A stretch of DNA of 62,982 bases from an uncultured Bacteroidia bacterium (GTDB lineage: Bacteria; Bacteroidota; Bacteroidia; Bacteroidales; ML635J-15). The stretch spans positions 1 to 62,982 of the forward strand of contig CADARW010000006.1 of the NCBI GenBank assembly GCA_902790405.1, in the 5' to 3' direction. Below are positions 1-62,982 of the stretch, in pieces. Numbering within the stretch: the stretch's first letter is position 1; every line of letters starts with the position of its first letter. Position numbers and translations under genes: made by a program. A model generated the notes under the pieces. The model did not search any database. It was given only the letters and a program-made list of their open reading frames with translations, and was not told where the DNA came from.

Positions 1-151
1 CCTGATTAACTTCCCTTGTCTCCACACCATAAAGGTATGCGACATCGGCATCAGCAATGACTTCTTGATTGCGTATGACCGCAATTCTGTCTTCCACCTC
101 CTGCATACTCAGTGGTATCAGGTCGTTATTCTTCTTCACTATATTGCTCAT
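1..151 (-). CDS. ORF6N (KilA-N-like) DNA-binding domain protein, N-terminal fragment; C-terminus lies beyond the left edge
   Basis: Own translation of the minus strand from the ATG (complement of 149-151) gives MSNIVKKNNDLIPLSMQEVEDRIAVIRNQEVIADADVAYLYGVETREVNQ. The IRxQxV..D.D.A.LYGVET...NQ pattern is the ORF6N signature, common on Bacteroidota mobile elements. It is absent from the ORF track because no stop codon lies in the window. Confidence 0.6.
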   Translation of the reverse strand, partial: MSNIVKKNNDLIPLSMQEVEDRIAVIRNQEVIADADVAYLYGVETREVNQ

Positions 152-156
152 AGTAT

Positions 157-447
157 CTACTCTGCAAAGAGTTTACGGGCATCGTAATGAACCCTACCAG
201 AATGGAGCTCGTCAAAGGCTCTTGTCAGACTATCCCTCACCATCGCTTTTTGGACTTTGGCCTTGTCATGTTCGGCCAGAAGACGTTCTGAATTTGCATC
301 ATCCTCGCGCACCTTGTCTATCAGTTCATCGAAGTATTCGTCCACAGACATTGTACTGGCCATAATTCTCTCACGAGTGGACTGGTCTTTCGCAAGTGAA
401 TGACAACTCTTATCGACTGACTGCTTTGCTGTTACTGTTGAGATCAT
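157..447 (-). CDS. hypothetical small acidic protein (96 aa)
   Basis: ORF track 157..447. A TAccTTTG -7-like box lies about 25 nt upstream on the minus strand. The stop is 5 nt before the ORF6N start, so the two genes look co-transcribed. No recognisable family. Confidence 0.4.
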   Translation of the reverse strand: MISTVTAKQSVDKSCHSLAKDQSTRERIMASTMSVDEYFDELIDKVREDDANSERLLAEHDKAKVQKAMVRDSLTRAFDELHSGRVHYDARKLFAE

Positions 448-730
448 ACCTTACTTTTATTTCTTAAGGCAAAGGTACGAAAAAGAATTGATATTTATCG
501 CACCTTAAACCATATATTTATCAATTATTATATATTCTTTCTCTGGTCAGTGCTTCAGCACCCTGTAACTTTCATTAACTGTCTAAGTACAAAATTTCTT
601 AATGATTCACCACCACTTTTCCAGCCAATCATACTAGCAAATTCAGACCAGTTTCTATCCGCTTTTGGCAAATCTCTATGTGCAATTCCTTTTGAATGCA
701 AGCATTCAAGGATTTGCAGAAAACAAAAAT

Positions 731-757
731 AGCGAAGCAAAAGCTTCGCTATTTTTT
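731..757 (-). terminator. intrinsic terminator hairpin downstream of tRNA-Ser, flanked by A- and T-tracts (bidirectional shape)
   Basis: AGCGAAGC-AAAA-GCTTCGCT is a perfect 8-bp stem at 731-750. It is followed by TTTTTT on the plus strand and by ATTTTTGTTTT on the minus strand. Confidence 0.6.
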
Positions 758-847
<90 letters not shown>

Positions 848-889
848 GTGCTAAAATCTGAACATCTCCTCAAAGCGGAAATGCGGGTG

Positions 890-897
890 CAAAGATA
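890..897 (-). promoter_or_regulatory. Bacteroides-type -7 box (TAtcTTTG) upstream of tRNA-Ser
   Basis: The minus strand reads ATATATCTTTGCACCC about 43 nt upstream of the tRNA 5' end. Confidence 0.4.
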
Positions 898-1006
898 TAT
901 GTTTTTTTGAATAACACAAAAATTATTTCTGAAAATATTTTTATATGTAAAAGTTCGTCAGGAATTAAAAATGACTATATTTGCAGTCTTGTAAAAGAAT
1001 GTAGAT

Positions 1007-1888
1007 ATGGAGTGCAGAAAGTTTATAGTAATAATTTCTGTGTTAGTAATGGCGCTGTCCCTCTTTGTGTCATGCAACGGGTCTAGTTCAGGGAAACGCG
1101 AATTGGTTTCGATGTATGGATTAATCAACGGTTCCAACTGGCGAAGCGCCGACCCGACGGCAGTAATAAGTGACAGCAGGATAAAGATGACCGGCATTTC
1201 TGGTAATGGTCAAGCAATTATCATAACCTTGAATGCAAAACAGGCAGGCGAATATACATTTACCTCCACCAATGGACACTATGCCGAATTTATTCCCAAT
1301 ATGGCTTCGGGTACTGAGCGTTTTTCTACACTTAACAGCGAGTCGGGGAGCGGATTTGTAAGACTTTCGTCGTTAAATACCGAACTCAAGACTCTTGGTG
1401 GCGAATTCGCTTTTTCTGCGTATCGTGCCGATGGCGGTGTTAAGAATGTTACCGAGGGTAAGTTTGTAAATGTGCCATATACATACTACGATTTCGGCGA
1501 AGATGTATATACCAATGTTTTCAAATATGGAGCGGGAGGCACTATATGGAGCGCCATCGACATATACGCCAACAAAACCGATACCGCAATGGTGCTGTAT
1601 GGCGCTTGCGACCGTGCTGTGTCGTGGCAGAGCATAACATTGCAGTTGCCTACAAACATAACTACTGGACGACACGATTTCGGCAACGGAATATCCGCTA
1701 CTTTCCAGTCGGGATTCTATAGCTTCCCCGCAACCGAAGGCGCTGTTACTGTTACCGAATACAATACAAACACTAAGATTATAAAAGGCACCTTCTTTTT
1801 CAACTACCTCGACAACAACAATGCAGTGCAGTCGATTACCGACGGTACATTCGATATTAAATATACAGATTTGACAGTTATTGAATAA
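1007..1888 (+). CDS. hypothetical lipoprotein with two tandem ~130-aa beta-rich domains
   Basis: ORF track. The signal peptide ends in the lipobox LFVSC. An internal duplication is visible (..W.SA...G.F.F.. twice). A TAtaTTTG box lies at about 973. Confidence 0.7.
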
Positions 1889-1917
1889 ATTTAATTAACA
1901 AAATAAACATTTTTCAC

Positions 1918-3531
1918 ATGAACGAAAAAATATTGAAAGACCTCGCCAAGATAGGCATAACAGGTGTAAAAAAGCTTCATTATAATCCCTCATACGAGGA
2001 ATTGTTCAAATTCGAAATGGACCCGTCTCTCGAAGGCTTCGACAAAGGCCAGCTTACCGAACTCGACGCTGTAAACGTAATGACTGGTATCTATACCGGT
2101 CGTTCGCCTAAGGACAAGTTCATCGTTATGGACGAAAACTCGAAGGACACCGTTTGGTGGACAACCGACGAGTACAAGAACGACAACCACGTATGCTCGC
2201 AGGAGACTTGGAATGTTGTAAAGGACCTTGCAAAGAAGCAGCTTTGCGACAAGGAATTGTTCGTAGTTGACGCTTTCTGCGGTGCAAACAAGGACACCCG
2301 CATGAATGTACGCTTCATCATGGAAGTTGCATGGCAGGCTCACTTCGTACGCAACATGTTCATCAAGCCGACAGAGGAAGAACTCAAGACTTTCGAACCT
2401 AACTTCACAGTTTACACCGCTTCGAAGGCAAAGGTTGAAAACTACAAGGAACTCGGTCTCAACAGCGAAACAGCTGTTGTATTCAACATCACAAGCCGCG
2501 AACAGGTTATCCTCAACACCTGGTACGGTGGCGAAATGAAGAAGGGTATGTTCTCGATGATGAACTACTACCTTCCATTGCAGGGTATTGCAGCTATGCA
2601 CTGCTCGGCAAACACCGACATGCAGGGCAAGCACACCGCTATTTTCTTCGGACTTAGCGGTACGGGCAAGACCACCCTTTCGACCGACCCGAAGCGTCTG
2701 CTCATCGGTGACGACGAACACGGCTGGGACGATGACGGCGTTTTCAACTTCGAAGGCGGCTGCTACGCAAAGGTTATCAACCTCGACAAGGACAGCGAAC
2801 CCGACATCTATAACGCTATCCGTCGCAATGCACTTCTCGAGAACGTTACTGTTGACGAAAAGGGCAAGATTAATTTTGCAGATAAGAGCGTTACCGAAAA
2901 TACCCGCGTAAGCTACCCAATCGACCATATCGAGAAGATCGTTCGCCCGATAAGCGCAGCTCCGGCAGCCGAGAATGTTATTTTCCTTTCGGCTGATGCA
3001 TTCGGCGTTCTTCCTCCTGTATCAATCCTTACTCCCGAACAGTGCAAGTACTACTTCCTTAGCGGTTTCACAGCTAAGTTGGCAGGTACTGAGCGTGGTA
3101 TCACCGAGCCTACTCCAACATTCAGCGCTTGCTTTGGACAGGCATTCCTCGAATTGCATCCTACAAAGTACGCTGAAGAACTTGTAAAGCGCATGGAAAA
3201 GAGCAATGCTAAGGCTTATTTGGTAAACACAGGCTGGAACGGTACTGGCAAGCGTATCTCGATTAAGGATACCCGTGGAATCATCGATGCAATCCTCGAC
3301 GGCTCAATCTTGACCGCACCGACAAAGAAGATTCCGTACTTCGATTTCGAAGTTCCGACCGCATTGCCAGGCGTTGATCCGAAGATTCTCGATCCGCGCG
3401 ACACCTACGCAACCGCCAACGAGTGGGAAGTTAAGGCACGCGACCTTGCAGAACGCTTCATCAAGAACTTTGTTAAGTTCACAAGCAACCCAGCAGGCAA
3501 GAAGTTGGTTGATGCAGGTCCAAAGCTATAA
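1918..3531 (+). CDS. pckA: phosphoenolpyruvate carboxykinase (ATP)
   Basis: 537 aa. Kinase-1a motif [11 protein letters not shown], plus IGDDEHGW and the overall PckA layout. Confidence 0.97.
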
Positions 3532-3557
3532 TTAAGGATTTCTACATTTTACAGAAT

Positions 3558-3590
3558 AAAAAAGTTCCGCCATTCGACGGAACTTTTTTA
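3558..3590. terminator. bidirectional intrinsic terminator between convergent pckA and the transketolase N-subunit gene
   Basis: AAAGTTCCG-CCATTCGA-CGGAACTTT is a 9-bp stem, with an A-tract before it and a T-tract after it. Confidence 0.75.
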
Positions 3591-3601
3591 TTATCAATTA
3601 T

Positions 3602-3650
3602 CAATTGTACATTGTCAATTGTACATTGTCAATTGTACATTATCAATTGT
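3602..3650. repeat. 14-bp tandem repeat CAATTGTACATTGT x3.5
   Basis: Copies at 3602-3615, 3616-3629 and 3630-3643 (one mismatch), plus a partial copy at 3644-3650. The array overlaps the last codons (..NNN stop) of the minus-strand gene. Confidence 0.85.
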
Positions 3651-4455
3651 TATTTGTCCATTTCTCCCTTTCTTCTCTACTTGGTGCTTTTCCGTGCCAT
3701 TTGTAGTCGCCTTCGATTTCGGGAACGCCTTTGCCCATGGTTGTGTTGGCGATGAGGACTTTAGGTTTCTCGCCAGACATGTTGTCGAAAGTGCTGACAA
3801 GTTCCTCGATGCTGTTGCCGTTGCATTCGTAAACGTCCCAGCCGAACGATGCCCATTTTTCGCGCAATGGTTCTAGTCCCATTACCGATTCGTTTGGTCC
3901 GTCGATTTGCAGGCGGTTGCGGTCGACTATGGCTATAATGTTGTTTAGCTTGTGATGTGCGGCGCTCATTGCAGCTTCCCACACTTCGCCTTCCTGGATT
4001 TCGCCGTCGCCACATACGCAGAAAATCTTGCGCGAGCAACCGTCAACCTTGTCGGAAAGAGCCATTCCTACGGATACCGACAAACCTTGTCCGAGCGAAC
4101 CCGAAGCCGATTCTACTCCTGGCAATCCCGAAGCCAATGATGGGTGTCCCTGCAGACGACCGCCAATCTTGCGCAGAGTCAGAAGTTCCTCTTTCGGGAA
4201 GTATCCTGCATTGGCAAGTGTGGCATAAAGTACTGGAGCAGTGTGACCTATCGAGAGTATAAGTTTGTCGCGGTCAGGCATCTGCGGATTGTTAGGGTCG
4301 TGCTTCATGGTGTGGAAGTAGAGTACGGTGAAAATGTCGGCAAGGTCGAGCGAACCGCCGATGTGTCCCGAGCCGGCTTCGCACAGCGAGTCTATGATGT
4401 CGCGACGTATCGTGGCGGCTATGCCTTCGAGTCGCTTCAGTTCATTGGTCTCCAT
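3643..4455 (-). CDS. transketolase, N-terminal (TPP-binding) subunit of a split transketolase
   Basis: The ORF 3643..4626 is trimmed to Met58 (METNELKRLEGIAATIRRDI..GSGHIGGSLD). The ATG at 4453-4455 overlaps the TGA of the upstream gene (ATGA). GDGE..EG..WEA and the KWHGKAP end are typical of the ~270-aa N subunit. Confidence 0.9.
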   Translation of the reverse strand: METNELKRLEGIAATIRRDIIDSLCEAGSGHIGGSLDLADIFTVLYFHTMKHDPNNPQMPDRDKLILSIGHTAPVLYATLANAGYFPKEELLTLRKIGGRLQGHPSLASGLPGVESASGSLGQGLSVSVGMALSDKVDGCSRKIFCVCGDGEIQEGEVWEAAMSAAHHKLNNIIAIVDRNRLQIDGPNESVMGLEPLREKWASFGWDVYECNGNSIEELVSTFDNMSGEKPKVLIANTTMGKGVPEIEGDYKWHGKAPSREEREKWTNNN

Positions 4456-4892
4456 CAGTGGATAGGGTATTTTATGTTGGTCTTTATGATGTATGCCTCC
4501 GGATATTTTGGCAATAGGTCTTTCATCAGCACCAAAGCCTCGAAACGTGTCATAAAGTCGCCGACGTGCACTTCGAAGTTCGGTTCGACGAAAGTTACGT
4601 ATGCTTCGTGGTCGTCGTTGCTGCATGCAGAGCGAATGGCGTTGGCTCGTCCACGTGCATCCTGTGTGTTCTGTGCAAAAACTTTTACGCGGTAGCCGGG
4701 GAATCCGTCACGCTTCTTGTTGAGGCCTACGCAGGTTTCCATGAAGTTCTTCAGTGCGGCGTCCTGTTCAACTTTTACCTTTCCGTTGTAGCATGAGTCG
4801 CTGAAGTATTTTATGCGTGAAGGGGTTATGTTCTGTCCCATCATTTGCAATGAGCAGAAGGCTATTATGAATATTATCACGAACTTTTTCAT
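4455..4892 (-). CDS. SPOR domain-containing secreted protein
   Basis: The ORF-track start at 4901 is a TTG. The first ATG, at 4892, gives MKKFVIIFIIAFCSLQ (signal peptide). The C-terminal YRVKVFAQ..GRANAI...V.F.EPNFEVHVGDF fold is SPOR-like. A TAccTTTG box lies just upstream. Confidence 0.8.
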   Translation of the reverse strand: MKKFVIIFIIAFCSLQMMGQNITPSRIKYFSDSCYNGKVKVEQDAALKNFMETCVGLNKKRDGFPGYRVKVFAQNTQDARGRANAIRSACSNDDHEAYVTFVEPNFEVHVGDFMTRFEALVLMKDLLPKYPEAYIIKTNIKYPIH

Positions 4893-4916
4893 CGAAGACA
4901 AATTTTTGCAAAGGTA

Positions 4917-5387
4917 TTAAAAAAACTTGAATCTGCTTAAATTCTCCTGATGTTCCACTTTTATTTTTTTCGACACTATAAACTTCGAAACCTTCACATA
5001 TCCCGAAAGCTTCAGGGTTGTGCTACCTTTTGTAAATGCATTTTTCAGTGCTATGGGGTCCTTTACGATGTCCTTGAACGAAGCGTCGTAGTTTATCTGG
5101 TAGGCGTTGTTCGACTTCGGGTTGATGTGGATTCGCTCCCTTTTGTTGAGGCAGCCGATTGGAATGTCGTTTACGCTGACGTCGAGTTTTATGCCCTTTA
5201 TGTTGAACCCGAACGAGTTGGGATTGTCAACTGGGATTTTTCCGCTTATGCTTATTCCACTCAGACTTAAGTTGTTTATTTTTACATCTTTAGGCGTGCC
5301 GACGCTTACCTCCTGGATTGCACACGAGTTCATTCCGACTATTGCTACCGAAAGAGCCAGCAGTAATATTGTTATTCTAGTTTTCAT
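4917..5387 (-). CDS. LEA_2 (late embryogenesis abundant type 2 / WHy-like) family lipoprotein
   Basis: The ATG at 5387 (MKTRITILLLALSVAIVGMNSC lipobox) is preferred over the track's TTG at 5405. The beta-sandwich-like repeat pattern is typical of LEA_2. A TAcaTTTG box lies upstream. Confidence 0.55.
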   Translation of the reverse strand: MKTRITILLLALSVAIVGMNSCAIQEVSVGTPKDVKINNLSLSGISISGKIPVDNPNSFGFNIKGIKLDVSVNDIPIGCLNKRERIHINPKSNNAYQINYDASFKDIVKDPIALKNAFTKGSTTLKLSGYVKVSKFIVSKKIKVEHQENLSRFKFF

Positions 5388-5537
5388 CGTTACAATTTTT
5401 TGCAAATGTAAGGAAAAGATTCGATGATTTGATAATTTGAATATTCAAAAATTAAACCACTTTTTGCATAATTGTCAAATGTTAATTGTCAATTATCAAT
5501 TTTTTATTACCTTTGAGGTCGAAAAAAAATATAAGTT

Positions 5538-5909
5538 ATGGCACGAAGCGAAGAAATAAGCAACAACCTTAATATTATCGGTAGTGAAACCACTATCGTG
5601 GGTAATATTGTTTCGCAAGGCGATGTGAGGTTCGATGGAACATTAGAAGGAAATCTTACAACTCAGTCAAAACTGGTAATAGGCACTACCGGTAGGATTA
5701 CTGGGGAAATAAAATGTAGGGATTGTGAGGTTGCCGGTACAGTACGAGGCAAGATAAAAGTGGAAAACCTGCTGATGCTCAAAGCTACTGCAGTGGTCGA
5801 AGGGGAGATAAAAACCTCGAAGTTGGCCATCGAGCCCAATGCTGTATTCTCAGGCACATGCAGCATGAGTACCGCCGAACCGCAGGTCGAAGAACAGTAT
5901 AATGGATAG
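5538..5909 (+). CDS. bactofilin (polymer-forming cytoskeletal protein, CcmA family)
   Basis: 123 aa. The repeated hydrophobic-G-x-I/V beta-helix pattern (VGNIVSQGDVRFDGTLEGNL...ITGEIKCRDCEVAGTVRGKI...VEGEIKT) is the bactofilin signature. Confidence 0.85.
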   Translation: MARSEEISNNLNIIGSETTIVGNIVSQGDVRFDGTLEGNLTTQSKLVIGTTGRITGEIKCRDCEVAGTVRGKIKVENLLMLKATAVVEGEIKTSKLAIEPNAVFSGTCSMSTAEPQVEEQYNG

Positions 5910-6132
5910 CAAGGAAAAGAGCGACAAGTTCAATTCCGGTCTTGGTAAGTGGGCGCGATACACGTCGCTGGCCTTCGAGATGGGAATTGTGATTTTTGCC
6001 GGTGCTTTCGGCGGACTTAAGCTCGACGAGTATTTCGGTACCGAAAAGCCGTGGTTCACGGTGGCATTGTCGCTTTTTGCAGTTTTCGCATCTATATATA
6101 TAGTAGTAAAAGGTGTTAAGAATGAAAAATGA
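5902..6132 (+). CDS. AtpZ/AtpI family protein (putative F0F1-ATPase assembly subunit)
   Basis: 76 aa with two TM helices. The LAFEMGIVIFAGAFGG..LD pattern matches the ATPase_gene1 family. It overlaps the bactofilin stop by 8 nt. Confidence 0.65.
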   Translation: MDSKEKSDKFNSGLGKWARYTSLAFEMGIVIFAGAFGGLKLDEYFGTEKPWFTVALSLFAVFASIYIVVKGVKNEK

Positions 6133-6523
6133 TTCATTAGTCGGAGTATTGACAAAACTTGCAATTTTTGGCATCGGTCTGTTCGCCGTGCATTTTTTGC
6201 TTGCTCGCGCCTTCCCCGTTTGTGCCGCCGAAGGAATATACGAGGCACATCTTTTCCTTTTTGCGCTGACGGTGGCTGTCGTTCTAGTGCTGAAATTCAT
6301 TTTTCGGAAGATGACGCAGAAGCAAGGACTTTTCGGTTATGCCTTCATGGCGTCGAGCCTTGTGAAAATGGCGCTATGCGTGGTGTTCCTCATTCCTATA
6401 ATAAGAAGCGACGCCGACTATCGCATTGCATACGTCGTGCAGTTTTTTGTGCTGTATTTCGCATACCTCGTTATGGAAGTCGTGCTGGTCGCCAAGTTGC
6501 TGAAGACATCGCAGGAATCCTAA
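6122..6523 (+). CDS. hypothetical 4-TM membrane protein (DUF6168-like partner of AtpZ)
   Basis: The ATG at 6122 (MKNDSLVG) is preferred to the track's GTG at 6113. It overlaps the AtpZ stop by 11 nt and has four hydrophobic helices. Confidence 0.55.
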   Translation: MKNDSLVGVLTKLAIFGIGLFAVHFLLARAFPVCAAEGIYEAHLFLFALTVAVVLVLKFIFRKMTQKQGLFGYAFMASSLVKMALCVVFLIPIIRSDADYRIAYVVQFFVLYFAYLVMEVVLVAKLLKTSQES

Positions 6524-6607
6524 ATCATCAAATCTTTGAACTTTCTTAAAACAAAATACAATAAATGTCGTATAATATTTAGAGTTTATTATTAATAGGA
6601 AATAGTC

Positions 6608-6985
6608 ATGGAAGAAGAAAAGACTAGATATTCGCAGGAAGAACTTGAGGAATTCAAGGAAATAATTCTCAAGAAGTTGGAACGTGCACAGGCTGATTTC
6701 GACTTGTACAAGAGTATGCTCACCAAGGAAGACATGAATGACATTGATGATACTTCGCCAACTTTCAAGGTTTTGGAAGAAGGACAGAATGTATTGTCGA
6801 AAGAGGAGATAGGACGTATTGCACAGCGTCAGCTTAAGTTCATACAGAACCTTCAGGCAGCGCTTTTCAGAATTGAAATTGGCACCTACGGCATTTGCCG
6901 CAAGACGGGCAAGTTGATTCCAAAAGAGAGACTTCGCGCAGTACCTCATGCAACGCTATGCGTCGAAGCAAAGCAAAACAGATAA
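6608..6985 (+). CDS. DksA/TraR family transcriptional regulator
   Basis: 125 aa. The N-terminal half is an acidic coiled coil. The C-terminal YGICRKTGKLIPKERLRAVPHATLCVEAK is DksA-type but keeps only two Cys. Confidence 0.8.
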   Translation: MEEEKTRYSQEELEEFKEIILKKLERAQADFDLYKSMLTKEDMNDIDDTSPTFKVLEEGQNVLSKEEIGRIAQRQLKFIQNLQAALFRIEIGTYGICRKTGKLIPKERLRAVPHATLCVEAKQNR

Positions 6986-6990
6986 AAAAA

Positions 6991-7012
6991 AGACCGCTAA
7001 GGTCTTTTTTTT
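6991..7012 (+). terminator. intrinsic terminator of the dksA-like gene
   Basis: AGACC-GCTAA-GGTCT followed by T8. Confidence 0.8.
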
Positions 7013-7016
7013 GTTT

Positions 7017-7328
7017 CTATGGCTTCGCCGTTTGAAAGTTTAGATGCCTGCGGCGTTTCTGTGGCTAAAGCCGTTTCACGCTGGCGCTGTTTCAATGGCT
7101 TCGCCGTTTCTGGGTTGGGGGCTTGCAGTCTTACAGTCTTACAGTCTTACAGTCTTTCAGCCTTTCGGCCTTTCAGTCTTTTAGCCTTTTAGCCCCATTT
7201 GCATCTTGTCAGCCAACCTAGAAACTTAGAAACTTAGAAACCTAGAAACCTTGAACCCTTGAAACGGCGCACCCATAGAACGGCGAAGCCCTCAACGAAG
7301 TTAACCTTTAGCTCAGCGTAAGCTAAAC
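7017..7328. repeat. GTTTC-phased mini-hairpin repeat array A (head-to-head, with central 8-bp microsatellites)
   Basis: Forward units (GGCTTCGCC/GCCTGCGGC/GGCTAAAGCC + GTTTC) span 7017-7115. 8-bp repeats CAGTCTTA-like x9 span 7126-7197. 8-bp repeats YTAGAAAC x6 span 7218-7265. Reverse-oriented units plus CTCAACGAAGTTAA span 7266-7304. An AACCTTTAGCTC hairpin lies at 7303-7328. Confidence 0.85.
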
Positions 7329-7386
7329 TTTTAAACAAATCTCTGTTTTTTCATAAAAATTTTGTTCATCCTAATTCATTATTTCT

Positions 7387-7394
7387 TACATTTG
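7387..7394 (+). promoter_or_regulatory. -7 box TAcaTTTG upstream of kbl
   Basis: Matches the Bacteroides TAnnTTTG consensus, 32 nt before the ATG at 7426. Confidence 0.45.
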
Positions 7395-7425
7395 CCAATC
7401 GAAAATAATTTAAAAACAAAATATC

Positions 7426-8616
7426 ATGTATAACGATTTTCAAGCTTATCTACAGAAGGAAATAGCTGGTATCAGAGAAGCCGGCTTGTACAAGAACGAA
7501 CGAATAATAGCATCGCCGCAGGGTGGTGAAATCACATTGCAGGACGGAACCAAGGTTCTCAATTTCTGCGCAAACAACTACCTCGGCCTCGCCAACAATC
7601 CACAGCTCATCGCTGCAGCAAAGGAAGCCATGGATACTCACGGCTACGGTATGGCATCGGTAAGGTTCATCTGCGGTTGCTCCGACCTTCACAAGGCATT
7701 GGAAAAGAAGATTGCTGAATTCTTTGGTACTGAGGACACTATCCTCTACGCTGCTTGCTTCGACGCTAACGGCGGTGTTTTCGAACCATTGCTAGGCGAA
7801 GACGATGCTATCATCTCCGACTCGTTGAACCACGCTTCAATTATCGACGGTGTTCGTCTGTGCAAGGCTCAGCGTTTCCGCTATGCAAACGCCGACATGG
7901 CCGACCTCGAAGAAAAACTCAAGGAAGCACAGAAGTGCCGTTTCCGCCTCATTGCTACCGACGGCGTATTCTCGATGGACGGTAACGTTTGCCCTCTCGA
8001 CAAGATTTACGAACTCGCAAACAAGTACAACGCAATGGTAATGGTTGACGAATCGCACTCGGCAGGCGTTGTCGGAAAGACTGGCCGCGGTGTTACCGAA
8101 CGCTACAACCTCCGTGGAAAGATTGAAATCCTTACCGGTACTCTCGGAAAGGCTTTCGGCGGTGCAGTAGGCGGATTCACAACTGGTAAGCGCGAAATCA
8201 TCGAAATGCTTCGTCAGCGTTCAAGACCATATTTGTTCTCCAACTCTATTCCGCCAATGGTTGCCGCTGCTGGCTGCAAGATGGTTGACATCATGTCGAG
8301 CACCAACGAGTTGCAGGACAAGCTTCACAGCAACACCGACTACTTCGTTGCAAAGATGAAGGCTGCTGGCTTCGACATCAAGCCAACCGAATCGGCAATC
8401 TGCGCAGTAATGCTCTACGACGCAAAGCTTTCGCAGGATATGGCTGCAAAACTTCAGGAAGAAGGCATCTATGTAACTGGCTTCTACTATCCTGTAGTTC
8501 CGAAGGGACAGGCTCGTATCCGCGTTCAGATTTCGGCAGCTCACGAAATCGCCCACCTCGACAAGTGCATCGCAGCATTTACCAAGGTCGGCAAGGAACT
8601 CGGCGTTATCAAGTAG
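7426..8616 (+). CDS. kbl: glycine C-acetyltransferase (2-amino-3-ketobutyrate CoA ligase)
   Basis: 396 aa. It starts LQKEIAGIREAGLYKNERII. The PLP-lysine context GTLGKAFGG and the alpha-oxoamine synthase layout are present. Confidence 0.93.
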   Translation: MYNDFQAYLQKEIAGIREAGLYKNERIIASPQGGEITLQDGTKVLNFCANNYLGLANNPQLIAAAKEAMDTHGYGMASVRFICGCSDLHKALEKKIAEFFGTEDTILYAACFDANGGVFEPLLGEDDAIISDSLNHASIIDGVRLCKAQRFRYANADMADLEEKLKEAQKCRFRLIATDGVFSMDGNVCPLDKIYELANKYNAMVMVDESHSAGVVGKTGRGVTERYNLRGKIEILTGTLGKAFGGAVGGFTTGKREIIEMLRQRSRPYLFSNSIPPMVAAAGCKMVDIMSSTNELQDKLHSNTDYFVAKMKAAGFDIKPTESAICAVMLYDAKLSQDMAAKLQEEGIYVTGFYYPVVPKGQARIRVQISAAHEIAHLDKCIAAFTKVGKELGVIK

Positions 8617-8638
8617 AAAAAAAACAAATTATAGAGGA

Positions 8639-8672
8639 AAAGTCGGGACGGAAGTTCCGACTTTTTTTGTTG
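8639..8672 (+). terminator. kbl intrinsic terminator (copy T1 of a duplicated terminator)
   Basis: AAAGTCGGGACGGAAGTTCCGACTTTTTTTGTTG. A near-identical copy lies at 11441-11475. Confidence 0.8.
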
Positions 8673-8940
8673 AGTGTTTACAGCACTTTTGGTGCTGCAC
8701 TAAAAGTGGAATTGAGATAAAATGCGGGATATAAAAATGTTATAGTTCATAGCAAAATAAATTTTGACACAATTTTTATATATCGCAAAAAAACAATAAC
8801 TTTGTGGGTAAATATGTAATATCTCCAAAACATAGGTATATGGACACAACTTTTTTATACCGGAAAATGGTAGATAAATCTGTTCTTTTTCAAGGATTTA
8901 CGATTCCTGTAAAATATCACCAATGTCCTTTCGGATTTAC

Positions 8941-8980
8941 AATCCGAAAGTCTTGAGTATCAGCATTTGTAATGCGCAGA
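8941..8980 (+). repeat. 40-bp direct repeat, left copy (DR1)
   Basis: AATCCGAAAGTCTTGAGTATCAGCATTTGTAATGCGCAGA is 37/40 identical to 11281-11320. Weaker similarity continues for about 12 nt. Confidence 0.85.
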
Positions 8981-9143
8981 TTAAGACAATTTACAGCAGT
9001 CGGCAATAGTTGGCTGCTGTTTTTGTTTCTGTGTGTAATAAATTTCTTCGCTCATGCTTTTTGTCTTGACAACAAAAGACTCCTCATCTTCAATCTGATA
9101 GGACAATATTTCGAAAAATTGTGCGCAGTTTCGGAAAAAGCAT

Positions 9144-9189
9144 TATCTTTGCAAACAGAAATATTGTTCGCAATTCGCGAACAGCGAAC
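9144..9189 (+). promoter_or_regulatory. -7 box TAtcTTTG (9144-9151) followed by an operator-like inverted repeat GTTCGC-AATTC-GCGAAC (9166-9182) and a third GCGAAC half-site (9184-9189)
   Basis: Read directly from the sequence. It lies 32-77 nt upstream of the wHTH gene ATG at 9221. Confidence 0.45.
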
Positions 9190-9220
9190 AAGTAAGATTA
9201 AGTATTTAATATACACACAA

Positions 9221-9736
9221 ATGAAACCACAAGATATTCTTGTCTTATTAAAAAAGATGACATCTGCAGGAAAGACATTGTCGTATCACGGGTTGGCAGA
9301 ATCGTTAGGGTTAAGTGCATCAACGGTGAGCGAAAGTTTGGAACGCTGCAAAAAGGCAAAACTTATCGACCGTGACAAAAAGCGAGTTAATGTACTGGCC
9401 TTGCAGGAATTTCTGATTCACGGCATTGCGTATGTCTTTCCCGTAGAGGCTGGGCGTGTCGGCAGAGGCATTCCAACCAATTCAAGCGCGTCGCCTATAA
9501 AGGAGAACATAACTGGTAGTTCCGAAATTTATGTATGGCATTATGTAAAAGGAACTTCACGCGGACAGCAAATCGAACCAATCTATCCTACTGTACCCGA
9601 AGCCGCCCTTCGCGACGACGAACTTTATCAGTTGCTGGTAATTGTTGATGCCTTGCGAATTGGACACAGCAGAGAGAAATCCGTTGCCATTGAAGAACTG
9701 ACCAAAAGATTGAACCGATATGCAGAAAACAAATAA
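9221..9736 (+). CDS. winged-helix DNA-binding protein, AbiEi-like putative antitoxin/regulator
   Basis: The track ORF 8972..9736 is trimmed to Met84 (MKPQDILVLLKKM), because the 83-aa upstream extension covers repeats and the promoter. HTH: LSYHGLAESLGLSASTVSESLERCKKAKLI. Its end overlaps the next gene by 17 nt. Confidence 0.6.
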   Translation: MKPQDILVLLKKMTSAGKTLSYHGLAESLGLSASTVSESLERCKKAKLIDRDKKRVNVLALQEFLIHGIAYVFPVEAGRVGRGIPTNSSASPIKENITGSSEIYVWHYVKGTSRGQQIEPIYPTVPEAALRDDELYQLLVIVDALRIGHSREKSVAIEELTKRLNRYAENK

Positions 9737-11201
9737 CGAACGCCTACAGGAAATTGCCGAGGCTTTGCAGGACTTGAACGACAGGCTTGTATATGTGGGC
9801 GGTGCTATGGCAGGTTCGTATGCTACAGACCCAACCGCAACAGAACCTCGTGTGACTTTTGATGTGGATTGTGTGGTAGATACTAAATCGTACAGCGAAC
9901 ACATAGACTTTGAAAATAAACTTCGTGCAAAACATTTTCAGAACGACCAAACGCCCGATGCTCCTCTTTGCCGATGGGTGTTCAACGGAGAAAAAGTGGA
10001 TGTAATGTCGATGGACGAAAAGAGTTTGTCGTTTGGTAATCGTTGGTATCGTCCAGGGTTCGAGAGACGCGAATTATGCACACTGCCTTCGGGAGAAAGC
10101 ATTTATCGCCTTTCTGTTACATACTATATTGCATCAAAAATTGAAGCATTGCTATCGCGTGGCGGTAACGACTGGCGAGGTGCAAAAGATTTCGAAGATA
10201 TTGTTTATGTACTCAATTATTGTTCCAATTTCATAGAACAATTTAAAAATGAAGATGCGCAGGTTCGCAATTATGTTTCGGATCAATTTTCGCAGATGTT
10301 AAAGCGTTCCAATATTTCAGAGGAAATAGAATCTGCAATATCATACGATGAAATTGAGCGCACCGATATGATTCTGGAAACACTGAAAGCCATTTCGGAA
10401 TACAACCTCCAATCATTAAGTATACAATTTGTCAGCGACTTGCATTTGGAATTTCCAGAAAACAGAGCATTTATTGCAAGTCATCCGTTGTTGGAAGTGT
10501 CGGGAGAAATCTTACTTGTTGCAGGAGATTCTGCATATCTTGACCATCCTGATTCTCGTCAGGACACATATTCGCATTATTCTTTCTGGGACTGGGCATC
10601 AAATAATTACAAGCAAGTAATTGTCTGCCTCGGGAATCATGATTTTTACGGCTACTACGACCTTGCCACAATGCCAGACGGCTATTGCAAGCAGATTCGC
10701 ACTAATGTTCACGCATATTATAATGCAGTTGTGCATCTTGGGGATACTGACATTATTGTTTCTACGCTATGGTCGCATATAAATCCGAATGATGCCTATA
10801 TTACAGAACGGAATGTCAGTGACTTCTATCGGATTATGTACAAAGGGCATCGCCTAAATGCAGAAAACTTTAATCAGGAACACGAACGATGCCTGCAATT
10901 TGTGAAAAAGGCAGTTGCAGAAAGTCGTGCAAAGACAAAAATTGTCCTTACCCACCATGTGCCGACTCAATTATGCACAGCAGATGAATTTCGTGGCAGT
11001 GCCATAAATGGTGCGTTTTCTGTTGAACTTGGCGATTATATTGCAGAGTCTGGCATTGACTTCTGGATTTACGGGCATTCGCATCGTAACATTGATGCCC
11101 AGATTGGCAATACGAAAATATTGTCCAACCAACTTGGGTATGTTTCACACGGAGAACATCGCTCCAATGGATTTAATCCGAAAAAGAAAATTGATTTGTG
11201 A
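9720..11201 (+). CDS. fusion protein: Pol-beta-superfamily nucleotidyltransferase (AbiEii/DUF1814-like) + calcineurin-like metallophosphoesterase
   Basis: 493 aa. The N-terminal half has VGGAMAGSYA...RVTFDVDCVV (G-G...R-x-T-x-D-x-D) and KIEALLSRG...GAKDFEDIVYVL. The C-terminal half has all five metallophosphoesterase motifs: SDLHLE, AGDSAY, GNHDFY, LTHHVP and YGHSHRN. Confidence 0.75.
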   Translation: MQKTNNERLQEIAEALQDLNDRLVYVGGAMAGSYATDPTATEPRVTFDVDCVVDTKSYSEHIDFENKLRAKHFQNDQTPDAPLCRWVFNGEKVDVMSMDEKSLSFGNRWYRPGFERRELCTLPSGESIYRLSVTYYIASKIEALLSRGGNDWRGAKDFEDIVYVLNYCSNFIEQFKNEDAQVRNYVSDQFSQMLKRSNISEEIESAISYDEIERTDMILETLKAISEYNLQSLSIQFVSDLHLEFPENRAFIASHPLLEVSGEILLVAGDSAYLDHPDSRQDTYSHYSFWDWASNNYKQVIVCLGNHDFYGYYDLATMPDGYCKQIRTNVHAYYNAVVHLGDTDIIVSTLWSHINPNDAYITERNVSDFYRIMYKGHRLNAENFNQEHERCLQFVKKAVAESRAKTKIVLTHHVPTQLCTADEFRGSAINGAFSVELGDYIAESGIDFWIYGHSHRNIDAQIGNTKILSNQLGYVSHGEHRSNGFNPKKKIDL

Positions 11202-11226
11202 TTCCAATGTTCTCTGTCCTATGGGC

Positions 11227-11280
11227 AACCTTTAGCTCACTGCCAAAGGCAGTAACCTTCAGCTCGTTGCCAATGGCAGC
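11227..11280 (+). repeat. 27-bp tandem repeat x2 (AACCTTNAGCTC + small hairpin)
   Basis: AACCTTTAGCTCACTGCCAAAGGCAGT (11227-11253) / AACCTTCAGCTCGTTGCCAATGGCAGC (11254-11280). The AACCTTTAGCTC word also occurs at 7303 and, reversed, at about 58541-58570. Confidence 0.8.
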
Positions 11281-11320
11281 AATCAGAAAGTCCTGAATAT
11301 CAGCATTTGTAATGCGCAGA
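11281..11320 (+). repeat. 40-bp direct repeat, right copy (DR2)
   Basis: AATCAGAAAGTCCTGAATATCAGCATTTGTAATGCGCAGA. See DR1 at 8941-8980. Confidence 0.85.
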
Positions 11321-11440
11321 CAAAACAATTTCACGCGTGCGGATTATAAATCCTTATATTCACATTGTCTGGATTGCAAATCCAGACAACCTTTATTACC
11401 GCTTGGTGCGGTGAACTAATGGTTATAAATTCATAATCCG

Positions 11441-11475
11441 AAAGTCGGGGCGAAAGTTCTGACTTTTTTTTGTTG
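11441..11475 (+). terminator. intrinsic terminator (copy T2 of the kbl terminator)
   Basis: AAAGTCGGGGCGAAAGTTCTGACTTTTTTTTGTTG differs from T1 by 3 substitutions and one extra T. Confidence 0.7.
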
Positions 11476-11556
11476 CATAACGTATTGTATTTTAATGTCT
11501 TAAAAAAATCTTTTCAAAAACTTTAAAAAATCTTGCAGTTTTCAAAAAAGAAAATG

Positions 11557-11564
11557 TAAATTTG
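11557..11564 (+). promoter_or_regulatory. -7 box TAaaTTTG upstream of atpB
   Basis: Consensus match about 31 nt before the ATG at 11595. Confidence 0.45.
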
Positions 11565-11594
11565 TGGTCTTACAATAAAATTCATAATTGGAAT

Positions 11595-12833
11595 ATGAAG
11601 AAATATGTTTGGTTTTTGTTAAGTCTTTGTGTATTGCTGACTTTCGCAATGCCAGTATGCGCTCAAGAGGCGGAAGCACAACCGCAGGACACAGCAAAAC
11701 AGATTGAGGAATCGGACGAAATTGCGCAAAATATTGCTGAACCGACAGATGATGCACAACCCGAAGCTGCAAAGGAAGAAAAGTTTGATGTCACAGGCCT
11801 TATTATGGGACATATCAAGGACTCGCACGTATGGCACATCCTCGACTACACCAAGGAAGAAAACGGTGTGGAAGTTGAAGTCCCAGTTGCTGTTCCTCTG
11901 CCAGTGATTGTCTTCGCAAACGGTCATCTCGACTTCTTCATGTCGGGCGCTTTCCACCACGGACACGAAGCCGTAACCAAGGGCGACAACACCTACATCC
12001 TCGCCAACGACAAGATTTACCTTGCCAACGACAAGGGCGGCCTTACTTTCCAGAACGGCGAAGCTACTGAGGCAATGGAATTCCACGAGAGTCTCGAATA
12101 CCTTGAGGCAAACGCCAACGCCGAAATCGCTAACGAAAAACCTCTTGATTTCTCGATTACAAAGAACGTAGCATCAATGATACTCGTTTCCATTATATTA
12201 TTAATAGTATTCATCAGCTTCGCAAAGGCTTACAAGAAGAACCCCGGCCGCCCGAAAGGCATGCAGGCTTTCCTCGAACCAGTTTTCCTATATGTAAGGG
12301 ACGATGTTATCTACCCCAACCTCGGCGAAAAGACCGACAAGTTCCTGCCATACCTTATGACAGTGTTCTTCTTCATACTTTTTAATAATATACTTGGCCT
12401 CATCCCGTTCTTCCCCGGCAATGCCAACGTAACGGGTAACATCGCAGTGACTATGGTTCTCGCCATCTTCACCTTCCTTATGATTAACTTGAACGGAAAC
12501 AAGGACTACTGGCACCACACTTTCTGGATGCCCGGTGTTCCGGTTTTCGTAAAGCCTATACTCGCAGTTGTTGAACTCATGGGTATCATCGTTAAGCCGG
12601 TTGCTCTTATGATTCGTCTTTTCGCCAACATTTCGGCAGGACATATCATCATCCTGAGCTTGGTATCGCTGATATTCATCTTCCAGACAATAGCAGTAGC
12701 TCCAGTGTCGGTAATATTCGTATTGTTCATGGACTGCCTCGAAATGCTTGTCGCATTCCTGCAGGCATACATATTCACGATGCTTTCGGCAGTGTTCATC
12801 AGTCTGGCAGTTGCAGAGCATAAGCACGAGTAG
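11595..12833 (+). CDS. atpB: F0F1 ATP synthase subunit a, with a Bacteroidota-type long N-terminal extension
   Basis: Trimmed to MKKYVWFLLSLCVLL (signal-like). The C-terminal half has the conserved LMIRLFANISAGHII arginine helix. Confidence 0.9.
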   Translation: MKKYVWFLLSLCVLLTFAMPVCAQEAEAQPQDTAKQIEESDEIAQNIAEPTDDAQPEAAKEEKFDVTGLIMGHIKDSHVWHILDYTKEENGVEVEVPVAVPLPVIVFANGHLDFFMSGAFHHGHEAVTKGDNTYILANDKIYLANDKGGLTFQNGEATEAMEFHESLEYLEANANAEIANEKPLDFSITKNVASMILVSIILLIVFISFAKAYKKNPGRPKGMQAFLEPVFLYVRDDVIYPNLGEKTDKFLPYLMTVFFFILFNNILGLIPFFPGNANVTGNIAVTMVLAIFTFLMINLNGNKDYWHHTFWMPGVPVFVKPILAVVELMGIIVKPVALMIRLFANISAGHIIILSLVSLIFIFQTIAVAPVSVIFVLFMDCLEMLVAFLQAYIFTMLSAVFISLAVAEHKHE

Positions 12834-12880
12834 AATGTTGATTTAGAATTTTTTATGTTTAATTTTTAATATTTGTTACT

Positions 12881-13087
12881 ATGGGAATTACAACAATCGC
12901 ATCACTTGGCGCCGGTTTGGCAGTATTGGGTGCAGGTTTAGGCATCGGAAAGATTGGTAGCGCAGCAATGGACGCTATCGCAAGACAGCCTGAAGCAGCA
13001 GGTAAAGTTCAGACTGCAATGATCATCGCAGCAGCTCTTGTAGAAGGTGTTGCTTTGTTCGGTGTTGTAGTTGCTTTGATCGCTTAA
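12881..13087 (+). CDS. atpE: F0F1 ATP synthase subunit c
   Basis: 68-aa hairpin proteolipid with ARQPE loop and AALVEGVALF carboxylate helix. Confidence 0.93.
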   Translation: MGITTIASLGAGLAVLGAGLGIGKIGSAAMDAIARQPEAAGKVQTAMIIAAALVEGVALFGVVVALIA

Positions 13088-13176
13088 TTCAGTGCTAAAA
13101 GCAAACGGGTTCTCCAGCGATTGGCTGGAGCTACCCGTTAAAAACAGAAGAAACGTTAAATTAAAATATATAGGTT

Positions 13177-13671
13177 ATGGATTTAGTAACGCCCGGAATA
13201 GGATTAGTTTTTTGGACCACCATTATTTTCCTGACATTGCTCATCGTGTTGGGCAAGGTTGCTTGGAAGCCCATCAACAATGCTATTAAGAAAAGAAGCC
13301 AGAGCATCGAGGATGCATTGAATCAGGCCGAAATCGCTCGCGAGGAAATGAAGAAACTTCAGGCCGACAACGAGAAGATTATGGACGAGGCTCGTGCAGA
13401 AAGAGACAAGATGCTTAAGGAGGCGCGTGAAATAAAGGAACAAATCGTTGCACAGGCTAAGTCGGAAGCTGAAAAGGCTGCCGCAAAGGTTATGGCCGAG
13501 GCTGAACAGAAACGCGATGCTATGATGGTGGCTGCTATGGCCGACATCAAGAATCAGGTTCTCGACCTCTCGATTGCCGTTGCCGAAAAGGTTGTTCGCA
13601 AGCAAATCAGCACTACTCCCGACCAGGAAATGCTCGTGAACGATTTGGTAAAAGAAATTAAATTCAACTAG
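13177..13671 (+). CDS. atpF: F0F1 ATP synthase subunit b
   Basis: 164 aa: one N-terminal TM helix, then a long charged coiled coil. Position in the operon supports the call. Confidence 0.9.
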   Translation: MDLVTPGIGLVFWTTIIFLTLLIVLGKVAWKPINNAIKKRSQSIEDALNQAEIAREEMKKLQADNEKIMDEARAERDKMLKEAREIKEQIVAQAKSEAEKAAAKVMAEAEQKRDAMMVAAMADIKNQVLDLSIAVAEKVVRKQISTTPDQEMLVNDLVKEIKFN

Positions 13672-13673
13672 TT

Positions 13674-14219
13674 ATGAACCAAAGCAAGATTTCTGTCAGA
13701 TACGCTAGAGCCATATTCGAGCTTGCAGAGGAAAAAGGCCTGCTTGAAAAGGTATATGCCGATTTCCGCGTAGTGCGCGAAACTTTGGCTTCGCTGCCCG
13801 AATTCAAGGAGGTGATGGCAAGCCCTATCGTCAAGAAGTCCGACAAGATTAACCTTTTCGTCAACTCGTTTGGCGGAAAGATCGACGACTTGTCGCTCAA
13901 CTTCCTGAAGTTCCTTGTCGACAAGAACCGTGAAATATATGTGGTCGACATCCTCCGCAACTTCGAGACTTCGTATCGCCGCAAGAACAACTGCAAGGAA
14001 GTTGTAATTACAACCGCCCAGCCTCTCAACGACGCCCTCAGGCAGGACATCGAAAACCGCATCAAGGAGGTTTACAAGTCGAACGTTGACCTCAAGAACA
14101 AGGTTGACGAGCAGATGATTGGCGGTGTAATCGTGCGAATCGAAAACCAGCAGCTCGACTTGAGCGTAAGGACACAATTGCAGGAAATTAAACAGTCACT
14201 TCAGAGATCAATATATTAA
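13674..14219 (+). CDS. atpH: F0F1 ATP synthase subunit delta (OSCP)
   Basis: 181 aa with the ISVRYARAIFELA start typical of delta/OSCP. Operon position supports the call. Confidence 0.9.
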   Translation: MNQSKISVRYARAIFELAEEKGLLEKVYADFRVVRETLASLPEFKEVMASPIVKKSDKINLFVNSFGGKIDDLSLNFLKFLVDKNREIYVVDILRNFETSYRRKNNCKEVVITTAQPLNDALRQDIENRIKEVYKSNVDLKNKVDEQMIGGVIVRIENQQLDLSVRTQLQEIKQSLQRSIY

Positions 14220-14250
14220 TAGGTATAACATTTAATTAAACATACGACTT

Positions 14251-15831
14251 ATGGCAGATATTAAACCATCCGAAGTGTCTCAGATACTGAAGCAGCAGTT
14301 GGACGGCATCGCAACCAAGAACAACTTGGAAGAGGTCGGCACTGTTATTGAGGTAGGAGATGGCATCGCTAGAATCTACGGATTGGACAATGTTCAGTCG
14401 AACGAACTTGTCGAATTCGAGAACGGCACCAAGGGGATAGTTTTAAATCTAGAGGAAGATAATGTAGGAGCCGTAGTTTTAGGACCTTGCGACGAAATCA
14501 AGGAAGGCAACGTGGTGAAGAGAATGCGCCGTATTGCTTCCATTATGGTTGGCGAGCAGATGTTGGGCCGTGTTGTTAACACAATCGGTGATCCGCTCGA
14601 CGGTAAGGGACCTATTCAGGGCGAATTGTTTGAAATGCCTCTGGAAAGAGTTGCTCCCGGTGTTATTTTCCGTCAGCCGGTTGACCAGCCGTTACAGACT
14701 GGTATCAAGGCTATCGACTCCATGATTCCAATCGGAAGAGGACAGCGTGAATTGATTATCGGTGACCGTCAGACAGGTAAGACGGCTATCGCAATCGATA
14801 CTATAATTAACCAGAAGGAAAACTTCGAGAAGGGCGACCCGGTTTATTGTATCTACGTTGCAATCGGTCAGAAGGGTTCTACCGTTGCTAACGTTGCAAA
14901 GACTTTGGAACGCTACGGTGCTATGGACTACACCATCATCGTTACTTCAACGGCTTCCGACTCGGCAGCTATGCAGTACTACGCACCGTTCGCTGGCGCA
15001 GCAATCGGCGAATACTTCAGAGATACTGGACGTCACGCCCTCATCATCTACGACGACTTGTCGAAGCAGGCAGTTTCGTACCGTGAAGTTTCGTTGTTGC
15101 TCCGTCGTCCACCAGGACGTGAAGCTTATCCGGGTGACGTTTTCTATCTGCACTCACGTCTGCTCGAAAGAGCTGCTAAGATTATCCAGTCCGACGAGAT
15201 TGCAGCTAAGATGAACGACTTGCCAGAATGCCTCAAGGGTAAGGTAAGAGGTGGTGGTTCGTTGACCGCTCTTCCTATCATCGAAACCCAGGCAGGCGAC
15301 GTTTCGGCATACATCCCGACCAACGTGATTTCTATCACCGACGGACAGATATTCCTCGAGTCAAACCTGTTCAACGCTGGTATCCGTCCTGCTATCAACG
15401 CCGGTATTTCAGTATCGCGTGTAGGTGGTAAGGCTCAGATAAAGTGTATGAAGAAGATTGCTGGTACCCTTCGTACCGACCAGGCTCAGTTCCGTGAACT
15501 GGAAGCTTTCGCTAAGTTCGGTTCCGACCTCGATGCAGTTACCCTTTCGGTTATCGACAAGGGCCGCAAGAACGTCGAAATCCTGAAGCAGCCAGAACAC
15601 GCTCCTGTAAAGGTTCAGGAACAGGCAGCTATCATCTTCTGCGGAACAAAGGGCTTGATGAAGGATGTTCCGATTGACAAGGTACGCGAATTCGAAAAGG
15701 AATACATCGAGTTCATGAACACAAGCCGCAAGGACATCATGGACCGTCTTGCAAAGGGCGAATATTCCGACGAAATCACCAATGTGCTTACCGAAGTCGC
15801 AAAGGATTTAACAAAGAAGTACAAGAAATAA
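14251..15831 (+). CDS. atpA: F0F1 ATP synthase subunit alpha
   Basis: 526 aa. Walker A GDRQTGKT, plus [42 protein letters not shown]. Confidence 0.97.
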
Positions 15832-15839
15832 TGTAAATT

Positions 15840-16715
15840 ATGGCAGGACTTAAAGATATACGAAATAGAATCAGTTCTGTAAAGTCAACCAAGCAGATAA
15901 CATCTGCAATGAAGATGGTTGCTGCGGCAAAGCTGAAGAAGGCTCAGGACAGAGTCTTGCAGATTAGACCGTATGCCGACAAGATGCGTGACGTTTTGGC
16001 TGAGGTTAGCTCAAGCCTCGACAAGAACCACGCAAGTTGCTACGGCGAGGTTCGCAAGGTGGAAAAGGTTCTCGTGGTGCTGATGGCATCGAACAGAGGA
16101 TTGTGCGGAGGTTTCAACTCCAACATCTGCAAGAAGGCTATGGCTCATGTGAAAGAGAACTATCCCGCTCAGCTTGAAAAGGGCAATGTGAAGTTTATTT
16201 GCCTCGGAAAGAAGGCTTACGACTTCATACTTAAGCAGAAGTTTGAAATTGTTGCTCACAGCGAAGAAATTTTCGACAAGCTCAATTTCGCAACTGCCGC
16301 CGAAATCGCAGAACCGATAATGAAGGATTTTGTTGATGGTAAGTACGACAAAGTTGACCTTATCTACAACAGCTTCAAGAACGCAGCTTCGCAGGAACAG
16401 AAAGTCGAACCTTTCCTTCCTTTCACCATCGAGGCAGGCGAAGGAGCCAAGAAATCCGACTATATCTTTGAGCCAACTGTCGACAAGATTGTTGACGACA
16501 TGATACCGAAGTCGATGAAGATTCAGTTCTTCAAGTCGGTACTCGACAGCTTTGCAGCAGAGCAGGGAGCCCGTATGACAGCAATGCATCAGGCAACCGA
16601 CAATGCAACCGAGCTTATCAAGACTCTCACGCTCATGTACAACAAGGCTCGTCAGGCTGCCATTACAAACGAACTTTCCGAAATCACCAGCGGTGCCGAG
16701 GCACTCAAGGGATAA
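15840..16715 (+). CDS. atpG: F0F1 ATP synthase subunit gamma
   Basis: 291 aa. It starts LKDIRNRISSVKSTKQITSAMKMVAAAKL and ends ITNELSEITSGAEAL. Confidence 0.95.
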   Translation: MAGLKDIRNRISSVKSTKQITSAMKMVAAAKLKKAQDRVLQIRPYADKMRDVLAEVSSSLDKNHASCYGEVRKVEKVLVVLMASNRGLCGGFNSNICKKAMAHVKENYPAQLEKGNVKFICLGKKAYDFILKQKFEIVAHSEEIFDKLNFATAAEIAEPIMKDFVDGKYDKVDLIYNSFKNAASQEQKVEPFLPFTIEAGEGAKKSDYIFEPTVDKIVDDMIPKSMKIQFFKSVLDSFAAEQGARMTAMHQATDNATELIKTLTLMYNKARQAAITNELSEITSGAEALKG

Positions 16716-16736
16716 GGAACTTGTATTCGAAAATAA

Positions 16737-16768
16737 AGAAGTCCGCTCGCAAGGCGGACTTTTTTTTG
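16737..16768 (+). terminator. atp operon intrinsic terminator
   Basis: AAGTCCGC-TCGCAAG-GCGGACTT followed by T8. Confidence 0.8.
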
Positions 16769-16828
16769 TTTTAACCTTCGCTGAAAAATAAAAATGCAAA
16801 AAAATAATGCGATGTGAAAAATAAATCT

Positions 16829-16836
16829 TATTTTTG
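16829..16836 (+). promoter_or_regulatory. -7 box TAttTTTG upstream of tRNA-Pro
   Basis: Consensus match 18 nt before the tRNA 5' end. Confidence 0.45.
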
Positions 16837-16853
16837 CACCGCCTTTTGGCAGA

Positions 16854-16926
16854 CGGGGTGTGGCGCAGTTGGTAGCGCGCTACGTTCGGGACGTAGAGGC
16901 CGGAAGTTCGAGTCTTCTCACCCCGA
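16854..16926 (+). tRNA. tRNA-Pro (anticodon CGG)
   Basis: CGGGGTG acceptor pairs with CACCCCG. D-arm GCGCAGTTGGTAGCGC, anticodon stem-loop CTACG-TTCGGGA-CGTAG and T-loop TTCGAGT are present. Confidence 0.9.
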
Positions 16927-16929
16927 CAA

Positions 16930-16961
16930 AGCGGATTTGTAAAGCAAGTCCGCTTTTTTTT
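16930..16961 (+). terminator. intrinsic terminator after tRNA-Pro
   Basis: AGCGGA...TCCGCT stem followed by T8. Confidence 0.7.
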
Positions 16962-16983
16962 GTAATCATGTCTAATAATATTT

Positions 16984-16991
16984 TAAATTTG
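16984..16991 (+). promoter_or_regulatory. -7 box TAaaTTTG upstream of the PAS histidine kinase
   Basis: Consensus match 21 nt before the ATG at 17012. Confidence 0.4.
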
Positions 16992-17011
16992 CACTGAATA
17001 TAATTTCAGTC

Positions 17012-19996
17012 ATGAGTAGTAGTCTTAGCAAAGTAGAACGGCAAATCGAAGATCAGAACAAGATTATAATGTCTAGTTATATTGAGCGCAATAGGATTAT
17101 CAGCGAGTCAAATATTGGTATCGATCTGATGGTTCCTGGGTATAAGCTCAATTCGAATGGAAAATTTCTGAGTGTAAATATCAAGTTTGCCCAGATGCTA
17201 GGATATTCTTCCGAGCAGGAGCTCATGGATGCCATAAACGAGGGCAAATATGTGGTTCTGAGGTCGGATCTTACTTCTATGTTTGCCAAGACCGACTGCG
17301 TTATCGACAAGCCACTATATCTACGTACACGTACTGGAGCATTCGTAAGTCTTTCGGAGTCTATTCTTAAACGTACCGAAGATGGTAACGTAAGATATTA
17401 TGCCTTGGTTAGATATAAGGAACCAAGCAATAGGGTCAAGCAGGAAGACGCTATGGCATGGAGCCTGATAAGCCAGCTCTTCGGCGAATTGAAGACAGGT
17501 GTGGTAATATGCGACAGGAACGGCATGATTGTGTACGAAAATTCAATGATGCGCCAGATAATGGGATTCGGCACTCAGGACGACCTGCCTTACGATAGTA
17601 TCGAAAATTACGTAGCCGAAGAATGTCTGCCTAAATGCAAGAGCTCGCTCGAGGTAATATTCTCCACAAACCAGAAGAACCCCGTAATAACATATTCTGT
17701 TGTAAAGAATGGCGGCGAAATTATCGAAGTAGGCGTATATTCTTATGTGTTTACCTTCGGCGAGCAGAAGTTCTGCGTGTCGCTGGTCTCGCAGCATACC
17801 GATAGTGGCGCGGCAAGCTCGGGAACATTTCTCACATATCGCGATACATTCGATGTAATGTCCGAACTTTATATCCTGATATCAGAAAATGGAGATATCT
17901 GCGACCTGAATGCCTCCGCTGTTAAGATGTGGGGCTGGGACTATAAGTCGTATCTTACAAAGTCGATATTCGATCTTGGAAACTTTGCTTCGACTGGCAT
18001 TAAGCGAAATATGGCCTTGTTGTACGATAGCCAGACATCTACCGAGCACAAGTTTATGGCAAGAAATACCATTTGGGGCGACTTGGAGATGGCTTGTCGT
18101 CTGCTGCCGGTAGGGAAAATGGGTCAGAGATACATTGCCGTGGTAATGGAGAGCCGTCGCGAATTGCAGCAGGTAAAAGACAATCTTACGCTGCAGTATA
18201 CCTACAACCTGGCTATGTTCGACAATTCAATCTGCGGTTTGATGGTAATCAGAGGAAATAAAATAGAACGGGTGAATGCTAAGGCCTATTCGTTGCTCAA
18301 GATTAAATACGACATCCGTGGCGAATCGCTCTCGGATGTGCTGAAGGATACCAAGCGTAAAAACCGCCGTATAGAGGTTACAGCATCGAACCGCAAGGAG
18401 GAAGTGTTTTTATATGAAATACTTTCCGAGGGCAGACCAACGCAGCTCGAGGTGCATTTGCACTATATCGACAAGGACAACACCATTTGTTACTTTATCG
18501 ATCGTTCGTTGCGGAAAAAAGGCCCTTCAAAGTCGCTCAATGCGGCATCGCGATATAAGCTTATTGTCGAACAGTCGCCCTGCGGCGTGCTTATTGGCGA
18601 TACCCACGGCGATATTATCGATGTGAGCGACCATTTCTGCGAAATGATAAAGTTGCCGCCAAGCGAGATATTGGGTAAGAATATTTCCGATTTGTTTACT
18701 CCGTCGAGCCTTTCCTCGAAGCCTTTGGACTATACGCATGTCGATGCCGGCGAAGTTATAAGCGCCGAACGCGAATTGAAATGTGGCGACGGAACGGTAA
18801 AGATTATCGAAATGTATTCGGGCGCAATATCAACCGATATGTATCAGGCTGTGGTACTCGACATTACCGACCGAAAAATATACGAAAACCAGATGATGAA
18901 CTTCCGCGGCATGGCGCAGAAGATGGAAGTCGAGAAACAGCATTTCCTTAGGGCATCAAAGGATGTAAGCGTTATTTTTAGTGCCAATGCAGAGATAAAA
19001 GATGTTTTCGTCGGCGAAAATTCCCCTTTCTATACTTATTATAAGAGTGATGATGAATTTGTTGCTTATTTTGTAAAGTATATTTCGCGCAGGGAAAACG
19101 ATATGGTTATAAGGCAGGGTATAGCAAGGGCTATTTCCCAGAATTCAACTTATGTCGTAAGGAAAAATGTTAATGTGGGGGGTGTCAGCTATATAGTTGA
19201 AGCCAGTTTCTTGCCAATGGAGTCGGAGGTGGTTATGGTCGTTTCCGATGTTACCGAGAGGGAGCAAATAATAGAGCAGCTCAATACTATAAGGAAGCAA
19301 TCGGAAGAGAACGAAAAACTGCAGACCGCTATCCTTGGCAACCTCTCGCACGAATTACGCACTCCTATGAATGCAATTATCGGTTTTGCCGACCTGTTGC
19401 TCGAAGACGAGGAAAATGCCGAAAAACAGGATTATTTGAGGACTATACTCGACTCGTCGCATCAGTTGCTCGGTGTGCTTTCGGACCTCATAGAGATGTC
19501 GAAGCTCGAGGCCGGTGTGATGAAAGTGAAGTCGGAAATTGTTAGCGTAAAGAAGGTCATCAGCGATATATGTGCTTCGATGCGTGGTCAACGGTTAATT
19601 GAGGAAAACAATTTGAAACTTGTAAATGCAGCGCAGGAAAAAGACGATGTGCTGATTGTCTCCGACAATGTAAAATTGCGACAAATAATTACAAACCTGA
19701 TAAGCAATGCCCTGAAATTTTCGAAAAATGGAAATGTTGAGGTGGGTTACAATGTCGGTGACGGAAGCGTATGCATATATGTGCGCGACAGTGGCATTGG
19801 AATTTCGAAGGAGGATTTGCCGAATATTTTCGATAGGTTCTACCAGACAAAAAATGTGGAACTCGCAACTAAGGGCACAGGTTTGGGCTTAGCTATAGTA
19901 AAGTCGTATGTCGATATGCTGCATGGAAATATTAGTGTTGAGTCGGAAGTAGGAAAGGGTTCTTGCTTCTATGTGGAATTGCAAAGTCGTTATTGA
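17012..19996 (+). CDS. cytoplasmic multi-PAS sensor histidine kinase (no receiver domain)
   Basis: 994 aa with several PAS-like modules. H-box LGNLSHELRTPMNAIIGFADLL, N-box ITNLISNALKF, G-boxes DSGIGI and GTGLGLAIV. No obvious TM segment. Confidence 0.9.
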   Translation: MSSSLSKVERQIEDQNKIIMSSYIERNRIISESNIGIDLMVPGYKLNSNGKFLSVNIKFAQMLGYSSEQELMDAINEGKYVVLRSDLTSMFAKTDCVIDKPLYLRTRTGAFVSLSESILKRTEDGNVRYYALVRYKEPSNRVKQEDAMAWSLISQLFGELKTGVVICDRNGMIVYENSMMRQIMGFGTQDDLPYDSIENYVAEECLPKCKSSLEVIFSTNQKNPVITYSVVKNGGEIIEVGVYSYVFTFGEQKFCVSLVSQHTDSGAASSGTFLTYRDTFDVMSELYILISENGDICDLNASAVKMWGWDYKSYLTKSIFDLGNFASTGIKRNMALLYDSQTSTEHKFMARNTIWGDLEMACRLLPVGKMGQRYIAVVMESRRELQQVKDNLTLQYTYNLAMFDNSICGLMVIRGNKIERVNAKAYSLLKIKYDIRGESLSDVLKDTKRKNRRIEVTASNRKEEVFLYEILSEGRPTQLEVHLHYIDKDNTICYFIDRSLRKKGPSKSLNAASRYKLIVEQSPCGVLIGDTHGDIIDVSDHFCEMIKLPPSEILGKNISDLFTPSSLSSKPLDYTHVDAGEVISAERELKCGDGTVKIIEMYSGAISTDMYQAVVLDITDRKIYENQMMNFRGMAQKMEVEKQHFLRASKDVSVIFSANAEIKDVFVGENSPFYTYYKSDDEFVAYFVKYISRRENDMVIRQGIARAISQNSTYVVRKNVNVGGVSYIVEASFLPMESEVVMVVSDVTEREQIIEQLNTIRKQSEENEKLQTAILGNLSHELRTPMNAIIGFADLLLEDEENAEKQDYLRTILDSSHQLLGVLSDLIEMSKLEAGVMKVKSEIVSVKKVISDICASMRGQRLIEENNLKLVNAAQEKDDVLIVSDNVKLRQIITNLISNALKFSKNGNVEVGYNVGDGSVCIYVRDSGIGISKEDLPNIFDRFYQTKNVELATKGTGLGLAIVKSYVDMLHGNISVESEVGKGSCFYVELQSRY

Positions 19997-19997
19997 T

Positions 19998-22900
19998 ATG
20001 AAACAGATAATATTGTTGCTTTCGTTTGCATTGCTGGCCGTTTTGTCGGCTTTTGCCCAATATAACGAATGTGGTATACCGCAGATAAAGAATTTCGGTC
20101 CGGCCGACTATAGGCAGGAAAGCCAGAATTTTTGCGTAGTGCAGGACAAGAATTCGCTCATGTATTTCGGAAATACCAATGGTATAATGGAGTTCGACAA
20201 CGAAAAGTGGGATATTGTAAAGGTTCCTGGTCGTCCGGAAATGGCAGTCAGCGACAATAACGAAATTTATTTCGGCGGATATAATACGTTTGGACGTATG
20301 CTGTACCAGAACGGTCACATGGGACTCGTGCTGTTCGCCAAGGATTCTGAAGAAAATTTCGGACAGGTAAAAAAAGTTGTTACTTCTGGACACGATGTTT
20401 ATTTCTGCACCGAAACAAATCTATACATGTATGCCGACTCGTCGATTACAAGGCTGATTGAAGAAGAGCCTTTCCGTATTATGAGCCTTGGCGATTCTGT
20501 ATATGTTCAACGAAAAAAAGCCTCACTGAAGCGCCTTGTGCATGGCGTTTTCAAAGACGATGACTTGTGTGCTGCAATTGCCGATTCCATCAGAATCAGC
20601 GACATGATCAGGACAAAAGAAAACAAGATATTGTTGCGTGACAACAGAAATTCATGCTTCTGGTTGTATTCCAACGACGGAATTCTAACCCATTTTCCGA
20701 CCGATTTCGACAGGTACATCAGGAATAATGATTTTTCGTGCATAGGAATGTTGCACGATGGAAATTTTGTGGTTGGAACTCATGGTGGAGGTGTTGTGTC
20801 GTTTGATAGCGAGGGTAAGTACCGCTATGTGCTGAATTCGTCGAATGGACTGAAAACAAACGAGATAAACGACCTGTGCGTTGATAATCAGGGCAAGGTT
20901 TGGCTAGCTACCGAAAACGGAATAAGCCTTCTGGAAACAAATTCGGAATTGTCGTTTTTCAATGCTTCGAGCAGCGGACTGAGAGGCGCGGTGCTTGCAA
21001 TTATTCGTTACCAGGGACAACTATATGTAGGTACAACAGTTGGACTTTTCGGATATGTAAATCATACAGGTCCTGGAGGAGCCATAAATGGTTTCAGGTA
21101 TATACGTGGTATGCACGACAATTGCTGGAATCTGAATATCTATAATGAAAAACTCTATGCTGTGGCAAACGAAGGCTTGTTCCTTGTCGAGGACATGTCG
21201 CTTAAGAAATTGCTTGATGGTTCGTTTATTTCTATGCGAAGCATAACGATTGCTGGCGACGACTATATAATGCTTGGCGGAAGGCAAGGAATTACTTTTG
21301 CAAGAATATCGGGCGAAAAGGTCGAGAAGATAGGAACATTGAGCAATATGCGGTATATTGCACGTACTGTGGTTTCCGATTCGGACGGCATCTGGATTGG
21401 TACAAACCGTGATGGTTTGTTCCGTGTCGCTATGGGCGACTCGTTGGACTTGTCGGCCAAGGTGTTTGAATATGGTGAAAAAGACAGCCTGCCTCATGGT
21501 TTCGACTGGATCGATGTGTTCCCGACTCATCAGCTTGGAACTGTTTTCTCCACATCCGAAGGTCTTTATCGCTACGACAATAACCGAAAGAAGTTCTACA
21601 AGGATTCGTCGTGTTTCTGCAGTGGCTCGCGATGTTCTACTGTATATGGCTTTATCAGCGAGGACATGAACGAAAATATCTGGTACAGCTGTTCGTTTAC
21701 AGATGCATACGAACGCGAAGTCGGGGTAATAAAGTTCGACGGCAAAGGCGGATATTGCCGCGAGACATCGTCATTTGCACAGATGGAAGAGTCGGTAGTC
21801 GAGACAATCTACCCCGAAGGCGACAGCGTGGTGTGGTTCGGAACTTCCGATGCGTTAATAAAGTATAGCAAGGACAATCATGCCTGCTTTGCTGGCGATA
21901 GCGCTTTTGTGTGCATGATACGAAAAGTAACTGTTGCTGGCGACTCAATTATATACGCATTCGACCTCAATTATTCAGAAAGTAGGGATATTGTTCACAA
22001 AATACGTTATCAGGACCGTAATATCAGGTTCGAAGTGGCTGGTTTGTCGTACAACACATTCGGCGATACCTATTACCAGTATCGGCTCGAAGGCTTCGAC
22101 GACGATTGGTCCGACTGGACAACCGATTCGTACAAGGAATACATAAGCCTATCGGAAGGATCGTACAAGTTTATGGTGCGTTCGCGCAACGGCTACGGGT
22201 ATATGAGTAATGTCGCCGAATTCGGCTTCGAAGTGTCGCCTCCATATTATCGCACGGCTCTGGCTTATATCCTGTATGTGCTGAGTTTTGTTGTGATATT
22301 TATACTTGTGCTGGCATGGCGAAACATTGTGCATTCGAAGGAAAAATATCGCCTCGAGAAACTTGTCGAGATGCGAACAAACGAACTTGTAATGCAAAAG
22401 GAGCAGACCGAAAACCTTGTTAAGAAACTTTTGCCGCAGAATGCCGTTGATGAGTTGCAGCGCACAGGAAATGCAAAGTCGCAGAAGTACGAAATGGTTA
22501 CTGTATTGTTCTCCGATATCCAGGGCTTTACTAAGATTGCTGCAACGACCAATCCCGAGGAACTTATAAAGTACCTTAACGAGCTGTTTGTGTCGTTCGA
22601 TAACATTATTTCGAAGTACAACATCGAAAAGATAAAGACTATTGGTGATGCTTACATGTGCGCTGGAGGTATGCCAAACCGCGATGCTACAAATCCGGTC
22701 GAGGTAGTGCTTGCCGGAATAGAAATGCAGAAGGCCTTGGACGACCTCAACAAGACTCACGACCTAAAGATGAAAATGCGCGTGGGAATACATACAGGTC
22801 CTGTTGTGGCTGGTATTGTAGGCGCACAAAAGATTGAGTACGACATCTGGGGCGATACGGTTAACATTGCAAGCCGCATGGAGTCGCATGGTGAGGTGGG

Positions 22901-23666
22901 GCGTGTAAATATTTCGGAAGAGACATACCGCCATGTGAAGGAATTCTTCAATTGTGAAAACCGAGGCTTGATGGATGTAAAGAACAAGGGTGAAATGGAA
23001 ATGTTCTACGTAAACGGAATCCTTGAGGAACTTTCCGAGAATGGTGACGGAATTACGCCAAACCATTTGTTCAATGTGCGTAAGCAGAGCCTTAATTTCT
23101 CGCTTATCCAGGAAGAAATTCTCGAACAGATGCAACGCGACTTGCCTAAGAACTTATACTATCACAACCTCAAACACACTACCGATGCCATTTATCGGGT
23201 TACCGACATTGGTACCAAGGAGAATGTTTCGGAGGAAGATTTGTTGCTTCTGCGTTGCGCTGCACTTTTCCACGACAGCGGTTTTATGGCAAGCTACGAC
23301 AACAACGAGGAAATCGGTGCCCGTTTGGCTCATCAGACGCTTGCAAAGTACAAGTTCTCACGCGAGCAGATTGAAATAATCAAGGGCATAATAAATGCCA
23401 CAAAGGTGCCGCAGAATCCTCACAACTTGCTCGAGGAAATCATGTGCGATGCCGACCTCGACTATCTCGGCCGTCCCGACTTTATACCTATCTCGCAAAA
23501 CTTGTTCCGCGAACTCTTCGAGCGTGGCAAGATCGACTCTATCGAGCAGTGGAACAAGATGCAGTACAAGTTTATCACCGAACATCACTACTTTACCGAA
23601 ACAGCCAAACGCAGTGGCGAACCAGGAAAGAAACAGGTTCTCAAGGAATTGAAGGAGTTGATTTAA
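19998..23666 (+). CDS. periplasmic beta-propeller/Y_Y_Y sensor - TM - class III adenylate/guanylate cyclase - HD domain fusion protein
   Basis: The ATG at 19998 (MKQIILLLSFALLAVLSAFAQ) lies 1 nt after the kinase stop. Y_Y_Y: YQYRLEGFDDDWSDW. TM helix at about 22255-22325. Cyclase at about 22490-23010 (VTVLFSDIQGFT...KTIGDAYM...GIHTGPVVAGIVG...YDIWGDTVNIASRMES). HD at about 23150-23600 (YHNLKH...ALFHDSGF...CDADLDYLG). Confidence 0.85.
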   Translation: MKQIILLLSFALLAVLSAFAQYNECGIPQIKNFGPADYRQESQNFCVVQDKNSLMYFGNTNGIMEFDNEKWDIVKVPGRPEMAVSDNNEIYFGGYNTFGRMLYQNGHMGLVLFAKDSEENFGQVKKVVTSGHDVYFCTETNLYMYADSSITRLIEEEPFRIMSLGDSVYVQRKKASLKRLVHGVFKDDDLCAAIADSIRISDMIRTKENKILLRDNRNSCFWLYSNDGILTHFPTDFDRYIRNNDFSCIGMLHDGNFVVGTHGGGVVSFDSEGKYRYVLNSSNGLKTNEINDLCVDNQGKVWLATENGISLLETNSELSFFNASSSGLRGAVLAIIRYQGQLYVGTTVGLFGYVNHTGPGGAINGFRYIRGMHDNCWNLNIYNEKLYAVANEGLFLVEDMSLKKLLDGSFISMRSITIAGDDYIMLGGRQGITFARISGEKVEKIGTLSNMRYIARTVVSDSDGIWIGTNRDGLFRVAMGDSLDLSAKVFEYGEKDSLPHGFDWIDVFPTHQLGTVFSTSEGLYRYDNNRKKFYKDSSCFCSGSRCSTVYGFISEDMNENIWYSCSFTDAYEREVGVIKFDGKGGYCRETSSFAQMEESVVETIYPEGDSVVWFGTSDALIKYSKDNHACFAGDSAFVCMIRKVTVAGDSIIYAFDLNYSESRDIVHKIRYQDRNIRFEVAGLSYNTFGDTYYQYRLEGFDDDWSDWTTDSYKEYISLSEGSYKFMVRSRNGYGYMSNVAEFGFEVSPPYYRTALAYILYVLSFVVIFILVLAWRNIVHSKEKYRLEKLVEMRTNELVMQKEQTENLVKKLLPQNAVDELQRTGNAKSQKYEMVTVLFSDIQGFTKIAATTNPEELIKYLNELFVSFDNIISKYNIEKIKTIGDAYMCAGGMPNRDATNPVEVVLAGIEMQKALDDLNKTHDLKMKMRVGIHTGPVVAGIVGAQKIEYDIWGDTVNIASRMESHGEVGRVNISEETYRHVKEFFNCENRGLMDVKNKGEMEMFYVNGILEELSENGDGITPNHLFNVRKQSLNFSLIQEEILEQMQRDLPKNLYYHNLKHTTDAIYRVTDIGTKENVSEEDLLLLRCAALFHDSGFMASYDNNEEIGARLAHQTLAKYKFSREQIEIIKGIINATKVPQNPHNLLEEIMCDADLDYLGRPDFIPISQNLFRELFERGKIDSIEQWNKMQYKFITEHHYFTETAKRSGEPGKKQVLKELKELI

Positions 23667-23727
23667 AAAAGAAACTTCAAAAAAAATATATAATTTCTTG
23701 GCGTTTTTATTTTATCAATCGGTTTGA

Positions 23728-26700
23728 TTATTTGATTACCAACTTCTTCTCATAAACATTTGTATTGCCGAATATCCTTATTAAATAAGTTCCAGCAGGA
23801 ATCGATTCTATGTTGCATTCAATTCTGTCGCTGTTGACCTCTTCGGTGCGCAATGTCTGTCCTGTAATAGAAACAATTTCAATGTGTGTTATGGCTTCGT
23901 CGGCACTTATTGTTACAATATCCGATGCAGGGTTAGGATATACGCTTATGCTGCTTGCAAATTCATATATGCCAGTAATTGTTGCAATTGCTGTTTCTGA
24001 TGCATCCGATGTGCCACCGTTTGTACAGTTGGTGATAATGTAATATGTATCGCCATCGTGTCCTTGTAAGTCGATGAATGCGGTGCCAGCTTCTGTTGCA
24101 ATTCTAACATCATTGCGGTAGATGTCGTACGATACTGCATTTTCTGCGGCATTCCACGACAATACGTTTCCGTATGTTTCTGTTCTTGCAGTAAGGTCGG
24201 TAACAGCGTAGCAGTCGGGAATTACAATTATTTCGCTGAATGTTGCATTGATCGTATGGGCGCTTGTTACATTGTCGAATGTGTGACTTTCAACGGCACC
24301 AATGCTTTGTCCGTCAACTGTTACATCGGCAATTTCGTAGCCTTCGTTGGCTGCGATTGCGAAAGTCATGCTTTCACCGCAGTTGACTTCAGTATTGCCA
24401 GCAGGAGTTATTGTGCCTCCATTGCTTGCCCTTGACGTAATTATGTATGTAATCTGGTTGAATGTTACATTAACTGTCTGTTCTTCGGTTACATTCTCGA
24501 TTGTGTACGAATTGTTTGCATCGAGAGTTATAGCTGTACCATTTACGGTTACTGTACCGATTTCGTGGCAAGCATCGGGAGTAACCGTGAATGTGAAATC
24601 TTCGCCTTCGGTGATTGTCTGTGTGCCGTTAGGAGTTACCGAGCCACCTTCGTCATCGGAATTTACGACAATTACAATTTCACCTGCAGGTATTGGTTCG
24701 AATGTTGCCGAAATAGTGTGGTTTGCAGTTACATCATAGAAAGTATATGAACTTTCCGAACCTGTACTTTGTCCGTCAACAAGCAGGTCGGCAATCATGT
24801 ATCCGTCGTCTGGAGTGATTGTAAATGTAATGTCGTCGCCACAGTTGACGTTGCTTGTTCCTGGAGTGATATTGCCTCCATTGCCAGCCGATGCTGTGAT
24901 AGTGTACGATAATTGGTTAAACGTAACATTGATGTTTTGGTCTGTAGTTACATTATTGATTGTGTACGAATTGTTTGCATCGAGTGTTATAGGCGTTCCG
25001 TTTACAGTAACGTTGCCGATTTCGTAGCAATTGTCGGGGGTAACGGTGAAAGTGAAACTTTCGCCAGCGTCGAGAGTCTGTGTTCCGTTTGGAGTTACCG
25101 AACCGCCCTCTGCATCGGCATTGATGTCGATGTTGAGAACTGCGATGAATGTTGCAGCAATTGAGTGGTTGTCAGTAACGTTCGAGAACGTATAACTTTC
25201 TATAGCGCCCATGCTCTGTCCGTCGACGGTAACATCAACGATGCGGTAGCCGTTGTTTGCTGAGATAGCAAAAGTGATGTTGTCGCCGCAGTTGACATTG
25301 CTTGTTTCAGGAGTGATATTTCCTCCGTTGCCTGCTGTTGCAGTTATTGTGTAAGTAATCGGGCTGAATGTTGCCGATATGTTTTGTGGTGCAGTTACAT
25401 TGTTGATGGTGTACGAGTTGTTGGCATCGAGAGCGACTTCTGTGCCGTTAATTGTAACCGAAGCTATTTCGTAGCAGTTGTCGGGGGTAACAGTAAATGT
25501 GTAGTTGCCGTCGTATTCAACCGATGTTTCGCCCGATATGCTTCCGTGTTCGGTGTCGGCGATGCTTATTTCGATGTCGTCCATTGCTGCGTTGATGCAA
25601 TCCGAAGCCTGACAGCCGTTTGAATCGCTTACGGTTACGCAGTAGTTACCATTGTGCGTCATGTCGATGCTTTGTGTTGTTGCATTGCCCTCCGACCACA
25701 AATAGCTGTAGTCGCCAGAGCCTGATGTTGCATTTGCGGTAAGCACGTCGTTGTTTTCAGTTATCGAAACCGACGGAACAGTATTGATTGTAACTACTCT
25801 TGATGCTGTTACTTCGCATTGTCCGCTCGTTGCTGTTACAGTATATGTTCCGCTTTGGCTGACAGTAATGCTCTGTCCTGTCTGCTGGTTGCTCCATATG
25901 TAGTTGTCGAATCCGTTGCCGGCATCAATTGTTACTGTGCCACCGCACTGTGTTATAGGTTCGCCAAGGTCGATGCTGCCCGATTCTGCTATTGTTGCAG
26001 TTACTGGTGTGCGTTCGCTTGTGCAGACGCTTTCTGTCCTTACTACCCAGTTATAGAAGGTGTAGTAGTAGGATGAACCGTAAGATGAACCGTACTGGCC
26101 AGTTATACTTATAACATTATTAACTGTGTATGGGAAATTTGGCGTCTGCCTGTAAGTATATCTTGCGTTAGTGTATATGTTGTATGTTCCAGGTTCTAAT
26201 TCTGCGTTTAATGTTAATGTATTAAGTCCTGAAGCTAGAGTGTATGCCTGCGAGTATACTGTCTGGTTCGAGCTGTTGGTTATTGTTATTGTCTTGTTCT
26301 GGTTAGCCTGTGAGCAATATATATCAACCGAAACCAGTGTAAGTGCCTGCGAAACAGTAAAGGCGAGTCCCCTGTTCTGGCTTTGCGTATACGTGGTTGC
26401 CGAAGAGTTGTTTGCAATACCTACGTTGTAGGTCTCCTCGGTACCTACTTGCGATTCTACATAAACGGTAGTTGTTGTTGCGAATGTGTTGGTGTAGGAA
26501 TCGCCTGTTTCTAGTTCAGTGCCTCCGGTCTGAGCGTCGAACCAGTGCAATGTGCCTGTACCCTGTGCCGAAAGTGTAAGCGTTGAGCTTCCGCATCCGC
26601 TTGCATTGGTTACCGAAGTGATTTCGGGAGCAGAAATTTCAACTTGGTGAGAAATTGTGCTGCTGCCCAAAGAATTTGTAGCGGTAAGTACTATTGTATA

Positions 26701-29214
26701 AGTGCCGTTGGCTGCGTAAGTATGTGTAGGATTTGCTTCGGTTGAAGTAGTACCGTCACCAAAGTTCCAGAGGTATGAAGTAGCGAATGCTGATCCGTTG
26801 TTTAATGTTATGTCGTGAGAGCATCCGTCAGCAGTTGCAGTGAATGCAGCTTCCGGTTCCTGAACATAGCAGCTTATTTCGGCAACCCAACCCGAAGAAA
26901 CTTCGTATTGGTCGGAGTAGAACATTATCGTTAATGCTCCATCCGCGTTGGTTGCTGTTACGGTTCCCGGATTGTTGGTGCCGCATACACCATCGACCAG
27001 TACAGGTGCCGAAGTAGATGTTCCATCGTATATGTATAACTTGTCGTAGCATCCTGTATTTCCTGCTGCTTCAAGCGAAAACTCGCTGAATGTAAGTCTG
27101 ACGTATGCTCCGCTGGTTGATGGATATATTGTCTGAGTAAGATTATTGATACTGTTTGCATAGTTGCCGTTGCCTCCTGGATCGCGATATGTTCCGCTGC
27201 ATACATATATTGGCTCGCTGCTCATGTCTATTATTGATACGACATTGATGTATTCAGTCTTTGTTTCCGTATCAGAACCGAAAGCGTTTGTAGCAACCAA
27301 TGTTACCGTGTATTCTCCGGGTTCACTATATGTCACTGTAGGATTCTGTTGGGTTGAAGTCGCTGGATTGCCACCTTCGAAAGTCCATGACCACGATGTC
27401 GGCATATTAGTTGACAAGTCGGTGAACGTTACCGAGTTCCCTGCCGTAATTTGTGTTTCCGATGCCGAGAAGTCTGCAACTGGCGGTATGGCTTCGTAAA
27501 CGGTTATTTGTTCTGTTGTTGACGGCGAGCAACCGTTAGTATTAACTATGGTAAGCGTTGCGTCGTAGGTGCCGTGGTTGCTGTATGTCACTGTTGGATT
27601 TGTGGCAGTGCTTGTTGCTGGCGAACCGCCATCGAAAGTCCAAGATGCTGAAGCATAGTTGCCCGAAGTTGTATTATTGAATTGTACGCTGTTTCCTTCG
27701 TATAATGTCGTTGGGTTTGCTGTAAAGGTTGGAATAACTGTTCCTTCGGGGTACATGGTGACATCCAGTCGCTGGCAAGCCATATTCTGCGTGGTAATTT
27801 CGAAAGTCTGCGATGTGTAGCCTTCCTTCGAGAATGTAACGCTGTAGGTGCCTGCATATATCGGGCGGTGGTAGTCGCCCACAGGTGCTGCGGTATAGAC
27901 TTCGGTTCCGTCGGCATCGTGGTTGTTGATGAAGACTTTTACATCGCTAAGAGGCTGATTGGTACAGCCGTCGGTCACTATTCCGCGGAAACCGTAAAGT
28001 ACTTGTTCTGTGTAGTTAAGAATCGACTTGCGGTAATATCCCCAGTAGGTGTTGAGAGATTCGCTGCCAAGCAGTTTTGTAGTTGTAAATTCAACGGTAG
28101 TTTCCTTGATGTGCTTGTAGTAGTTCATGTAGTCCTGACGGCCGCCGTCAATAGAGTACCATTCGCTACCTTTGGTTACGCCGTTCGAACCGCTAACATC
28201 CGATGGTCCAGTAAATCTGTTGGCGTTTATTGCGTGTATGGTATCTACGAACATCCACGATACATATTCCCACCAGCTGTCGTCGGGATTCGGGTGTGCT
28301 GCGTGTGTCCAGCCGTCTTCGTCCCACGGGTAGTTCATACATTCGTCGCCGCCGTGGCAATTTGCCGACATCACAAAGTTGTGTGCATCGGCGTAGGCTG
28401 TCATCATAGTGATTTCTGGTTCGTTTGGATATTGTGCCGTGTGGCTTGCCGTATTGGTTACGAACGGGAAGTTTCTGTTAAGGTCAACGCTGTTGTAGTT
28501 GTATCTGCGTGCATTGGCAATGCTTGTGCCGTCGTTCGAGCGGTAGAAAGTGCCGTCGGGGTTGGTGTTGGGCGAAATGTATATCTCCACATTGTTCACG
28601 AGGTTTGTAATCTGTGGGTCGGTGCCGTATTTTGTCAGCAGGTCATCGACAAGGCGGATAAGGAAGTACCATCCCGAAGTTTCGTCGCCGTGCATTGTAC
28701 TGCTCCACCAGAATTCGGGTTCGTCCTCGTCAACACCCACATTGTCCGAAATTGTCATATTTATAATCGGACGATCGTAAACCGAATAGCCGATAGTATC
28801 CATCTTGCACAATGTAGGATAGTTCTGTGCGTAGTTCTGCATCATCTCCAGATATACAGCGTAGGTGGGGTAGCGGTCCCAGTTTGCCATCTGTGCGACA
28901 CTTGTAGCCATATTCAATGCACGAGTCTGACGGTAATATTCGTAAACAGGCTCATATTCAATGCCGTATGTCTTGAACTGTTCGTATTCTGCGCGGTTTG
29001 CGTAGGCTTCAACATAGGTGTCATTTACCTTGTCGATTGACATTATGTGGTTGAGTTCGCGTACAAGCTCACGATTTCTGTTGTGTGGGAATCTAAGCAC
29101 CACTTCGCCACGATTTTCAAGAGTTTGCTCTATGAATTGGAGGTCGGATTCCGTCTGTCCCCATGTAACCGATACTATTAATAGTAAGGCAATTACAAAT
29201 AATATTTTTTTCAT
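23728..29214 (-). CDS. 1828-aa T9SS-secreted multidomain M14 zinc carboxypeptidase (M14 - PKD x3 - CUB-like - Ig-like - InlB-B-type repeats x6 - Fn3-like - T9SS CTD)
   Basis: Trimmed to the ATG at 29214 ([20 protein letters not shown]). M14 motifs: [24 protein letters not shown]: [30 protein letters not shown]. The C-terminal [13 protein letters not shown]...GTYLIRI...KLVIK is a type-A T9SS sorting domain (23731-23952). Confidence 0.85.
24229..25581 (-). repeat. three in-frame tandem repeats of ~450 bp (148-153 aa) inside the M14 gene
   Basis: Units at 25138-25581, 24679-25137 and 24229-24678. Each encodes ..[16 protein letters not shown]...[12 protein letters not shown].....ATF......[13 protein letters not shown]...NVNCG..ITF.I....GY.I.D..VDGQS.G...SYTF..VT..H.I.ATF. 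Confidence 0.85.
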
Positions 29215-29420
29215 ATTTGAAATGATATTAATTGAATTCAAATATAATGAAAAATTAAAAGAGAAAATGTTTACATGGTAGTTATTAGACAAAAATGGTA
29301 TTGTGTTGCAGAAAAATGTTTATATGCTGTTTAAAATGGATATATTTTTCATTTTTATTAAGAATAAGAAGAAAATTCGCTTGTTTTCCCTTCTCCAATG
29401 TCCTTTACAAAAAGTTTTTA

Positions 29421-29428
29421 TACCTTTG
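29421..29428 (+). promoter_or_regulatory. -7 box TAccTTTG upstream of the FAD/Fe-S oxidoreductase gene
   Basis: Consensus match 30 nt before the ATG at 29458. It is flanked by two copies of CTTTACAAAAAG (29403-29414 and 29437-29448). Confidence 0.45.
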
Positions 29429-29457
29429 CCAAGTCTCTTTACAAAAAGGCATAACGA

Positions 29458-32376
29458 ATGGATTTCAATAAGTTAAAAGCAAACTTCAAGGGTGCTGTCT
29501 GCACCGACAACATACACAGGATAATCTACGCTACTGACGCTTCGGCATACCGCGAAATGCCACTGGCGGTCTGCGTGCCCGAGGACAACGACGACATACG
29601 CGCCGTAATCCGTTTTGCCCGCGAAAACGGTCTTAGCATAATCCCACGCGCTTCGGGAACATCAATTGCCGGTCAAGTCGTGGGAAACGGAATCGTGGTG
29701 GATGTGTCGAAAAATTTTGGCAAGGTGCTGGAACTCAACAAGGAAGAGAAATGGATTCGCATTCAGCCCTGCATTGTGCTCGACGAACTAAACAAATACC
29801 TTGCACCGCATAATCTTTTCTTCGGTCCCGAAACTTCCACATCAAACCGCTGTATGATTTCGGGAATGGTGGGCAACAACTCCTGCGGTTCGCACTCGCT
29901 AATCTACGGCAGTACTCGTGACCATTTGTTGGAGGTAAGATGCATATTGTCAGATGGTTCCGATGTTACTTTCGGCGAACTTTCTCGCGAGGAGTTTAAT
30001 GCCAAGTGCGAACTTCAGTCGCTCGAAGGCGACATCTACCGCCACACCCGCGATTTGCTTTCAAACAAGGAGGTTGCCGATGAAATAAAAGCCAACTATC
30101 CCGACCCCGAAATCCGCCGTCGTAATACTGGTTATGCGCTCGATTGTCTTCTCGACAACGAGATTTTTGGCAATTCGGACAAGAAATTCAACTTCTGCAA
30201 GCTAATTGCCGGTTCGGAAGGCACTTTGGCGTTCATCACCGAAATAAAGTTGAACCTTGTCGATAAGCCATCAAAAAACAAGGCCCTGATGTGCGTTCAC
30301 ACGGCAACCTTGGACGAGGTTTTCGAGGCTAACCTTGTTGCGCTGAAGTATTCGCCGTCGTCTATTGAACTGATGGACAAGAAGGTGCTTGACCTTACAA
30401 AAGAGAATATCGCCCAGCGTCAAAACCGCTTTTTTGTGGAAGGCGACCCCGAGGGCGTACTGATTGTGGAGTGGGTTAACGACGACGAAAACTGGATTCA
30501 GCAGCAGATTACCGACCTCGAAGCCGACTTGCGCAGTCACAACTACGGCTATTGCTATCCCATTGTCCGTGGTGCCGACATTCCAAAGGTGTGGGCGTTG
30601 CGCAAGGCTGGACTTGGCGTGCTCGGCAATATGCCCGGCGACCGCAAACCTGCACCTGTGATTGAAGATACTGCCGTGAATCCCAAGGATTTGCCAGCAT
30701 ATATGCGCGATTTCCGCGAAATGCTCGAAAGGTTGGGGCTCGAATGTGTTTTTTACGCTCACATCAGCACTGGCGAACTGCATCTGCGTCCGATTCTCAA
30801 CCTGAAGGACGAGCACGATGTTGAACTTTTCCATACTGTTGCGTTGGAAACTGCAAAACTGGTGAAAAAATATCACGGTTCGCTCAGTGGCGAGCATGGT
30901 GACGGAAGGTTGCGCGGCGAGTTCATTCCGCTGATGCTTGGCGACAGGATTTACGAAATGTTTGTCGAGTTGAAAAAGGTCTGGGACAAGGACAATGTGT
31001 TCAACGCCAACAAGATAATTGGTACGCCTAAGATGAACACCCATCTGCGCTACAAGCCCGGACAGCAGACCCGCGAGATTGAAACCTACTTTGATTTTTC
31101 GCGTACTGGCGGTTATCTGCGCACTGCCGAAAAGTGCAACGGTGCTGGCGACTGCCGCAAGTCGCACGTCATTGGCGGAACGCTCTGCCCGAGTTTTCAG
31201 GCTACGCGCAACGAGCAGAACTCCACACGCGCCCGTGCCAACATTCTGCGCGAACTGATTACAAATTCCACCAAGCCCGACCCGTTTATGGAAAAGGAAG
31301 CCTACGAAGTGCTCGACCAGTGCCTGCTGTGCAAGGCCTGCAAGTCGGAATGTCCGTCGGGTGTGGATGTTGCCAAGTTGAAAATGGAATTTCTGCAGCA
31401 TTACTACGACCATTATGGAGTTCCGTTGCGTAGTCGTGCTGTGGCTATGCAACCAAGGTTGTACAAGTTGGCATCGCTGGTTCCTCACATTTCAAATTTC
31501 TTCTTCAAGAACAAGTTTTTCTCGAAAATAATCCAGAAATCCATCAATTTCAGCACCGAAAGGAACATTCCGCTGATGAGTACCGTAAATCTCAGGAAGC
31601 AGGTGCGCAAAATAGGGGAGATGCGAGCCGAAAAACCGAAGAAGACCATTTACCTTTTCATTGACGAGTTTACGCGCTACTTGGATACGCATATTGCCGT
31701 TGATGCGGTGTCGCTGTTTACAAAGCTTGGCTACGAGGTTAGGCTTGCCAAGTCGAAGGAAAGTGCGCGCACCTGGCTCAGCAAGGGACTTGTGCGCAAG
31801 GCCAAGAAGATTGCAAACGCCAACATTGCCATGCTCGGCGACATCATAAGCGACAAAACTCCGCTTATCGGTATCGAGCCGTCGGCAATTCTTGCTTTCC
31901 GCGACGAATATCCCGACCTTGTCACAAATGAAAACCGCACCAAAGCCGAAAACCTTGCAAAAAATGCGCTTCTGTTCGACGAGTTTATCTGCCGAGAAAT
32001 CGATTGTGGCAATATAACATCGGAAATGTTCACCGATGAGGCTGCAAGCATTATGTTCCACGGACATTGCCAGCAGAAGTCGCTAATCGGGACGAAATTC
32101 ACCTTGAAGGCTTTGTCGTTGCCGAAGAATTTCACCGTGAAGGAAATTCCGAGCGGTTGCTGCGGTATGGCTGGTTCGTTCGGCTACGAGAAGGAGCACT
32201 ACGAACTTTCGATGAAAATTGGTGAGCTGGTTTTATTCCCGACAATCCGCAATGCCGAGCCAAACACGATAATATCAGCAGTCGGCACAAGCTGCCGTTG
32301 CCAAATCAAGGACGGAACGGGAGTAGATGCCTTGCATCCGCTCGAGATATTGAATAGAGCTGCGAAAATTAGGTAA
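29458..32376 (+). CDS. FAD-binding and (Fe-S)-binding domain-containing oxidoreductase (GlcD-like FAD-linked oxidase fused to a GlcF-like 4Fe-4S/CCG module)
   Basis: 972 aa. N-terminal FAD_binding_4 pattern (IIPRASGTSIAGQVVG). Central CxxCxxCxxxCP (CLLCKACKSECP) plus CNGAGDCRK. C-terminal cysteine-rich CCG domains (SGCCGMAGSFG). Confidence 0.88.
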   Translation: MDFNKLKANFKGAVCTDNIHRIIYATDASAYREMPLAVCVPEDNDDIRAVIRFARENGLSIIPRASGTSIAGQVVGNGIVVDVSKNFGKVLELNKEEKWIRIQPCIVLDELNKYLAPHNLFFGPETSTSNRCMISGMVGNNSCGSHSLIYGSTRDHLLEVRCILSDGSDVTFGELSREEFNAKCELQSLEGDIYRHTRDLLSNKEVADEIKANYPDPEIRRRNTGYALDCLLDNEIFGNSDKKFNFCKLIAGSEGTLAFITEIKLNLVDKPSKNKALMCVHTATLDEVFEANLVALKYSPSSIELMDKKVLDLTKENIAQRQNRFFVEGDPEGVLIVEWVNDDENWIQQQITDLEADLRSHNYGYCYPIVRGADIPKVWALRKAGLGVLGNMPGDRKPAPVIEDTAVNPKDLPAYMRDFREMLERLGLECVFYAHISTGELHLRPILNLKDEHDVELFHTVALETAKLVKKYHGSLSGEHGDGRLRGEFIPLMLGDRIYEMFVELKKVWDKDNVFNANKIIGTPKMNTHLRYKPGQQTREIETYFDFSRTGGYLRTAEKCNGAGDCRKSHVIGGTLCPSFQATRNEQNSTRARANILRELITNSTKPDPFMEKEAYEVLDQCLLCKACKSECPSGVDVAKLKMEFLQHYYDHYGVPLRSRAVAMQPRLYKLASLVPHISNFFFKNKFFSKIIQKSINFSTERNIPLMSTVNLRKQVRKIGEMRAEKPKKTIYLFIDEFTRYLDTHIAVDAVSLFTKLGYEVRLAKSKESARTWLSKGLVRKAKKIANANIAMLGDIISDKTPLIGIEPSAILAFRDEYPDLVTNENRTKAENLAKNALLFDEFICREIDCGNITSEMFTDEAASIMFHGHCQQKSLIGTKFTLKALSLPKNFTVKEIPSGCCGMAGSFGYEKEHYELSMKIGELVLFPTIRNAEPNTIISAVGTSCRCQIKDGTGVDALHPLEILNRAAKIR

Positions 32377-32419
32377 GTGTTGTGGTAAAATTATCCTTTG
32401 CCAACTTGCATTAAAATTG

Positions 32420-32427
32420 TAAATTTG
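32420..32427 (+). promoter_or_regulatory. -7 box TAaaTTTG upstream of rfbA
   Basis: Consensus match 18 nt before the ATG at 32445. Confidence 0.45.
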
Positions 32428-32444
32428 CAAAAAATACAAACGTA

Positions 32445-33314
32445 ATGAAAGGCATAATTTTGGCAGGTGGCGCAGGTACGCGCCTGCACCCGATGACAAT
32501 AAGCATCTCGAAACAGATAATTCCGGTTTACGACAAGCCGATGATTTACTACCCGCTTTCAACACTTATGCTGGCAGGAATCCGCGAAGTGCTGATAATC
32601 TCGACACCACAGGACATTGGCCTCTACGAAAAGCTTTTCGGTGACGGATCGCAACTCGGAATGGACATCCACTACAAGATTCAGCCTTCGCCAGACGGAC
32701 TAGCACAGGCATTTATTCTCGGTGAGGAATTCATCGGCGACGACAAGGTTTGTCTTGTCCTTGGCGACAATATTTTCTACGGTCAGAGTTTCGGACAGCA
32801 GTTGACCGATGCCGCTAGCATCGAAGACGGTGCAATAATCTTCGGATATTATGTGAATGATCCCGAGCGTTACGGTGTTGCCGAATTCGACAAGGAAGGC
32901 AAGGTGATTTCCATTGAGGAAAAACCCGAACATCCGAAGTCAAACTACGCAGTTACAGGACTTTACTTCTACTCGAACGATGTGGTTGAAAAGGCAAAGA
33001 GCCTGAAGCCATCTAAGCGTGGCGAACTCGAAATTACCGACCTCAACAACTTGTACCTCAAGGAAGACCGTCTGCAAATTAAGCTTCTCGGCCGTGGTTT
33101 TGCATGGCTCGATACCGGCACGCCCGACAGCCTTCTGCAGGCATCGAACTTCATCGAGACCATCGAGCACCGTCAGGGTTTGAAGGCATCGTGCATCGAA
33201 GAAATTGCTTACCGCAAAGGCTTCATTAACAAGGAACAGCTTGCTGTTCTCGCCGAAAAACTCGCAAAGAGCAACTACGGAAAATATTTGTTGAGGATTG
33301 TAAACGAAAAATAA
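32445..33314 (+). CDS. rfbA: glucose-1-phosphate thymidylyltransferase
   Basis: 289 aa. It starts [36 protein letters not shown], a classical RmlA N-terminus. Confidence 0.95.
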
Positions 33315-33319
33315 CAGAA

Positions 33320-33868
33320 ATGACTGTAACAGATACCTTTATAAAGGATTTGAAGATTATTGAACCGAAAGTTTTCGGCGACCAGAGAGGATATTTTTTC
33401 GAGACTTGGAATAAATCCGTCTTCGAGGCTGCGGGAATCAACTTTGTTCCCGTGCAACAGAACGAATCAAGTTCGACATACGGCGTTGTGCGCGGATTGC
33501 ATTTCCAGCTTAATCCATATTCGCAGGCAAAGCTTGTGCGCTGCGTGGTAGGAAAAGTTTTGGATGTGGCTGTCGATGTTCGCAAGGGTTCTCCAACTTT
33601 CGGCAAGTATTTTTCGGTTGAACTTTCCGAGGAAAACAAGCGTCAGTTCCTGATTCCGCGCGGATTTGCACACGGATTTTCGGTATTGTCGGACTATGCC
33701 GTGTTTGCATATCTCTGCGACAATGCCTACAATAAGGAAAGCGAAGGCGGAATCATCTTCAACGACCCCGAACTTGGCATCGACTGGAAAATTCCGCAGG
33801 ACAAGATGATTCTCTCCGACAAGGACACCAAGCACCCCACTTTGAAAAATGCAATTCTAAACTTCTGA
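33320..33868 (+). CDS. rfbC: dTDP-4-dehydrorhamnose 3,5-epimerase
   Basis: 182 aa with FGDQRGYFFETW and GVVRGLHFQ RmlC motifs. Confidence 0.95.
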   Translation: MTVTDTFIKDLKIIEPKVFGDQRGYFFETWNKSVFEAAGINFVPVQQNESSSTYGVVRGLHFQLNPYSQAKLVRCVVGKVLDVAVDVRKGSPTFGKYFSVELSEENKRQFLIPRGFAHGFSVLSDYAVFAYLCDNAYNKESEGGIIFNDPELGIDWKIPQDKMILSDKDTKHPTLKNAILNF

Positions 33869-33870
33869 CA

Positions 33871-34755
33871 ATGAAAAGAATACTCGTCATAGGATGCAAC
33901 GGACAACTCGGCAGCAAAATTCGTGACAATCATGAAATTGTTGCCAATGCCGAATTCGAATACGTTGACATTGACAAACTTGATATATCAAACCTTGAGG
34001 CGACAACTACCTTTTTTGCAAACAACAAGTTCGACGTCGTAATAAACTGTGCGGCCTACACTGCAGTAGAAAAGGCAGAAGACGACCTCGAAAATGCAAC
34101 CTTGGCAAATGCCGTTGCTCCGCGTAACCTTGCAAAATGTGCCAACACATTTGGATTCAAGTTGATACACGTTTCTACCGACTATGTTTTCGATGGTAAG
34201 GCAAATACTCCATACTGCGAGGATGCACCTACAAATCCGCAGTCGGCATACGGCAGGACAAAGCTCGAAGGCGAAAAGAACATTGCCGCCGAAAACTGCG
34301 ATGCTGTGATTGTTCGTACGGCTTGGCTATATAGCGAATACGGCAACAACTATGTGAAAACAATGATTCGCCTTGGCAGCGAAGGCAAGATAAAAGGCGT
34401 TGTATTCGACCAGGTTGGCACTCCGACCTATGCTGGCGACCTTGCAAAAGCCTTGCTGAAAATCACGGACTTGTACCTCAATGCTGGCGAATGGCACGGC
34501 GGAATATATCATTTTACCAATCGCGGCGTATGCTCGTGGTACGACTTCACAATGCACATTTTCAGGCTTACGAAGATTGATGCCGAGGTAAAGCCTTTAC
34601 TTACAAGCGAATATCCCACTAAGGCAACCCGTCCGACTTACAGCGTACTGAACACCAGAAAGATTTCGGAAACTTTTGGCATCAACATACCTTATTGGAC
34701 CGATTCGCTGAGAGAAATGATTGACAGGTATTCAAAAATTAATGGACAGCGTTAA
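33871..34755 (+). CDS. rfbD: dTDP-4-dehydrorhamnose reductase
   Basis: 294 aa with Rossmann start ILVIGCNGQLG and STDYVFDG...Y..TK catalytic pattern. Confidence 0.93.
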   Translation: MKRILVIGCNGQLGSKIRDNHEIVANAEFEYVDIDKLDISNLEATTTFFANNKFDVVINCAAYTAVEKAEDDLENATLANAVAPRNLAKCANTFGFKLIHVSTDYVFDGKANTPYCEDAPTNPQSAYGRTKLEGEKNIAAENCDAVIVRTAWLYSEYGNNYVKTMIRLGSEGKIKGVVFDQVGTPTYAGDLAKALLKITDLYLNAGEWHGGIYHFTNRGVCSWYDFTMHIFRLTKIDAEVKPLLTSEYPTKATRPTYSVLNTRKISETFGINIPYWTDSLREMIDRYSKINGQR

Positions 34756-35530
34756 GTCATATTGCTTTTTGTTGCTTATTGCGTTGGCTTTTTCTTCCTG
34801 CAGCAACGGTATTCGCTACAAGCAGGTAAACGAAGACTTTTCCAACGTAGAATCCACCGCCGACAAAAGCCATATCGACAGCATTCTGAACCAGTTGCCC
34901 AAGTATTCCGAAATCTGCAAGAACATACGACTCAACAAGGTAAAGTTCGACAATGACTTGCTGCTCGATGTGCGTACAGCCGACCTCTACCAGAACTCGA
35001 AGGAAACCGCCATGGCAATGGGAATGCTCGTCGCCGACCTTGGATATGCGCGCTATTTTGAAAGAGTGCAAGTTTGCACCGACATTCTGGATGCAACCAA
35101 GGTGATGGCCGAAAAATTGGCTGTCGATAACGATATTTTCGAGGAATATGTGCCAAAGGTCGAGGAAAACCTCAACGACGAGCAGGTGATTTTCGCCACA
35201 ATCGACAGCCTTCTAGACACAAATACCATAGTGCCCGCCGAGAACGAAAAATACGGAATTACCGCAATGTTCATCTGTGGGTTCTGGATTGAAACCACTC
35301 ATCTGGGACTTGCTCAGGAATCAGAATCGAGTGGGGCAAATGCAAATTCGCTAGAAAGTCATTTCAATGTGCTGCATTCCATCAACGAACTGCTGTCGCA
35401 ACTGTCGGACGGCGATATAATTGCAAGCCTCAAGTCCGACTTTTCGGGCATCGAAAGCCGTGGCGCACATTCGCAGACATTAGCAGATGACATCGAAGCT
35501 GTAAGAAATAAAATTATAAAGACAATCTGA
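34742..35530 (+). CDS. hypothetical lipoprotein
   Basis: The ATG at 34742 (MDSVKSYCFLLLIALAFSSCSNG lipobox) overlaps the rfbD end by 14 nt. No recognisable family. Confidence 0.6.
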   Translation: MDSVKSYCFLLLIALAFSSCSNGIRYKQVNEDFSNVESTADKSHIDSILNQLPKYSEICKNIRLNKVKFDNDLLLDVRTADLYQNSKETAMAMGMLVADLGYARYFERVQVCTDILDATKVMAEKLAVDNDIFEEYVPKVEENLNDEQVIFATIDSLLDTNTIVPAENEKYGITAMFICGFWIETTHLGLAQESESSGANANSLESHFNVLHSINELLSQLSDGDIIASLKSDFSGIESRGAHSQTLADDIEAVRNKIIKTI

Positions 35531-35576
35531 AAATAAAATCATTATCTTAGCAGTCTGAACATAAAACCCTAAAGCC

Positions 35577-36998
35577 ATGTTGAGCGAAAACGAAATATCA
35601 CGTCAGAAAAGCCTGCTCGAGAGCGAAGGCAACTTTGTTGACATTGCAGCACCAGCAACTCCCGAAAAGGGCATAACCATAATCGGCGACCAGCAGCAAT
35701 ACATCGACTGCTACGACGAAAAAAGCAAGAACTATTCCATCGAGAAGTTTGTCCCTGCATCGGGAGCAGCAACCCGAATGTTCAAGCGACTCATCGCCTT
35801 CAACAACGAGCCAAACCTGAAAAATCTGCACGATGGCGGCGACTATTCGGTAAAGGCTACAATTGATGCTTTACCGCGTTTCGCTTTCTTCGATACGCTG
35901 AAGGACAGCATAAAGGATGTGGAAAACCTTGAGGAAGTTTCCGACAAGATTCTGCACGAACCGCTAAACTATGCAGGATTGCCAAAGGGTTTGGTCGAAT
36001 TCCACAAGTACAACGGTTTTTCACGCACTGCTTTCGAGGAACAGATTTTCGAAGGTGTTGCAATGAACAACTCCGACCAGCCTGCAAAACTCGAATTCAC
36101 AGTCTCGGAAGAACATTACGAGATGTTCAAGTCGTTGTTGGATAAGATTTTGCATAAGAACAAGCTAAATGTTGACGTGAAATTCTCGTTCCAGGAAAAA
36201 TCGACTAACACAGTTGCAATATACAACGACGGCACTCTCGTGACCACCGATTCGGGCGAACTTTTTACCCGTCCTGGCGGACATGGCTCGTTGTTGCAGA
36301 ACCTTAACCAGATAGACGCCGACATTATCTTTATCAAGAACATCGATAATATTGTGCATCAGGACTATATGGCCGAAACTTTGCCTTACAAGAAGTTGCT
36401 TGGCGGTGTGCTTATTGAAACTGCCGAAAACATAAAGTCGTACATGCAGAGCCTCGAAACCGACAAGTCGGCAGACAACTGCAACCGCATAGCCGACAGC
36501 CTAGAAAAGACATTCTGTGCAACTTTCGAGCGCGACGAAAACCTTTGCAATGCGCTAGTCCGCTTTATGAACCGCCCAATCCGCGTGTGCGGAATGGTAA
36601 AGAACACTGGAGAACCCGGTGGCGGTCCGTTCCTTGTAAGAAAGGACGGAAGCATTTCGCTGCAAATTGTGGAAAAAGCCCAGATAAACCTTGCCGACGA
36701 AAGCCAAAAGGCGCATTTCAACAATTCGACTCATTTCAATCCTGTAGATTTGGTATGCTACAACAAGGACTACAAGGGCAACAAGTTCGACCTCAACAAG
36801 TTCGTTGATTCGTCAACCTGCTTCATTTCCGAAAAAACATACAACGGCAAGCCAATCAAGGTTCTGGAACATCCTGGACTTTGGAACGGCTCTATGGCCG
36901 ACTGGCTGACAATTTTCGTCGAAGTTCCGCTGATTACATTCAATCCCGTAAAGGAACTGAACGATTTGTTGAGAAAGGAACATCAGCCGAAAAATTAA
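35577..36998 (+). CDS. DUF4301 family protein (sugar-nucleotide pyrophosphorylase-like fold suspected)
   Basis: 473 aa. FVPASGAATRMFK and RPGGHGSLL resemble the G-rich NTP loop and the PGGHG motif of UDP-sugar pyrophosphorylases. The family assignment is from memory of Bacteroidota annotations. Confidence 0.55.
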   Translation: MLSENEISRQKSLLESEGNFVDIAAPATPEKGITIIGDQQQYIDCYDEKSKNYSIEKFVPASGAATRMFKRLIAFNNEPNLKNLHDGGDYSVKATIDALPRFAFFDTLKDSIKDVENLEEVSDKILHEPLNYAGLPKGLVEFHKYNGFSRTAFEEQIFEGVAMNNSDQPAKLEFTVSEEHYEMFKSLLDKILHKNKLNVDVKFSFQEKSTNTVAIYNDGTLVTTDSGELFTRPGGHGSLLQNLNQIDADIIFIKNIDNIVHQDYMAETLPYKKLLGGVLIETAENIKSYMQSLETDKSADNCNRIADSLEKTFCATFERDENLCNALVRFMNRPIRVCGMVKNTGEPGGGPFLVRKDGSISLQIVEKAQINLADESQKAHFNNSTHFNPVDLVCYNKDYKGNKFDLNKFVDSSTCFISEKTYNGKPIKVLEHPGLWNGSMADWLTIFVEVPLITFNPVKELNDLLRKEHQPKN

Positions 36999-37018
36999 AT
37001 CCTTATAGTGTTTTATTT

Positions 37019-37076
37019 TATACCCGACAGGGTATAATTATGCTATATTCTTATGATTTTATACCCGAAAGGGTGT
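37019..37076. terminator. two similar hairpins between convergent genes (TATACCC-GACA-GGGTATA and ATACCC-GAAA-GGGTGT)
   Basis: Hairpins at 37019-37036 and 37061-37076, both preceded by TTTTA. Probable bidirectional terminators. Confidence 0.5.
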
Positions 37077-37088
37077 AGTTATGTCTGT

Positions 37089-37535
37089 TTAATTCGGAGT
37101 ACACTTAGGCCATTTCCTTATATGGATGGGGGTTAACTCATAATTTGCATCAAACCAATGATTATTGAGTTTAAACCATTTTGATTTGTGTTTTTTTCTA
37201 AAGCTAGCCAGTTTGTATATAGTATCGTTCATATCAACATATGATTCTATGTACTTATTTTTTGTTGTTTTAATATATGACCTATTATCTATTTTTACAG
37301 AATCAATATCTCCGTATTTATGATTTTTGTAATCATATTTGCTGTATATTTTATAAGCAACAATAGTTCCATTTTTTATGAAATACTTTCTATAAAAAGG
37401 GAACATTAATAAGTCTTCATCTATTATTCCGCCTGCTGATTGACTTTGACTCTGCGTTTCCACCTCTTGCCCCACCATCATGCAAGGCAAAAGCAACGCA
37501 ATTGCAAAAATGAATATTTTTAGTAGCCCCTTCAT
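37089..37535 (-). CDS. hypothetical secreted protein, A+T-rich, Lys/Tyr/Asn-rich
   Basis: Trimmed to the ATG at 37535 (MKGLLKIFIFAIALLLPCMMVGQ signal peptide), 13 nt downstream of the recN stop. Its composition visibly differs from the neighbouring genes. Confidence 0.55.
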   Translation of the reverse strand: MKGLLKIFIFAIALLLPCMMVGQEVETQSQSQSAGGIIDEDLLMFPFYRKYFIKNGTIVAYKIYSKYDYKNHKYGDIDSVKIDNRSYIKTTKNKYIESYVDMNDTIYKLASFRKKHKSKWFKLNNHWFDANYELTPIHIRKWPKCTPN

Positions 37536-37548
37536 ATCAAAACAATTG

Positions 37549-39207
37549 TCAATTCTTCCCCAGCAGCACCTTTGCATTTTCCAATGCCTCGGGCGTTAGT
37601 TTCTCGCCACTCATCATCGAGGCGATTTCGGTAATGCGCTCATCGGTGGAAAGCTTCTTGATGCTGGAAATTGTGCGCTGGTCGTCGGTATGCTTGTAAA
37701 CCTTGAAATGCTCGCTGCCCATCGCTGCAACCTGCGGAAGATGCGTAATGGAAAGGACTTGTACATTTTGGGCAATCTTTTGCATGATTTTGCCCATTTT
37801 TGCTGCAATTTCGCCCGAAACGCCAGTGTCAATCTCGTCGAAAAGTATGGTAGGAATATTCATCGAATTTGCCATAAGCGACTTCAGTGCAAGCATCAGA
37901 CGCGACAACTCACCTCCCGAAGCAACCTTCTCGATTGGTTCCACCGCTACCGCCTTGTTGGCACTGAAAAGGAAGGAAATATTGTCGATGCCGTTTGCCG
38001 AAACTTCCGTGATTTCGTTGCCAATCTCAAACACTCCGTGCGGCATTCCCAAGTCGTGAAGCATAGAGTTTATGTATTCCTGCGTCTTCTTGAACGAAGC
38101 CGAACGCTTCTTGCTTAGATTCTCGGCAGCGGCTTTCACTTCCTTCGCCTTGGCTGAATATTGCTTCTCGAGGTCGGCGATTTCGTCCTCAAGGTTTCCG
38201 CTGTTGTCAACATAGCCCCTGTACTCCTCGTACTTCTGCTTGAGTTCGGCTATGTCGGTAGCACGGTGCTTTGCCAATAGGCTCATCAGCAAGTCGATGC
38301 GCTCGTTGGTAAGTTGCAATTGCTGCGGGTTTACTTCCACCTGCGACAACTGCTGCGAAATTGTATCGTTGATGTCGGAAAGTTCTATTATAGAGGATTC
38401 AAGACGCTGTTCAAGTTCCTGTGCCGGCTTGTAGTTCTTGCCGATTTTTGCAAGGTTGCTACGCATCTGTTTCAGCAAGGCGGAAGCAGAATATTCGCCA
38501 CCATCGTACAGGTTGGTAGTCTCGTACAAGGTCGATTTTATTTCCTCGGCATTTTCGAGCATCGAGGCGCGAGCTTCAAGTTCTTCAAGCTCATCGTCGG
38601 ACGAAAGTTTTGCATTTTCAATCTCCAATGCCTGATACCTATAATAATCTAAGTCCTTCTGAGCATTTGCTAGCGCGTCTTTCTTGCTTTTTAGTAATTG
38701 CGCAATCGACTGGTATTCAGCATATTTCTGCTTGTATTCCTCGAAAAGTGCCAATGTTCCTGCCGCTGAATCGACAATGCGCAAACGGTAGGGCAGGGTA
38801 GTGAGCGAAAGGTTTTCGTGCTGTGAGTGCAAGTCGAGAAAATTGTCGGTAAGAGCCTTTAGTACAGCCAATGTTACCGGCATATCGTTCACGAAAGCCC
38901 TCGACTTGCCTTCGGGCATAATTTCGCGCCTAACAATTGTTTGGTCGGAATAGTCAACCTCGTTTTCGGCAAACAAGTCTTTCAATCCGAGGTTTTTAAT
39001 GTCGAAAGTGGCTTCTATGACACATTTCTTGTCCTTAAAGAGAAGCACGTCGGTGTCGGCGCGTTTGCCCAGAAGTAGCGAAATTGCAGCTATAATCATT
39101 GATTTGCCCGAACCAGTCTCGCCAGTAATAACGGAAAAACCCGAATTGAAGTCAATGTCGAGTTTTTCAATTAGAATATAATTTCTGACTGAAAGGTTCC
39201 TAATCAT
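37549..39207 (-). CDS. recN: DNA repair protein RecN
   Basis: 552 aa. Walker A GETGSGKS, long coiled coil, signature ASGGELSRLMLALK, Walker B ILFDEIDTG. Confidence 0.93.
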   Translation of the reverse strand: MIRNLSVRNYILIEKLDIDFNSGFSVITGETGSGKSMIIAAISLLLGKRADTDVLLFKDKKCVIEATFDIKNLGLKDLFAENEVDYSDQTIVRREIMPEGKSRAFVNDMPVTLAVLKALTDNFLDLHSQHENLSLTTLPYRLRIVDSAAGTLALFEEYKQKYAEYQSIAQLLKSKKDALANAQKDLDYYRYQALEIENAKLSSDDELEELEARASMLENAEEIKSTLYETTNLYDGGEYSASALLKQMRSNLAKIGKNYKPAQELEQRLESSIIELSDINDTISQQLSQVEVNPQQLQLTNERIDLLMSLLAKHRATDIAELKQKYEEYRGYVDNSGNLEDEIADLEKQYSAKAKEVKAAAENLSKKRSASFKKTQEYINSMLHDLGMPHGVFEIGNEITEVSANGIDNISFLFSANKAVAVEPIEKVASGGELSRLMLALKSLMANSMNIPTILFDEIDTGVSGEIAAKMGKIMQKIAQNVQVLSITHLPQVAAMGSEHFKVYKHTDDQRTISSIKKLSTDERITEIASMMSGEKLTPEALENAKVLLGKN

Positions 39208-40109
39208 TCGTCCGAACGTGTTATTTTGTCGTACTTGCTTGAGTTTGCGGCGTCGATTTCCTTCATAAGGTTGGCAACGCGCGCCTTCTCGTCGGAGAAG
39301 CCGTCGGAGAAAATATTTATTATTTCGTCGCTCTTGACGGTGCTAACAATCGACATCAGGAACGAACCTGGACGACGGCGGTGCATCGACCTGAGGCTTT
39401 CGAGCGATTCTTCGACCGATGCGCGAGCATCGCTAGGCTTGTCGGCAAGACGGTCGAGACCTTGGCGATGGTAGGTGTACATAAAGTCGCGGAATCCCGA
39501 ATACTGGTCGTTGAGAAGATTCTCGGTGAGCCAGTAGCGGTTCTTGGTGCTTTCGTACTGTTTCCAGCCGGGTTCAACTGCGCTTTGTGCGTTCTGCACA
39601 ATCTTTTCTGCCAGCTGGTAGTATTGTGTGCCAGCCTGTGAACCGAAGCTGTCGTAGTCGAGGCCTAGCATTATGTAGCAGTAGTATGCAATTACCGATG
39701 CAAGGTTGCTCGAGAAAATGTTCGGGTTGAACTCTATGGGTTCCATTTCGACGTATTTGAACTGGAACTTGTCGTCGAGGTAGTTGAAAAGCGGCGACAT
39801 GTACGAAGTGCCGTAAACTGGTCGCGACGATGTAACCTGTATCTTGCCGGAATACTCGTCGGAAGCGACTTCCTTTTCAACGGTGATGGATATGTTGCAC
39901 TCTATGCGCTCATTCTTCGAGAATACGTTGTTGGTCCATTTGGTATTGTTGATGAACTCGTACAAGTCTTTGCGCATGCTCTGGAAAATCTTCTCGTAGT
40001 TTGTCCCCTGAAGCTGGGAATGTGAAATTTGGATTTGGCATTCAAATTCCTGCGCCATGACCGAGGTGCATATCATCAATACGAGGATTATAGGAAGTAA
40101 TCTTTTCAT
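39204..40109 (-). CDS. DUF4835 family protein (conserved coaBC-X-recN neighbourhood in Bacteroidota)
   Basis: 301 aa with a signal peptide. ATGA overlap with the recN start. The family name is recalled from the conserved gene context. Confidence 0.55.
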   Translation of the reverse strand: MKRLLPIILVLMICTSVMAQEFECQIQISHSQLQGTNYEKIFQSMRKDLYEFINNTKWTNNVFSKNERIECNISITVEKEVASDEYSGKIQVTSSRPVYGTSYMSPLFNYLDDKFQFKYVEMEPIEFNPNIFSSNLASVIAYYCYIMLGLDYDSFGSQAGTQYYQLAEKIVQNAQSAVEPGWKQYESTKNRYWLTENLLNDQYSGFRDFMYTYHRQGLDRLADKPSDARASVEESLESLRSMHRRRPGSFLMSIVSTVKSDEIINIFSDGFSDEKARVANLMKEIDAANSSKYDKITRSDE

Positions 40110-40111
40110 AA

Positions 40112-41311
40112 TTAGGATTTTAAAAGGTTTTCGATCTCGTTTACAATATCCTTTGCAACCAAAACCTTCGGTTTAAGTTCAAAGTTTTTCACTTCCTTAT
40201 TCCTGTTTATAATAGTTATTTTGTTGGTGTCGTGGTTGAATCCAGCTCCCTTGTCGTTCATCGAGTTTAGTACGATGAAGTCAAAATTCTTGCGTTCGAG
40301 CTTGCCAATGGCGTTTTCGAGTTCGTTTTCCTTTTCGAGTGCGAAACCGACCAAAACACGGTCGCCCTTTTGTTTTCCAAGGCTTGCGGCTATGTCGTCG
40401 GTAGGCTTGAGCGTGATTTCGAGGTTGTTGTCCTTGCGCTTGATTTTAGTGTCCGACACGTTTTGCGGAGTGAAGTCGGCTACTGCGGCCGAAAGCACGG
40501 CGGCGTTGCATTGCGGAAATTCCTGATTGCAAGCCTCGTACATTTCGCGTGCTGAGTTAACCTTAACCAACTTTATGTTGCAGTTATGGACATTTAGTGA
40601 TGTCGGTCCCGATACCAGCACAACCTCTGCGCCACGATTTGCACATTCTTCGGCTATGGCGTAGCCCATCTTTCCCGACGAGTAGTTGCCGATAAAGCGC
40701 ACTGCATCAATCTTCTCGTAGGTTGGACCAGCCGTCACCATTACCTTCTTTCCCGTCAGCGACATTTGTCCGTTGAAGAAAGCGTCGATGTTTTCGACAA
40801 TGCGTTCCGGAGCTGCCAGACGACCTTTGCCGACAAGTCCGCTTGCCAGTTCGCCGTCCTCGGCATCAATGAAATGCACGCCGTACGACTTCAGCGTCTC
40901 GATGTTTTTCTGCACTGCAGGATGGGCAAACATGTCCAAGTCCATTGCCGGAGCAACGAAAACCGGGCATTTTGCCGAAAGGTAGGAGGTTAACAGCAGG
41001 TTGTCGGCTATTCCGTTTGCCATCTTGCCGATAGTGTTGGCTGTAGCGGGAGCGATTAGGTATGCATCTGCCCACATTCCAAGGCTCACGTGTGAATTCC
41101 ACTCACCGTTTTCGGGATTGAAGAAATCGACGTAGATAGGATTCTTGGCAAGAGTTGCAAGAGTCAGCGGAGTAATAAACTGCTTTGCCAGCGGAGTCAT
41201 CACAATCTTGACTTCGGCGCCCTGCGTAACGAGCAGTCGGACGATGTTCGCAGCCTTGTAGGCAGCGATACTTCCTGTAACGCCAAGCAATATGTGTTTT
41301 CCGCGTAGCAT
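40112..41311 (-). CDS. coaBC: bifunctional phosphopantothenoylcysteine decarboxylase / phosphopantothenate-cysteine ligase
   Basis: 399 aa. The flavoprotein N-terminus is ILLGVTGSIAAYKA. The CoaB half has ITAGPTYEKIDAVRFIGNYSSGKMG. Confidence 0.95.
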   Translation of the reverse strand: MLRGKHILLGVTGSIAAYKAANIVRLLVTQGAEVKIVMTPLAKQFITPLTLATLAKNPIYVDFFNPENGEWNSHVSLGMWADAYLIAPATANTIGKMANGIADNLLLTSYLSAKCPVFVAPAMDLDMFAHPAVQKNIETLKSYGVHFIDAEDGELASGLVGKGRLAAPERIVENIDAFFNGQMSLTGKKVMVTAGPTYEKIDAVRFIGNYSSGKMGYAIAEECANRGAEVVLVSGPTSLNVHNCNIKLVKVNSAREMYEACNQEFPQCNAAVLSAAVADFTPQNVSDTKIKRKDNNLEITLKPTDDIAASLGKQKGDRVLVGFALEKENELENAIGKLERKNFDFIVLNSMNDKGAGFNHDTNKITIINRNKEVKNFELKPKVLVAKDIVNEIENLLKS

Positions 41312-41315
41312 CGGT

Positions 41316-41714
41316 TTATTCCTGAGTTTCTTCCTGTGGTTCTTCTACGGCAGCAACTGGAGCTGCTGGTTCTTCTTCGGTCTCAACCTTCTTGATGTTG
41401 ATGTCCTGGTTGGTGTAGTAAACGTTGTCGTTCATGAATTCCTCGATGGCGATGTTTGTCGGCTTCGGCAACTTTTCGTAATACTTCGACACCTCAATTT
41501 GTTCGCGGTTCTCGTGAATTTCTTCCAGATTGTCGTTCAAGGTTGCGAATTCTTCAAGTTTCTTGTAGAGTTCCTTTCTGATGTCGGCATTAACCTGATC
41601 GGCCATCTTCGAGCAGATGACTACCGATTCGTAAACGTTTCCGGTCTTGTCGGCCATTTCAACCACGTCGCGTGTGATGCAATTTGTTGGTGCTTTAGTC
41701 TTTTTGTAATCCAT
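41316..41714 (-). CDS. rpoZ: DNA-directed RNA polymerase subunit omega (Bacteroidota long form)
   Basis: 132 aa. The N-terminus NVYESVVICSKMADQV is Rpb6/omega-like and the tail is acidic. The conserved position between bamD and coaBC supports the call. Confidence 0.7.
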   Translation of the reverse strand: MDYKKTKAPTNCITRDVVEMADKTGNVYESVVICSKMADQVNADIRKELYKKLEEFATLNDNLEEIHENREQIEVSKYYEKLPKPTNIAIEEFMNDNVYYTNQDINIKKVETEEEPAAPVAAVEEPQEETQE

Positions 41715-42516
41715 TTTTACTTTCTATATAATTATGTGAGTTTGTAAAATATCTTTCAGCTTCCTTTAGTTTCTTTGAGTTAGGGAATTTGTCCAAGAAG
41801 GCATAGTAGGCCTGTACGGTATTCTTGTGGCGTTCGAGCTTTTTACTTTCGACGCTTTTTGTCGCCAGTATGTGCGAAGCCTTGACCATGGTGAACATTA
41901 TTTCTTCACGGTACGATGTAGTAGGATAGTCGTAAAGAACGTTCTTCAGGGCAACCAGTGCGGCCTTGTAGTCGCTAATCTTGAAATATAGCATGGCATT
42001 GTTGTATGCCTTTGTCTCGAGTTTGAAGTTGAGTTCGTCGATACACTTTTGGGCCTGCTCGAGGTATTTCGACTCGGGATATTTATTGATGAACTCCTGC
42101 ATATCGTTGAGTGCTAACTCTGTGTATGTCTGCTCTAGAGAAACGCTTGGAGAGATGCAGTAGTGGCAGTATGCCGACATGTATTCGGCCTCTTCGGTGC
42201 GTTCTGTGTTTGAGTAGAGGCGTGCATATTCCTTGAACAGATAGCCTGCTAGCGAGTATTCCTTCTGCTGGTAGTTGCAGTATGCATTGTAGAAGCAGAG
42301 GGTCTCGTATTTGTCGGTTCCCTTGTACACGGCTTTTATGTCTTCGATGAGTCCGAGAGCCTTATAATAGTCCTCGGCTTCGTAATATTCGAAGACCTTG
42401 CGATATTTCATGTCGCTGTCGGGGCTTTTCATTATCTTGGAATATTCGCTACAAGATACTGAAAATAAAGCGATTAAGCTTACAAAAAGATAATATGCAC
42501 CTTTCCAATTAAACAT
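41695..42516 (-). CDS. bamD: outer membrane protein assembly factor BamD (TPR lipoprotein)
   Basis: 273 aa. Lipobox LFSVSC, TPR-like repeats (YYKALGLIE.., YKAALVALKNVLYDYP). It overlaps the rpoZ start by 20 nt. Confidence 0.8.
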   Translation of the reverse strand: MFNWKGAYYLFVSLIALFSVSCSEYSKIMKSPDSDMKYRKVFEYYEAEDYYKALGLIEDIKAVYKGTDKYETLCFYNAYCNYQQKEYSLAGYLFKEYARLYSNTERTEEAEYMSAYCHYCISPSVSLEQTYTELALNDMQEFINKYPESKYLEQAQKCIDELNFKLETKAYNNAMLYFKISDYKAALVALKNVLYDYPTTSYREEIMFTMVKASHILATKSVESKKLERHKNTVQAYYAFLDKFPNSKKLKEAERYFTNSHNYIESKNGLQKD

Positions 42517-42683
42517 CTTGCAAAGATAATTAAAATAGTTGAATCAAAACATTTAATTTTTTTATAAAAAATCTTAGTACGATAACGGAGATTATTATGA
42601 TTTATTGCAAGGTAGAGACATTCTAAAATCGTCAATCTAAAATCGTAAATATTTTTGTATTTTTACGGCAAAATTTTGCACTG

Positions 42684-43334
42684 ATGATTGAAGTACAAAA
42701 CATAACCAAATCGTATGGCTCGTTGCGCGTGTTGAAGGGAATTGACCTGCACATCGGAAAGTCGGAGATTGTGTCGATACTAGGTGCCAGCGGGGCTGGG
42801 AAGACCACCTTACTGCAGATTGTCGGCACCTTGCTGAAGCCGGATTCGGGGAAGGTGCTAATCGACGGCATCGATACCTTTGCGCTCGGCGAAAAGAAAC
42901 TTTCGGCGTTCCGCAATTCGCACATTGGATTTGTGTTCCAGTTCCACCAGCTGCTTCCCGAATTTACAGCCCTCGAGAATGTCTGCATACCGGCCTTTAT
43001 TGGCGGAAAAAGCAAGAAGGATACCCGTGCACGTGCACTCGAACTGCTCGAGGCTCTCAACGTTCGTGAACGCAGCGAACACAAGCCGTCGGAATTGTCG
43101 GGTGGCGAAAAACAGCGTGTGGCCATTGCCCGTGCATTGATAAACAACCCATCGGTGGTGCTTGCCGACGAGCCATCGGGAAACCTCGACTCGCAGAATG
43201 CCCGCGATTTGTACAAGATTATTTTCGACCTGCGCGAAAATTTCAAGCAGACATTTGTAATAGTAACGCACAACAAGGAGCATGCACGTCTTACCGACCG
43301 TATGTTCACCATTTCGGACGGGGAGATACGCTGA
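42684..43334 (+). CDS. ABC transporter ATP-binding protein, LolD/FtsE-like
   Basis: 216 aa. Walker [10 protein letters not shown], signature [15 protein letters not shown], Walker [13 protein letters not shown]. Confidence 0.85.
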
Positions 43335-44050
43335 TGAGATTTTTTTACGACAATACAATTTCGGGTCAGTTCCACACTCTCAGTGAGGAGGAGTCGAACC
43401 ATTGTGCGCGTGTATTACGTCTAAAGCCAGGCGACGAAATCTTCATTGCCGACGGACAAGGAAATTTGCACCGTTCGCAGATTGAAACCATTGACCATAA
43501 ACGCACTACGGTACAGGTAGTGGAAACAATAGCTGAATACAACAAGCTGCCGTATCGCTTGCACATCGCCATTGCGCCGACCAAAAACATGGACCGCATG
43601 GAATGGTTTCTCGAGAAGGCTACCGAAATAGGAATTTCGGAGATTACGCCAATAATCTGTCACAATTCGGAACGCAAGGTTGTGAAGACTGACCGCATGA
43701 ACCGCATAGTCGAGGCAGCCATGAAGCAGTCGTACAAGGCTTATCATCCGATAGTTAACGAGGCTGTGAAGTTTTCCGATTTTGTCAAAAACGACTGCTC
43801 GGAGCAGAAATTTGTAGCCCATTGCGAGGACGATGGCAAGCGCATTTATCTTGCCGATGTGGTAAAGCCTAAAACGTCGGTTACAGTGCTCATTGGTCCC
43901 GAGGGTGATTTTTCGCACGACGAAATCGAGGCGGCATTGCAAAAATATGTTCCAGTAACGTTGGGTAATAGCCGTCTGCGCACAGAAACCGCTGCATTGG
44001 TGGCTTGCGACATTGTGTCGATTGTAAATCAAATGACAATGGATAATTGA
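43334..44050 (+). CDS. rsmE: 16S rRNA (uracil1498-N3)-methyltransferase
   Basis: 238 aa. N-terminal PUA-like module (HCARVLRLKPGDEI) and C-terminal SPOUT knot (LIGPEGDFSHDEI..LGNSRLRTETAAL). ATGA overlap with the upstream gene. Confidence 0.88.
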   Translation: MRFFYDNTISGQFHTLSEEESNHCARVLRLKPGDEIFIADGQGNLHRSQIETIDHKRTTVQVVETIAEYNKLPYRLHIAIAPTKNMDRMEWFLEKATEIGISEITPIICHNSERKVVKTDRMNRIVEAAMKQSYKAYHPIVNEAVKFSDFVKNDCSEQKFVAHCEDDGKRIYLADVVKPKTSVTVLIGPEGDFSHDEIEAALQKYVPVTLGNSRLRTETAALVACDIVSIVNQMTMDN

Positions 44051-44153
44051 CAATTAACAATTGATAATGGACAATCGAATTATCAAATCATCGAACCCTT
44101 GAATTATCAAATCGTAAATAATATTGTACTTTTGCAAAAAAATAATTCGAATT

Positions 44154-44765
44154 ATGTTTTCAGGAATAGTAGAAGAAACCGCAAAATTGGTCAGAATCGA
44201 GAAGGAACAGAGTAACATTCATTTTTATTTTACCTGCTCGTTTGGCGACCAGCTTCGCATCGACCAGAGCGTTGCACACAACGGCGTATGCCTTACCGTA
44301 GTTGAAATCGACAAGCCTACCAAGACCTACAAGGTTACGGCGATGAAGGAAACCCTTGACAAGTCGAACCTCGGACTGCTCAATATCGGCGATGAGGTAA
44401 ACATCGAGCGTAGCATGACCATGGACAAGCTCCTCGACGGCCACATGGTGCAGGGACACGTTGACCAGACGGCCAAGTGCATCGACGTTACCGAAAACGG
44501 TGGCAGCTGGTATTATACCTTCGAGTACGACAAGTCGAAAGGCAATATAACTGTCGAAAAAGGTTCGGTATCGGTAAACGGTGTAAGCCTCACAGTCGTA
44601 AACTCGAAGGCAAACACATTCTCGGTGTCGATAATCCCCTATACATATCAAGTTACTAACTTTCATTGCTTTAAGGTAGGAACTATTGTGAACCTCGAGT
44701 TCGACATAATCGGAAAGTACATACAGAAGATTATGGCCGGTTACCTTGAAAACCTCGGTAAATAA
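44154..44765 (+). CDS. ribE: riboflavin synthase
   Basis: Trimmed to MFSGIVEE, the canonical start. The duplicated lumazine-binding barrel is present (SVAHNGVCLTV / SVSVNGVSLTV). A TActTTTG box lies at about 44128. Confidence 0.92.
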   Translation: MFSGIVEETAKLVRIEKEQSNIHFYFTCSFGDQLRIDQSVAHNGVCLTVVEIDKPTKTYKVTAMKETLDKSNLGLLNIGDEVNIERSMTMDKLLDGHMVQGHVDQTAKCIDVTENGGSWYYTFEYDKSKGNITVEKGSVSVNGVSLTVVNSKANTFSVSIIPYTYQVTNFHCFKVGTIVNLEFDIIGKYIQKIMAGYLENLGK

Positions 44766-44768
44766 CAA

Positions 44769-46079
44769 GTGTCGTTGCTTGCCAAATACCTAACCAGTGT
44801 CAGGGCGCTGCAGTTCTTGCAGTTGTTCCGCTTTGTCGCGCTGTTGCTCATAGGCATTGTGTTGTCGAAGACAGGCATAGGTATTAGCCAGATAGGAACC
44901 TACGAGACATTTCTGCTTATTTCCGGGGCATCGTGCTTCTTCTGGACAGGAGGAATGCTACAGACAATGCTGTCGCTCAAGCAAGAAAATAGTAACAGGA
45001 AATCGGAAGCTTATTTTAATATCTTCCTTATCTTCATGGTTTTAGCGGTGATTACTGCGCTTGGCGTTTTTCTGCTCCAGTCGCAGATTGCTTGTTTTGT
45101 CGGTTTCAGCGGGGGACGCATACCGTACTTAAAAATACTTTTGGCATATATAGTACTGTCGTGTCCCGCCAATTTGGTAGAATACATATACCTTATCGAA
45201 AATAGGCCTTGCAGGATAGCCGTATATGGAGCCATAGTGTTCACGTTGCAGATTCTGGCGGTTACAATTCCTGTAATTTATACCGACGACCTTGGCTATG
45301 GTCTGTACGGACTTCTGCTGGTGACGGCAATAAAATTTGCCTGGCTTGTAATAGCGGTTTTAAGATTCTCGCGATTAAAAATATCGGGGAAGTACATTGG
45401 AATATTTTTGAGATTATCTGCGCCTTTTGTACTAAGTGTACTGATTGTAAAAGGAATACAATATGCTGATAGTTTCCTTGTTGCCTATAAGTTCGATGAA
45501 AGCACTTACGCCCAGTTTCGCTATGGAGCAAAAGAATTTCCGCTGATACTTTTGCCAGCAGTAGCATTGTCGGAAGCCTTTTCGGCACGCATAGCGAACA
45601 GCAGGGACATAGGTGAGGTAATCGAGAACCTCAAGCGTGAAAGCAAGCATATTATGCACATTTGCATACCTGTTGCAATGGTCGCCATAATTACAAGCAA
45701 ATTCTTGTATCCGTTGGTTTTCAACGAAGATTTCTACGAAAGCGCATTTATATTTAACATCTATTGCTTTGCTGCCATTTTCAGGTTCATAGTGCCCGAA
45801 AGCATACTAGTAGGCAAGAGGCAAAGCCGTCCTATACTTGCGGCAGCATCGATAAACATATTGGTCAACATTGTGCTGGGACTAGTGCTTATGAATTTCA
45901 TTGGAATTGTAGGCATTGCCATAGCTTTTCTTGTTGGCAACATTGTCGAAAAGGTTGTGCTTGTATCTGTAGTCAAGTCGCTCTACGGCATAAGGCCAAG
46001 CCAATATCTCGATACAAAAATATTCATGTACTACACAATCCTTTTGGCTATCTGCCTCGCTGTAAGCATTGCAATATAA
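44769..46079 (+). CDS. polysaccharide biosynthesis / oligosaccharide flippase (Wzx/MOP superfamily) membrane protein
   Basis: 436 aa with about 12 predicted hydrophobic helices. GTG start 4 nt after the ribE stop. The family call rests on topology and general similarity only. Confidence 0.55.
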   Translation: MSLLAKYLTSVRALQFLQLFRFVALLLIGIVLSKTGIGISQIGTYETFLLISGASCFFWTGGMLQTMLSLKQENSNRKSEAYFNIFLIFMVLAVITALGVFLLQSQIACFVGFSGGRIPYLKILLAYIVLSCPANLVEYIYLIENRPCRIAVYGAIVFTLQILAVTIPVIYTDDLGYGLYGLLLVTAIKFAWLVIAVLRFSRLKISGKYIGIFLRLSAPFVLSVLIVKGIQYADSFLVAYKFDESTYAQFRYGAKEFPLILLPAVALSEAFSARIANSRDIGEVIENLKRESKHIMHICIPVAMVAIITSKFLYPLVFNEDFYESAFIFNIYCFAAIFRFIVPESILVGKRQSRPILAAASINILVNIVLGLVLMNFIGIVGIAIAFLVGNIVEKVVLVSVVKSLYGIRPSQYLDTKIFMYYTILLAICLAVSIAI

Positions 46080-46085
46080 TGATAT

Positions 46086-46113
46086 AAAAAAAGGCGCATC
46101 TGCGCCTTTTTAT
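46086..46113. terminator. bidirectional intrinsic terminator
   Basis: AAGGCGCA-TC-TGCGCCTT, flanked by A7 and T5, between convergent genes. Confidence 0.8.
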
Positions 46114-46131
46114 TGTTGATACTAAAATTAC

Positions 46132-46614
46132 TTATTTCCTTATTATTGGAGCCTCGTAAAGGTTCAGTTCTTTCACGACTGTGTTGTAGTCTGATTCCCT
46201 GAGTTCTTCAACCGACTTCGAAACAACTGCGATATTCGGAATCTTAATAATTCTGTATTTCTTCGAGAAATTATTTGCCCATGTATAGCCATCTCCTGCA
46301 TCAGCAGTGAATGCAAATATACCATTATCGGTATATGCATACTCGTATGATTCTGTGCCGTTGAGCAATGGGAGTGGCATCCACATCTCTTCTCCAGATG
46401 AATTGCCAATGTAAATGTACGCGATAATAGCATCTCTAGAGCTGAAATATGAACTGAGCTCGTTTGTGGCTTTTGTTGCGAGCTGATTGCCTGCTGCATT
46501 ATCAAAGGTAATGGTGATTTCGTGAATACTGCTTTGAGTAACCGTTTTTGTACATCCTGAAGCAAATACCAATGCAATCATAACGCCAATAACAAAAAAT
46601 AAACTTCTTTTCAT
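46132..46614 (-). CDS. hypothetical lipoprotein
   Basis: Trimmed to the ATG at 46614 (MKRSLFFVIGVMIALVFASGC lipobox). No recognisable family. Confidence 0.6.
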   Translation of the reverse strand: MKRSLFFVIGVMIALVFASGCTKTVTQSSIHEITITFDNAAGNQLATKATNELSSYFSSRDAIIAYIYIGNSSGEEMWMPLPLLNGTESYEYAYTDNGIFAFTADAGDGYTWANNFSKKYRIIKIPNIAVVSKSVEELRESDYNTVVKELNLYEAPIIRK

Positions 46615-46793
46615 TTTACATTGTGCCGAGTTATATACCATGCGGCCCCGTCGGTTTTAGATTAATAATTTTTTTGACGGAGCAAATGTGGCTTATTTGC
46701 ATGAATGTAATGTGGAGCTTGTAAACAGATGCTTCAAAAACGATATCTGATACTAGTATTTTGTAATTTGCAATTTAACGGGTATGTAAAATG

Positions 46794-47378
46794 CTAATTG
46801 ATTTTTCCGATTCTGACATCAAACTCGTCCTTGCGGTTTTCTGACACAAAAAATGGTTTCGGTATTCCTGCAAGGTAAATTTCGCAGCCTTGAATCTTGT
46901 GTATCTTGTCGAGGTTGACAATCTGGTTCTTGTTTATCTGCATGAAGTTGCCCGTAAGCTGTTCGAGTATTGCATCGAAAGTGCTGTAGACCGAGTCGGT
47001 CTTCGTTGTGCCCGAATAATGTATTACTTTTATCCTCGAATCGCCGCCTTCTGCCATCTCGAACACCTGCGACGATATATAAGATATTGATGCAGCCTTG
47101 ATTTTCAAGTTGTTGATGTTGAGCAGTTGCTTCGATGGCTCCTCTTTTTCGTTCGCAAGTATATGAATTTCCTTCGAGATGTATAGCTGCTGTTCGAGTG
47201 CACTTATACGGCGTTCCATGTCGGCAATGCGATTGGAAACCGAGTCGCGGCTGTCGTCGTCGTTATTGTTTTTGCCTTTTACAAAATTCCTTATTGTCGG
47301 GAATGTTGCTGCTATTAAAAAAATGGAAAGTGTAAGGAATAGCAGTACTAGTGAAATGTTTAGGATAATGTCGAACAT
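46794..47378 (-). CDS. membrane-anchored LytTR DNA-binding domain protein (TM helix - coiled coil - LytTR; no receiver domain)
   Basis: Trimmed to the ATG at 47378 (MFDIILNISLVLLFLTLSIFLIAATF). The C-terminus I.YISS.......V....G......STFDAILEQL....F.QINKNQIVNLDKI is LytTR-like. A TAttTTTG box lies upstream. Confidence 0.7.
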   Translation of the reverse strand: MFDIILNISLVLLFLTLSIFLIAATFPTIRNFVKGKNNNDDDSRDSVSNRIADMERRISALEQQLYISKEIHILANEKEEPSKQLLNINNLKIKAASISYISSQVFEMAEGGDSRIKVIHYSGTTKTDSVYSTFDAILEQLTGNFMQINKNQIVNLDKIHKIQGCEIYLAGIPKPFFVSENRKDEFDVRIGKIN

Positions 47379-47425
47379 ACTTTTTTTGTTTGCAAAAATA
47401 AGCAAAAATGCAGGATTGCAATTTA

Positions 47426-47473
47426 CAAAAAACAAATCTGCAATTACAAATTAGGCGTTTGTAATTGCAGATT
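47426..47473 (-). terminator. strong intrinsic terminator of the 1444-aa gene
   Basis: AATCTGCAATTACAAA-TTAGGCG-TTTGTAATTGCAGATT is a perfect 16-bp stem at 47435-47473. On the minus strand it is followed by TGTTTTTT. Confidence 0.85.
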
Positions 47474-47501
47474 ATCCTTTCAGACAAATAAATAACAACG
47501 A

Positions 47502-50500
47502 TTATCTTGCAAGCAAGATTTTTCTAGTTACGGCATTGCCCGAAGTTACAATACGTAGGAAATATTCGCCGTTGGGAACGTCAAGATTTATTTCGGTTAG
47601 TTGTTCGTTTATGTCGAATCTACGAAGCAGCCTTCCGTTTATGTCGGTTATTTCTACCGATTCGATATTGTCCCCCTCGACAAATATTGTTCCGTTCGAC
47701 GGTACAGGATAAACGCTTATGTTAGCTTGTATGTCGTCTATCGGAGAAAGATTGTTGATTGCAACGAAAATTGTGTCGGCACATTGATATTCGCTGTAGC
47801 CTACAAGAATAATAGTGTCGTTTGCGGCTACCATGGTAATGCTGGCAGATGTTTCGCCGTTTTCCCATTCGTAGGTCGACGCTCCTGTAGCCGTAAGGGT
47901 TATTTCGTCGCCATTGGCTGTCTGAGTTACGGAAATTTCCGGCTGTTCGTGGACTGTAAGGTTTACAATCACAATATTGTCGCATGGCGTGCCTGGCGTT
48001 GTATATGTGTATGTGCCGGCTTCGGTTAGTACGTTGTCTCCATAGATATATGGCATGTCGTATTCGCATACATTTACGTTGATGGTTTCGGAGTATCCTT
48101 CATATACGGTCAACGTGAATGCAACTATGCTGTCGCATCCGTTTGCTGCCGGAAGCGATACATTGTATGTTCCTGCTTCGTTGAATGTATGTCCGTTGTA
48201 TTCGTATGGCAGTTCGCCTGGGCAAATGGTAGCACCATCGGTGGACGAAACCGAATGCGACAATGTAAGGTGCAAGGTTACTATGCTGTCGCAGCCATTG
48301 GCGTTTGCGAGAGTGTATGTGGGTGTATTTGTCGATTCGGTGTAGGTTGTTCCGTCAATCCATGTGTACGAGTCGCAGGCCGACACTTCATCGATACCGT
48401 ATGTCGACGAGTATACGGTAACGTAAACGCTCTCGCTACGGTTGCAACCAGTAGATGTGTTTGATACGGTAAGTGTATATTCTCCAGAATTTTCAGCGAA
48501 AGCATTGTTTATGTTGAAATTTGCAAGATAAGTATGTATGCCTGGACCAGTCCACAAATATGAATATCCGCTTCCCGACGATGAGCCCTGCGAATCGAAA
48601 CTTATAGTATCTCCTTCGCAAACCGATTCCGATGATACCGACAGAACCACATTGGGACGTGTAGCTGTAGTTGTCACACTTACATCTGCTGTCTTTGTAC
48701 AGAAACCATTACGTACCGTAACTGTATAATCTCCTTCCATGAGATCGGTAAACAATGGCGACGACTGGAAATTGATGCCGTCGATGGAGTATTCGTAATT
48801 GTCATTTAGTGGAGATGTTATTTCTATACTTCCGTTGTATCCTCCAGAGCAAAGAGTGTTAGCTGTTGTCTCTATTTGAGGATCGGCAGGTGTTGGGTAT
48901 ACTGTGAGATGCGTTGTAACAATACTGTCGCAGCCGTATTGAGAAATGTATCTCCTTGTGAAATCTCTTGATTGGTCATAAGGAATTCCGTTGATCAAAT
49001 AATAATCGCAGGCCTCTATATAAATATGAGTAGTATCGCGAGAAGCAACAGTAAGGTGCAAGGTAACTATGCTGTCGCAGTGTGCGGTTGGGAATACGCG
49101 TGTATATTCGCCAGTACTGCTGTATGATTGGTTGCCCCATATGTTGTCATGCCAAACAAAACTGTAGCATACTGTTGTGTCGAAAGAGTAGGTGACAGAG
49201 TGATTAATTGTTAGATGTAATGTGACAATACTATCGCAGCCGGAATTGCCAACAAATGATTTGGTGTAGTCTCCGCTTGTCGTGTAGGTGTCGCCACCCC
49301 ATGTATAGCTGTCGCAATGAGTTGCAGAGATTTCATTATACTTAGGTAGGATTTCGAACATTGGTGAATTGTTGGCGAGTACAAATTCATAGAGTTCGCC
49401 GGCATCAAGCGATCCGAGTGTATATTGGTATGTTCCAGTCGATTCTCCACCTTCGCGTGACAATTCTCCGTTTATTTCGTTTATGTTTTCCGAAAGAGTG
49501 TATTGAAATTCGGGGTCATTTTGTCCGCAGGTCTTATGCTGATTGGTGTGTGGCGTTACTATTATAATTGTAGGTTTTACGTATAGAGATATGTTTATTA
49601 CGCTGTCGCAGCCATCGTTGTTGTGGAATGTCCATTGCAGATGAAAGTCGCCTATGTCGCTGAAACTTATTGTGCTGTCGCGATAAGAATAGGTTTGTCC
49701 GAGCATAATAGTGTCGGAAACAAAAGACTCTGGCAGTGGCGTCACTGATATACTATGAGTATCGTATGCTCTGCATGTTGTGGAATTGCGGAATAATATG
49801 AGGTTTGAAATGCTAGTGGCAGTTACAGGACGTACCTTGTGAGAAAAAGATTTTGATTCGTCTGTAGTTCCTGCACCAACAGCGCACCAAGCCCTGTCGG
49901 CGTTCTTTTCGGTAATTGTCCAGTAGTACGAATTGTTGTCTATTTCGGTTGCAGACAAAGTCGACAAACCGTAATTTACATCTGCAAGCTTAAGCCCTAA
50001 AGCGTACATTTCGCCTGAAGCCGGAAGATACCATGCTTCGCCTTTTTCGCGTGCTTTTAATGCAGCTACATAGTTAGGATTGCCTTGCGAATTGTCGCTT
50101 GCAACAATTGCATCGGTCATTGCTTTGCCGTTCATTTTTGTATGTGCAATGTCTATGTTTGCTGCATATTGTCCTGTAGTACGTGATGCACCCCACGGAA
50201 TATTGTCGTATTCGTCGAGTCCGACTAAACGTACCGAATCGCTGCTGATATGGTAAACAATACCAACAGCCTCGAGGTTGTGCCTCATGGCAGTAGTCCA
50301 TTGCGAAGGCTTTACTACGATGTTGTTGCTGGTGATTATGTCTCCTTCGTGAATGTCGCTGGCAACTGGAGTCGGACCGGAAGTCTTTGTAGCCCTCACG
50401 GCAAACTGTGAGTCATAGTACAAATTCGGAGAAACCAATGTGTTTTGATTGTCAATAAATACATCGGTGTCGGCATTATACCACTGGTAGATTACCCTCT

Positions 50501-51836
50501 CGGTGTTGCTTGCTGTGGCTAGAAGTTCGACATTATCTCCGTAGCATACAGTGTTGTCGCCCGATACCGAAACCGAAAATTCGGGAGCGACATTAATGGT
50601 TATGCTTCCCGTTCCAGTACATGCGCCACCGCTGACGCTTACATTGTAGGTTGCCGGTGACATAAGGTTTGGAGTTGTGAAATTACATCCTGTCCCAAGT
50701 GTATTGCTTGGGTCGCCTTGATACCATGTGTATTGCAATCCTTCGGATTCGGGAACAGATAAAATGTCTGGTGTATTGTAGCAGACAACGCCTTCGCCAT
50801 TTACAGGAACATCTGTTTCGATTACAGAAATATCGAATGGGGTATTGTCGGTACAATACCTTTCGATAATTTCGAAGTATTGGCTTACATTAACGGAATA
50901 TTGATGAGGTTCGTTTACATTTGTGAGTATCAGAGTACTGCTATTGCCAATTGTTTCGCCTGCATTCTGTTCGTCTTTCCATGAGTATGTAAAAGTTCCT
51001 GCATTGTGGTTAACAGAAATTTCAGCATCGGAATCCATGCATACCAGCAGGTTGCCAGCAATTTCATACTGAGGTTCAAGCACATGTATGTTTACACCTA
51101 CAATACTGTCGAATCCTTGGTATGATTTGTATGTGCGCGACAGGAGGGTGTCGTTTTCGGCAATGAAATCATTTCCTAGGTCTGTGACTTTCTCTCCGCG
51201 GCAATAGTATTTGTCCTTTACAGTGTTGCTTACAAAACCAAAATTGCGGATAGGCCTTACGTAGTAAGTCCGATCGTAATATGTAGGCTCCAGTTTTCCA
51301 TCTTTCCCGTTAAGAGTAATAGGAGATGTATCATTTGCTGCTGTAGATGTCCAGTATTTTCGTGATTGCAGCCAAAAACCGCCGGCAGATCTTAATGGTT
51401 CAAGTGTTAAGATTTTCGACGAATATAGTTTTCTCATTTGTCCTGCCGATGGCAGATACCAGCCTCCGTCAAAATCTATGTCAAACAAGGCTGGGAAAAG
51501 TACCAAGTTCGATGGGTTGATGTCGTATAAATAATCATGGAAACCTTTTATCTTTTTCCATGTATCAACATCTTCCATGTATGCAGCATACGACGAAACA
51601 GTGCTATCTGTTACAGAAACTTGAAAACTTGCAGGTGTTGACGAAGCTACTGTCCAGAATTTTTGTTGCGGATAGTCGTTAAGCGAAACCGCCCATCCGT
51701 GGTTGCCGTCGTCGAACACATAAAACACAACAGCTTTTTCATTTGCTGGGGAATAAACGATGTCTCCTATATGGTATAATTGCGCGAATGCCAGAACTGG
51801 CATCATAAATATTATTAATGTCAATATTTTTTTCAT
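47502..51836 (-). CDS. 1444-aa T9SS-secreted surface protein with a DUF1566-like head, Ig-like modules and repeated Cys-rich ...GCDSIVTLHLTV modules
   Basis: Signal peptide MKKILTLIIFMMPVLAFAQ. GWYLPSAGQMRKLY and AWYLPASGEMYAL are DUF1566-like. At least 5 modules end in CDSIV(T/A).(H/T)LT(V/I/L). The C-terminal SVYPVPSNGTIFV...GEYFLRI...KILLAR is a T9SS CTD. Confidence 0.85.
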   Translation of the reverse strand: MKKILTLIIFMMPVLAFAQLYHIGDIVYSPANEKAVVFYVFDDGNHGWAVSLNDYPQQKFWTVASSTPASFQVSVTDSTVSSYAAYMEDVDTWKKIKGFHDYLYDINPSNLVLFPALFDIDFDGGWYLPSAGQMRKLYSSKILTLEPLRSAGGFWLQSRKYWTSTAANDTSPITLNGKDGKLEPTYYDRTYYVRPIRNFGFVSNTVKDKYYCRGEKVTDLGNDFIAENDTLLSRTYKSYQGFDSIVGVNIHVLEPQYEIAGNLLVCMDSDAEISVNHNAGTFTYSWKDEQNAGETIGNSSTLILTNVNEPHQYSVNVSQYFEIIERYCTDNTPFDISVIETDVPVNGEGVVCYNTPDILSVPESEGLQYTWYQGDPSNTLGTGCNFTTPNLMSPATYNVSVSGGACTGTGSITINVAPEFSVSVSGDNTVCYGDNVELLATASNTERVIYQWYNADTDVFIDNQNTLVSPNLYYDSQFAVRATKTSGPTPVASDIHEGDIITSNNIVVKPSQWTTAMRHNLEAVGIVYHISSDSVRLVGLDEYDNIPWGASRTTGQYAANIDIAHTKMNGKAMTDAIVASDNSQGNPNYVAALKAREKGEAWYLPASGEMYALGLKLADVNYGLSTLSATEIDNNSYYWTITEKNADRAWCAVGAGTTDESKSFSHKVRPVTATSISNLILFRNSTTCRAYDTHSISVTPLPESFVSDTIMLGQTYSYRDSTISFSDIGDFHLQWTFHNNDGCDSVINISLYVKPTIIIVTPHTNQHKTCGQNDPEFQYTLSENINEINGELSREGGESTGTYQYTLGSLDAGELYEFVLANNSPMFEILPKYNEISATHCDSYTWGGDTYTTSGDYTKSFVGNSGCDSIVTLHLTINHSVTYSFDTTVCYSFVWHDNIWGNQSYSSTGEYTRVFPTAHCDSIVTLHLTVASRDTTHIYIEACDYYLINGIPYDQSRDFTRRYISQYGCDSIVTTHLTVYPTPADPQIETTANTLCSGGYNGSIEITSPLNDNYEYSIDGINFQSSPLFTDLMEGDYTVTVRNGFCTKTADVSVTTTATRPNVVLSVSSESVCEGDTISFDSQGSSSGSGYSYLWTGPGIHTYLANFNINNAFAENSGEYTLTVSNTSTGCNRSESVYVTVYSSTYGIDEVSACDSYTWIDGTTYTESTNTPTYTLANANGCDSIVTLHLTLSHSVSSTDGATICPGELPYEYNGHTFNEAGTYNVSLPAANGCDSIVAFTLTVYEGYSETINVNVCEYDMPYIYGDNVLTEAGTYTYTTPGTPCDNIVIVNLTVHEQPEISVTQTANGDEITLTATGASTYEWENGETSASITMVAANDTIILVGYSEYQCADTIFVAINNLSPIDDIQANISVYPVPSNGTIFVEGDNIESVEITDINGRLLRRFDINEQLTEINLDVPNGEYFLRIVTSGNAVTRKILLAR

Positions 51837-51847
51837 AACTCTTGGTT

Positions 51848-52480
51848 TTAAAAATTTCTAATAGCCCTTACATTTGAGTAGTCACCTTTGGGTGTTGCTA
51901 TTGATGCCCCGGCGAAATTTAGCATCCAGGCGCTGATAACGCCGCCATTTTCTTCGGTACACGACCAGTATTGCCGTCCGTTCATTCTGCTTCCTCCCGC
52001 AGCATCGAGGGCTGCGTTTATTTCGGGCATATTGCCGTAAAGGACTATGAGTTGCCCAATAGCAGGCAGGTACCAGCCGTTGCCATATTGTACAGCCGCA
52101 TTTACAGCAGACGAATATTGTTCCAAAGTCCAGCCCAACCGTTGTGCGGTATGTGTTATAGAGTCGCAGCGCATAGAACCAATTGTATCGTTATAAATAG
52201 TCTGTGGGTTGTTGTTATAGCCTTGTAGGTAGCATAAACTTCCTTCGTTACCCCAAGGCATAGCTCCCTGCCCAGCATCGTTAAGCGCTAGCGCCCAGCC
52301 GTGCTGTTGAGTGTTGTCAACAAAAAACACAACGCCGAGTGCTGTCCTGCCGCTTGCGACAAAATCGTTGGATGAAACTACCGAGTTGTCGGTGCAAAGT
52401 ATGTCGCCAACATGAACTTGGGCCTGTGCATATACAACTATGGACACAAGTGCCACAAATATTACAATAAGATGTTTCAT
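51848..52480 (-). CDS. secreted DUF1566-like protein, paralogous to the head of the downstream giant protein
   Basis: Trimmed to the ATG at 52480 (MKHLIVIFVALVSIVVYAQAQ). HVGDILC...GVVFFVD..QHGWALALND...GWYLPAIGQL parallels HIGDIVY...VVFYVFDDGNHGWAVSLND...GWYLPSAGQM. Confidence 0.6.
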   Translation of the reverse strand: MKHLIVIFVALVSIVVYAQAQVHVGDILCTDNSVVSSNDFVASGRTALGVVFFVDNTQQHGWALALNDAGQGAMPWGNEGSLCYLQGYNNNPQTIYNDTIGSMRCDSITHTAQRLGWTLEQYSSAVNAAVQYGNGWYLPAIGQLIVLYGNMPEINAALDAAGGSRMNGRQYWSCTEENGGVISAWMLNFAGASIATPKGDYSNVRAIRNF

Positions 52481-52609
52481 AGTTTTTCCCTTTTTTATTT
52501 GGAGCAAAGTTATATAATAATTTGTTATATAACAACAAAAAAATACTTTCGTTGCCACGTAGACGAAAAAACTATGAAAGAAAGTCAGTATTACAAGCTT
52601 TCGGCTATT

Positions 52610-53221
52610 TTATTTTACCTTCATGTCGATCAGCTTCTGTTCGCCCATGTAAGCCTTGAGCTTGTCGCCGATTTCGAGTTTGCCAACTCCCAATGGAGTG
52701 CCGGTGTATATAAGGTCGCCGATTTTCAGGGTCATGTATTTCGACACGTGTTCGATTATGTCGTCGATTGAGAAAAGCATGTCGGAGGTATTGCCATGTT
52801 GCACCTCTGCGTCGTTGCGCAGCAGGCGGAAGTCGATGCTGTTTTTGTCGGGCAGTTCGTCGAGCGGAACAAATTCCGACAGCACAGCCGAGCCGTCGAA
52901 CGACTTGCATATTTCCCACGGCAGACCACGCCGACGACAATCTTCCTGCAGGTCGCGGGCAGTAAGGTCGAGACCAAGAGCCACGGCATCGTAGTAGCGA
53001 TAGGCAAATTTTTTCTGTATGTGCTTGCCCAGACGACTGATGCGATATACAACCTCGAGTTCGTACTGCAGATTGTCGGTCCAGTCGGGAATAAAGAAAA
53101 CCTTGTTGCCCTTCAGTATCGACGAGTCGGGCTTCATAAAGAATACTGGTGCCTCGGGATAGGGGAGGTTTAGCTCGGCAATGTGAGCCTTGTAGTTCAT
53201 TCCTATGCAGATAATCTTCAT
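52610..53221 (-). CDS. fumarylacetoacetate hydrolase (FAH) family protein
   Basis: 203 aa with MKIICIGMNYKAH start, ELEVV, DLTARDLQ and GDLIYTGTP.GVG motifs. Confidence 0.88.
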   Translation of the reverse strand: MKIICIGMNYKAHIAELNLPYPEAPVFFMKPDSSILKGNKVFFIPDWTDNLQYELEVVYRISRLGKHIQKKFAYRYYDAVALGLDLTARDLQEDCRRRGLPWEICKSFDGSAVLSEFVPLDELPDKNSIDFRLLRNDAEVQHGNTSDMLFSIDDIIEHVSKYMTLKIGDLIYTGTPLGVGKLEIGDKLKAYMGEQKLIDMKVK

Positions 53222-53281
53222 TGACGTAATTTTTTTTCGAGATGCAAAGATGGGAAATTTTTATTGATTGGGGAATTAAAA

Positions 53282-53490
53282 GTTTCTGGGTTTAACTTCG
53301 TTGAGGGCTTCGCCGTTCTATGCCTTCGGCGTTTATAAGTTTGAATGGCTAAAGCCGTTTCTGTGTTTCATGGGCTAACGCCCGTTTCTATGCCTGCGTC
53401 GTTTCTGGGTTTAACTTCGTTGAGGGCTTCGCCGTTCTATGGCTACGCCGTTTCTGGGTTTCTAGGTTTCTGGTTTCAAGTTGTTTGAGA
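53282..53490 (+). repeat. GTTTC-phased mini-hairpin repeat array B
   Basis: A perfect 41-nt direct repeat GTTTCTGGGTTTAACTTCGTTGAGGGCTTCGCCGTTCTATG lies at 53282-53322 and 53401-53441. Units such as GCCTTCGGCGTTT, GGCTAAAGCCGTTTC and GGCTAACGCCCGTTTC lie between the copies. A GGTTTCTAGGTTTCTGGTTTCAAG tail follows. Confidence 0.9.
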
Positions 53491-53651
53491 AGGTTTTACT
53501 GCTTTTAGTTATGGAATGAAAATTTGGTTTGTTGCGATGCGGAACTACGTGTTACCACAAAGTCAAATTAACATATTTTTAACAAAAAAAACGCCAAAAT
53601 CGATGATTTTGCTTATATTTGCACCATTATTAACCATAAAATTAAATTGTT

Positions 53652-54065
53652 ATGAATACCTATACCAAACCCCAAAACATTATCGATTACACCGTAATGG
53701 GACTGCTTTCAGTATGCGCAATTTTGGCAGCAGCAAGCATTCCGTACGCGTTGACATGCTTCATTTTCCTTTGGTTAGCATCGCTTGTAATATTTCTCAT
53801 TACCAGCATCCGTAGTAAGATTTACAAGACCAGCATACTTGCATTCATAATCGACCTGTACTGCAAAATGAATATGTTTGTCGGAGTTTGGTTTGTAAGC
53901 AAGGGCTATGCAGGCAAGGAAATGATTGGAACATATATTTCGGCATTGTTGGTTGGCTACCTTATCTACGACCTCATTGCAAAGAAAATTCCTGTGCACC
54001 GTCCGCTGTCATACCTGTTGATATATGCAATCACGACTGGCGTTTGCGCAGCGATAACGATGTAA
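53652..54065 (+). CDS. hypothetical 4-TM membrane protein
   Basis: 137 aa with four hydrophobic helices. A TAtaTTTG box lies about 40 nt upstream. No family recognised. Confidence 0.55.
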   Translation: MNTYTKPQNIIDYTVMGLLSVCAILAAASIPYALTCFIFLWLASLVIFLITSIRSKIYKTSILAFIIDLYCKMNMFVGVWFVSKGYAGKEMIGTYISALLVGYLIYDLIAKKIPVHRPLSYLLIYAITTGVCAAITM

Positions 54066-54150
54066 GCCTGTATTTCGACTTTTTTTCGCCAACTGCATAT
54101 TTTTACCCAATCCCCGAAAAATAAACGATAATAATTGATGATTTTTGTGC

Positions 54151-54226
54151 GACCTCGCAGAGGTCGTTTTTCTTGTAATTATTTGTTCTATAGATATTTG
54201 ACCTCTCCGAGGTCTGTTCTTTTTTA
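54151..54226 (+). terminator. two tandem intrinsic terminators built on the same palindrome (GACCTC-GCA-GAGGTC + T5; GACCTC-TCC-GAGGTC + TGTTCTTTTTT)
   Basis: Hairpins at 54151-54165 and 54200-54214, each followed by a T-rich tract, downstream of the 53652-54065 gene. Confidence 0.6.
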
Positions 54227-54682
54227 CCCGATATATTCCCAACGACCTTTTTGAGGTTTGATATTATTATTGTTGTCCTCTAAAATTATGCAAACCCACA
54301 CAAAATGCGCTGTGTCAGATTGTTATGTAGGCAAGAATCATGTGGGCTTGTTAATTGGATAGACATAATAACCTCGGAGAGGTTGTATATATATAGATAA
54401 AAGAGTGCATTTGTGGGCGTTGGCGCATATTTTTGCTGCGGAATGAAATGAAGTAATGCAAAAATTGTGACAACGCGGGATTTTGCAGGCATTAATAGGT
54501 ATTTATAAAAACATGGCAAGCAATAACAGCGACCTCGGAGATGTAGTATAAAATGTCAAATCCAATAATTTTCCATTCCTAATAACATAAATGCTTAAAT
54601 TTGCCGTTTTATTGTATTTGCAATTCGGATGATTCTTTGCAACGGCAACGGCGACAAACGGCTTTCCACTTTGTGGATTCGC

Positions 54683-57600
54683 ATGGCGTGCATATTTTTT
54701 ATGCTTGCCACGTTGCCAGCATTGAATTTGTCGGCACAGTCGCTGATAAGCCTGAAAAATCTGTCGGTGCAGGGCGATACACTGGTGCTCGACTCGATGA
54801 GCGTGGTGCAAAGTTCCATAAAATTCGTAGATGCCGACGGAAATCCTGTTGACGCAAAATACCATTTCGACTTCGAAACCTCGACCATAGTGTTCGACGA
54901 GAAGCCACCCGCAGGAACAAAAGTCAGCTTCAAGACCTTCCCCGTAAACTTTTCGAAGCCGGCACAGAAATTCGACCGTAGCAAGTATATGCTTTCCGAC
55001 CATGAGCACGAACGCACAGGCTACGATCTTATTCTTACCAAGGAAAACTACGACGACTTCTTCTCGCAGACCGAACTTTCGCGCAAGGGAAGCATTTCGC
55101 GTGGCGTGAGCTTCGGGAACAGCCAGAATGTGATTATGAACTCAAACCTCGACCTGCAACTCGACGGACGAATCGGTGACAACCTTTTCATTTCGGCGGT
55201 CATAAGCGACAACAACATCCCCATCCAGCCCGACGGCAACTCGCAGAACCTGCAGGAGTTCGACAAGGTTTTCATCAAGATTTACAATTCCAAGTTTGCG
55301 CTTATTGCAGGCGATTTCGAGCAGAAAAAACCGCAGGGATATTTCCTCAACTACTACAAGAAGTCGCAGGGCATTCACCTTTCGGGCAAAAAGACTTTCG
55401 AGACGGCAAAGCATAATGCTGGCGAACTGAACGCTTCGTTAGGTGCGGCGGTTGCCAAGGGCAAGTATCACAAGATGCAGATTTCGGGCGTGGAGGGTAA
55501 CCAAGGTCCGTACCGGCTTACTGGTGCCAACAACGAGGCGTATGTGGTGGTACTCGCTGGAACCGAAAAGGTTTACATCGACGGAATCCTGATGTCGCGC
55601 GGAAGCGACCGCGACTATGTCATCGACTACAACCTCGGCGAGATTACCTTCACGGCGCACCAGCCCATCAACAAGGACAAGCGCATTATCGTAGAATTTG
55701 AGTACACCGACCAGAACTATACGCGATTCCTCGTCACCTCGTCAAATAGCTTGAAAATCGACAACACCGAGGTCTGGCTCAACCTCTACCACGAAGGCGA
55801 CAGCAAGAACCAGCCCATCAATATGGACCTCCGCGATTCCGACAAGCGACTGATGGCAGGCATCGGCGACAACCTCGACCAAGCCATTATCCTACAAGGT
55901 TGTCGATACCATTGTCGATGGCGTGCAGTACGATTCGGTTTTCGTGTATAGCACCAATCCGCAGGAAGCTTTCTACAGGGTTTCGTTTTCGCTTGTGGGC
56001 GAAAATAAGGGCGACTATGTGCGCGGAGTGTCGTCGGCAAACGGCAGGGTCTATGAGTGGGTTGCACCGGTAAATGGTGTTCCACAAGGAAACTATATTC
56101 CTTATACAAAGATAGTTGCACCGCAGAAAAAACAGATGGCGACATTCGGGGCAAAGTCGAAGTTCGGAGAAAAGACAAGCGCATCGGTTGAAGTCGCTCT
56201 ATCGAGCAACGACCGCAACACCTTTTCGAAACTCGACCGTGGCGACAATTTTGGCGTTGCAGTGAAAACAACAGCCGAGCAATACATTGTGAAAACCGAG
56301 AAGAACAGCCTCAGTTTCGATGTGAACTATGAATTTCTGAACCGTAACTTCGAAGCCGTAGAGTATTTTCGCGAAACTGAATTCACAAGAGACTGGAACA
56401 TAGGTTCTTACTATGCCGATTCGCACTGCGAGAATGTTGCTGGCGGACATATCCGATATGCCAACCGAAAGCATGGAAATTCTCTCTACACAACCTCGTA
56501 CATAAACCGTGGCGTGGAATATTCGGGTTGGAAAAACGATTTTTCGTCCGATTATAGGCTTGGAACATGGCGAATTTCGGGAAATGCTTCGTTGCTTGCA
56601 AGTGCCGACTCGCTCAACAAAACCCAGTTTTTGCGACATAAGCTCGATATTTCCAAGACCTTTGGCAAAATAATAATAGGTGCCCGCGAAGAAGGCGAGC
56701 GCAATGTTTGGCACAATACCGAAGGCAACTTGCTGGCAAACAGCTATTCGTACAGTCAGTACGAAGGATTTGCCGGCACATCCGACTCGGCACGACAGAA
56801 GTTTACGTTGTCGTACAAGTTCCGCAACGACCGCAAGCAGAGCCTCGACATACTGAAGGATGCCACCCGCGCACATGACTTTTCGCTGTCGTCGGAAGTT
56901 GGCGGAAAGAACAACCACCGCCTGAAAGCGACCATCAACTACCGTCTGCTACAGGTGCGCGACACTCTGCTCTATACAGCCGAACCCGAAGACAACCTCA
57001 CAGGCAAGCTCGAATACAACTTTAAGCTGTGGAAAGGCGCGATAACTTCATCTACTTTGTACGAAATAGGTTCGGGCTTGGAAAACAAGATTGAATACAC
57101 CTACATCGAAGTTGCTCCAGGTCAGGGCGTTTACACTTGGACCGACTACAATGGCAACGGAGTGCAGGAACTTGACGAGTTCGAGGTCGCATTCTTTGCC
57201 GACCAGGCCAACTTCATCCGCGTGCAGATGCCATCCACAGAATATATAAAGGTGTATGCCAACAAGTTCAACCAGAGCCTCAACATAAATCCTGCAGTGC
57301 GCTGGAAGTCGAAGAAAGGTTTTCTCAAGTTCCTTAGCCGCTTCTCCGACCAGTTTGCATATAGCATTTCGCAGAAAAACACCTCGGACAAGATAGCAGA
57401 ATTTGCAAATCCGTTTGCGCAGAACATCAGTCTCGACGAACTTGTCTCGATGAACTCGACCATCCGCAACAGCCTGTCGTTCAACCGAGGAAAACCAAAG
57501 TTCGGCATCGACTACATTGTGCAGTCGGTGAAGGGCAAGAGTCTGCTAACCACTGGTTTCGACTCGCGTACAAATTTCACACAGAATATTCTTATTAGGT

Positions 57601-58091
57601 ACAACATTTCTCCCAAGGTGGGAATGCAGAACTCGACAATTTTCGGCAAGAAAGGTTACGAATCTCAGTTTTTCACCGCCAAGGATTACAAAATCGCTAG
57701 CCTCAAGGACGATTTCCAGTTCAATGTACAACCCAACATCAACAACCGCATTTCGCTAACCTACAATTTCGAGCAGAAGGAAAACACATCGGGCGCCGAA
57801 AAACTTACCAGCAACAATGTCGGCCTTGAGTACCGCCTCAATTCGGTGAAAAAAGGTTCGCTCAATGCAAATTTCAACTTTATATATTATAAGTATGCCA
57901 GCAGTGGCAATTCTGCCATCGACTACGAGATGTTACAAGGATTGCAGCCGGGCATGAATTTCACTTGGGGAGTAAATTTCCAGCGTCAGCTAGCCAACGG
58001 ATTGCAAATCAACCTTTCGTACAATGGTCGCAAGAGCGAAGCTTCGCCGGTGATACATACGGCAAGTGTGGAAGTGAGAGCGTATTTTTAG
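54683..58091 (+). pseudogene. ~1135-aa conserved outer-membrane (beta-barrel-type) protein gene, interrupted by one +1 frame change near 55885-55895
   Basis: ORFs 54629..55951 (start trimmed to MACIFFMLATLPALNLSAQS at 54683) and 55923..58091 overlap. The second frame is open from 55854, and both halves read as one protein (..GDNLDQAII / YKVVDTIVDGVQYDSVFVY..). The C-terminus ...SVEVRAYF ends in an aromatic residue, as in OM barrels. This could also be a sequencing error. Confidence 0.6.
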
Positions 58092-58900
58092 GCTAAAGCC
58101 GTTTCTATGGCTTCGCCGTTTCTGTGCCTTCGGCGTTTCAAGGTTTCAATGGCTGACGCCGTTTCTGTGCCTTCTGCATTTCAAGGTTTCAATGGCTACG
58201 CCGTTTCTGTGCCTTCTGCGTTTCAAGGTTTCAATGGCTACGCCGTTTCAATGCCTTCGGCGTTTGAAATTGTTTAACTTCGTTGAGGGCTGCGCCGTTC
58301 AATGCCTTCGGCGTTTATCGCTGACGCTGTTTCAATGGGCTGCGCCCGTTTCTGGGTTTCAATGGCTACGCCGTTTGAGTTGCATTATCTGTCTCCTGTC
58401 CCGTTAGGGACAATGCTTCGGTAGGATAAAATCCGACCGGAGCAGGCGTGCCGTTAGGTACGCAGCTAGTCAACCGTTTTGCAGTATTGATACAGATATT
58501 CCAAGCATAGTGTTTGAGTGGCAAAAGCCGTTTAACTTCGTTGAGCTAAAGGTTGGCTTACGCCGAGCTAAATGTTAACTTCGTTGAGGGCTGCGCCGTT
58601 CAAGGTTTCAGTGGCTACGCCGTTTCAATGCTTCGCGTTTCTATGTGCTTCGCACGTTTGAATGGCTTCGCCGTTTCTGTGGCTACGCCGTTTCTATGTG
58701 CTACGCCCGTTTCTAGGTTTCTATGCCTTCGCCGTTTGAATGGCTACGCCGTTTCTCGCTTCGCCGTTTCTAAAAAAGCGGAATGTCATGCTGAACTTGT
58801 TTCAGCATCTGATTCCGCTTTTTTTAACTTCGTTGAGGGCTACTTGTACTGAGCACAGTCGAAGTACGCCGTTCAATGGCTTCGCCGTTTCTGTATTAAA
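58090..58900 (+). repeat. GTTTC-phased mini-hairpin repeat array C (largest copy, ~0.8 kb, all in forward orientation)
   Basis: The array starts at the stop codon of the OM protein gene. It has three 42/43-bp tandem units (58123-58165, 58166-58207, 58208-58249). Four TTAACTTCGTTGAG words lie at 58274, 58532, 58575 and 58824. There are dozens of GGC-NNN-GCC + GTTTC units, a non-repeat island at 58381-58520, and an embedded terminator hairpin. Confidence 0.9.
58772..58825. terminator. long bidirectional terminator-like hairpin embedded in array C
   Basis: AAAAAAGCGGAAT-GTC-ATGCTGAA-CTTGT-TTCAGCAT-CTG-ATTCCGCTTTTTT, with an A-tract before it and a T-tract after it. Confidence 0.65.
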
Positions 58901-59135
58901 GGGTTCAACGATTCGATGCTGAGCTGTGCTGTGGATTTTATATCTACCGAATGTTTTTAGGTATCATTGTCCTTTTATTTGTTCCAATGTGCAATAAATT
59001 GCCCATATTATCAGCATGTTGAAAAATAAAAATTCAAAAAAAAGTTTGCATGTATTGAAAACTTTATTAAACTTGCAGTTCGAATTAATTTCAAAAAAGA
59101 AAAGCAAACTTATTATTAATTTAAATTTAAATGTT

Positions 59136-60527
59136 ATGAAGAAATTTTACATGATTTTGGCTGCCTTATTAATAGGTAGTGTGTGCTTTGCACAGAAAAC
59201 TGTGACATTGACAGAAAAGACATTGCCTTCACAAAGCAATCAAACAAGAGAAACAGGTTGGTATGGAGAATCTGTACTAGCATCTTATCAAGACCTGACA
59301 GCAGGGGGATACTTTATTATCAGACCTGAAACCTATCAAGGTGCAACAACGTCTGGAGAACAAGTTGAAAAAATCAAATTTTATGTTGTTAGTCCATCTT
59401 TGTTACAAGGTGATGACGCAACCACTTATGCTTCATACACAAACCTCAGTTTTACTATTAAGATTTATGAAGGGTCTGCTATGAATGCTGATTTATTGGA
59501 TATAGATGCTGGATATACCGAAGATAATGATGCAGTACTTGGCACATTGGTGCGCACTATTCCATATACTGCTACTCAAGCTGGTGAACAGGTTGTTGAA
59601 TTGTCAGAACCTTATACAATTGGCTCCTCTAATTATTGGATAACTTTGGAAAGTAACGGAAATTCTCTGATTGGTGTTAACTACACACAAATCTCAAATA
59701 CTGTTACTCCTGAAGAATATCAAGGTGGCACTGAACCAGAATATACTATATCTGATTATAGCGGAGCTCATTATCTATTGTATGAAGTTGATCAATATCT
59801 TGACATTGACGTTCCTCTGGCTTTGCTTTATACAGATGATACACATAACGCAATTGCATACTTTTTCACTAATGCATATTTTCAGATATATGTACAGGGT
59901 GCAGGTGAATTCGTTCCGAATTCAGACGTCGCAGCTGTCTTCGCAGATGCAAATCCTCCCACAGGTTTAGCTCCTACAAGTATGACTTTGGACTTAAATG
60001 ATAATTTGGTATTGTATCCATTTGTAATGAATATGGGACCAGATGCAACTGATGGTACAATTACAGCTTCAATAACAATAGATGATGAAGTTATAGCTTC
60101 TTTGCCAATAACTCAATCCGTGCCATCTCAAAATGGTTTAGCACTTACTCAGCAGGGTCAGAACTCATTTACAATACCAGCAGCAAATTTGCCAACAACA
60201 AATTTCAATGTATGTTTAGTTGTAGAATATTCAGGTGCTGGTGATAATGCAAATAACAACACAACATGCATTGCTGTAACAAGACCGACCACAGTTGAAG
60301 AAAACGTAGCAGAAGCAGTTTCTGTATATCCTAACCCAGCAAACGACATGTTCACCGTTGCTAACGCAGAAGGTGCTACTATCGTAGTTGTTAACTCGCT
60401 CGGTCAGGTTGTTGCTACTATCGAAAATGCAGCTTCGAACCAAACTATCGACGCTAGCAACTTCGCAAACGGAACCTACTTCGTAAAGGTTAACGAAGAA
60501 GTTGTAAGAATCAACGTTGTAAAGTAA
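59136..60527 (+). CDS. T9SS-secreted hypothetical protein (463 aa)
   Basis: Trimmed to the ATG at 59136 (MKKFYMILAALLIGSVCFAQ). The C-terminal VSVYPNPANDMFTV...GTYFVKV...INVVK is a type-A T9SS CTD. The passenger region has no recognisable family. Confidence 0.8.
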   Translation: MKKFYMILAALLIGSVCFAQKTVTLTEKTLPSQSNQTRETGWYGESVLASYQDLTAGGYFIIRPETYQGATTSGEQVEKIKFYVVSPSLLQGDDATTYASYTNLSFTIKIYEGSAMNADLLDIDAGYTEDNDAVLGTLVRTIPYTATQAGEQVVELSEPYTIGSSNYWITLESNGNSLIGVNYTQISNTVTPEEYQGGTEPEYTISDYSGAHYLLYEVDQYLDIDVPLALLYTDDTHNAIAYFFTNAYFQIYVQGAGEFVPNSDVAAVFADANPPTGLAPTSMTLDLNDNLVLYPFVMNMGPDATDGTITASITIDDEVIASLPITQSVPSQNGLALTQQGQNSFTIPAANLPTTNFNVCLVVEYSGAGDNANNNTTCIAVTRPTTVEENVAEAVSVYPNPANDMFTVANAEGATIVVVNSLGQVVATIENAASNQTIDASNFANGTYFVKVNEEVVRINVVK

Positions 60528-60551
60528 TCTTACATAAACGATAAAATTTAT

Positions 60552-60578
60552 AGCCTCGCCTCGTGCGGGGCTTTTTTG
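60552..60578 (+). terminator. intrinsic terminator
   Basis: AGCCTCGC-CTCGT-GCGGGGCT followed by T6. Confidence 0.7.
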
Positions 60579-60745
60579 TATTATGCCTCAACTTCCGTTA
60601 ACATTCCTGTGTTAAAAAAAAGTCTCACAAAACCCTGCTATATAACATTTTATACGAAACTTTTATTTATTTTTGCAATGGTCGGAAGACTATTGATTTT
60701 TTTATGTTTTAACACAAATAGCTAACAACTAAAATATTACGATTT

Positions 60746-61447
60746 ATGATTTATTCACACGAAGTGCAACATCAGTGTTGCGTGAAAAAAGGTCCTAACC
60801 ATGGTCCAGCGCCTATCCCCGAAGAAGGCAAATGGGTAAAGGTGAAGGAAGTAAAAGATATATCGGGTTTGACACACGGCATCGGCTGGTGTGCACCGCA
60901 GCAGGGAGCATGCAAACTTACGCTCAATGTAAAGGAAGGTATTATCGAGGAAGCATTGGTTGAAACTATCGGATGCTCGGGAATGACTCACTCGGCAGCT
61001 ATGGCTGGCGAAATCCTTGTCGGAAAGACTTTGCTCGAAGCTCTCAACACCGACCTCGTATGCGATGCCATCAATACCGCAATGCGCGAACTTTTCCTGC
61101 AGATTGTCTATGGTCGTACCCAGTCGGCTTTCTCCGAAGGCGGTCTTGTTATAGGTGCCGGTCTCGAAGACTTGGGCAAGGGCCTTCGTTCGCAGGTGGC
61201 AACTATGTTTGCAACCAAAGCAAAAGGCGTTCGCTACCTCGAAATGGCCGAAGGCTATGTAACTAAGATAGCTCTCGACGAAGACGATGAGGTTTGCGGT
61301 TACGAATTTGTTCGCCTCGGCGTTATGATGGACCTTATAAAGAAGGGTACCGATGCAAACGAAGCTCTCAAGAAGGCAACTGCAAGTTATGGTCGTTTCT
61401 CAAAGGAACAGGGCGCAGTGAAATTCATCGATCCTAGAATTGAATAA
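60746..61447 (+). CDS. NifU/IscU-N-like iron-sulfur cluster scaffold domain protein (partner of the GGGtGRT protein)
   Basis: 233 aa. GWCAPQQGACKLTLNVKEGIIEEALVETIGCSGMTHSAAMAGEILVGKTLLEAL resembles the IscU/NifU N-terminal scaffold fold, with Cys-rich sites. Confidence 0.7.
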   Translation: MIYSHEVQHQCCVKKGPNHGPAPIPEEGKWVKVKEVKDISGLTHGIGWCAPQQGACKLTLNVKEGIIEEALVETIGCSGMTHSAAMAGEILVGKTLLEALNTDLVCDAINTAMRELFLQIVYGRTQSAFSEGGLVIGAGLEDLGKGLRSQVATMFATKAKGVRYLEMAEGYVTKIALDEDDEVCGYEFVRLGVMMDLIKKGTDANEALKKATASYGRFSKEQGAVKFIDPRIE

Positions 61448-61471
61448 TAAACCTATAAATGATTATCAGCT

Positions 61472-62482
61472 ATGATACGAGATATAAAATTTGAAAGTCA
61501 AGAACGCCGCATGGAGAACATCACTAAAGTTCTCAATTCATACGGCATAGCTTCTATTGAAGAAGCAAACAAGATATGCGACCAGCACGGAATCGACCCC
61601 TACCTCGAATGCGAACAGACACAGAACATCTGTTTCGAAAATGCAAAGTGGGCTTACGTTGTTGGTGCTGCAATAGCAATAAAGAAGGGTTGCAAGACAG
61701 CTGCCGAAGCAGCCGAGGCAATTGGCGAAGGCCTGCAGGCATTCTGCATCAAGGGTTCTGTTGCCGACGACCGCAAAGTTGGTCGCGGACACGGTAACTT
61801 GGCTGCCCGTCTGCTGAGCGAAGAAACACAGTGCTTCGCTTTCCTCGCAGGTCACGAATCTTTCGCAGCCGCCGAAGGTGCAATCAAGATTGCCGAAATG
61901 GCAAACAAAGTTCGCAAGAATCCGCTTCGCGTTATCCTCAACGGACTTGGCAAGGATGCTGCCATGATAATTTCACGCATCAACGGTTTCACATACGTGC
62001 AGACCGAGTTCGACTACTACACTGGCGAACTTAAGGAAGTACGTCGCAAGGCTTACTCCAACGGACCACGTGCAAAGGTCAACTGCTATGGTGCCGACGA
62101 TGTTCGCGAAGGCGTTGCTATAATGTGGAAGGAAGACGTTGATGTGTCGATTACTGGTAACTCGACCAATCCGACACGTTTCCAGCATCCTGTTGCAGGA
62201 ACATACAAGAAGGAAAGAATACTTGCAGGTAAGAATTATTTCTCAGTAGCTTCGGGTGGCGGAACTGGTCGTACATTGCATCCCGACAACATGGCAGCAG
62301 GTCCGGCTTCGTACGGCATGACCGATACCATGGGACGTATGCACTCCGATGCTCAGTTTGCAGGTTCGTCATCGGTTCCGGCACATGTCGAGATGATGGG
62401 ATTCCTTGGAATGGGCAACAACCCGATGGTTGGTGCAACAGTCGCCGTAGCTGTTTCGGTCGAGGAAGCAATGAAGAAGTAA
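61472..62482 (+). CDS. GGGtGRT family protein (function unknown)
   Basis: 336 aa and contains the eponymous SGGGTGRTLHP motif. The family name is recalled from NCBI protein family naming. Confidence 0.8.
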   Translation: MIRDIKFESQERRMENITKVLNSYGIASIEEANKICDQHGIDPYLECEQTQNICFENAKWAYVVGAAIAIKKGCKTAAEAAEAIGEGLQAFCIKGSVADDRKVGRGHGNLAARLLSEETQCFAFLAGHESFAAAEGAIKIAEMANKVRKNPLRVILNGLGKDAAMIISRINGFTYVQTEFDYYTGELKEVRRKAYSNGPRAKVNCYGADDVREGVAIMWKEDVDVSITGNSTNPTRFQHPVAGTYKKERILAGKNYFSVASGGGTGRTLHPDNMAAGPASYGMTDTMGRMHSDAQFAGSSSVPAHVEMMGFLGMGNNPMVGATVAVAVSVEEAMKK

Positions 62483-62504
62483 GATTATGATCATTTACAA
62501 TAAG

Positions 62505-62537
62505 GCACTGACTATTATTTAGTCGGTGCTTTTTTTG
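62505..62537 (+). terminator. intrinsic terminator
   Basis: GCACTGACT-ATTATTT-AGTCGGTGC (one G-U pair) followed by T7. Confidence 0.7.
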
Positions 62538-62583
62538 TCTATCTAACCTAAAATCGACTATAAGTTCAACGAAGGTAATCTAA

Positions 62584-62982
<399 letters not shown>

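What the first reader, a model, noticed from the sequence alone, without database searches (positions are those of the whole stretch)
8639..11475. 2.8-kb two-gene cassette between kbl and the atp operon, bracketed by a duplicated terminator and a nested 40-bp direct repeat
The kbl terminator AAAGTCGGGACGGAAGTTCCGACTTTTTTTGTTG (8639-8672) recurs as AAAGTCGGGGCGAAAGTTCTGACTTTTTTTTGTTG (11441-11475), with 3 substitutions and one extra T. All other terminators in the window are unrelated in sequence. Inside that pair, AATCCGAAAGTCTTGAGTATCAGCATTTGTAATGCGCAGA (8941-8980) and AATCAGAAAGTCCTGAATATCAGCATTTGTAATGCGCAGA (11281-11320) are 37/40 identical and bracket just the two genes. All four copies share GAAAGTC, and the 12 nt preceding T2 (AATCCGAAAGTC, 11436-11447) equal the start of DR1. 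By eye the enclosed DNA is more A+T-rich, with different Leu/Ser codon choice than kbl or atpB; this was not computed. No integrase or transposase is enclosed. This looks like a non-autonomous insertion or a recombination-delivered defence islet.
Basis: partly seen in the sequence, partly recalled or inferred. Interest (0 to 1): 0.7.

Follow-up and report, generated by a model that had tools for sequence, protein, structure and literature searches.

The report
Defence-cassette hotspot between kbl and atp
The 2.8-kb segment is one of at least ten alternative gene sets that strains of an uncultured rumen Bacteroidales bacterium carry in the same slot in front of the ATP-synthase operon. This strain's set is a toxin-antitoxin-like candidate phage-defence pair whose toxin is fused to a phosphoesterase.

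Summary
Both repeat pairs sit at the stated coordinates and occur nowhere else in the 63-kb window. Related metagenome contigs and MAGs (kbl 93-100% nt identity) show three states. Empty: kbl, one terminator, atpB (L018, L116). Cargo-less scaffold with one copy of the 40-mer between two terminator copies (L117). Occupied, with at least ten different cargo configurations. No integrase or transposase was found in any allele. The repeats belong to the slot's frame, not to this cassette: the same left and right frames bracket other cargo. The 40-mer is the left arm of a 110-145-nt palindromic element that also occurs alone in another genome. The swappable unit is about 9048/9135-11201. It holds a promoter, a conserved operator, a wHTH gene and an overlapping gene for an AbiEii/MenT-like nucleotidyltransferase fused to an intact metallophosphoesterase. 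The pair matches PADLOC's untested candidate PDC-M21 (models A and B). It sits between unrelated housekeeping genes in other Bacteroidales. Best reading: an AbiE/MenAT-like toxin-antitoxin defence candidate in a recombination-driven hotspot. Function and delivery mechanism are inferred, not shown.

The parts
7426..8616 (+). kbl (2-amino-3-ketobutyrate CoA ligase-like aminotransferase), left anchor of the hotspot
   Evidence: PF00155, E 2.5e-68. The identical protein is found on contigs with different downstream cargo.
8627..8672 (+). T1: kbl terminator hairpin plus about 12 nt of left flank; outer direct repeat, copy 1
   Evidence: It folds with z -5.1. Empty sites L018 and L116 keep a single copy.
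8680..8709 (+). B: near-perfect palindrome right after T1. B-like copies bracket the ATPase_2 cassette in other alleles.
8797..8804 (+). TAACTTTG, a match to the Bacteroidetes -7 promoter box TAnnTTTG, pointing into DR1. Function is speculative.
   Evidence: Read from the sequence. The consensus is from my own knowledge. Not tested.
8824..8957 (+). 134-nt stretch absent from alleles L001 and L117. It carries hairpin 1 (8928-8950) and the left 17 nt of DR1.
   Evidence: BLAST map; hairpin variants.
8940..8992 (+). DR1: inner direct repeat, copy 1 (left arm of the palindromic element, truncated copy)
8993..9030 (+). E: 12-bp-stem intrinsic terminator after DR1. The DR1-E junction is shared by alleles with other cargo (L001, L007, L118, L119, L121).
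9144..9190 (+). Cassette promoter and operator: -7 box TATCTTTG (9144-9151), then palindrome plus third half-site TGTTCGCAATTCGCGAACAGCGAACA (9165-9190)
   Evidence: This is the only non-coding stretch conserved with the same gene pair at other loci in other genomes.
9221..9736 (+). wHTH protein, 171 aa; putative autorepressor and antitoxin
   Evidence: PADLOC PDC-M21A, E 1.2e-45. MarR/ArsR-type wHTH at aa 5-60. The family has 2363 cluster representatives of about 170 aa.
9720..11201 (+). 493-aa fusion: AbiEii/MenT-like nucleotidyltransferase (aa 1-232) plus metallophosphoesterase (aa 233-493). It overlaps the wHTH gene by 17 nt.
   Evidence: PDC-M21B, E 4.4e-49. PF00149, E 2.7e-12. PF08843, E 8.9e-4, with 21/43 relatives matching. 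AlphaFold pLDDT 94.8; Foldseek top hit MenT1, E 1e-5.
11227..11279 (+). G: 27-nt unit x2 tandem repeat, lying inside the split loop of hairpin 1 of the right-hand element
11280..11331 (+). DR2: inner direct repeat, copy 2 (left arm of the complete palindromic element)
11338..11390 (+). Right arm of the palindromic element, with hairpins GGATTATAAATCC and TTGTCTGGATTGCAAATCCAGACAA
   Evidence: GGATTNNNAATCC occurs 3 times in the window, all in these elements, with 0.07 expected.
11427..11475 (+). T2: outer direct repeat, copy 2; terminator hairpin in front of the atpB promoter
11484..12833 (+). atpB promoter region (conserved in every allele from 11484 on) and atpB (11595-12833); right anchor

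Best explanation
The kbl-atpB intergenic region of this uncultured rumen Bacteroidales lineage is a strain-variable cassette hotspot. Shown: the population holds an empty state (kbl-T-atpB), a cargo-less scaffold (T1-B-C-one palindromic element-T2) and many occupied states. The window is an occupied state in which the scaffold's palindromic element is duplicated (DR1, DR2) around a 2.2-kb cassette. Inferred: cassettes are gained by homologous recombination in the conserved flanks and frame (kbl, T, DR-E on the left; G-DR-T2-atp on the right). They are lost by recombination or slippage between the direct repeats, without a dedicated recombinase in cis. The cassette is a self-contained operon. 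A promoter with a conserved palindromic operator is presumably repressed by the wHTH protein. The wHTH gene overlaps a gene for an AbiEii/MenT-type nucleotidyltransferase that keeps the catalytic G-G, T46-x-D48-x-D50, K140 and D157 residues. That enzyme is fused to a metallophosphoesterase with all five metal-binding motifs. By analogy with AbiE and MenAT, I infer this mechanism. The transferase is a growth-arresting toxin that adds nucleotides to tRNA 3' ends. The wHTH protein is its antitoxin and autorepressor. The pair gives abortive-infection-type phage defence or addiction. The role of the fused phosphoesterase is open.
For: Three states. Empty: L018 (kbl 97.2% nt identical to the window) and L116. 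Scaffold-only: L117. Occupied with at least ten configurations: MNT-HEPN with ATPase_2; trypsin-TPR protease; ATPase_2 with zinc-ribbon gene arrays; DUF2683-YoeB; methyltransferase-NACHT-TIR; AAA_14/DUF4143; CsgG.

Other cargos also hit PADLOC candidates: PDC-S09 8e-17, PDC-S27 2e-196, PDC-S01 3e-164.

The same frames bracket different cargo.

Deletions end in short repeats. L004 and L008 lack 11253-11450, with GAAAGT at both ends. L118 lacks exactly the toxin gene (9719-11433) and keeps the wHTH gene.

No recombinase was found in any allele.

The same gene pair, at 70-76% identity, sits between BipA|FecCD, MacB|MacB and SufD|polyprenyl synthase in other Bacteroidales. There it has no flanking repeats, and only the promoter/operator is conserved outside the genes.

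Function: PADLOC PDC-M21A and B. AbiEii Pfam hits in 21/43 relatives. Profile hit to MenT1 8an4, aligning T46 with the phosphoacceptor T39. Foldseek top hit MenT1, E 1e-5. MenT and AbiEii biochemistry comes from PMC11375011, PMC10435456 and bioRxiv 10.64898/2026.01.19.700257.
Against: Direction (gain versus loss) cannot be set, because species with 90% Kbl do not have kbl next to atpB, so there is no outgroup.

The cassette is as diverged between strains as its flanks (96.7% against 97.5%), so nothing shows recent transfer.

The origin of the duplicated T and DR is unexplained by simple flank recombination.

PDC-M21 is an untested candidate. Its source table defines it as a three-family cassette, only two of its models matched here, and a two-family cassette made of two of its families was rejected there.

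The wHTH protein matches no AbiEi family. The window NTase itself is below Pfam's AbiEii cut-off (19.7 against 22.5 bits).

A 66%-identical stand-alone NTase has no wHTH partner upstream, which does not fit an obligate toxin-antitoxin pair.

All alleles come from metagenome assemblies.
Confidence: 0.7

Rival explanations
1. Remnant of site-specific integration. T1 and T2 would be the attL and attR of an element that integrated into the kbl terminator through a tyrosine integrase. That integrase is now lost or acts in trans (a cis-mobilisable element), and later cassettes were added by tandem accretion.
For: The repeat covers the 3' end of the target. In L118 and L020 an 85-87-nt repeat (94% and 82%) includes the last 30-34 nt of kbl plus T and brackets an ATPase_2 cassette. 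At least two independent insertions duplicated T. The empty site reads exactly like attB.
Against: No integrase was found in about 20 alleles or in the searched parts of the window. Each cassette has its own repeat, of different sequence and length: T 46-87 nt, B 62-68, DR 39-53, E 27, and a 158-nt gene remnant. That does not fit one att core. T and DR have no match in IMG/VR viral contigs.
Confidence: 0.2
2. The repeats are functional RNA or regulatory modules (a small RNA with its terminator, or transcriptional insulators between cassettes and the atp promoter). They would be kept by selection, and their bracketing of the cassette would be incidental.
For: The copies are strongly structured: L099 z -8.9, DR1-E z -5.6, 11330-11475 z -5.4. 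Hairpin 1 keeps pairing through two double changes between copies. A solitary copy ends in a terminator with no upstream gene on that strand. A TAnnTTTG box lies upstream.
Against: There is no Rfam match. Only a handful of distinct copies exist, so covariation is thin. There are no expression data. This reading does not explain the presence/absence polymorphisms. It is compatible with the main explanation rather than exclusive of it.
Confidence: 0.3
3. The two genes are not a toxin-antitoxin or defence pair. They would be a transcription factor and a nucleotide- or phosphoester-processing enzyme with a housekeeping or stress role, and they merely sit in a variable region.
For: No experiment exists for this family. 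PDC-M21 is untested. Stand-alone NTase homologues lack a partner. The structural neighbours of the phosphoesterase are generic: purple acid phosphatase, PptH, Dbr1, Rv0805.
Against: The gene pair is strictly coupled by a 17-nt overlap at four further loci. The pair appears sporadically between unrelated housekeeping genes. The neighbouring alternatives are defence or TA-like. The L118 allele lost the enzyme but kept the wHTH gene. The enzyme has the MenT1 fold and catalytic residues.
Confidence: 0.2
4. Purely local origin: tandem duplication and unequal crossing-over of intergenic DNA, with the cargo inherited vertically and never transferred.
For: The cassette and its flanks are equally diverged between strains. 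Codon-usage distance is unremarkable.
Against: Ten or more unrelated cargo sets occupy the same slot in strains with identical Kbl. The same pair is found at other loci in other genomes. GC3 is 0.38-0.42 against 0.57-0.58 in the flanking genes.
Confidence: 0.05

Closest known systems
Core defence hotspots between conserved genes (P. aeruginosa cDHS1/2, PMC10250203; E. coli integration hotspots, PMC10121019)
   Same: A fixed slot between core genes that is empty in some strains and holds diverse defence systems in others. Some cases have no identifiable means of mobilisation. Transfer by recombination in the conserved flanks has been proposed.
   Different: This one is in an uncultured rumen Bacteroidales and is very small (0 to more than 8 kb). 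It sits directly on the atp operon promoter. It has a repeat-bearing non-coding frame, with solo states of both repeat pairs present in the population.
AbiE (AbiEi/AbiEii) and MenAT (MenA/MenT) DUF1814 nucleotidyltransferase toxin-antitoxin systems
   Same: A two-gene overlapping operon. The upstream protein has a wHTH and a palindromic operator. The downstream protein has the MenT1-like fold with the G-G, T-x-D-x-D, K and D residues.
   Different: The upstream protein matches no AbiEi family and is only 171 aa. The NTase is below Pfam's AbiEii cut-off. It carries a C-terminal 260-aa metallophosphoesterase. I found no paper describing that fusion for this toxin family.
PADLOC phage defence candidate PDC-M21 (Payne et al., bioRxiv 10.1101/2024.01.29.577857)
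   Same: Both proteins match its A and B models strongly (1.2e-45, 4.4e-49).
   Different: The source table lists PDC-M21 as three families, and no third gene is present here. The phosphoesterase domain matches only PDC-S10, and weakly. The candidate itself is untested.
Palindromic intergenic repeat elements of the ERIC / Correia / RUP type (own knowledge, not tested against them)
   Same: A 110-145-nt imperfect palindrome in intergenic DNA. It contains terminator-like hairpins and occurs in more than one genomic context.
   Different: Only a few copies were seen: two in 63 kb, and one solitary copy elsewhere. No target-site duplication or transposase link was found. There is no sequence relation to those families.
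Integron cassette arrays and clusters of attC sites lacking an integrase (own knowledge)
   Same: Promoter-proximal array of small gene cassettes separated by structured palindromic sites.
   Different: No integrase was found. The junction elements differ in sequence (T, B, DR-E). The cassettes carry their own promoters. The repeats are direct duplications of local sequence, not attC-like sites.

Membership tests
AbiE / MenAT (DUF1814 NTase toxin-antitoxin) | Toxin belongs to the AbiEii/DUF1814 family (PF08843) | tested here: inconclusive
   The window domain scores E 8.9e-4, 19.7 bits, below the 22.5-bit cut-off. 21 of 43 relatives match, best 1.7e-9. The family profile hits MenT1 8an4 at 1.1e-3. 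Foldseek top hit is MenT1, E 1e-5, TM 0.48-0.59.
AbiE / MenAT (DUF1814 NTase toxin-antitoxin) | Catalytic NTase residues and the phosphoacceptor are conserved (MenT1 T39, D41, K137, D152) | tested here: met
   G27, G28, D48, D50, K140 and D157 are invariant and T46 is at least 90% conserved in 43 relatives. T46-F-D48 aligns with MenT1 T39-R-D41. Residue roles are from PMC11375011.
AbiE / MenAT (DUF1814 NTase toxin-antitoxin) | Cognate antitoxin of the AbiEi/MenA type encoded immediately upstream | tested here: not met
   An upstream overlapping wHTH gene is present. However, neither the window protein (E up to 0.1) nor any of 40 relatives (E up to 0.01) hit an AbiEi Pfam family, and the family profile does not hit AbiEi 6Y8Q. 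The architecture is analogous (wHTH plus a C-terminal domain), but homology is not shown.
AbiE / MenAT (DUF1814 NTase toxin-antitoxin) | Toxicity, neutralisation by the partner, and tRNA 3' nucleotidylation | not testable with these tools
   This needs expression and biochemistry. The only indirect hint is allele L118, which keeps the wHTH gene and lacks the enzyme.
PADLOC PDC-M21 | All component families present and adjacent | tested here: not met
   Models A and B match. The source lists three families. There is no third gene, and the fused domain hits only PDC-S10.
Metallophosphoesterase (calcineurin-like, PF00149) | Five metal-binding motifs: DxH, GD, GNH[DE], H, GHxH | tested here: met
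   PF00149, E 2.7e-12. D240-L-H242, G269-D270, G305-N-H-D308, H412-H413 and G452-H-S-H455 are read from the sequence and are invariant or nearly so in 45 homologues.
Integrase-borne integrative element (att-flanked island) | Direct repeats that reproduce the target's 3' end at both ends of the insert | tested here: met
   T repeat of 46-49 nt here; 85-87 nt including the kbl 3' end in L020 and L118.
Integrase-borne integrative element (att-flanked island) | A site-specific recombinase within or next to the element | tested here: not met
   None in the window interval. None in any allele's called genes. None among the odd-composition ORFs of the window.
Core defence hotspot | Same flanking core genes, with empty and variably occupied states, and cargo enriched in defence genes | tested here: met
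   Most cargo is 'candidate' rather than validated defence.
MITE-like palindromic repeat | Many dispersed copies with terminal inverted repeats and target-site duplications | tested here: inconclusive
   A long hairpin and a solitary copy in another genome are seen. But there are only 3 exact 22-mer hits in the JGI metagenome collection, of which one is this locus and one is chance. There are no other copies in about 1.5 Mb of related loci. A whole genome of the lineage was not available.
Integron | intI integrase, attI, and attC sites after each cassette | tested here: not met
   No integrase was found. The junction elements are heterogeneous.

The most novel reading that the evidence does not exclude
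The fused metallophosphoesterase may be a built-in phosphatase for the toxin's own regulatory phosphate. MenT and AbiEii toxins are switched off by antitoxin-induced auto-phosphorylation of an active-site Thr or Ser, and cellular Ser/Thr phosphatases can reverse this in vitro. Here the equivalent Thr (T46) is conserved and a phosphoesterase with all five metal-binding motifs is covalently attached. The Bacteroidales family (at least 351 cluster representatives with E <= 1e-5; all 120 listed cover at least 97% of the query) would then be a self-resetting or trigger-activated toxin. In that case the natural fusion points to the missing reactivation step of type VII NTase toxin-antitoxin systems.
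Probability: 0.2. Interest if true: 0.75.

Novelty: new variant of a known kind. Interest (0 to 1): 0.5.

Why it matters
The empty, scaffold-only and occupied states of one small intergenic hotspot can all be read at base resolution in natural populations of an uncultured rumen bacterium. This makes it a clean case for asking how recombinase-less defence cassettes are gained and lost. Separately, the cargo is a widespread Bacteroidales fusion of a MenT/AbiEii-type toxin with a phosphoesterase, and I found no description of it. A 2026 preprint states that the in-vivo role of phosphatases in reactivating these auto-phosphorylated toxins is unexplored. A natural toxin-phosphoesterase fusion is a direct handle on that question. 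If the pair proves to be neither toxic nor protective, the finding reduces to an ordinary accessory-gene polymorphism.

Tried and rejected
- **tRNA-derived att site.** The hairpins look like anticodon arms, but ARAGORN finds no tRNA or tmRNA near the interval.
- **Known RNA family.** There are no Rfam hits at gathering thresholds, and only noise at E up to 10.
- **Phage or prophage origin.** The repeats have no match in IMG/VR. Only the phosphoesterase domain has relatives there, at 55% identity on three viral contigs.
- **High-copy dispersed repeat.** Not supported.
- **Reading DR as the 5' end of a minus-strand gene.** The ORF at 11173-11334 is only 53 aa, and no longer ORF is seen in the DR regions read in other alleles (window, L001). 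Dropped.
- **Gene fission test.** Metallophos genes lie near stand-alone NTase homologues in L122 and L125, but they are unrelated to the fused domain beyond the motifs (E 0.006 and 0.099).
- **Direct sequence search of PDB** with either protein gave nothing useful.
- **Substrate of the phosphoesterase from structure.** The neighbours are generic.
- **Integrase elsewhere in the window.** None among the odd-composition ORFs tested.
- **Longer 254-aa start for the wHTH gene (8972).** Rejected. Homologues are about 170 aa and align from residue 1, and homology with other loci begins at 9135.


Full report
**1. Observation.**
T1 (8639-8672) and T2 (11441-11475) differ by three substitutions and one T. 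DR1 (8941-8980) and DR2 (11281-11320) are 37/40 identical. Neither pair is a chance match or a dispersed motif of the window. The T 30-mer finds only these two sites at up to 3 mismatches, with none in shuffles. The DR 22-mer core also finds only two sites, with 0.01 expected. The repeats are longer than reported: about 46-49 nt for T and 53 nt for DR. AATCCGAAAGTC is at 11435-11446 and overlaps T2. The enclosed DNA is modestly A+T-rich. GC3 is 0.38-0.42, against 0.58 in kbl, 0.57 in atpB and a window mean of 0.52 +/- 0.09. It is not a codon-usage outlier.

**2. Genes.**
The flanks are kbl (7426-8616) and atpB (11595-12833). The interval holds two overlapping genes.
- The first (9221-9736, 171 aa) has a MarR/ArsR-type winged helix at its N-terminus and a conserved C-terminal part with no Pfam family. 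It matches PADLOC model PDC-M21A at 1.2e-45. It belongs to a large family of about 170-aa proteins (2363 cluster representatives).
- The second (9720-11201, 493 aa) is a fusion.
  - Residues 3-228 match PDC-M21B at 4.4e-49.
  - Residues 235-456 match the calcineurin-like phosphoesterase family at 2.7e-12. All five metal-binding motifs are conserved.
  - The N-domain is a distant member of the AbiEii/MenT (DUF1814) nucleotidyltransferases. It scores just below Pfam's cut-off, but 21 of 43 relatives match PF08843.
  - A profile of the family hits MenT1 (8an4) and aligns T46-x-D48 with MenT1's T39-x-D41.
  - A confident AlphaFold model (pLDDT 94.8) has MenT1 as its best Foldseek match (E 1e-5).
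- PDC systems are 145 untested candidates predicted by 'guilt by embedding'. The source table lists PDC-M21 as a three-family cassette, and a two-family cassette built from two of its families was rejected there. Membership is therefore partial.

**3. Comparative evidence: three states.**
Contigs that encode exactly the same Kbl or AtpE, together with species-representative MAGs, come from rumen and gut metagenomes of ruminants. They are labelled uncultured Bacteroidales.
- *State 0, empty.* In L018 and L116, kbl is followed by one terminator and the atpB promoter (175-176 nt). The left flank is that of T1 and the right flank is that of T2. L018's kbl is 97.2% identical to the window's, as close as occupied strains.
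- *State 1, scaffold only.* In L117 the interval is 489 nt: T1, palindrome B, an A+T-rich stretch, a single copy of the DR element, then T2.
- *State 2, occupied.* The window-type cassette occurs in several samples. At least ten other configurations exist:
  - MNT-HEPN with an ATPase_2 gene;
  - a trypsin-TPR protein;
  - ATPase_2 with arrays of zinc-ribbon genes;
  - DUF2683-YoeB;
  - a methyltransferase with a 1310-aa NACHT NTPase and a TIR protein;
  - AAA_14/DUF4143;
  - CsgG.

Several of these hit PADLOC candidates: PDC-S09, PDC-S27 and PDC-S01. Thus each of the two nested repeat pairs corresponds to a real presence/absence polymorphism. Species with about 90% Kbl do not have kbl next to atpB. 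There is therefore no outgroup to tell gain from loss.

**4. What the repeats are.**
They belong to the slot, not to this cassette.
- The DR2-(160 nt)-T2 module lies in front of atpB in alleles with unrelated cargo (window, L001, L006, L010, L112, L119, L121). DR1 plus terminator E precedes different cassettes in L001, L007, L118, L119 and L121.
- Against L001, homology ends at about 9047 and resumes at 11225.
- Against the same gene pair at other loci, homology starts at 9135. The exchangeable unit is therefore about 9048/9135-11201.
- DR is the left arm of a composite palindromic element of 110-145 nt. A solitary copy in an unrelated contig (L099) folds into one long hairpin (z -8.9) and ends in a T-run.
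- Its sub-hairpins all have the form GGATT-NNN-AATCC. That motif occurs three times in the window, all in these elements, with 0.07 expected.
- Hairpin 1 keeps pairing through two double changes between copies.
- DR1 is a truncated copy and DR2 is part of a complete one.

Other cassettes are also bracketed by direct repeats, but by different ones:
- 62-68 nt of B around ATPase_2;
- 85-87 nt comprising the last 30-34 nt of kbl plus T around ATPase_2 in L020 and L118;
- 27 nt of E around the YoeB pair;
- a 158-nt gene remnant in L001.

Deletions end in short repeats. L004 and L008 lack 11253-11450, with GAAAGT at both ends. No integrase or transposase was seen in any allele. The repeats are absent from viral contigs.

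**5. The cassette elsewhere.**
Full-length homologues of the fusion are common in gut and rumen Bacteroidales. There are 351 cluster representatives, and the 120 listed are 68-99% identical. In three other genomes the pair lies between unrelated housekeeping genes: BipA|FecCD, MacB|MacB and SufD|polyprenyl synthase. In each it keeps the same 17-nt overlap and has no flanking repeats and no recombinase. The only conserved non-coding sequence has two parts. One is a TAnnTTTG-type -7 box. The other is the strictly conserved operator TGTTCGCnnTTCGCGAACAnCGAACA (9165-9190). Allele L118 keeps the wHTH gene but has lost exactly the enzyme gene. This is the decay pattern expected if the enzyme is the harmful partner. 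Against an obligate pair, a 66%-identical stand-alone NTase has no wHTH gene upstream.

**6. Mechanism.**
- *Shown:* the polymorphic states, the frames, the domain composition and the conserved catalytic residues.
- *Inferred from family knowledge:* MenT toxins add nucleotides to tRNA 3' ends and block aminoacylation (PMC7450476, PMC10435456). MenT1, MenT3 and AbiEii are neutralised by antitoxin-induced auto-phosphorylation of an active-site Thr or Ser (PMC11375011; bioRxiv 10.64898/2026.01.19.700257). This can be reversed in vitro by Ser/Thr phosphatases, whose in-vivo role is stated to be unexplored.
- *My proposal:* the wHTH protein represses the operon at the operator and neutralises the transferase. 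Release of the transferase arrests translation, giving abortive infection or addiction.
- *The fused phosphoesterase* could remove the inhibitory phosphate from T46, which is the novel reading (probability about 0.2). Alternatively it could process RNA ends or nucleotides. Its structural neighbours (purple acid phosphatase, PptH, Dbr1, Rv0805) do not decide this. I found no paper linking AbiEii with a metallophosphoesterase fusion.
- *Delivery:* the simplest account is homologous exchange through the 93-98% identical flanks and frame, with loss through the direct repeats. This is what has been proposed for recombinase-less core defence hotspots. It does not explain how T and DR first became duplicated. 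A single-crossover integration of a circle carrying one copy, or an integrase acting in trans, remains possible (rival 1).

**7. Verdict.**
The finding is a new variant of known kinds: a core-gene-flanked defence hotspot carrying an AbiE/MenAT-like candidate with an undescribed phosphoesterase fusion. Interest is moderate (0.5). The hotspot itself would not surprise a specialist. What gives it value is the base-resolved three-state series and the fusion's bearing on toxin reactivation.

Noticed in passing
L018:2040-2066 (empty site) against window 8639-8668: The loop of the kbl terminator hairpin is inverted in L018 (GGGACTTTCGCCCC against GGGGCGAAAGTCCC in L003), while the stem is unchanged. 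The other empty site, L116, has the window's T1 version. This looks like a hairpin-loop flip.
   Followed up: partly
window 7019-7400; L003, L005, L006, L007, L118: The junction upstream of kbl also varies. Contigs with identical Kbl have either dksA or an MMPL transporter upstream, with homology breaking near 7261-7360. The region holds 8-nt tandem repeats: CTTTCAGT x8.5 at 7122-7189 and AACCTAGA x6.4 at 7215-7265.
   Followed up: partly
L021 and L120 (MAG RUG13712); L112: An inversion of the transketolase-to-kbl segment puts transketolase next to atpB. In L112 a T copy with a T2-type flank follows transketolase. This suggests that the palindromic T is also an inversion breakpoint.
   Followed up: no
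window 5900-6523 and 11595 onward: AtpZ/AtpI-like genes (PF09527 and a 133-136-aa membrane protein) lie upstream of dksA-kbl. So dksA, kbl and the hotspot separate them from atpB in this lineage.
   Followed up: no
L118:5770-6562: This allele keeps DR1, E, the promoter and the wHTH gene up to window position 9718. It has lost the NTase-phosphoesterase gene (window 9719-11433) and is joined directly to T.
   Followed up: yes
L003:11267-16796; L112, L119, L121: Arrays of four to six paralogous double-zinc-ribbon (DZR) genes with 77-88% identical 5' ends occupy the hotspot in several strains. Their function is unknown.
   Followed up: no
L109, L110, L111 (IMG/VR contigs): Stand-alone homologues of the phosphoesterase domain (55% identity to aa 223-493) are encoded on viral contigs. 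The domain also matches phrog_1649.
   Followed up: no
window 11227-11279; L001:12776-12826: A 27-nt unit repeated twice, made of two small palindromes (CTGCCAAAGGCAG and TGCCAATGGCA), sits inside the loop of hairpin 1 of the right-hand palindromic element. An inverted partial copy lies after the HEPN gene in L001 (10678-10726).
   Followed up: partly
window 37089-37577, 46132-46641, 59016-60527: These three ORFs have clearly lower GC and GC3 than the rest of the window (GC3 0.32, 0.38 and 0.26). The last is a Por_Secre_tail (T9SS-sorted) protein. The other two have no Pfam match.
   Followed up: partly
L122:926-4687: A stand-alone 228-aa homologue of the NTase domain (66% identity) has no wHTH partner. 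It lies next to KAP NTPase and AAA_14/DUF4143 genes in another rumen contig.
   Followed up: partly

Follow-up and report, generated by a model that had tools for sequence, protein, structure and literature searches.

The two overlapping genes at positions 9221 to 11201 of the window (the whole 62,982-nucleotide stretch of DNA that was analyzed, from a rumen Bacteroidales genome) form a small mobile module. They raise the question of why a nucleotidyltransferase (NTase) resembling the AbiEii and MenT toxins should be joined in one polypeptide to a complete metallophosphoesterase (MPE), and of what such a module might do.

Gene calls, control region and domains of the pair

In the open reading frame list, gene 1 (9221-9736, + strand) is a 171-aa winged helix-turn-helix (wHTH) protein and gene 2 (9720-11201, + strand) has 493 aa. 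The 17-nt overlap described in the initial annotation as typical of toxin-antitoxin (TA) pairs is present at 9720-9736. The 171-aa reading begins at an internal ATG (position 9221) of a longer list entry, 8972-9736. Judged from the sequence, 9221 is the gene 1 start, because homologue clusters are mostly exactly 171 aa (120 clusters listed) and because the conserved promoter/operator region at 9144-9189 would fall within the longer, 254-aa reading. The pair is not a chance arrangement of reading frames, since homologous 90%-identity clusters (E≤1e-3) number 353 for gene 2 and 373 for gene 1.

Gene 1 matches the PADLOC model PDLC04515 (PDC-M21A) over residues 17-165 with E = 1.2e-45, and shares 43-46% identity with the upstream partners of plasmid NTases. 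The wHTH previously noted in this protein is modeled confidently by AlphaFold (AF2) at residues 1-72, followed by C-terminal helices; Pfam gives only sub-threshold winged-helix matches at residues of about 5-60. The further description of gene 1 as AbiEi-like is not supported. None of the Pfam families AbiEi_1-4 matched gene 1, hhalign of the gene 1 family against an AbiEi_2 protein returned 3.6%, and Foldseek retrieved generic wHTH regulators only, at E>0.1. By these three methods homology to AbiEi or MenA antitoxins was not detectable; a true AbiEi has no support, and gene 1 is a PDC-M21A protein, putatively an autorepressor and antitoxin.

Upstream of gene 1, a candidate Bacteroidetes -7 promoter box, TAtcTTTG, lies at 9144-9151 (+ strand); it was recognized from the known Bacteroidetes consensus, and TAnnTTTG is kept in nine of nine aligned fusion loci. 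It is followed at 9166-9189 (+ strand) by a candidate operator, GTTCGCAATTCGCGAACAGCGAAC, with the palindromic core ATTCGCGAA at 9173-9181. The core occurs once in the 63-kb window and is also found just upstream of gene 1 homologues in Bacteroidota and on cyanobacterial and betaproteobacterial plasmids. Conservation across phyla of this upstream palindrome, TTCGCGAA, suggests that the gene 1 protein is an autorepressor.

The N-terminal half of gene 2 (residues 1-228, 9720-10403, + strand) is an AbiEii/MenT-like Pol-beta NTase domain of the PDC-M21B family. Residues 3-228 match PADLOC PDLC04516 (PDC-M21B) with E = 4.4e-49, the NTase family profile matches MenT1 (8an4), and the best Foldseek match of this half is MenT1 chain 8an5_B (E = 1.4e-6, TM 0.62 on the target). 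All four NTase motifs are present. Across 38 fusion homologues of 68-86% identity the invariant residues are G27, G28, R44, T46, D48, D50, D94, K140, R147, D157, E159 and D160; G27, G28, D48, D50, D94, K140, D157 and D160 are also invariant in alignments A1 and A2. Pfam AbiEii (PF08843) scores the window N-half at 19.7 bits, below the gathering cut-off of 22.5 (E = 8.9e-4), and matches 29 of 43 NTase family members at E≤1 (best 7e-8); one relative, P0300, passes at 29.4 bits. Because the window protein is sub-threshold while its relatives match, we assign it to the AbiEii superfamily and not to the family itself. By profile and fold, then, the N-half is a distant AbiEii/MenT (DUF1814) relative. 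The earlier call of an AbiEii-form Pol-beta NTase thus stands as regards an intact NTase of the DUF1814/MenT superfamily, and fails at the Pfam AbiEii cut-off.

Two residues before the D48xD50 motif is Thr46 (codon 9855-9857, + strand; translation PRVTFDVDC), the counterpart of the MenT1 phosphoacceptor T39 and of MenT3 S78. It falls opposite the T of “RFTRDVD” in the MenT1 alignment, is invariant in alignments A2 and A7 as part of R-x-T-x-D-x-D, is at least 90% conserved in A1, and is invariant in all phosphatase-linked NTases examined.

The MPE half (residues 234-493 plus the stop codon, 10419-11201, + strand) is joined about seven residues past the end of the NTase domain. Pfam Metallophos (PF00149) matches residues 235-456 with E = 2.7e-12 and 48 bits (cut-off 21.5). 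All five motifs that had been claimed for this half are found and are invariant in the 38 fusion homologues: D240/H242 (DLH), G269-D270 (GDS), G305-N306-H307 (GNHD), H412-H413 and G452-H453-S454-H455. In the MPE family alignment (A4), D, H, GD, GNH, HH and GHxH are likewise all invariant. With their catalytic residues intact and invariant, both halves are predicted to be catalytically competent, as was first proposed. The AlphaFold model has a mean pLDDT of 84, and its pTM of 0.59 suggests that the arrangement of the domains is uncertain.

The motif set of the MPE clade (DxH, GDxxY, GNHD, HH, GHxH) is of the purple acid phosphatase style. Foldseek matches of this half (E about 1e-7) are headed by purple acid phosphatases and include PptH, Dbr1 and Rv0805, with 12-18% identity to any solved structure. 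Weak sequence matches are to the phosphodiesterases CpdA, YfcE, Lmo2642 and PptH, and a search of PDB sequences and NCBIfam found no close characterized homologue. The PPP-type signature (GDxHG, GDxVDRG, GNHE) is absent from the MPE, which reads SDLHLE, AGDSAY and GNHD. Since the motifs resemble those of purple acid phosphatases and class III phosphodiesterases, any protein-phosphatase activity would have to lie outside the PPP type; the sequence would suit a phosphodiester substrate just as well. The features FWDW, IDFWIYGHSH and NQLGY are specific, on sequence comparison, to this uncharacterized, Bacteroidota-centered family.

The phosphatase position and a candidate mechanism

The pair had been taken for an uncatalogued one. 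It in fact corresponds to the A and B components of the PADLOC candidate PDC-M21 (bioRxiv 10.1101/2024.01.29.577857). Payne et al. 2024 (bioRxiv 10.1101/2024.01.29.577857) describe PDC-M21 as an untried candidate found by “guilt-by-embedding” in BREX, DISARM and type I restriction-modification (RM) loci; their supplement gives it as a three-family cassette, and their candidate table marks the A>>B cassette alone, with 713 instances, as “Reject”. PP2C is among the abbreviations in the legend to their Fig. 6E, which presents examples of multi-gene PDCs. Our literature searches found no main text that names PDC-M21, and no AbiEii/DUF1814 gene with a metallophosphoesterase in one operon.

In Pseudoalteromonas and Acinetobacter plasmids the canonical PDC-M21C gene immediately follows B, and its product belongs to the PP2C phosphatases (PF00481 at 25.7 bits, cut-off 20.3; PADLOC PDC-M21C at 1.6e-23). 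The true C proteins of two such loci (L070 and L071) match both PDC-M21C and Pfam PP2C. Gene 2 gives no match to the PDC-M21C model, and the reading of its MPE half as PDC-M21C was rejected. The PDC-M21C position is taken here by a non-homologous MPE fused to the NTase. The A/B pair is thus already known as PDC-M21; what is new is an MPE in the PP2C position, fused to the NTase.

Linkage of this MPE to NTases is repeated. Its stand-alone relatives adjoin at least four NTase families, on the same strand and often with overlapping or nearly abutting stop and start codons. In Bacteroides hominis the MPE adjoins PDC-M21A and B unfused, and at another locus (L009) a 74% identical MPE adjoins an AbiEi_2 and AbiEii-like pair. 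It adjoins a pair consisting of a 320-aa protein and a GGTACD NTase in at least 11 species-level genomes and, in four genomes of Saprospiraceae, two RlaP NTases. No NTase neighbors the MPE family in about half of the sampled loci, where it stands alone.

The control of DUF1814 toxins, described in studies of 2024-2026, bears on this position. MenT1 and MenT3 of M. tuberculosis are silenced by antitoxin-induced auto-phosphorylation of a Ser/Thr two residues before DxD (PMC11375011), and AbiEii is likewise silenced (bioRxiv 10.64898/2026.01.19.700257). In the latter work the PP2C phosphatase SaSTP dephosphorylated AbiEii-p and restored its activity in vitro, reactivation by phosphatases in vivo being described there as unexplored. 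Because the third gene of canonical PDC-M21 is a PP2C and auto-phosphorylation governs the activity of DUF1814 toxins, we favor a protein-phosphatase role for the MPE. The roles first suggested for it, hydrolysis of RNA ends or cyclic phosphates or action as a nuclease effector, are less likely on the same grounds.

Our preferred reading, to which we give a probability of about 0.5, is that the module encodes a toxin switched by phosphorylation and joined to the phosphatase that re-arms it, a variant of PDC-M21 and a mobile TA or abortive-infection module of the AbiE/MenAT kind. The gene 1 protein would bind the palindrome, which lies immediately 3′ of the promoter, and so repress the operon, and its conserved C-terminal domain would bind the NTase and hold it inactive. 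Silencing would most likely proceed by gene 1-induced auto-phosphorylation of Thr46, as with MenA1 and MenA3 acting on MenT and AbiEi acting on AbiEii. The NTase domain would be the toxin and, by analogy, would add nucleotides to the 3′ acceptor ends of tRNA and block translation. The fused MPE would play the part of the separate PP2C in canonical PDC-M21 by taking off the inhibitory phosphate, such that a pre-made pool of silenced toxin could be quickly re-armed once the hold of the antitoxin is lost, for example during phage infection.

Consistent with this phospho-switch are the TA-like signatures of the locus (overlapping genes, a cross-phyla operator, decayed copies that keep gene 1, and plasmid- or defense-linked relatives), together with the purple acid phosphatase-style motifs and predicted fold matches of the MPE. 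Other observations point away from it. A constitutive phosphatase in cis would seem to oppose antitoxin-induced phosphorylation unless it is regulated. The MPE sequence carries no PPP signature and weakly matches phosphodiesterases, and gene 1 has no detectable AbiEi/MenA homology. The occurrence of the MPE alone in about half of the sampled loci and beside RlaP RNA-repair NTases would fit a nucleic-acid substrate, and the fusion copies sit amid housekeeping genes, outside defense islands.

The most serious competitor, which we nevertheless consider unlikely, takes up that last kind of substrate: the MPE and NTase would act on the same nucleic acid, the MPE clearing 2′,3′-cyclic or 3′-phosphates or trimming the 3′ ends of tRNA or other RNA before the NTase adds nucleotides. 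The outcome would be a toxin of broader range, or an RNA-repair or counter-defense activity. Domain fusions usually join consecutive steps on a single substrate, and such an arrangement would follow that rule. The two RlaP neighbors in Saprospiraceae belong to a so-called RNA repair pathway, the weak sequence matches are to phosphodiesterases, and Dbr1 is among the fold matches. Homologues of the MPE at 26-28% identity occur in jumbo phages, whose RNA-repair calcineurin-like phosphatases have been proposed to clean RNA ends (PMC7824862). Relatives are also embedded in type I RM loci, to which the anticodon nuclease PrrC is almost exclusively confined according to the legend of Fig. 6C in Payne et al. 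(bioRxiv 10.1101/2024.01.29.577857). Against this stand the absence of an RNA ligase or kinase partner from all fusion loci examined, and a repressor and overlapping genes that are TA-like and atypical of repair operons. The equivalent position in canonical PDC-M21, moreover, is held by a PP2C phosphatase, a family that acts on phosphoproteins and has no known activity on RNA ends.

It is less probable still that the MPE, like PDC-S10, has a defense or toxic role of its own (as a nuclease, or as a phosphodiesterase acting on nucleotides or second messengers), only travels with NTase TA pairs, and was joined to the NTase when a stop codon was lost, with no functional coupling. The MPE does match the single-gene candidate PDC-S10, weakly and over part of the profile (residues 231-333 align with positions 8-92 out of 223, E = 4e-7), and about half of its stand-alone loci have no NTase neighbor. 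Solitary MPE genes also lie on Bacteroidota plasmids, close to TA, RM and IS genes. One locus, L008, has lost the NTase core by deletion, and its MPE is still intact. Same-strand adjacency to at least four divergent NTase families, in addition to the fusion, is nevertheless hard to explain without functional coupling; all catalytic residues of both halves are kept in the 38 aligned fusion homologues, which were drawn from 353 clusters, and PDC-M21 has a PP2C at the analogous position.

Mobility and spread of the fusion

The fusion had been flagged as unusual, and it forms a single 50%-identity cluster among about 2777 NTase clusters, from rumen and gut Bacteroidales. Five long PDC-M21B relatives considered as further phosphatase fusions (P0300, P0302, P0320, P0338 and P0375) have no phosphatase domain; one of them has PilZ. 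Carriage of the fusion by phages was also rejected, as INPHARED and IMG/VR hold stand-alone MPE relatives only and the N-half is absent from phages.

By blastn, a mobile unit was delimited at 8986-11207 (+ strand); it recurs at 95% identity in another rumen MAG (L001), there at a different position in the genome. L001 shares this segment only; a sister genome (L002) also has the kbl and atp flanks in common with the window. At its upstream edge the unit carries a terminator-like hairpin at 8993-9020 (+ strand), a 12-pair stem followed by the T-run TTTTGTTT, which is conserved in L001. A 41-nt direct repeat (two copies in the window, zero expected by chance) brackets the pair at 8940-8980 and, 93% identical, at 11280-11320 (both + strand). 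The repeat is specific to the window locus: the right copy is missing from L002, which lacks window positions 11253-11450, and no flanking repeats were found at four other fusion loci (L001, L003, L056 and L059). No recombinase was found near the pair in the window, and an integron-like or site-specific cassette was rejected as the general mobility mechanism. ARAGORN detected nothing in the flanks, and the sole Rfam match there, to a miRNA, is put down to chance, so that a tRNA or structured-RNA attachment site has no support.

Near-identical copies of the pair occupy unrelated chromosomal sites, and the distribution is patchy. The fusion copies sit singly amid housekeeping genes and outside defense islands. 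Relatives, however, are carried by plasmids and conjugative elements or lie next to PARIS, next to a type III restriction enzyme or within type I RM loci. The initial description of a mobile, defense-associated, TA-style pair is supported. Gene 1 is intact in three decayed copies that are missing either the NTase core or the greater part of gene 2. An ordinary housekeeping role (a transcription factor with a bifunctional enzyme of nucleotide metabolism, and no part in toxicity or defense) would fit the insertion of the window pair among core genes, between kbl and the ATP synthase (atp) operon, and the public annotations of gene 2, which read only “metallophosphoesterase”, but is very improbable given the near-identical copies at unrelated sites, the patchy and sometimes decayed copies, and the relatives on plasmids, conjugative elements and defense islands.

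This locus and its relatives show a phosphatase repeatedly attached to putative toxins of this kind, in two unrelated folds and either as a neighboring gene or as a fusion. We tentatively suggest that a subset of AbiE/MenT-type toxins may possess a dedicated reactivating phosphatase, a PP2C in canonical PDC-M21 and an MPE in several Bacteroidota, fused in the present case. If so, these would be three-part, kinase-less phospho-switches, in which the antitoxin induces auto-phosphorylation of the toxin and an in-operon phosphatase re-arms it, and the fusion would be a “Rosetta stone” for the reactivation of phospho-silenced DUF1814 toxins. A toxin and phosphatase in one polypeptide is also a concrete and easily testable model for biochemistry. 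The reading offers a functional rationale for the PADLOC candidate PDC-M21 and draws attention to a three-gene relative, frequent in Bacteroides and Phocaeicola of the human gut, that is not catalogued.

Comparison with known systems

AbiE has been described as the fourth most abundant phage-defense system (PMC11375011). With AbiE and the MenAT systems of M. tuberculosis the window pair shares a Pol-beta NTase with GG...TxDxD, a third Asp, and the K and D..ED motifs; a conserved Ser/Thr phosphoacceptor position two residues before DxD; and a bicistronic overlapping operon in which the upstream partner contains a wHTH and the operator is an inverted repeat. In structural comparison the predicted fold of the N-half is closest to MenT1. 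The pair differs in that its NTase is sub-threshold for Pfam AbiEii and that gene 1 is not homologous to AbiEi (COG5340), MenA1 or MenA3. It differs also in its phosphatase: in the literature surveyed no AbiE or MenAT system has one of its own, and reactivation is ascribed to housekeeping PP2C enzymes (PstP, SaSTP).

The MPE shares the five-motif dinuclear metal site of the calcineurin-like enzymes (purple acid phosphatases, PptH, and the Rv0805/CpdA class III phosphodiesterases), and in its clade motif II takes the GDxxY form, as it does in purple acid phosphatases. Its family is nevertheless distinct, with the low identity to solved structures given above, features of its own and neither GDxHG nor GDxVDRG. 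RNA repair systems with C. thermocellum-type Pnkp or with RlaP likewise combine a metallophosphoesterase with a nucleotidyltransferase, and the window MPE family neighbors RlaP genes in Saprospiraceae; the window locus, in contrast, has no kinase or ligase domain, an NTase that belongs to the toxin (DUF1814) type, and TA-like regulation. PDC-M21 is matched in its A and B components, gene order, gene overlap and upstream operator, and in having a metal-dependent phosphatase as its third part. In the canonical system that part is a separate PP2C-fold protein, whereas here it is a calcineurin-fold MPE on the C-terminus of B.

The gene pair and its candidate operator

Gene 2 (plus strand, 9720-11201) encodes 493 amino acids. 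Gene 1 (plus strand, 9221-9736; 171 amino acids) begins at an internal ATG of the ORF 8972-9736 and, in the ORF list, overlaps gene 2 by 17 nt. The pair and fusion described in the initial annotation are real, with both ORFs, the overlap and the catalytic residues of both gene 2 halves present. Position 9221 is the correct start of gene 1, because most homologue clusters (120 listed) are exactly 171 amino acids long and the longer reading would enclose a conserved promoter/operator. The ENA gene call stretches gene 1 to 254 amino acids, beginning at 8972. This call is probably wrong, because the extension (8972-9220) holds a terminator-like hairpin (8993-9020) together with the promoter/operator, and homologues have 171 residues.

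Gene 1 matches PDC-M21A, a component of the PADLOC candidate system PDC-M21 (E=1.2e-45), and gives sub-threshold winged-helix matches in Pfam. Gene 1 is well conserved: it shares 43-46% identity with the proteins encoded upstream of homologous nucleotidyltransferases (NTases) on one cyanobacterial and one betaproteobacterial plasmid, the C-terminal region being its most conserved stretch. The AlphaFold model contains a confident winged helix-turn-helix (wHTH; residues 1-72), a middle part predicted poorly (77-116) and C-terminal helices. The proposed “AbiEi-like” identity was not borne out by homology: there was no AbiEi Pfam match, hhalign gave 3.6% between its family and a genuine AbiEi_2 protein, and Foldseek with the model returned generic wHTH regulators only, at E>0.1.

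An upstream alignment of nine fusion loci with otherwise unrelated flanks revealed a conserved TAnnTTTG box followed by GTTCGCAATTCGCGAACAGCGAAC (window 9144-9151 and 9166-9189). Within the 63-kb window the palindromic core ATTCGCGAA has a single occurrence (9173-9181), and it is found just upstream of gene 1 homologues in Bacteroides hominis (two copies), other Bacteroidales, and Oscillatoria and Aquabacterium plasmids. These conserved sites are good comparative evidence for gene 1 as a putative sequence-specific autorepressor, the role that AbiEi and MenA3 play. Cooperative binding or looping has been described for the operators of those two proteins. Note that TTCGCGAA-type operators are doubled, with copies ~100 nt apart, at a fusion locus (L059:7348-7373 and 7446-7471) and in B. 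hominis (L063:5353-5362 and 5452-5461), which hints at similar behavior.

Nucleotidyltransferase and metallophosphoesterase halves of gene 2

Residues 3-228 of gene 2 match PDC-M21B (E=4.4e-49). An exhaustive HMMER search placed relatives of this half in 2777 clusters at 50% identity, nearly all of them stand-alone proteins of ~230 amino acids; fusion to a metallophosphoesterase (MPE) was confined to one cluster (P0026), and is thus as unusual as first supposed. In an alignment of 43 family members, G27, G28, D48, D50, D94, W109, K140, A143, D157 and D160 are invariant, and R44 and T46 are at least 90% conserved. The family profile matches PDB entries 5uvd (NTase-like, 1.5e-6) and 8an4 (MenT1, annotated “AbiEii/AbiGii toxin family”, 2.8e-5). 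Pfam AbiEii is matched by 29 of the 43 members, the window protein alone scoring below threshold (19.7 versus 22.5 bits), and RefSeq labels several plasmid homologues “nucleotidyl transferase AbiEii/AbiGii toxin family protein”. In the AlphaFold model (pLDDT 84), this half matches MenT1 (8an5_B; Foldseek E=1.4e-6, TM 0.62). By these profile matches, Pfam matches, RefSeq names and the model match, the N-terminal half belongs to the DUF1814/AbiEii/MenT superfamily as a distant member with its catalytic residues intact, in keeping with the initial annotation.

The C-terminal half is a complete MPE, as had also been claimed: Metallophos (residues 235-456, 48 bits) is the sole Pfam domain called on gene 2, and all catalytic residues of both halves are invariant in 38 fusion homologues (68-86% identity). 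The MPE begins ~7 residues past the NTase C-terminus; it opens with SIQFVSDLHLE, the counterpart of MKIQFVSDLHLE at the N-terminus of stand-alone MPEs. There is a partial, weak match to the PADLOC single-gene candidate PDC-S10. Foldseek matched the model to purple acid phosphatases, PptH, Dbr1, Rv0805, MPPED2 and GpdQ. In its motif set (DxH, GDxxY, GNHD, HH and GHxH in the window clade) and its top fold matches, the MPE resembles purple acid phosphatases, which are phosphomonoesterases. Since motif inspection found no PPP-type signatures in the domain and its weak sequence matches are phosphodiesterases, its substrate is one that we infer.

Genomic context and mobility

The pair lies between a kbl-type aminotransferase gene (7426-8616) and the ATP synthase operon (from ~11562), and the surrounding 20 kb holds core metabolism genes. 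Near-identical copies occur in MAGs RUG13712 and RUG10760, the window itself being from a rumen Bacteroidales genome. Locus L002 has the same kbl and atp flanks; locus L001 is 95% identical over 8986-11207, yet its genomic site is unrelated. Elsewhere the fusion is inserted as a single copy, in a MacB/FtsX array or between suf genes and dnaK, and conservation among diverged loci runs from the promoter to the gene 2 stop codon. The inference that the pair is mobile was therefore sound.

A 41-nt direct repeat, 93% identical between its copies (8940-8980 and 11280-11320), brackets the pair. It is specific to the window locus; flanking repeats were absent at the four other fusion loci examined (L001, L003, L056 and L059). 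The kbl terminator hairpin (8639-8668) is duplicated downstream of the pair (11441-11470), and L002 occupies the same kbl|atp site without window 11253-11450, right repeat included. A 53-amino acid ORF (11173-11334, minus strand) spans the right repeat, and the left repeat would encode a peptide fragment similar to it (LRITNAD...). Instead of marking a recombination site, this stretch may be what is left of a disrupted gene.

Where A and B stand alone, the pair occurs on many plasmids (114 records), beside a type I-like methyltransferase, beside a type III restriction enzyme with a PLD nuclease, inside a polyvalent-protein mobile element, and next to PARIS. In B. hominis (GCA_033042735.2, L063:4588-9659), an unfused MPE, PDC-M21A and PDC-M21B form a small defence island adjoining PARIS (AriA 2.4e-58, AriB 1.9e-67) and a HipA-like gene. 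Gene 2 is decayed in three species-level genomes, by an in-frame deletion of residues ~36-184 (the NTase core) that keeps the MPE (L008:8001-9020) or by larger deletions (L024:1077-1813 and L047:5047-5337), and all three retain an intact 171-amino acid gene 1. This asymmetry, in a small sample of MAG assemblies, is expected if gene 2 is toxic and would fit a loss of the toxin with the antitoxin kept.

The phosphatase position beside the NTase

Stand-alone MPE relatives also adjoin NTases. In a rumen MAG (L009), an MPE 74% identical to the window C-terminal half lies downstream of an AbiEi_2 (PF09952, 1e-22) and AbiEii-like pair; that of B. hominis (35% identity, E=9e-51) lies upstream of the unfused A and B genes. 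In at least 11 genomes (Bacteroides, Phocaeicola, Prevotellaceae and Muribaculaceae) and in IMG/VR contigs, a 253-amino acid MPE follows a ~320-amino acid protein and a ~260-amino acid NTase with the signature GGTACD...RPRATxDID (L011-L016, L019, L021, L023, L037, L043, and IMG/VR L072 and L073; for example, L013:6275-8774); in one type I RM locus the MPE is upstream. This unit occurs widely among Bacteroidales of the human gut and the rumen. Neither Pfam nor PADLOC matches its first two proteins, its NTase family aligns with that of PDC-M21B (hhalign, 93.6%), and by sequence it looks like an uncatalogued AbiE/PDC-M21 relative. Separately, a Parabacteroides distasonis plasmid (L053:4421-5768) carries two adjacent metallophosphoesterase genes (193 and 255 amino acids, the second sharing 46% identity with the window C-terminal half) beside SNF2-related and RNA-binding-domain genes.

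An NTase neighbor is missing at roughly half of the MPE loci sampled. An MPE acting as an independent effector, uncoupled from the NTase, fits in part, given the many solo genes and the PDC-S10 match, but leaves unexplained both the fusion and the repeated same-strand adjacency to four NTase families, often with abutting stop and start codons. A different type of linkage is seen in four Saprospiraceae genomes, where a member of this MPE family lies immediately upstream of two (L027:8001-10601, L032) or one (L028, L029) genes for RlaP (PF10127, “RNA repair pathway” Pol-beta) NTases. This linkage, with the precedent of calcineurin-like RNA-end phosphatases (PMC7824862), supports the “heal-and-extend” role at RNA ends initially suggested, a role weakened by the equivalence with PP2C described here. 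A housekeeping function for the pair is contradicted by its variable genomic context.

PDC-M21 is listed by Payne et al. (bioRxiv 10.1101/2024.01.29.577857) as a three-family cassette with 166 instances; the table there marks a two-gene A>>B cassette (713 instances) “Reject”, and PP2C is among the domain abbreviations in the Fig. 6E legend. On Pseudoalteromonas and Acinetobacter plasmids, B is followed directly by a third gene, whose product scores against both PDC-M21C (1.6e-23) and Pfam PP2C (25.7 bits, cut-off 20.3). In the window protein the MPE takes the position of this non-homologous PP2C. Given that equivalence, a nuclease or RNA-end enzyme is less likely, and the likeliest role of the MPE is as a replacement for a PP2C protein phosphatase.

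Auto-phosphorylation of T39 in MenT1 and of S78 in MenT3, induced by MenA1 and MenA3, silences these toxins (Arrowsmith et al., PMC11375011); the phosphoacceptor, two positions before DxD, is strictly Ser/Thr across DUF1814-related families (PMC11375011). AbiEii is silenced likewise; in vitro, SaSTP, a phosphatase of the PP2C type, removes the phosphate from AbiEii-p and so brings back NTase activity, and what phosphatases contribute to reactivation in vivo is left there for future work (2026 preprint 10.64898/2026.01.19.700257). The corresponding window residue is T46 (PRVT46FD48VD50), which aligns with the T of MenT1 “RFTRDVD”. The alignment comprised two PP2C-linked NTases, two whose annotated stretch has no phosphatase gene beside them, and those linked to an MPE in the window, L063, L009 and L013; T46 is invariant in all those linked to a phosphatase. 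Because PP2C and MPE are equivalent at one operon position, the phosphoacceptor is conserved and the biochemistry is published, three lines converge on a model in which the third component, PP2C or MPE, would re-arm the phospho-silenced toxin, the presumed MPE substrate.

In outline, the initial reading as an NTase module of the TA/defence type, unusual in its fusion to an MPE, stands; its uncatalogued status and the AbiEi identity by homology do not, and the MPE role first proposed is less likely. The pair, taken initially for a novel module, is already catalogued in PADLOC: gene 1 is component A and the gene 2 N-terminal half component B of PDC-M21, with a separate PP2C there and a fused MPE here. 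The fusion is a clade-restricted new variant of that system, and it matters mainly because it offers comparative evidence for a phosphatase dedicated to reactivating the toxin.

What the first reader, a model, noticed from the sequence alone, without database searches (positions are those of the whole stretch)
58090..58900. Repeat array C: 0.8 kb of GTTTC-phased mini-hairpin units, the largest member of an apparently undescribed interspersed repeat family
Starting at the stop codon of the OM protein gene, almost every 17-21 nt repeats the scheme of a 3-4-bp GC mini-hairpin (GGCTTCGCC, GCCTTCGGC, GGCTACGCC, GGCTAAAGCC, GGCTGACGCC) followed by GTTTC and 3-4 variable nt. Extra GGTTTCAA units give GTTTC a spacing of 8 or 17 nt (about 8.5-nt phasing). 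Higher order is present as three 42/43-bp tandem units (58123-58249). Four copies of TTAACTTCGTTGAG (58274, 58532, 58575, 58824) act like unit heads. In one copy the mini-hairpin loop is expanded by a 23-nt imperfect palindrome (58840-58866). A non-repeat island (58381-58520) carries GTCCC-GTTA-GGGAC and GCGTGCC-GTTA-GGTACGC hairpins. A strong bidirectional terminator hairpin (58772-58825) is embedded. All units face the same way, unlike array A. With arrays A and B the family fills about 1.3 kb of this 63-kb window and always lies in intergenic DNA. The organisation resembles REP/BIME-type mosaics, but the unit is much smaller. The ORFs over it (58192-58407, 58553-58852) read as repeat artefacts. 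Possible roles are protein-binding arrays (gyrase, IHF or nucleoid-associated protein type), transcription or replication punctuation, RNA stability elements, or non-autonomous mobile DNA.
Basis: seen in the sequence. Interest (0 to 1): 0.6.

Follow-up and report, generated by a model that had tools for sequence, protein, structure and literature searches.

The report
Mini-hairpin repeat arrays between genes
The 0.8-kb stretch is a real, apparently undescribed non-coding repeat mosaic of a rumen Bacteroidales bacterium: same-direction 17-base units that each carry a very stable DNA mini-hairpin motif, with a 27-base "head" found nearly unchanged in scattered, distantly related Bacteroidota; it resembles the REP/BIME repeats of E. 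coli but has no identifiable transposase partner.

Summary
Between 58090 and 58900 the + strand has 29 GTTT[C/G] (1.9 expected) and the - strand has none, mostly 17 or 8 nt apart. The four heads, the 42-nt higher-order repeat and the bidirectional terminator are all present.

One point is wrong. The "non-repeat island" is itself a roughly 150-nt structured repeat with at least 12 copies. Three partial copies abut an IS200-type tnpA gene.

The family covers about 0.46% of this genome, in about 50 arrays. It is confined to a subclade of the genus. At orthologous sites it changes by whole units and blocks.

In fully paired units the hairpin loops are 97% T-N-C. The opposite strand therefore reads GCGNAGC or CCGNAGG, the known "mini-hairpin DNA" motif.

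The head (TTAACTTCGTTGAGGGCTTCGCCGTT) is multi-copy in Bernardetia, Mucilaginibacter, Saprospirales and others, always inside lineage-specific short repeats. It is absent from about 99% of sampled Bacteroidota.

No match was found in Rfam, phages, plasmids or the literature, and no RAYT or IS partner emerged. There is no consistent orientation relative to transcription or GC skew.

Best reading: a REP/BIME- or BrickBuilt-like non-coding satellite that grows by hairpin-driven slippage. How it disperses is unknown.

The parts
55923..58091 (+). Its stop codon TAG is at 58089-58091.
   Evidence: ORF list. Orthologues at 83-92% nucleotide identity in G002, G003, G009, G010 and G011 all end at the same place, followed at once by an array.
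58091..58271 (+). Sub-array C1. First hairpin GGCTAAAGCC overlaps the stop codon. It is followed by 17-nt units (8-nt GTTTCWRT spacer plus 9-10-nt GSC-TNC-GSC hairpin) and 8-nt hairpin-less units, including a 42-nt higher-order repeat x3.9.
   Evidence: Sister species G002 lacks two of the 42-nt copies. Metagenome contig L200 differs by whole units.
58272..58296 (+). Head copy 1: GTTTAACTTCGTTGAG plus GGCTGCGCC.
   Evidence: Model R1 scores it 47 bits.
58297..58372 (+). Five further units.
58373..58529 (+). The 'island': a structured repeat of about 140-150 nt with three hairpins inside a long-range stem ATCTGTCTC/GAGACAGAT. Two loops are GTTA. GTTTGAG flanks it on both sides (58373-58379 and 58512-58518). 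It is probably a non-autonomous IS200/IS605-type element inserted into a unit.
   Evidence: At least 12 copies in G000, all next to arrays. Three partial tandem copies overlap the 3' end of the IS200-family tnpA at C101:315-836. RNA fold z = -4.6. Absent from congeners.
58530..58597 (+). Truncated head (58530-58545), then the leader module CTAAAGGTTGGCTTACGCCGAGCTAAATG, then head copy 3 (58575-58597).
   Evidence: The same leader-head junction occurs at 14 or more loci in G000.
58598..58771 (+). Sub-array C2: eleven units of 15-19 nt or 8 nt, all in the same direction.
   Evidence: G002 has only 3 of these units before the same terminator.
58772..58825 (.). Bidirectional intrinsic terminator (A6, a 13+8-bp interrupted stem, T7). 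It is itself a dispersed module.
   Evidence: -26.9 kcal/mol on both strands, z -6.3 and -7.4. Conserved at the orthologous site in G002 and G003. Near-identical copies occur at C2, C8 and C51, and at a non-orthologous locus in another species (L029).
58824..58870 (+). Head copy 4. The loop of its second mini-hairpin is expanded by an imperfect palindrome (58840-58866).
   Evidence: The same expanded head follows the same terminator in G002 and in L029.
58871..58894 (+). Last two units: GTTCAATGGCTTCGCC and GTTTCTGT.
7010..7331 (.). Array A: forward units, then 8-nt microsatellites, then reversed units ending in a reversed head plus leader.
53282..53490 (+). Array B: two heads, 17-nt units and 8-nt units in a divergent intergenic region.

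Best explanation
Array C is a non-coding mosaic lying between the stop codon of one gene and the promoter region of the next.

Shown (composition): It is built from a lineage-specific satellite:
- 17-nt units, all in the same direction. Each is an 8-nt spacer GTTT(C/G)WRT plus a 9-10-nt mini-palindrome G-S-C T-N-C G-S'-C.
- 8-nt units that lack the palindrome.
- Larger modules: a 27-nt head, a leader, a terminator, and one inserted IS200-type structured element.

Shown (strand asymmetry): On the GAAAC strand nearly every palindrome reads GCGNAGC or CCGNAGG. This is the 'mini-hairpin DNA' motif, known to fold into an unusually stable hairpin in single-stranded DNA.

Inferred mechanism:
- When the region is single-stranded (replication or repair), these hairpins favour slipped-strand mispairing. 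Arrays then gain and lose whole units and higher-order blocks.
- Head-bearing blocks occasionally reach new intergenic sites, by recombination or by an unidentified enzyme acting in trans on single-stranded DNA.
- Arrays are tolerated right up against genes because the units carry stop codons (GTTTC-TAG/TAA/TGA, GTT-TGA-AT, loops C-TGA-C and C-TAA-A).
- Terminator modules keep transcription punctuated.

I read the family as mainly selfish or neutral satellite DNA of the REP/BIME or BrickBuilt kind. A host function is not required to explain it.
For: Anatomy and abundance:
- Among 212 17-mers, 171 are fully paired. The middle pair is G-C in 97 and C-G in 86, and only 29 are unpaired.
- Loops are TTC 70, TGC 59 and TAC 37, which is 97% TNC. 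The genome-wide background for such hairpins is 8%.
- The motif definition GCGNAGC/GCGNNAGC, and CCGAAGG in ssiA, comes from the review PMC13037366.

Turnover:
- Each locus has its own higher-order repeat, for example 49 nt x6 at C90 and 43 nt x6 at C18.
- Six species carry an array at the same stop codon, but the content and length differ completely: 810 nt here, about 105 nt before the same terminator in G002, and about 75 nt in G010 and G011.
- A 95%-identical metagenome contig differs by whole units.

Gain and loss of blocks:
- Arrays present in relatives are absent from G000 at sites with alignable flanks.
- The composite of terminator, leader and expanded head occurs at non-orthologous loci.

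Stop codons:
- Units or heads supply stop codons, and most arrays with a co-oriented upstream gene start 0-3 nt after the stop.

Arguments for a DNA-level, non-coding reading:
- No consistent orientation relative to genes or GC skew.
- No RNA structure signal in the units (z -0.8 and -0.2).
- No Rfam match.
- No protein family for the overlapping ORFs.
Against:
- Slippage cannot explain why the 27-nt head is nearly invariant in distant orders. That conservation implies recognition by some conserved factor, or recent horizontal spread, and no vector or enzyme was found.
- Nearest-neighbour folding does not predict stable structure for the units. The mini-hairpin stability rests on published chemistry, not on a test here.
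- The two-state covariation (GGC/GCC against GCC/GGC) could reflect two master copies rather than ongoing selection for pairing.
- The first hairpin sits at the stop codon in all six species, which could point to a function.
Confidence: 0.5

Rival explanations
1. REP/REPIN-type element. The units or heads are substrates of a Y1 (HUH) transposase, either a RAYT or an IS200-like TnpA, which cuts and pastes them as single-stranded DNA. Tandem same-direction arrays would arise from repeated insertion next to the element's own target-like end.
For: - G000 encodes an IS200-family TnpA and two proteins above the NCBIfam cut-off for REP-associated tyrosine transposase.
- The island shares its hairpins and the last codons of tnpA with three copies abutting the tnpA gene. 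It always sits after GTTTGAG inside arrays, as expected for IS200/IS605-type targeting.
- Hairpins that are stable on one strand suit single-strand transposition.
- The 253-aa RAYT-like gene is found only in repeat-positive congeners.
Against: - None of the four Y1 genes is flanked by GTTTC units or heads.
- The 253-aa RAYT-like gene is missing from repeat-rich G010 (99% complete) and from Mucilaginibacter, Parapedobacter, Brumimicrobium and Saprospirales, which all carry heads.
- IS200-like tnpA is absent from repeat-rich G020 and G024 and present in many repeat-free congeners.
- No gene is shared next to heads across 118 loci.
- The stems are only 3-4 bp, far shorter than known TnpA or RAYT substrates.
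- The GT[AG]G tag is absent.
Confidence: 0.2
2. Functional RNA element. The arrays are transcribed as 3' UTRs, or as small RNAs. They would protect the upstream message from 3' exonucleases, tune translation termination, or bind an RNA-binding protein.
For: - Array C lies between the stop codon and a conserved intrinsic terminator, so most of it should be transcribed with the upstream gene.
- Arrays start 0-3 nt after co-oriented stop codons. From my own knowledge of the E. coli literature, REPs within 15 nt of a stop codon affect translation there.
- In G000, tandem gene contexts favour co-orientation, 16 against 6.
Against: - In relatives, heads are anti-oriented as often as co-oriented with flanking genes (27 against 40).
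- 14 of 49 arrays lie in divergent promoter regions.
- The units fold no better than shuffled sequence as RNA.
- The loop asymmetry (GNA) lies on the strand opposite to the upstream gene's mRNA in array C.
- No Rfam family matches.
- No expression data could be obtained.
Confidence: 0.12
3. Protein-binding DNA array. The phased GTTTC words or the head are sites for a nucleoid-associated protein, gyrase, primase (a single-strand initiation signal) or another DNA-binding factor. The head is conserved because the protein is conserved.
For: - The head is extremely conserved across orders while its flanks are lineage-specific.
- Mini-hairpin motifs, including CCGAAGG, occur at primase recognition sites (phage G4 origin, RSF1010 ssiA) according to PMC13037366.
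- The lack of orientation bias fits a duplex-DNA site.
Against: - A conserved host protein would predict a wide distribution. The head is instead absent from about 99% of sampled Bacteroidota.
- The 8.5 and 17-nt phasing does not place sites on one face of the helix.
- No candidate protein was identified, and nothing could be tested.
Confidence: 0.12
4. Assembly artefact. The array is a mis-assembled or collapsed product of short-read metagenome binning.
For: - The genome is a 229-contig MAG.
- One metagenome contig (L200) switches inside the array from 95% identity with C6 to 85% identity with C50, which looks chimeric.
- In another carrier, many contigs break at the repeat.
Against: - The same family occurs in dozens of independent assemblies, including a complete chromosome (Bernardetia sp. 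OM2101) and isolate genomes.
- Six species have an array at the orthologous stop codon.
- The array lies inside the contig, with unique flanks on both sides.
Confidence: 0.04

Closest known systems
REP elements and BIME clusters of Enterobacteria; REPIN-RAYT systems of Pseudomonas (PMC3116915, PMC2817692, PMC6006769)
   Same: - Short hairpin-forming extragenic repeats in tens to hundreds of copies.
- Combined with accessory motifs into mosaics.
- Often sit right after stop codons.
- Fast turnover between relatives, and vertical persistence within a clade.
   Different: - The unit palindrome is 9-10 nt with a 3-4-bp stem, against 20-40 nt in REP.
- No GT[AG]G tag.
- All units point the same way, whereas REPs alternate in BIMEs.
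- No flanking or co-occurring RAYT.
- A conserved 27-nt head is shared across orders.
BrickBuilt MITE with internal minisatellite, Porphyromonas gingivalis (PMC4596501)
   Same: - Found in Bacteroidales and strictly intergenic.
- Built as a leader, then a variable number of spacer-less tandem repeats, then a tail.
- Copy number per locus ranges from 1 to more than 20.
- About 0.4% of the genome.
   Different: - The unit is 23 nt there, and 17 or 8 nt here.
- BrickBuilt has small terminal inverted repeats and is species-specific. Here no TIRs were found and the head is shared by distant Bacteroidota.
- Sequences could not be compared, because they are only in the paper's figures.
- No promoter consensus falls inside arrays A-C, whereas promoter activity was reported for BrickBuilt.
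Mini-hairpin DNA d(GCGNAGC)/d(GCGNNAGC), and CCGAAGG in ssiA (Kimoto and Hirao review, PMC13037366)
   Same: The GAAAC strand of nearly every unit, of the head (GGCGAAGCC and AACGAAGTT) and of the leader (GCGTAAGC) carries this motif.
   Different: Known natural cases are single sites at phage or plasmid priming origins and promoters. They are not dispersed chromosomal arrays of tens of tandem copies. Folding was not tested here.
BOX elements of Streptococcus pneumoniae (modular boxA-boxB(n)-boxC; from my own knowledge, not checked here)
   Same: Modular intergenic repeats in which one short module is tandemly reiterated a variable number of times between other modules.
   Different: BOX modules are 45-59 nt and have no mini-hairpin or phased pentamer. 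They occur in a different phylum.
IS200/IS605 family and their non-autonomous derivatives (for the island only)
   Same: - The structured hairpins are shared with the 3' flank of an IS200-family tnpA gene.
- Multi-copy and species-specific.
- Inserted after a fixed short word (GTTTGAG).
   Different: - Quentin et al. (PMC6006769) reported no REP-like partner for the TnpA subclass with the signature Y---Q--HH (subclass 1.2).
- No left end was seen, because the contig ends there.
- Transposition is not shown.

Membership tests
REP / BIME | Imperfect palindrome of about 20-40 nt that forms a stable stem-loop | tested here: not met
   The palindromes are 9-10 nt with 3-4-bp stems. As RNA, the units fold no better than shuffles.
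REP / BIME | Conserved GT[AG]G (or CGTC) tetranucleotide at the foot of the hairpin | tested here: not met
   The unit consensus is GTTT(C/G)WRT-GSC-TNC-GSC, with no GTAG or GTGG tag.
REP / BIME | Cognate RAYT gene flanked by the repeats and co-occurring with them | tested here: not met
   RAYT-class genes at C78 and C105 are not flanked by units. The C78 type is absent from repeat-rich G010 and from distant carriers.
REP / BIME | Extragenic, high copy number, clustered into mosaics with accessory motifs | tested here: met
   51 arrays, 126 chains and 0.46% of the genome. Modules include head, leader, terminator, tail hairpins and microsatellites.
REP / BIME | Alternating orientation of successive REPs within a BIME | tested here: not met
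   Almost every array has a single orientation. Only the stem polarity alternates, GGC..GCC against GCC..GGC.
MITE with internal minisatellite (BrickBuilt type) | Leader and tail with terminal inverted repeats enclosing spacer-less tandem repeats | tested here: inconclusive
   Leader-head and tail-hairpin modules recur. No terminal inverted repeats or target duplications could be defined at filled versus empty sites.
CRISPR array | Direct repeats separated by unique spacers of similar length | tested here: not met
   Units abut one another without spacers, and the period is 8 or 17 nt.
Mini-hairpin DNA motif (GCGNAGC / GCGNNAGC) | Sequence G-C-G-N(N)-A-G-C, or C-C-G-A-A-G-G, on one strand | tested here: met
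   166 of 171 fully paired 17-mers have TNC loops on the + strand, which is GNA on the - strand closed by C-G. The frequent 4-nt loops TGAC, TGGC and TAGC read GNNA on the - strand; TAAA is an exception.
Mini-hairpin DNA motif (GCGNAGC / GCGNNAGC) | Forms an unusually heat- and nuclease-stable hairpin as single-stranded DNA | not testable with these tools
   Standard folding parameters do not capture this stability (PMC13037366).
Any Rfam RNA family | Covariance-model match | tested here: not met
   cmscan of 52000-60000 at E <= 1 gave 0 matches.
IS200/IS605-derived non-autonomous element (island only) | Subterminal hairpins shared with the end of a tnpA-bearing element | tested here: met
   Three copies abut and overlap the 3' end of tnpA at C101. 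The gene scores 79 bits against NF033573, cut-off 55.
IS200/IS605-derived non-autonomous element (island only) | Excision and insertion by TnpA next to a specific target word | not testable with these tools
   The only support is the constant GTTTGAG on both sides.

The most novel reading that the evidence does not exclude
The 27-nt head consists of two GAA-loop mini-hairpins, AACGAAGTT and GGCGAAGCC, on one strand. In this reading it is the cis-acting site of an unrecognised system that acts on single-stranded DNA (transposition, priming or nicking) and moves horizontally among Bacteroidota. In each lineage it seeds its own satellite of short phased words. This would be a new class of mobile satellite: neither REP/RAYT nor a TIR-bounded MITE.
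Probability: 0.25. Interest if true: 0.75.

Novelty: new variant of a known kind. Interest (0 to 1): 0.55.

Why it matters
Why it is interesting:
- REP-like repeats are well studied in Proteobacteria but hardly at all in Bacteroidota, a dominant gut and rumen phylum.
- Arrays here are built almost entirely from the mini-hairpin DNA motif, which is otherwise known from a few priming origins.
- A head sequence is kept nearly invariant across orders while everything around it is lineage-specific.

What would follow if confirmed:
- A natural system for studying hairpin-driven repeat instability.
- A handle (the head) for finding the factor that recognises it.

Practical consequences:
- Contigs break at these arrays, and one contig appears chimeric across an array.
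- The arrays can supply stop codons to genes.
- Their length varies between close relatives, so they could serve as strain markers.

Tried and rejected
- **Rfam:** scan at E <= 1 gave nothing.
- **Literature:** full-text search for the head sequence and its reverse complement gave no paper. The REP tables of Quentin et al. do not contain it.
- **RAYT or IS200 partner:**
  - Flanks inspected.
  - Co-occurrence tested in 40 relatives and 10 distant carriers.
  - Rejected as a universal partner.
- **Shared neighbouring gene:** none across 118 head-bearing loci.
- **Parent IS in Bernardetia:** 25 ends of the head-bearing MITE were found, but no inward-facing pair 1-3 kb apart.
- **Phage, plasmid or viral vector:** no relevant hits.
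- **Bacteroidetes promoter consensus** (TTTG-N19-21-TAnnTTTG): no match inside arrays A-C.
- **RNA structure of units:** not above shuffles.
- **Replication-strand bias:** 33 against 16 in G000 (p = 0.02) did not replicate in relatives, 25 against 25.
- **Complementarity to rRNA:** not testable, because the MAG has no rRNA operon.
- **CRISPR-handle resemblance:** ATTGAAAC after a hairpin on the - strand was considered and dropped. There are no spacers and the 8-mer is variable.
  - The look-up of encoding contigs had no record of the downstream protein.
- **Head model R1:** its E-values are miscalibrated, with 19-21-bit noise in most genomes. Only hits of about 25 bits or more, or multi-copy hits, were used.
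Full report
**1. Observation**

The window is the whole of contig C6 of a 2.75-Mb, 229-contig draft genome with 43.8% G+C. Earlier notes call it an uncultured rumen Bacteroidales. The closest public records are ruminant MAGs labelled "Bacteroidales bacterium".

The array begins on the stop codon of the 722-aa upstream ORF: TAG at 58089-58091, whose G opens the hairpin GGCTAAAGCC.

Splitting the sequence at GTT[T/C] shows the grammar directly.
- 17-nt units consist of an 8-nt spacer plus a 9-10-nt mini-palindrome.
- 8-nt units lack the palindrome.
- There are four heads, one long insert and one terminator.

GTTT[C/G] occurs 29 times on the + strand and never on the - strand, against 1.9 expected. 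Spacings are 17 nt (12 times), 8 (4), 19 (3) and 15 (2). TRF reports a 42-nt higher-order unit x3.9 at 91% identity.

The terminator at 58772-58825 folds at -26.9 kcal/mol on either strand, with z of -6.3 and -7.4. The two ORFs over the array match no NCBIfam model. Arrays A and B have the same grammar.

**2. The family in this genome**

A strict unit pattern finds 51 arrays of at least three units, and nearly every array has a single orientation. Chains of phased GTT[T/C] anchors number 126 and cover 12.6 kb, or 0.46% of the genome. A shuffled genome gives 5 chains.

Among 212 17-mers the consensus is GTTT(C/G)(A/T)(A/G)T-G-S-C-T-N-C-G-S'-C.
- 171 are fully paired.
- The middle pair is G-C in 97 and C-G in 86, with only 29 unpaired.
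- The loops of the paired units are TTC 70, TGC 59 and TAC 37.

Each locus has its own higher-order repeat, for example 49 nt x6 at C90 and 43 nt x6 at C18.

Further modules recur:
- a leader (GTTTAGCTTACGCTGAGCTAAAGG) in front of heads;
- tail hairpins (GAGACGCAA..TTGCGTCTGTACAA and GTCGTGGCGCGCCGCGAC);
- 8-nt microsatellites;
- the terminator hairpin itself.

**3. The "island" is a repeat**

The stretch 58373-58530 has at least 12 copies at 84-97% identity, all at the 3' part of arrays, with GTTTGAG on both sides. It folds into three hairpins inside a long-range stem, z = -4.6.

Three partial tandem copies lie at C101:1-320. They overlap the last codons and the stop of an IS200-family tnpA gene, which scores 79 bits against NF033573 (cut-off 55) and has the Y-motif YIEKQQEHH. 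That motif matches subclass 1.2 of Quentin et al., for which they reported no REP-like partner.

The island was not found in any congener or other locus examined. I read it as a recently amplified, non-autonomous IS200/IS605-type element that inserts after GTTTGAG inside arrays. This is an inference.

**4. Which strand matters**

T-N-C loops on the + strand are G-N-A loops closed by C-G on the other strand. That strand therefore reads GGCGAAGCC, GCCGCAGGC, AGCGAAGCG and so on, which is GCGNAGC or CCGNAGG.

Genome-wide, hairpins followed by GTT[T/C] have loops TTC 136, TGC 91 and TAC 56. Only 8% of all comparable hairpins in the genome are TNC. The frequent 4-nt loops TGAC, TGGC and TAGC read GNNA on the other strand; TAAA is the exception.

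GCGNAGC and GCGNNAGC, and CCGAAGG in RSF1010 ssiA, are the "mini-hairpin DNA" motifs. They are unusually stable in single-stranded DNA and are not captured by standard folding parameters (PMC13037366).

The head read on that strand is GAAC-GGCGAAGCC-CTC-AACGAAGTT-AA, which is two GAA mini-hairpins. The leader contains GCGTAAGC.

I tested it here on this family.

**5. Position and orientation**

In G000 the contexts, relative to array direction, are 16 co-oriented tandem, 6 anti-oriented tandem, 13 convergent and 14 divergent. Divergent promoter regions are therefore not avoided.

Where the upstream gene is co-oriented, array material starts within 0-3 nt of its stop codon in most of 27 cases. 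Examples are TAG|GCTAAAGCC, TGA|GGGCTTCGCC and GGTT-TAA-CTTCG. Array 3' ends, in contrast, lie 42-211 nt from convergent stops in all but two of 19 cases (12 and 644 nt).

In one relative the gene is extended by five codons and ends at the TAA inside the loop of GGCTAACGCC (L100 against C12). The units carry stops in the spacer (GTTTC-TAG/TAA/TGA, GTT-TGA-AT) and in 4-nt loops. This explains why arrays are tolerated flush against genes.

In relatives, heads are anti-oriented with flanking genes as often as co-oriented, 40 against 27. A GC-skew bias in G000 (33 against 16, p = 0.02) was not reproduced in relatives (25 against 25).

**6. Evolution at orthologous sites**

G002, G003, G009, G010 and G011 have the same gene at 83-92% nucleotide identity. 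Each has an array starting at its stop codon, but the content differs completely.

Compared with G002, the window has:
- two extra 42-nt copies;
- a block of about 330 nt (head, units, island, leader-head) after GTTTGAAATT;
- eight extra units before the shared terminator.

G010 and G011 have only about 75 nt, mostly 8-nt GTT(T/C)AAR units.

A metagenome contig that is 95% identical in the gene shows whole-unit differences at the array start. Further on it switches to 85% identity with contig C50, so it is either a chimera or a recombinant across arrays.

Many arrays present in relatives are absent from G000 at sites with alignable flanks. The composite of terminator, leader and expanded head occurs at a different locus in another species (L029). 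No target-site duplication or terminal inverted repeat could be defined.

**7. Distribution**

The 17-nt head (at most 1 mismatch) occurs 27-84 times in about ten of 24 congeners, 5 times in one more, and at most once in the rest. The positive species are those that still align with G000 at the DNA level. Within the genus the family therefore looks clade-restricted and vertically kept.

Most are ruminant Bacteroidales, but other carriers are Draconibacterium, Brumimicrobium glaciale, Parapedobacter tibetensis, Hufsiella ginkgonis, two Mucilaginibacter species, Bernardetia sp. OM2101, a Cytophagales MAG, a Saprospirales MAG, and lake and termite-gut MAGs. About 70 chance hits are expected for a 17-mer. 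Three hits look like chance (L065, L075, L078; L075 is labelled Acidobacteriaceae), and none of the three has the TTCGCCGTT continuation.

In ten such genomes the head is multi-copy: 5-13 copies in seven, 38 and 59 in two, and only 2 in Hufsiella. The reversed-pattern control gives 0-3.

The conserved block is 27 nt, TTAACTTCGTTGAGGGC-T(T/A)CGCC-GTT(C/T). The flanks are lineage-specific short words:
- 7-8-bp inverted words closing a stem in Bernardetia and the Cytophagales MAG, with compensatory variants;
- GAATAA/TTATTC in one Bacteroidales MAG;
- tandem ATTTCGGA units in Mucilaginibacter;
- ATTCGTGT units or GGAGGGA palindromes in the Saprospirales MAG.

Random samples show the family is rare.
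- 0 of 200 phylum genomes are above background with the 17-mer.
- 1 of 400 matches the 24-mer.
- With the covariance model, about 2 of 150 Bacteroidia genomes have clear heads, and one or two more have diverged multi-copy variants.

**8. Search for a partner or vector**

Four Y1-transposase-type genes exist in G000, and none is flanked by units or heads.
- The 253-aa RAYT-class gene has orthologues only in six repeat-positive congeners. It is missing from repeat-rich G010 and from most distant carriers.
- IS200-like tnpA is missing from repeat-rich G020 and G024 and is common in repeat-free congeners.

No gene is shared next to heads across 118 loci. The Bernardetia head-bearing MITE has no parent IS. 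Phage, plasmid and IMG/VR collections hold no relevant match. Rfam and the literature searches gave nothing.

**9. Interpretation**

Shown:
- a modular, non-coding, fast-evolving satellite family built from the mini-hairpin DNA motif;
- confinement to a subclade of the genus;
- a head shared with scattered Bacteroidota;
- one inserted IS200-type structured element;
- a dispersed terminator module.

Inferred:
- growth and shrinkage by slipped-strand mispairing promoted by one-strand hairpins;
- occasional movement of head-bearing blocks.

Unknown:
- what recognises the head;
- how it reached distant lineages;
- whether the arrays are transcribed or bound.

The closest known kinds are REP/BIME and REPIN elements, and the P. 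gingivalis BrickBuilt minisatellite MITE. The defining REP features of palindrome size, GT[AG]G tag, RAYT association and alternating orientation were all tested and not met. I therefore file it as a new variant of that kind, not as a member.

**10. Limits**

- The genome is a short-read MAG, so exact unit counts may be off.
- ISfinder and Dfam were not available.
- Gene contexts rest on a simple longest-ORF caller.

Noticed in passing
G000 contig C101:1-836 (outside the window): An IS200-family tnpA gene with Y-motif YIEKQQEHH (subclass 1.2 type) has three tandem copies of a two-hairpin element overlapping its 3' end. The same element is dispersed at least 9 more times in the genome. This resembles a REPtron-like arrangement for a TnpA subclass reported to lack REP partners (PMC6006769).
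   Followed up: partly
G000 contig C105:7100-7839 (outside the window): A 186-aa REP-associated tyrosine transposase gene (99.6 bits, cut-off 80) is flanked by palindromes of the type GGATTTGCAATCC and CGGATTGCAAATCCG. The two palindrome patterns have 14 and 10 matches in the genome (not checked for overlap). This is a second, small REP-RAYT-like system, unrelated to the GTTTC family.
   Followed up: partly
window 58772-58825; also G000 C2 (~32440), C8 (~27250), C51 (~3130), and L029: The bidirectional terminator hairpin GGAATGTCATGCTGAACTTGTTTCAGCATCTGATTCC is itself a dispersed module. Near-identical copies serve different genes, usually followed by GTTTCT, the leader and a head.
   Followed up: partly
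L200 (JAEEGJ010031430.1) 4465-4870: This metagenome contig is 95% identical to C6 on one side of the array and 85% identical to C50 on the other, with the junction inside the repeat. It is either a chimeric assembly or recombination between arrays. Either way, these repeats can mislead binning and synteny calls.
   Followed up: partly
window 54629-58091: The 440-aa ORF 54629-55951 overlaps the start of the 722-aa ORF 55923-58091 by 29 nt in another frame. The pair may be one large outer-membrane protein gene split by a frameshift or a sequencing error.
   Followed up: no
window 7122-7265; G000 C99 ~8400-8480, C21, C18, C8: 8-nt microsatellites (CTTACAGT, GCCTTCAA, GCCTTTTC, CCTGTTAG and others) regularly follow the 3' end of arrays after a tail hairpin ending in TGTACAA. 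They may mark the tail of a complete element.
   Followed up: no
L143-L152 (Bernardetia sp. OM2101, complete chromosome): In this genome the head sits at the centre of a MITE-like element of about 170 nt with roughly 29-nt terminal inverted repeats (TATACTCATACG.TTTTGGTTTTCGAAAA). 25 such ends were found, five of them in complete pairs, and no parent IS was seen.
   Followed up: partly
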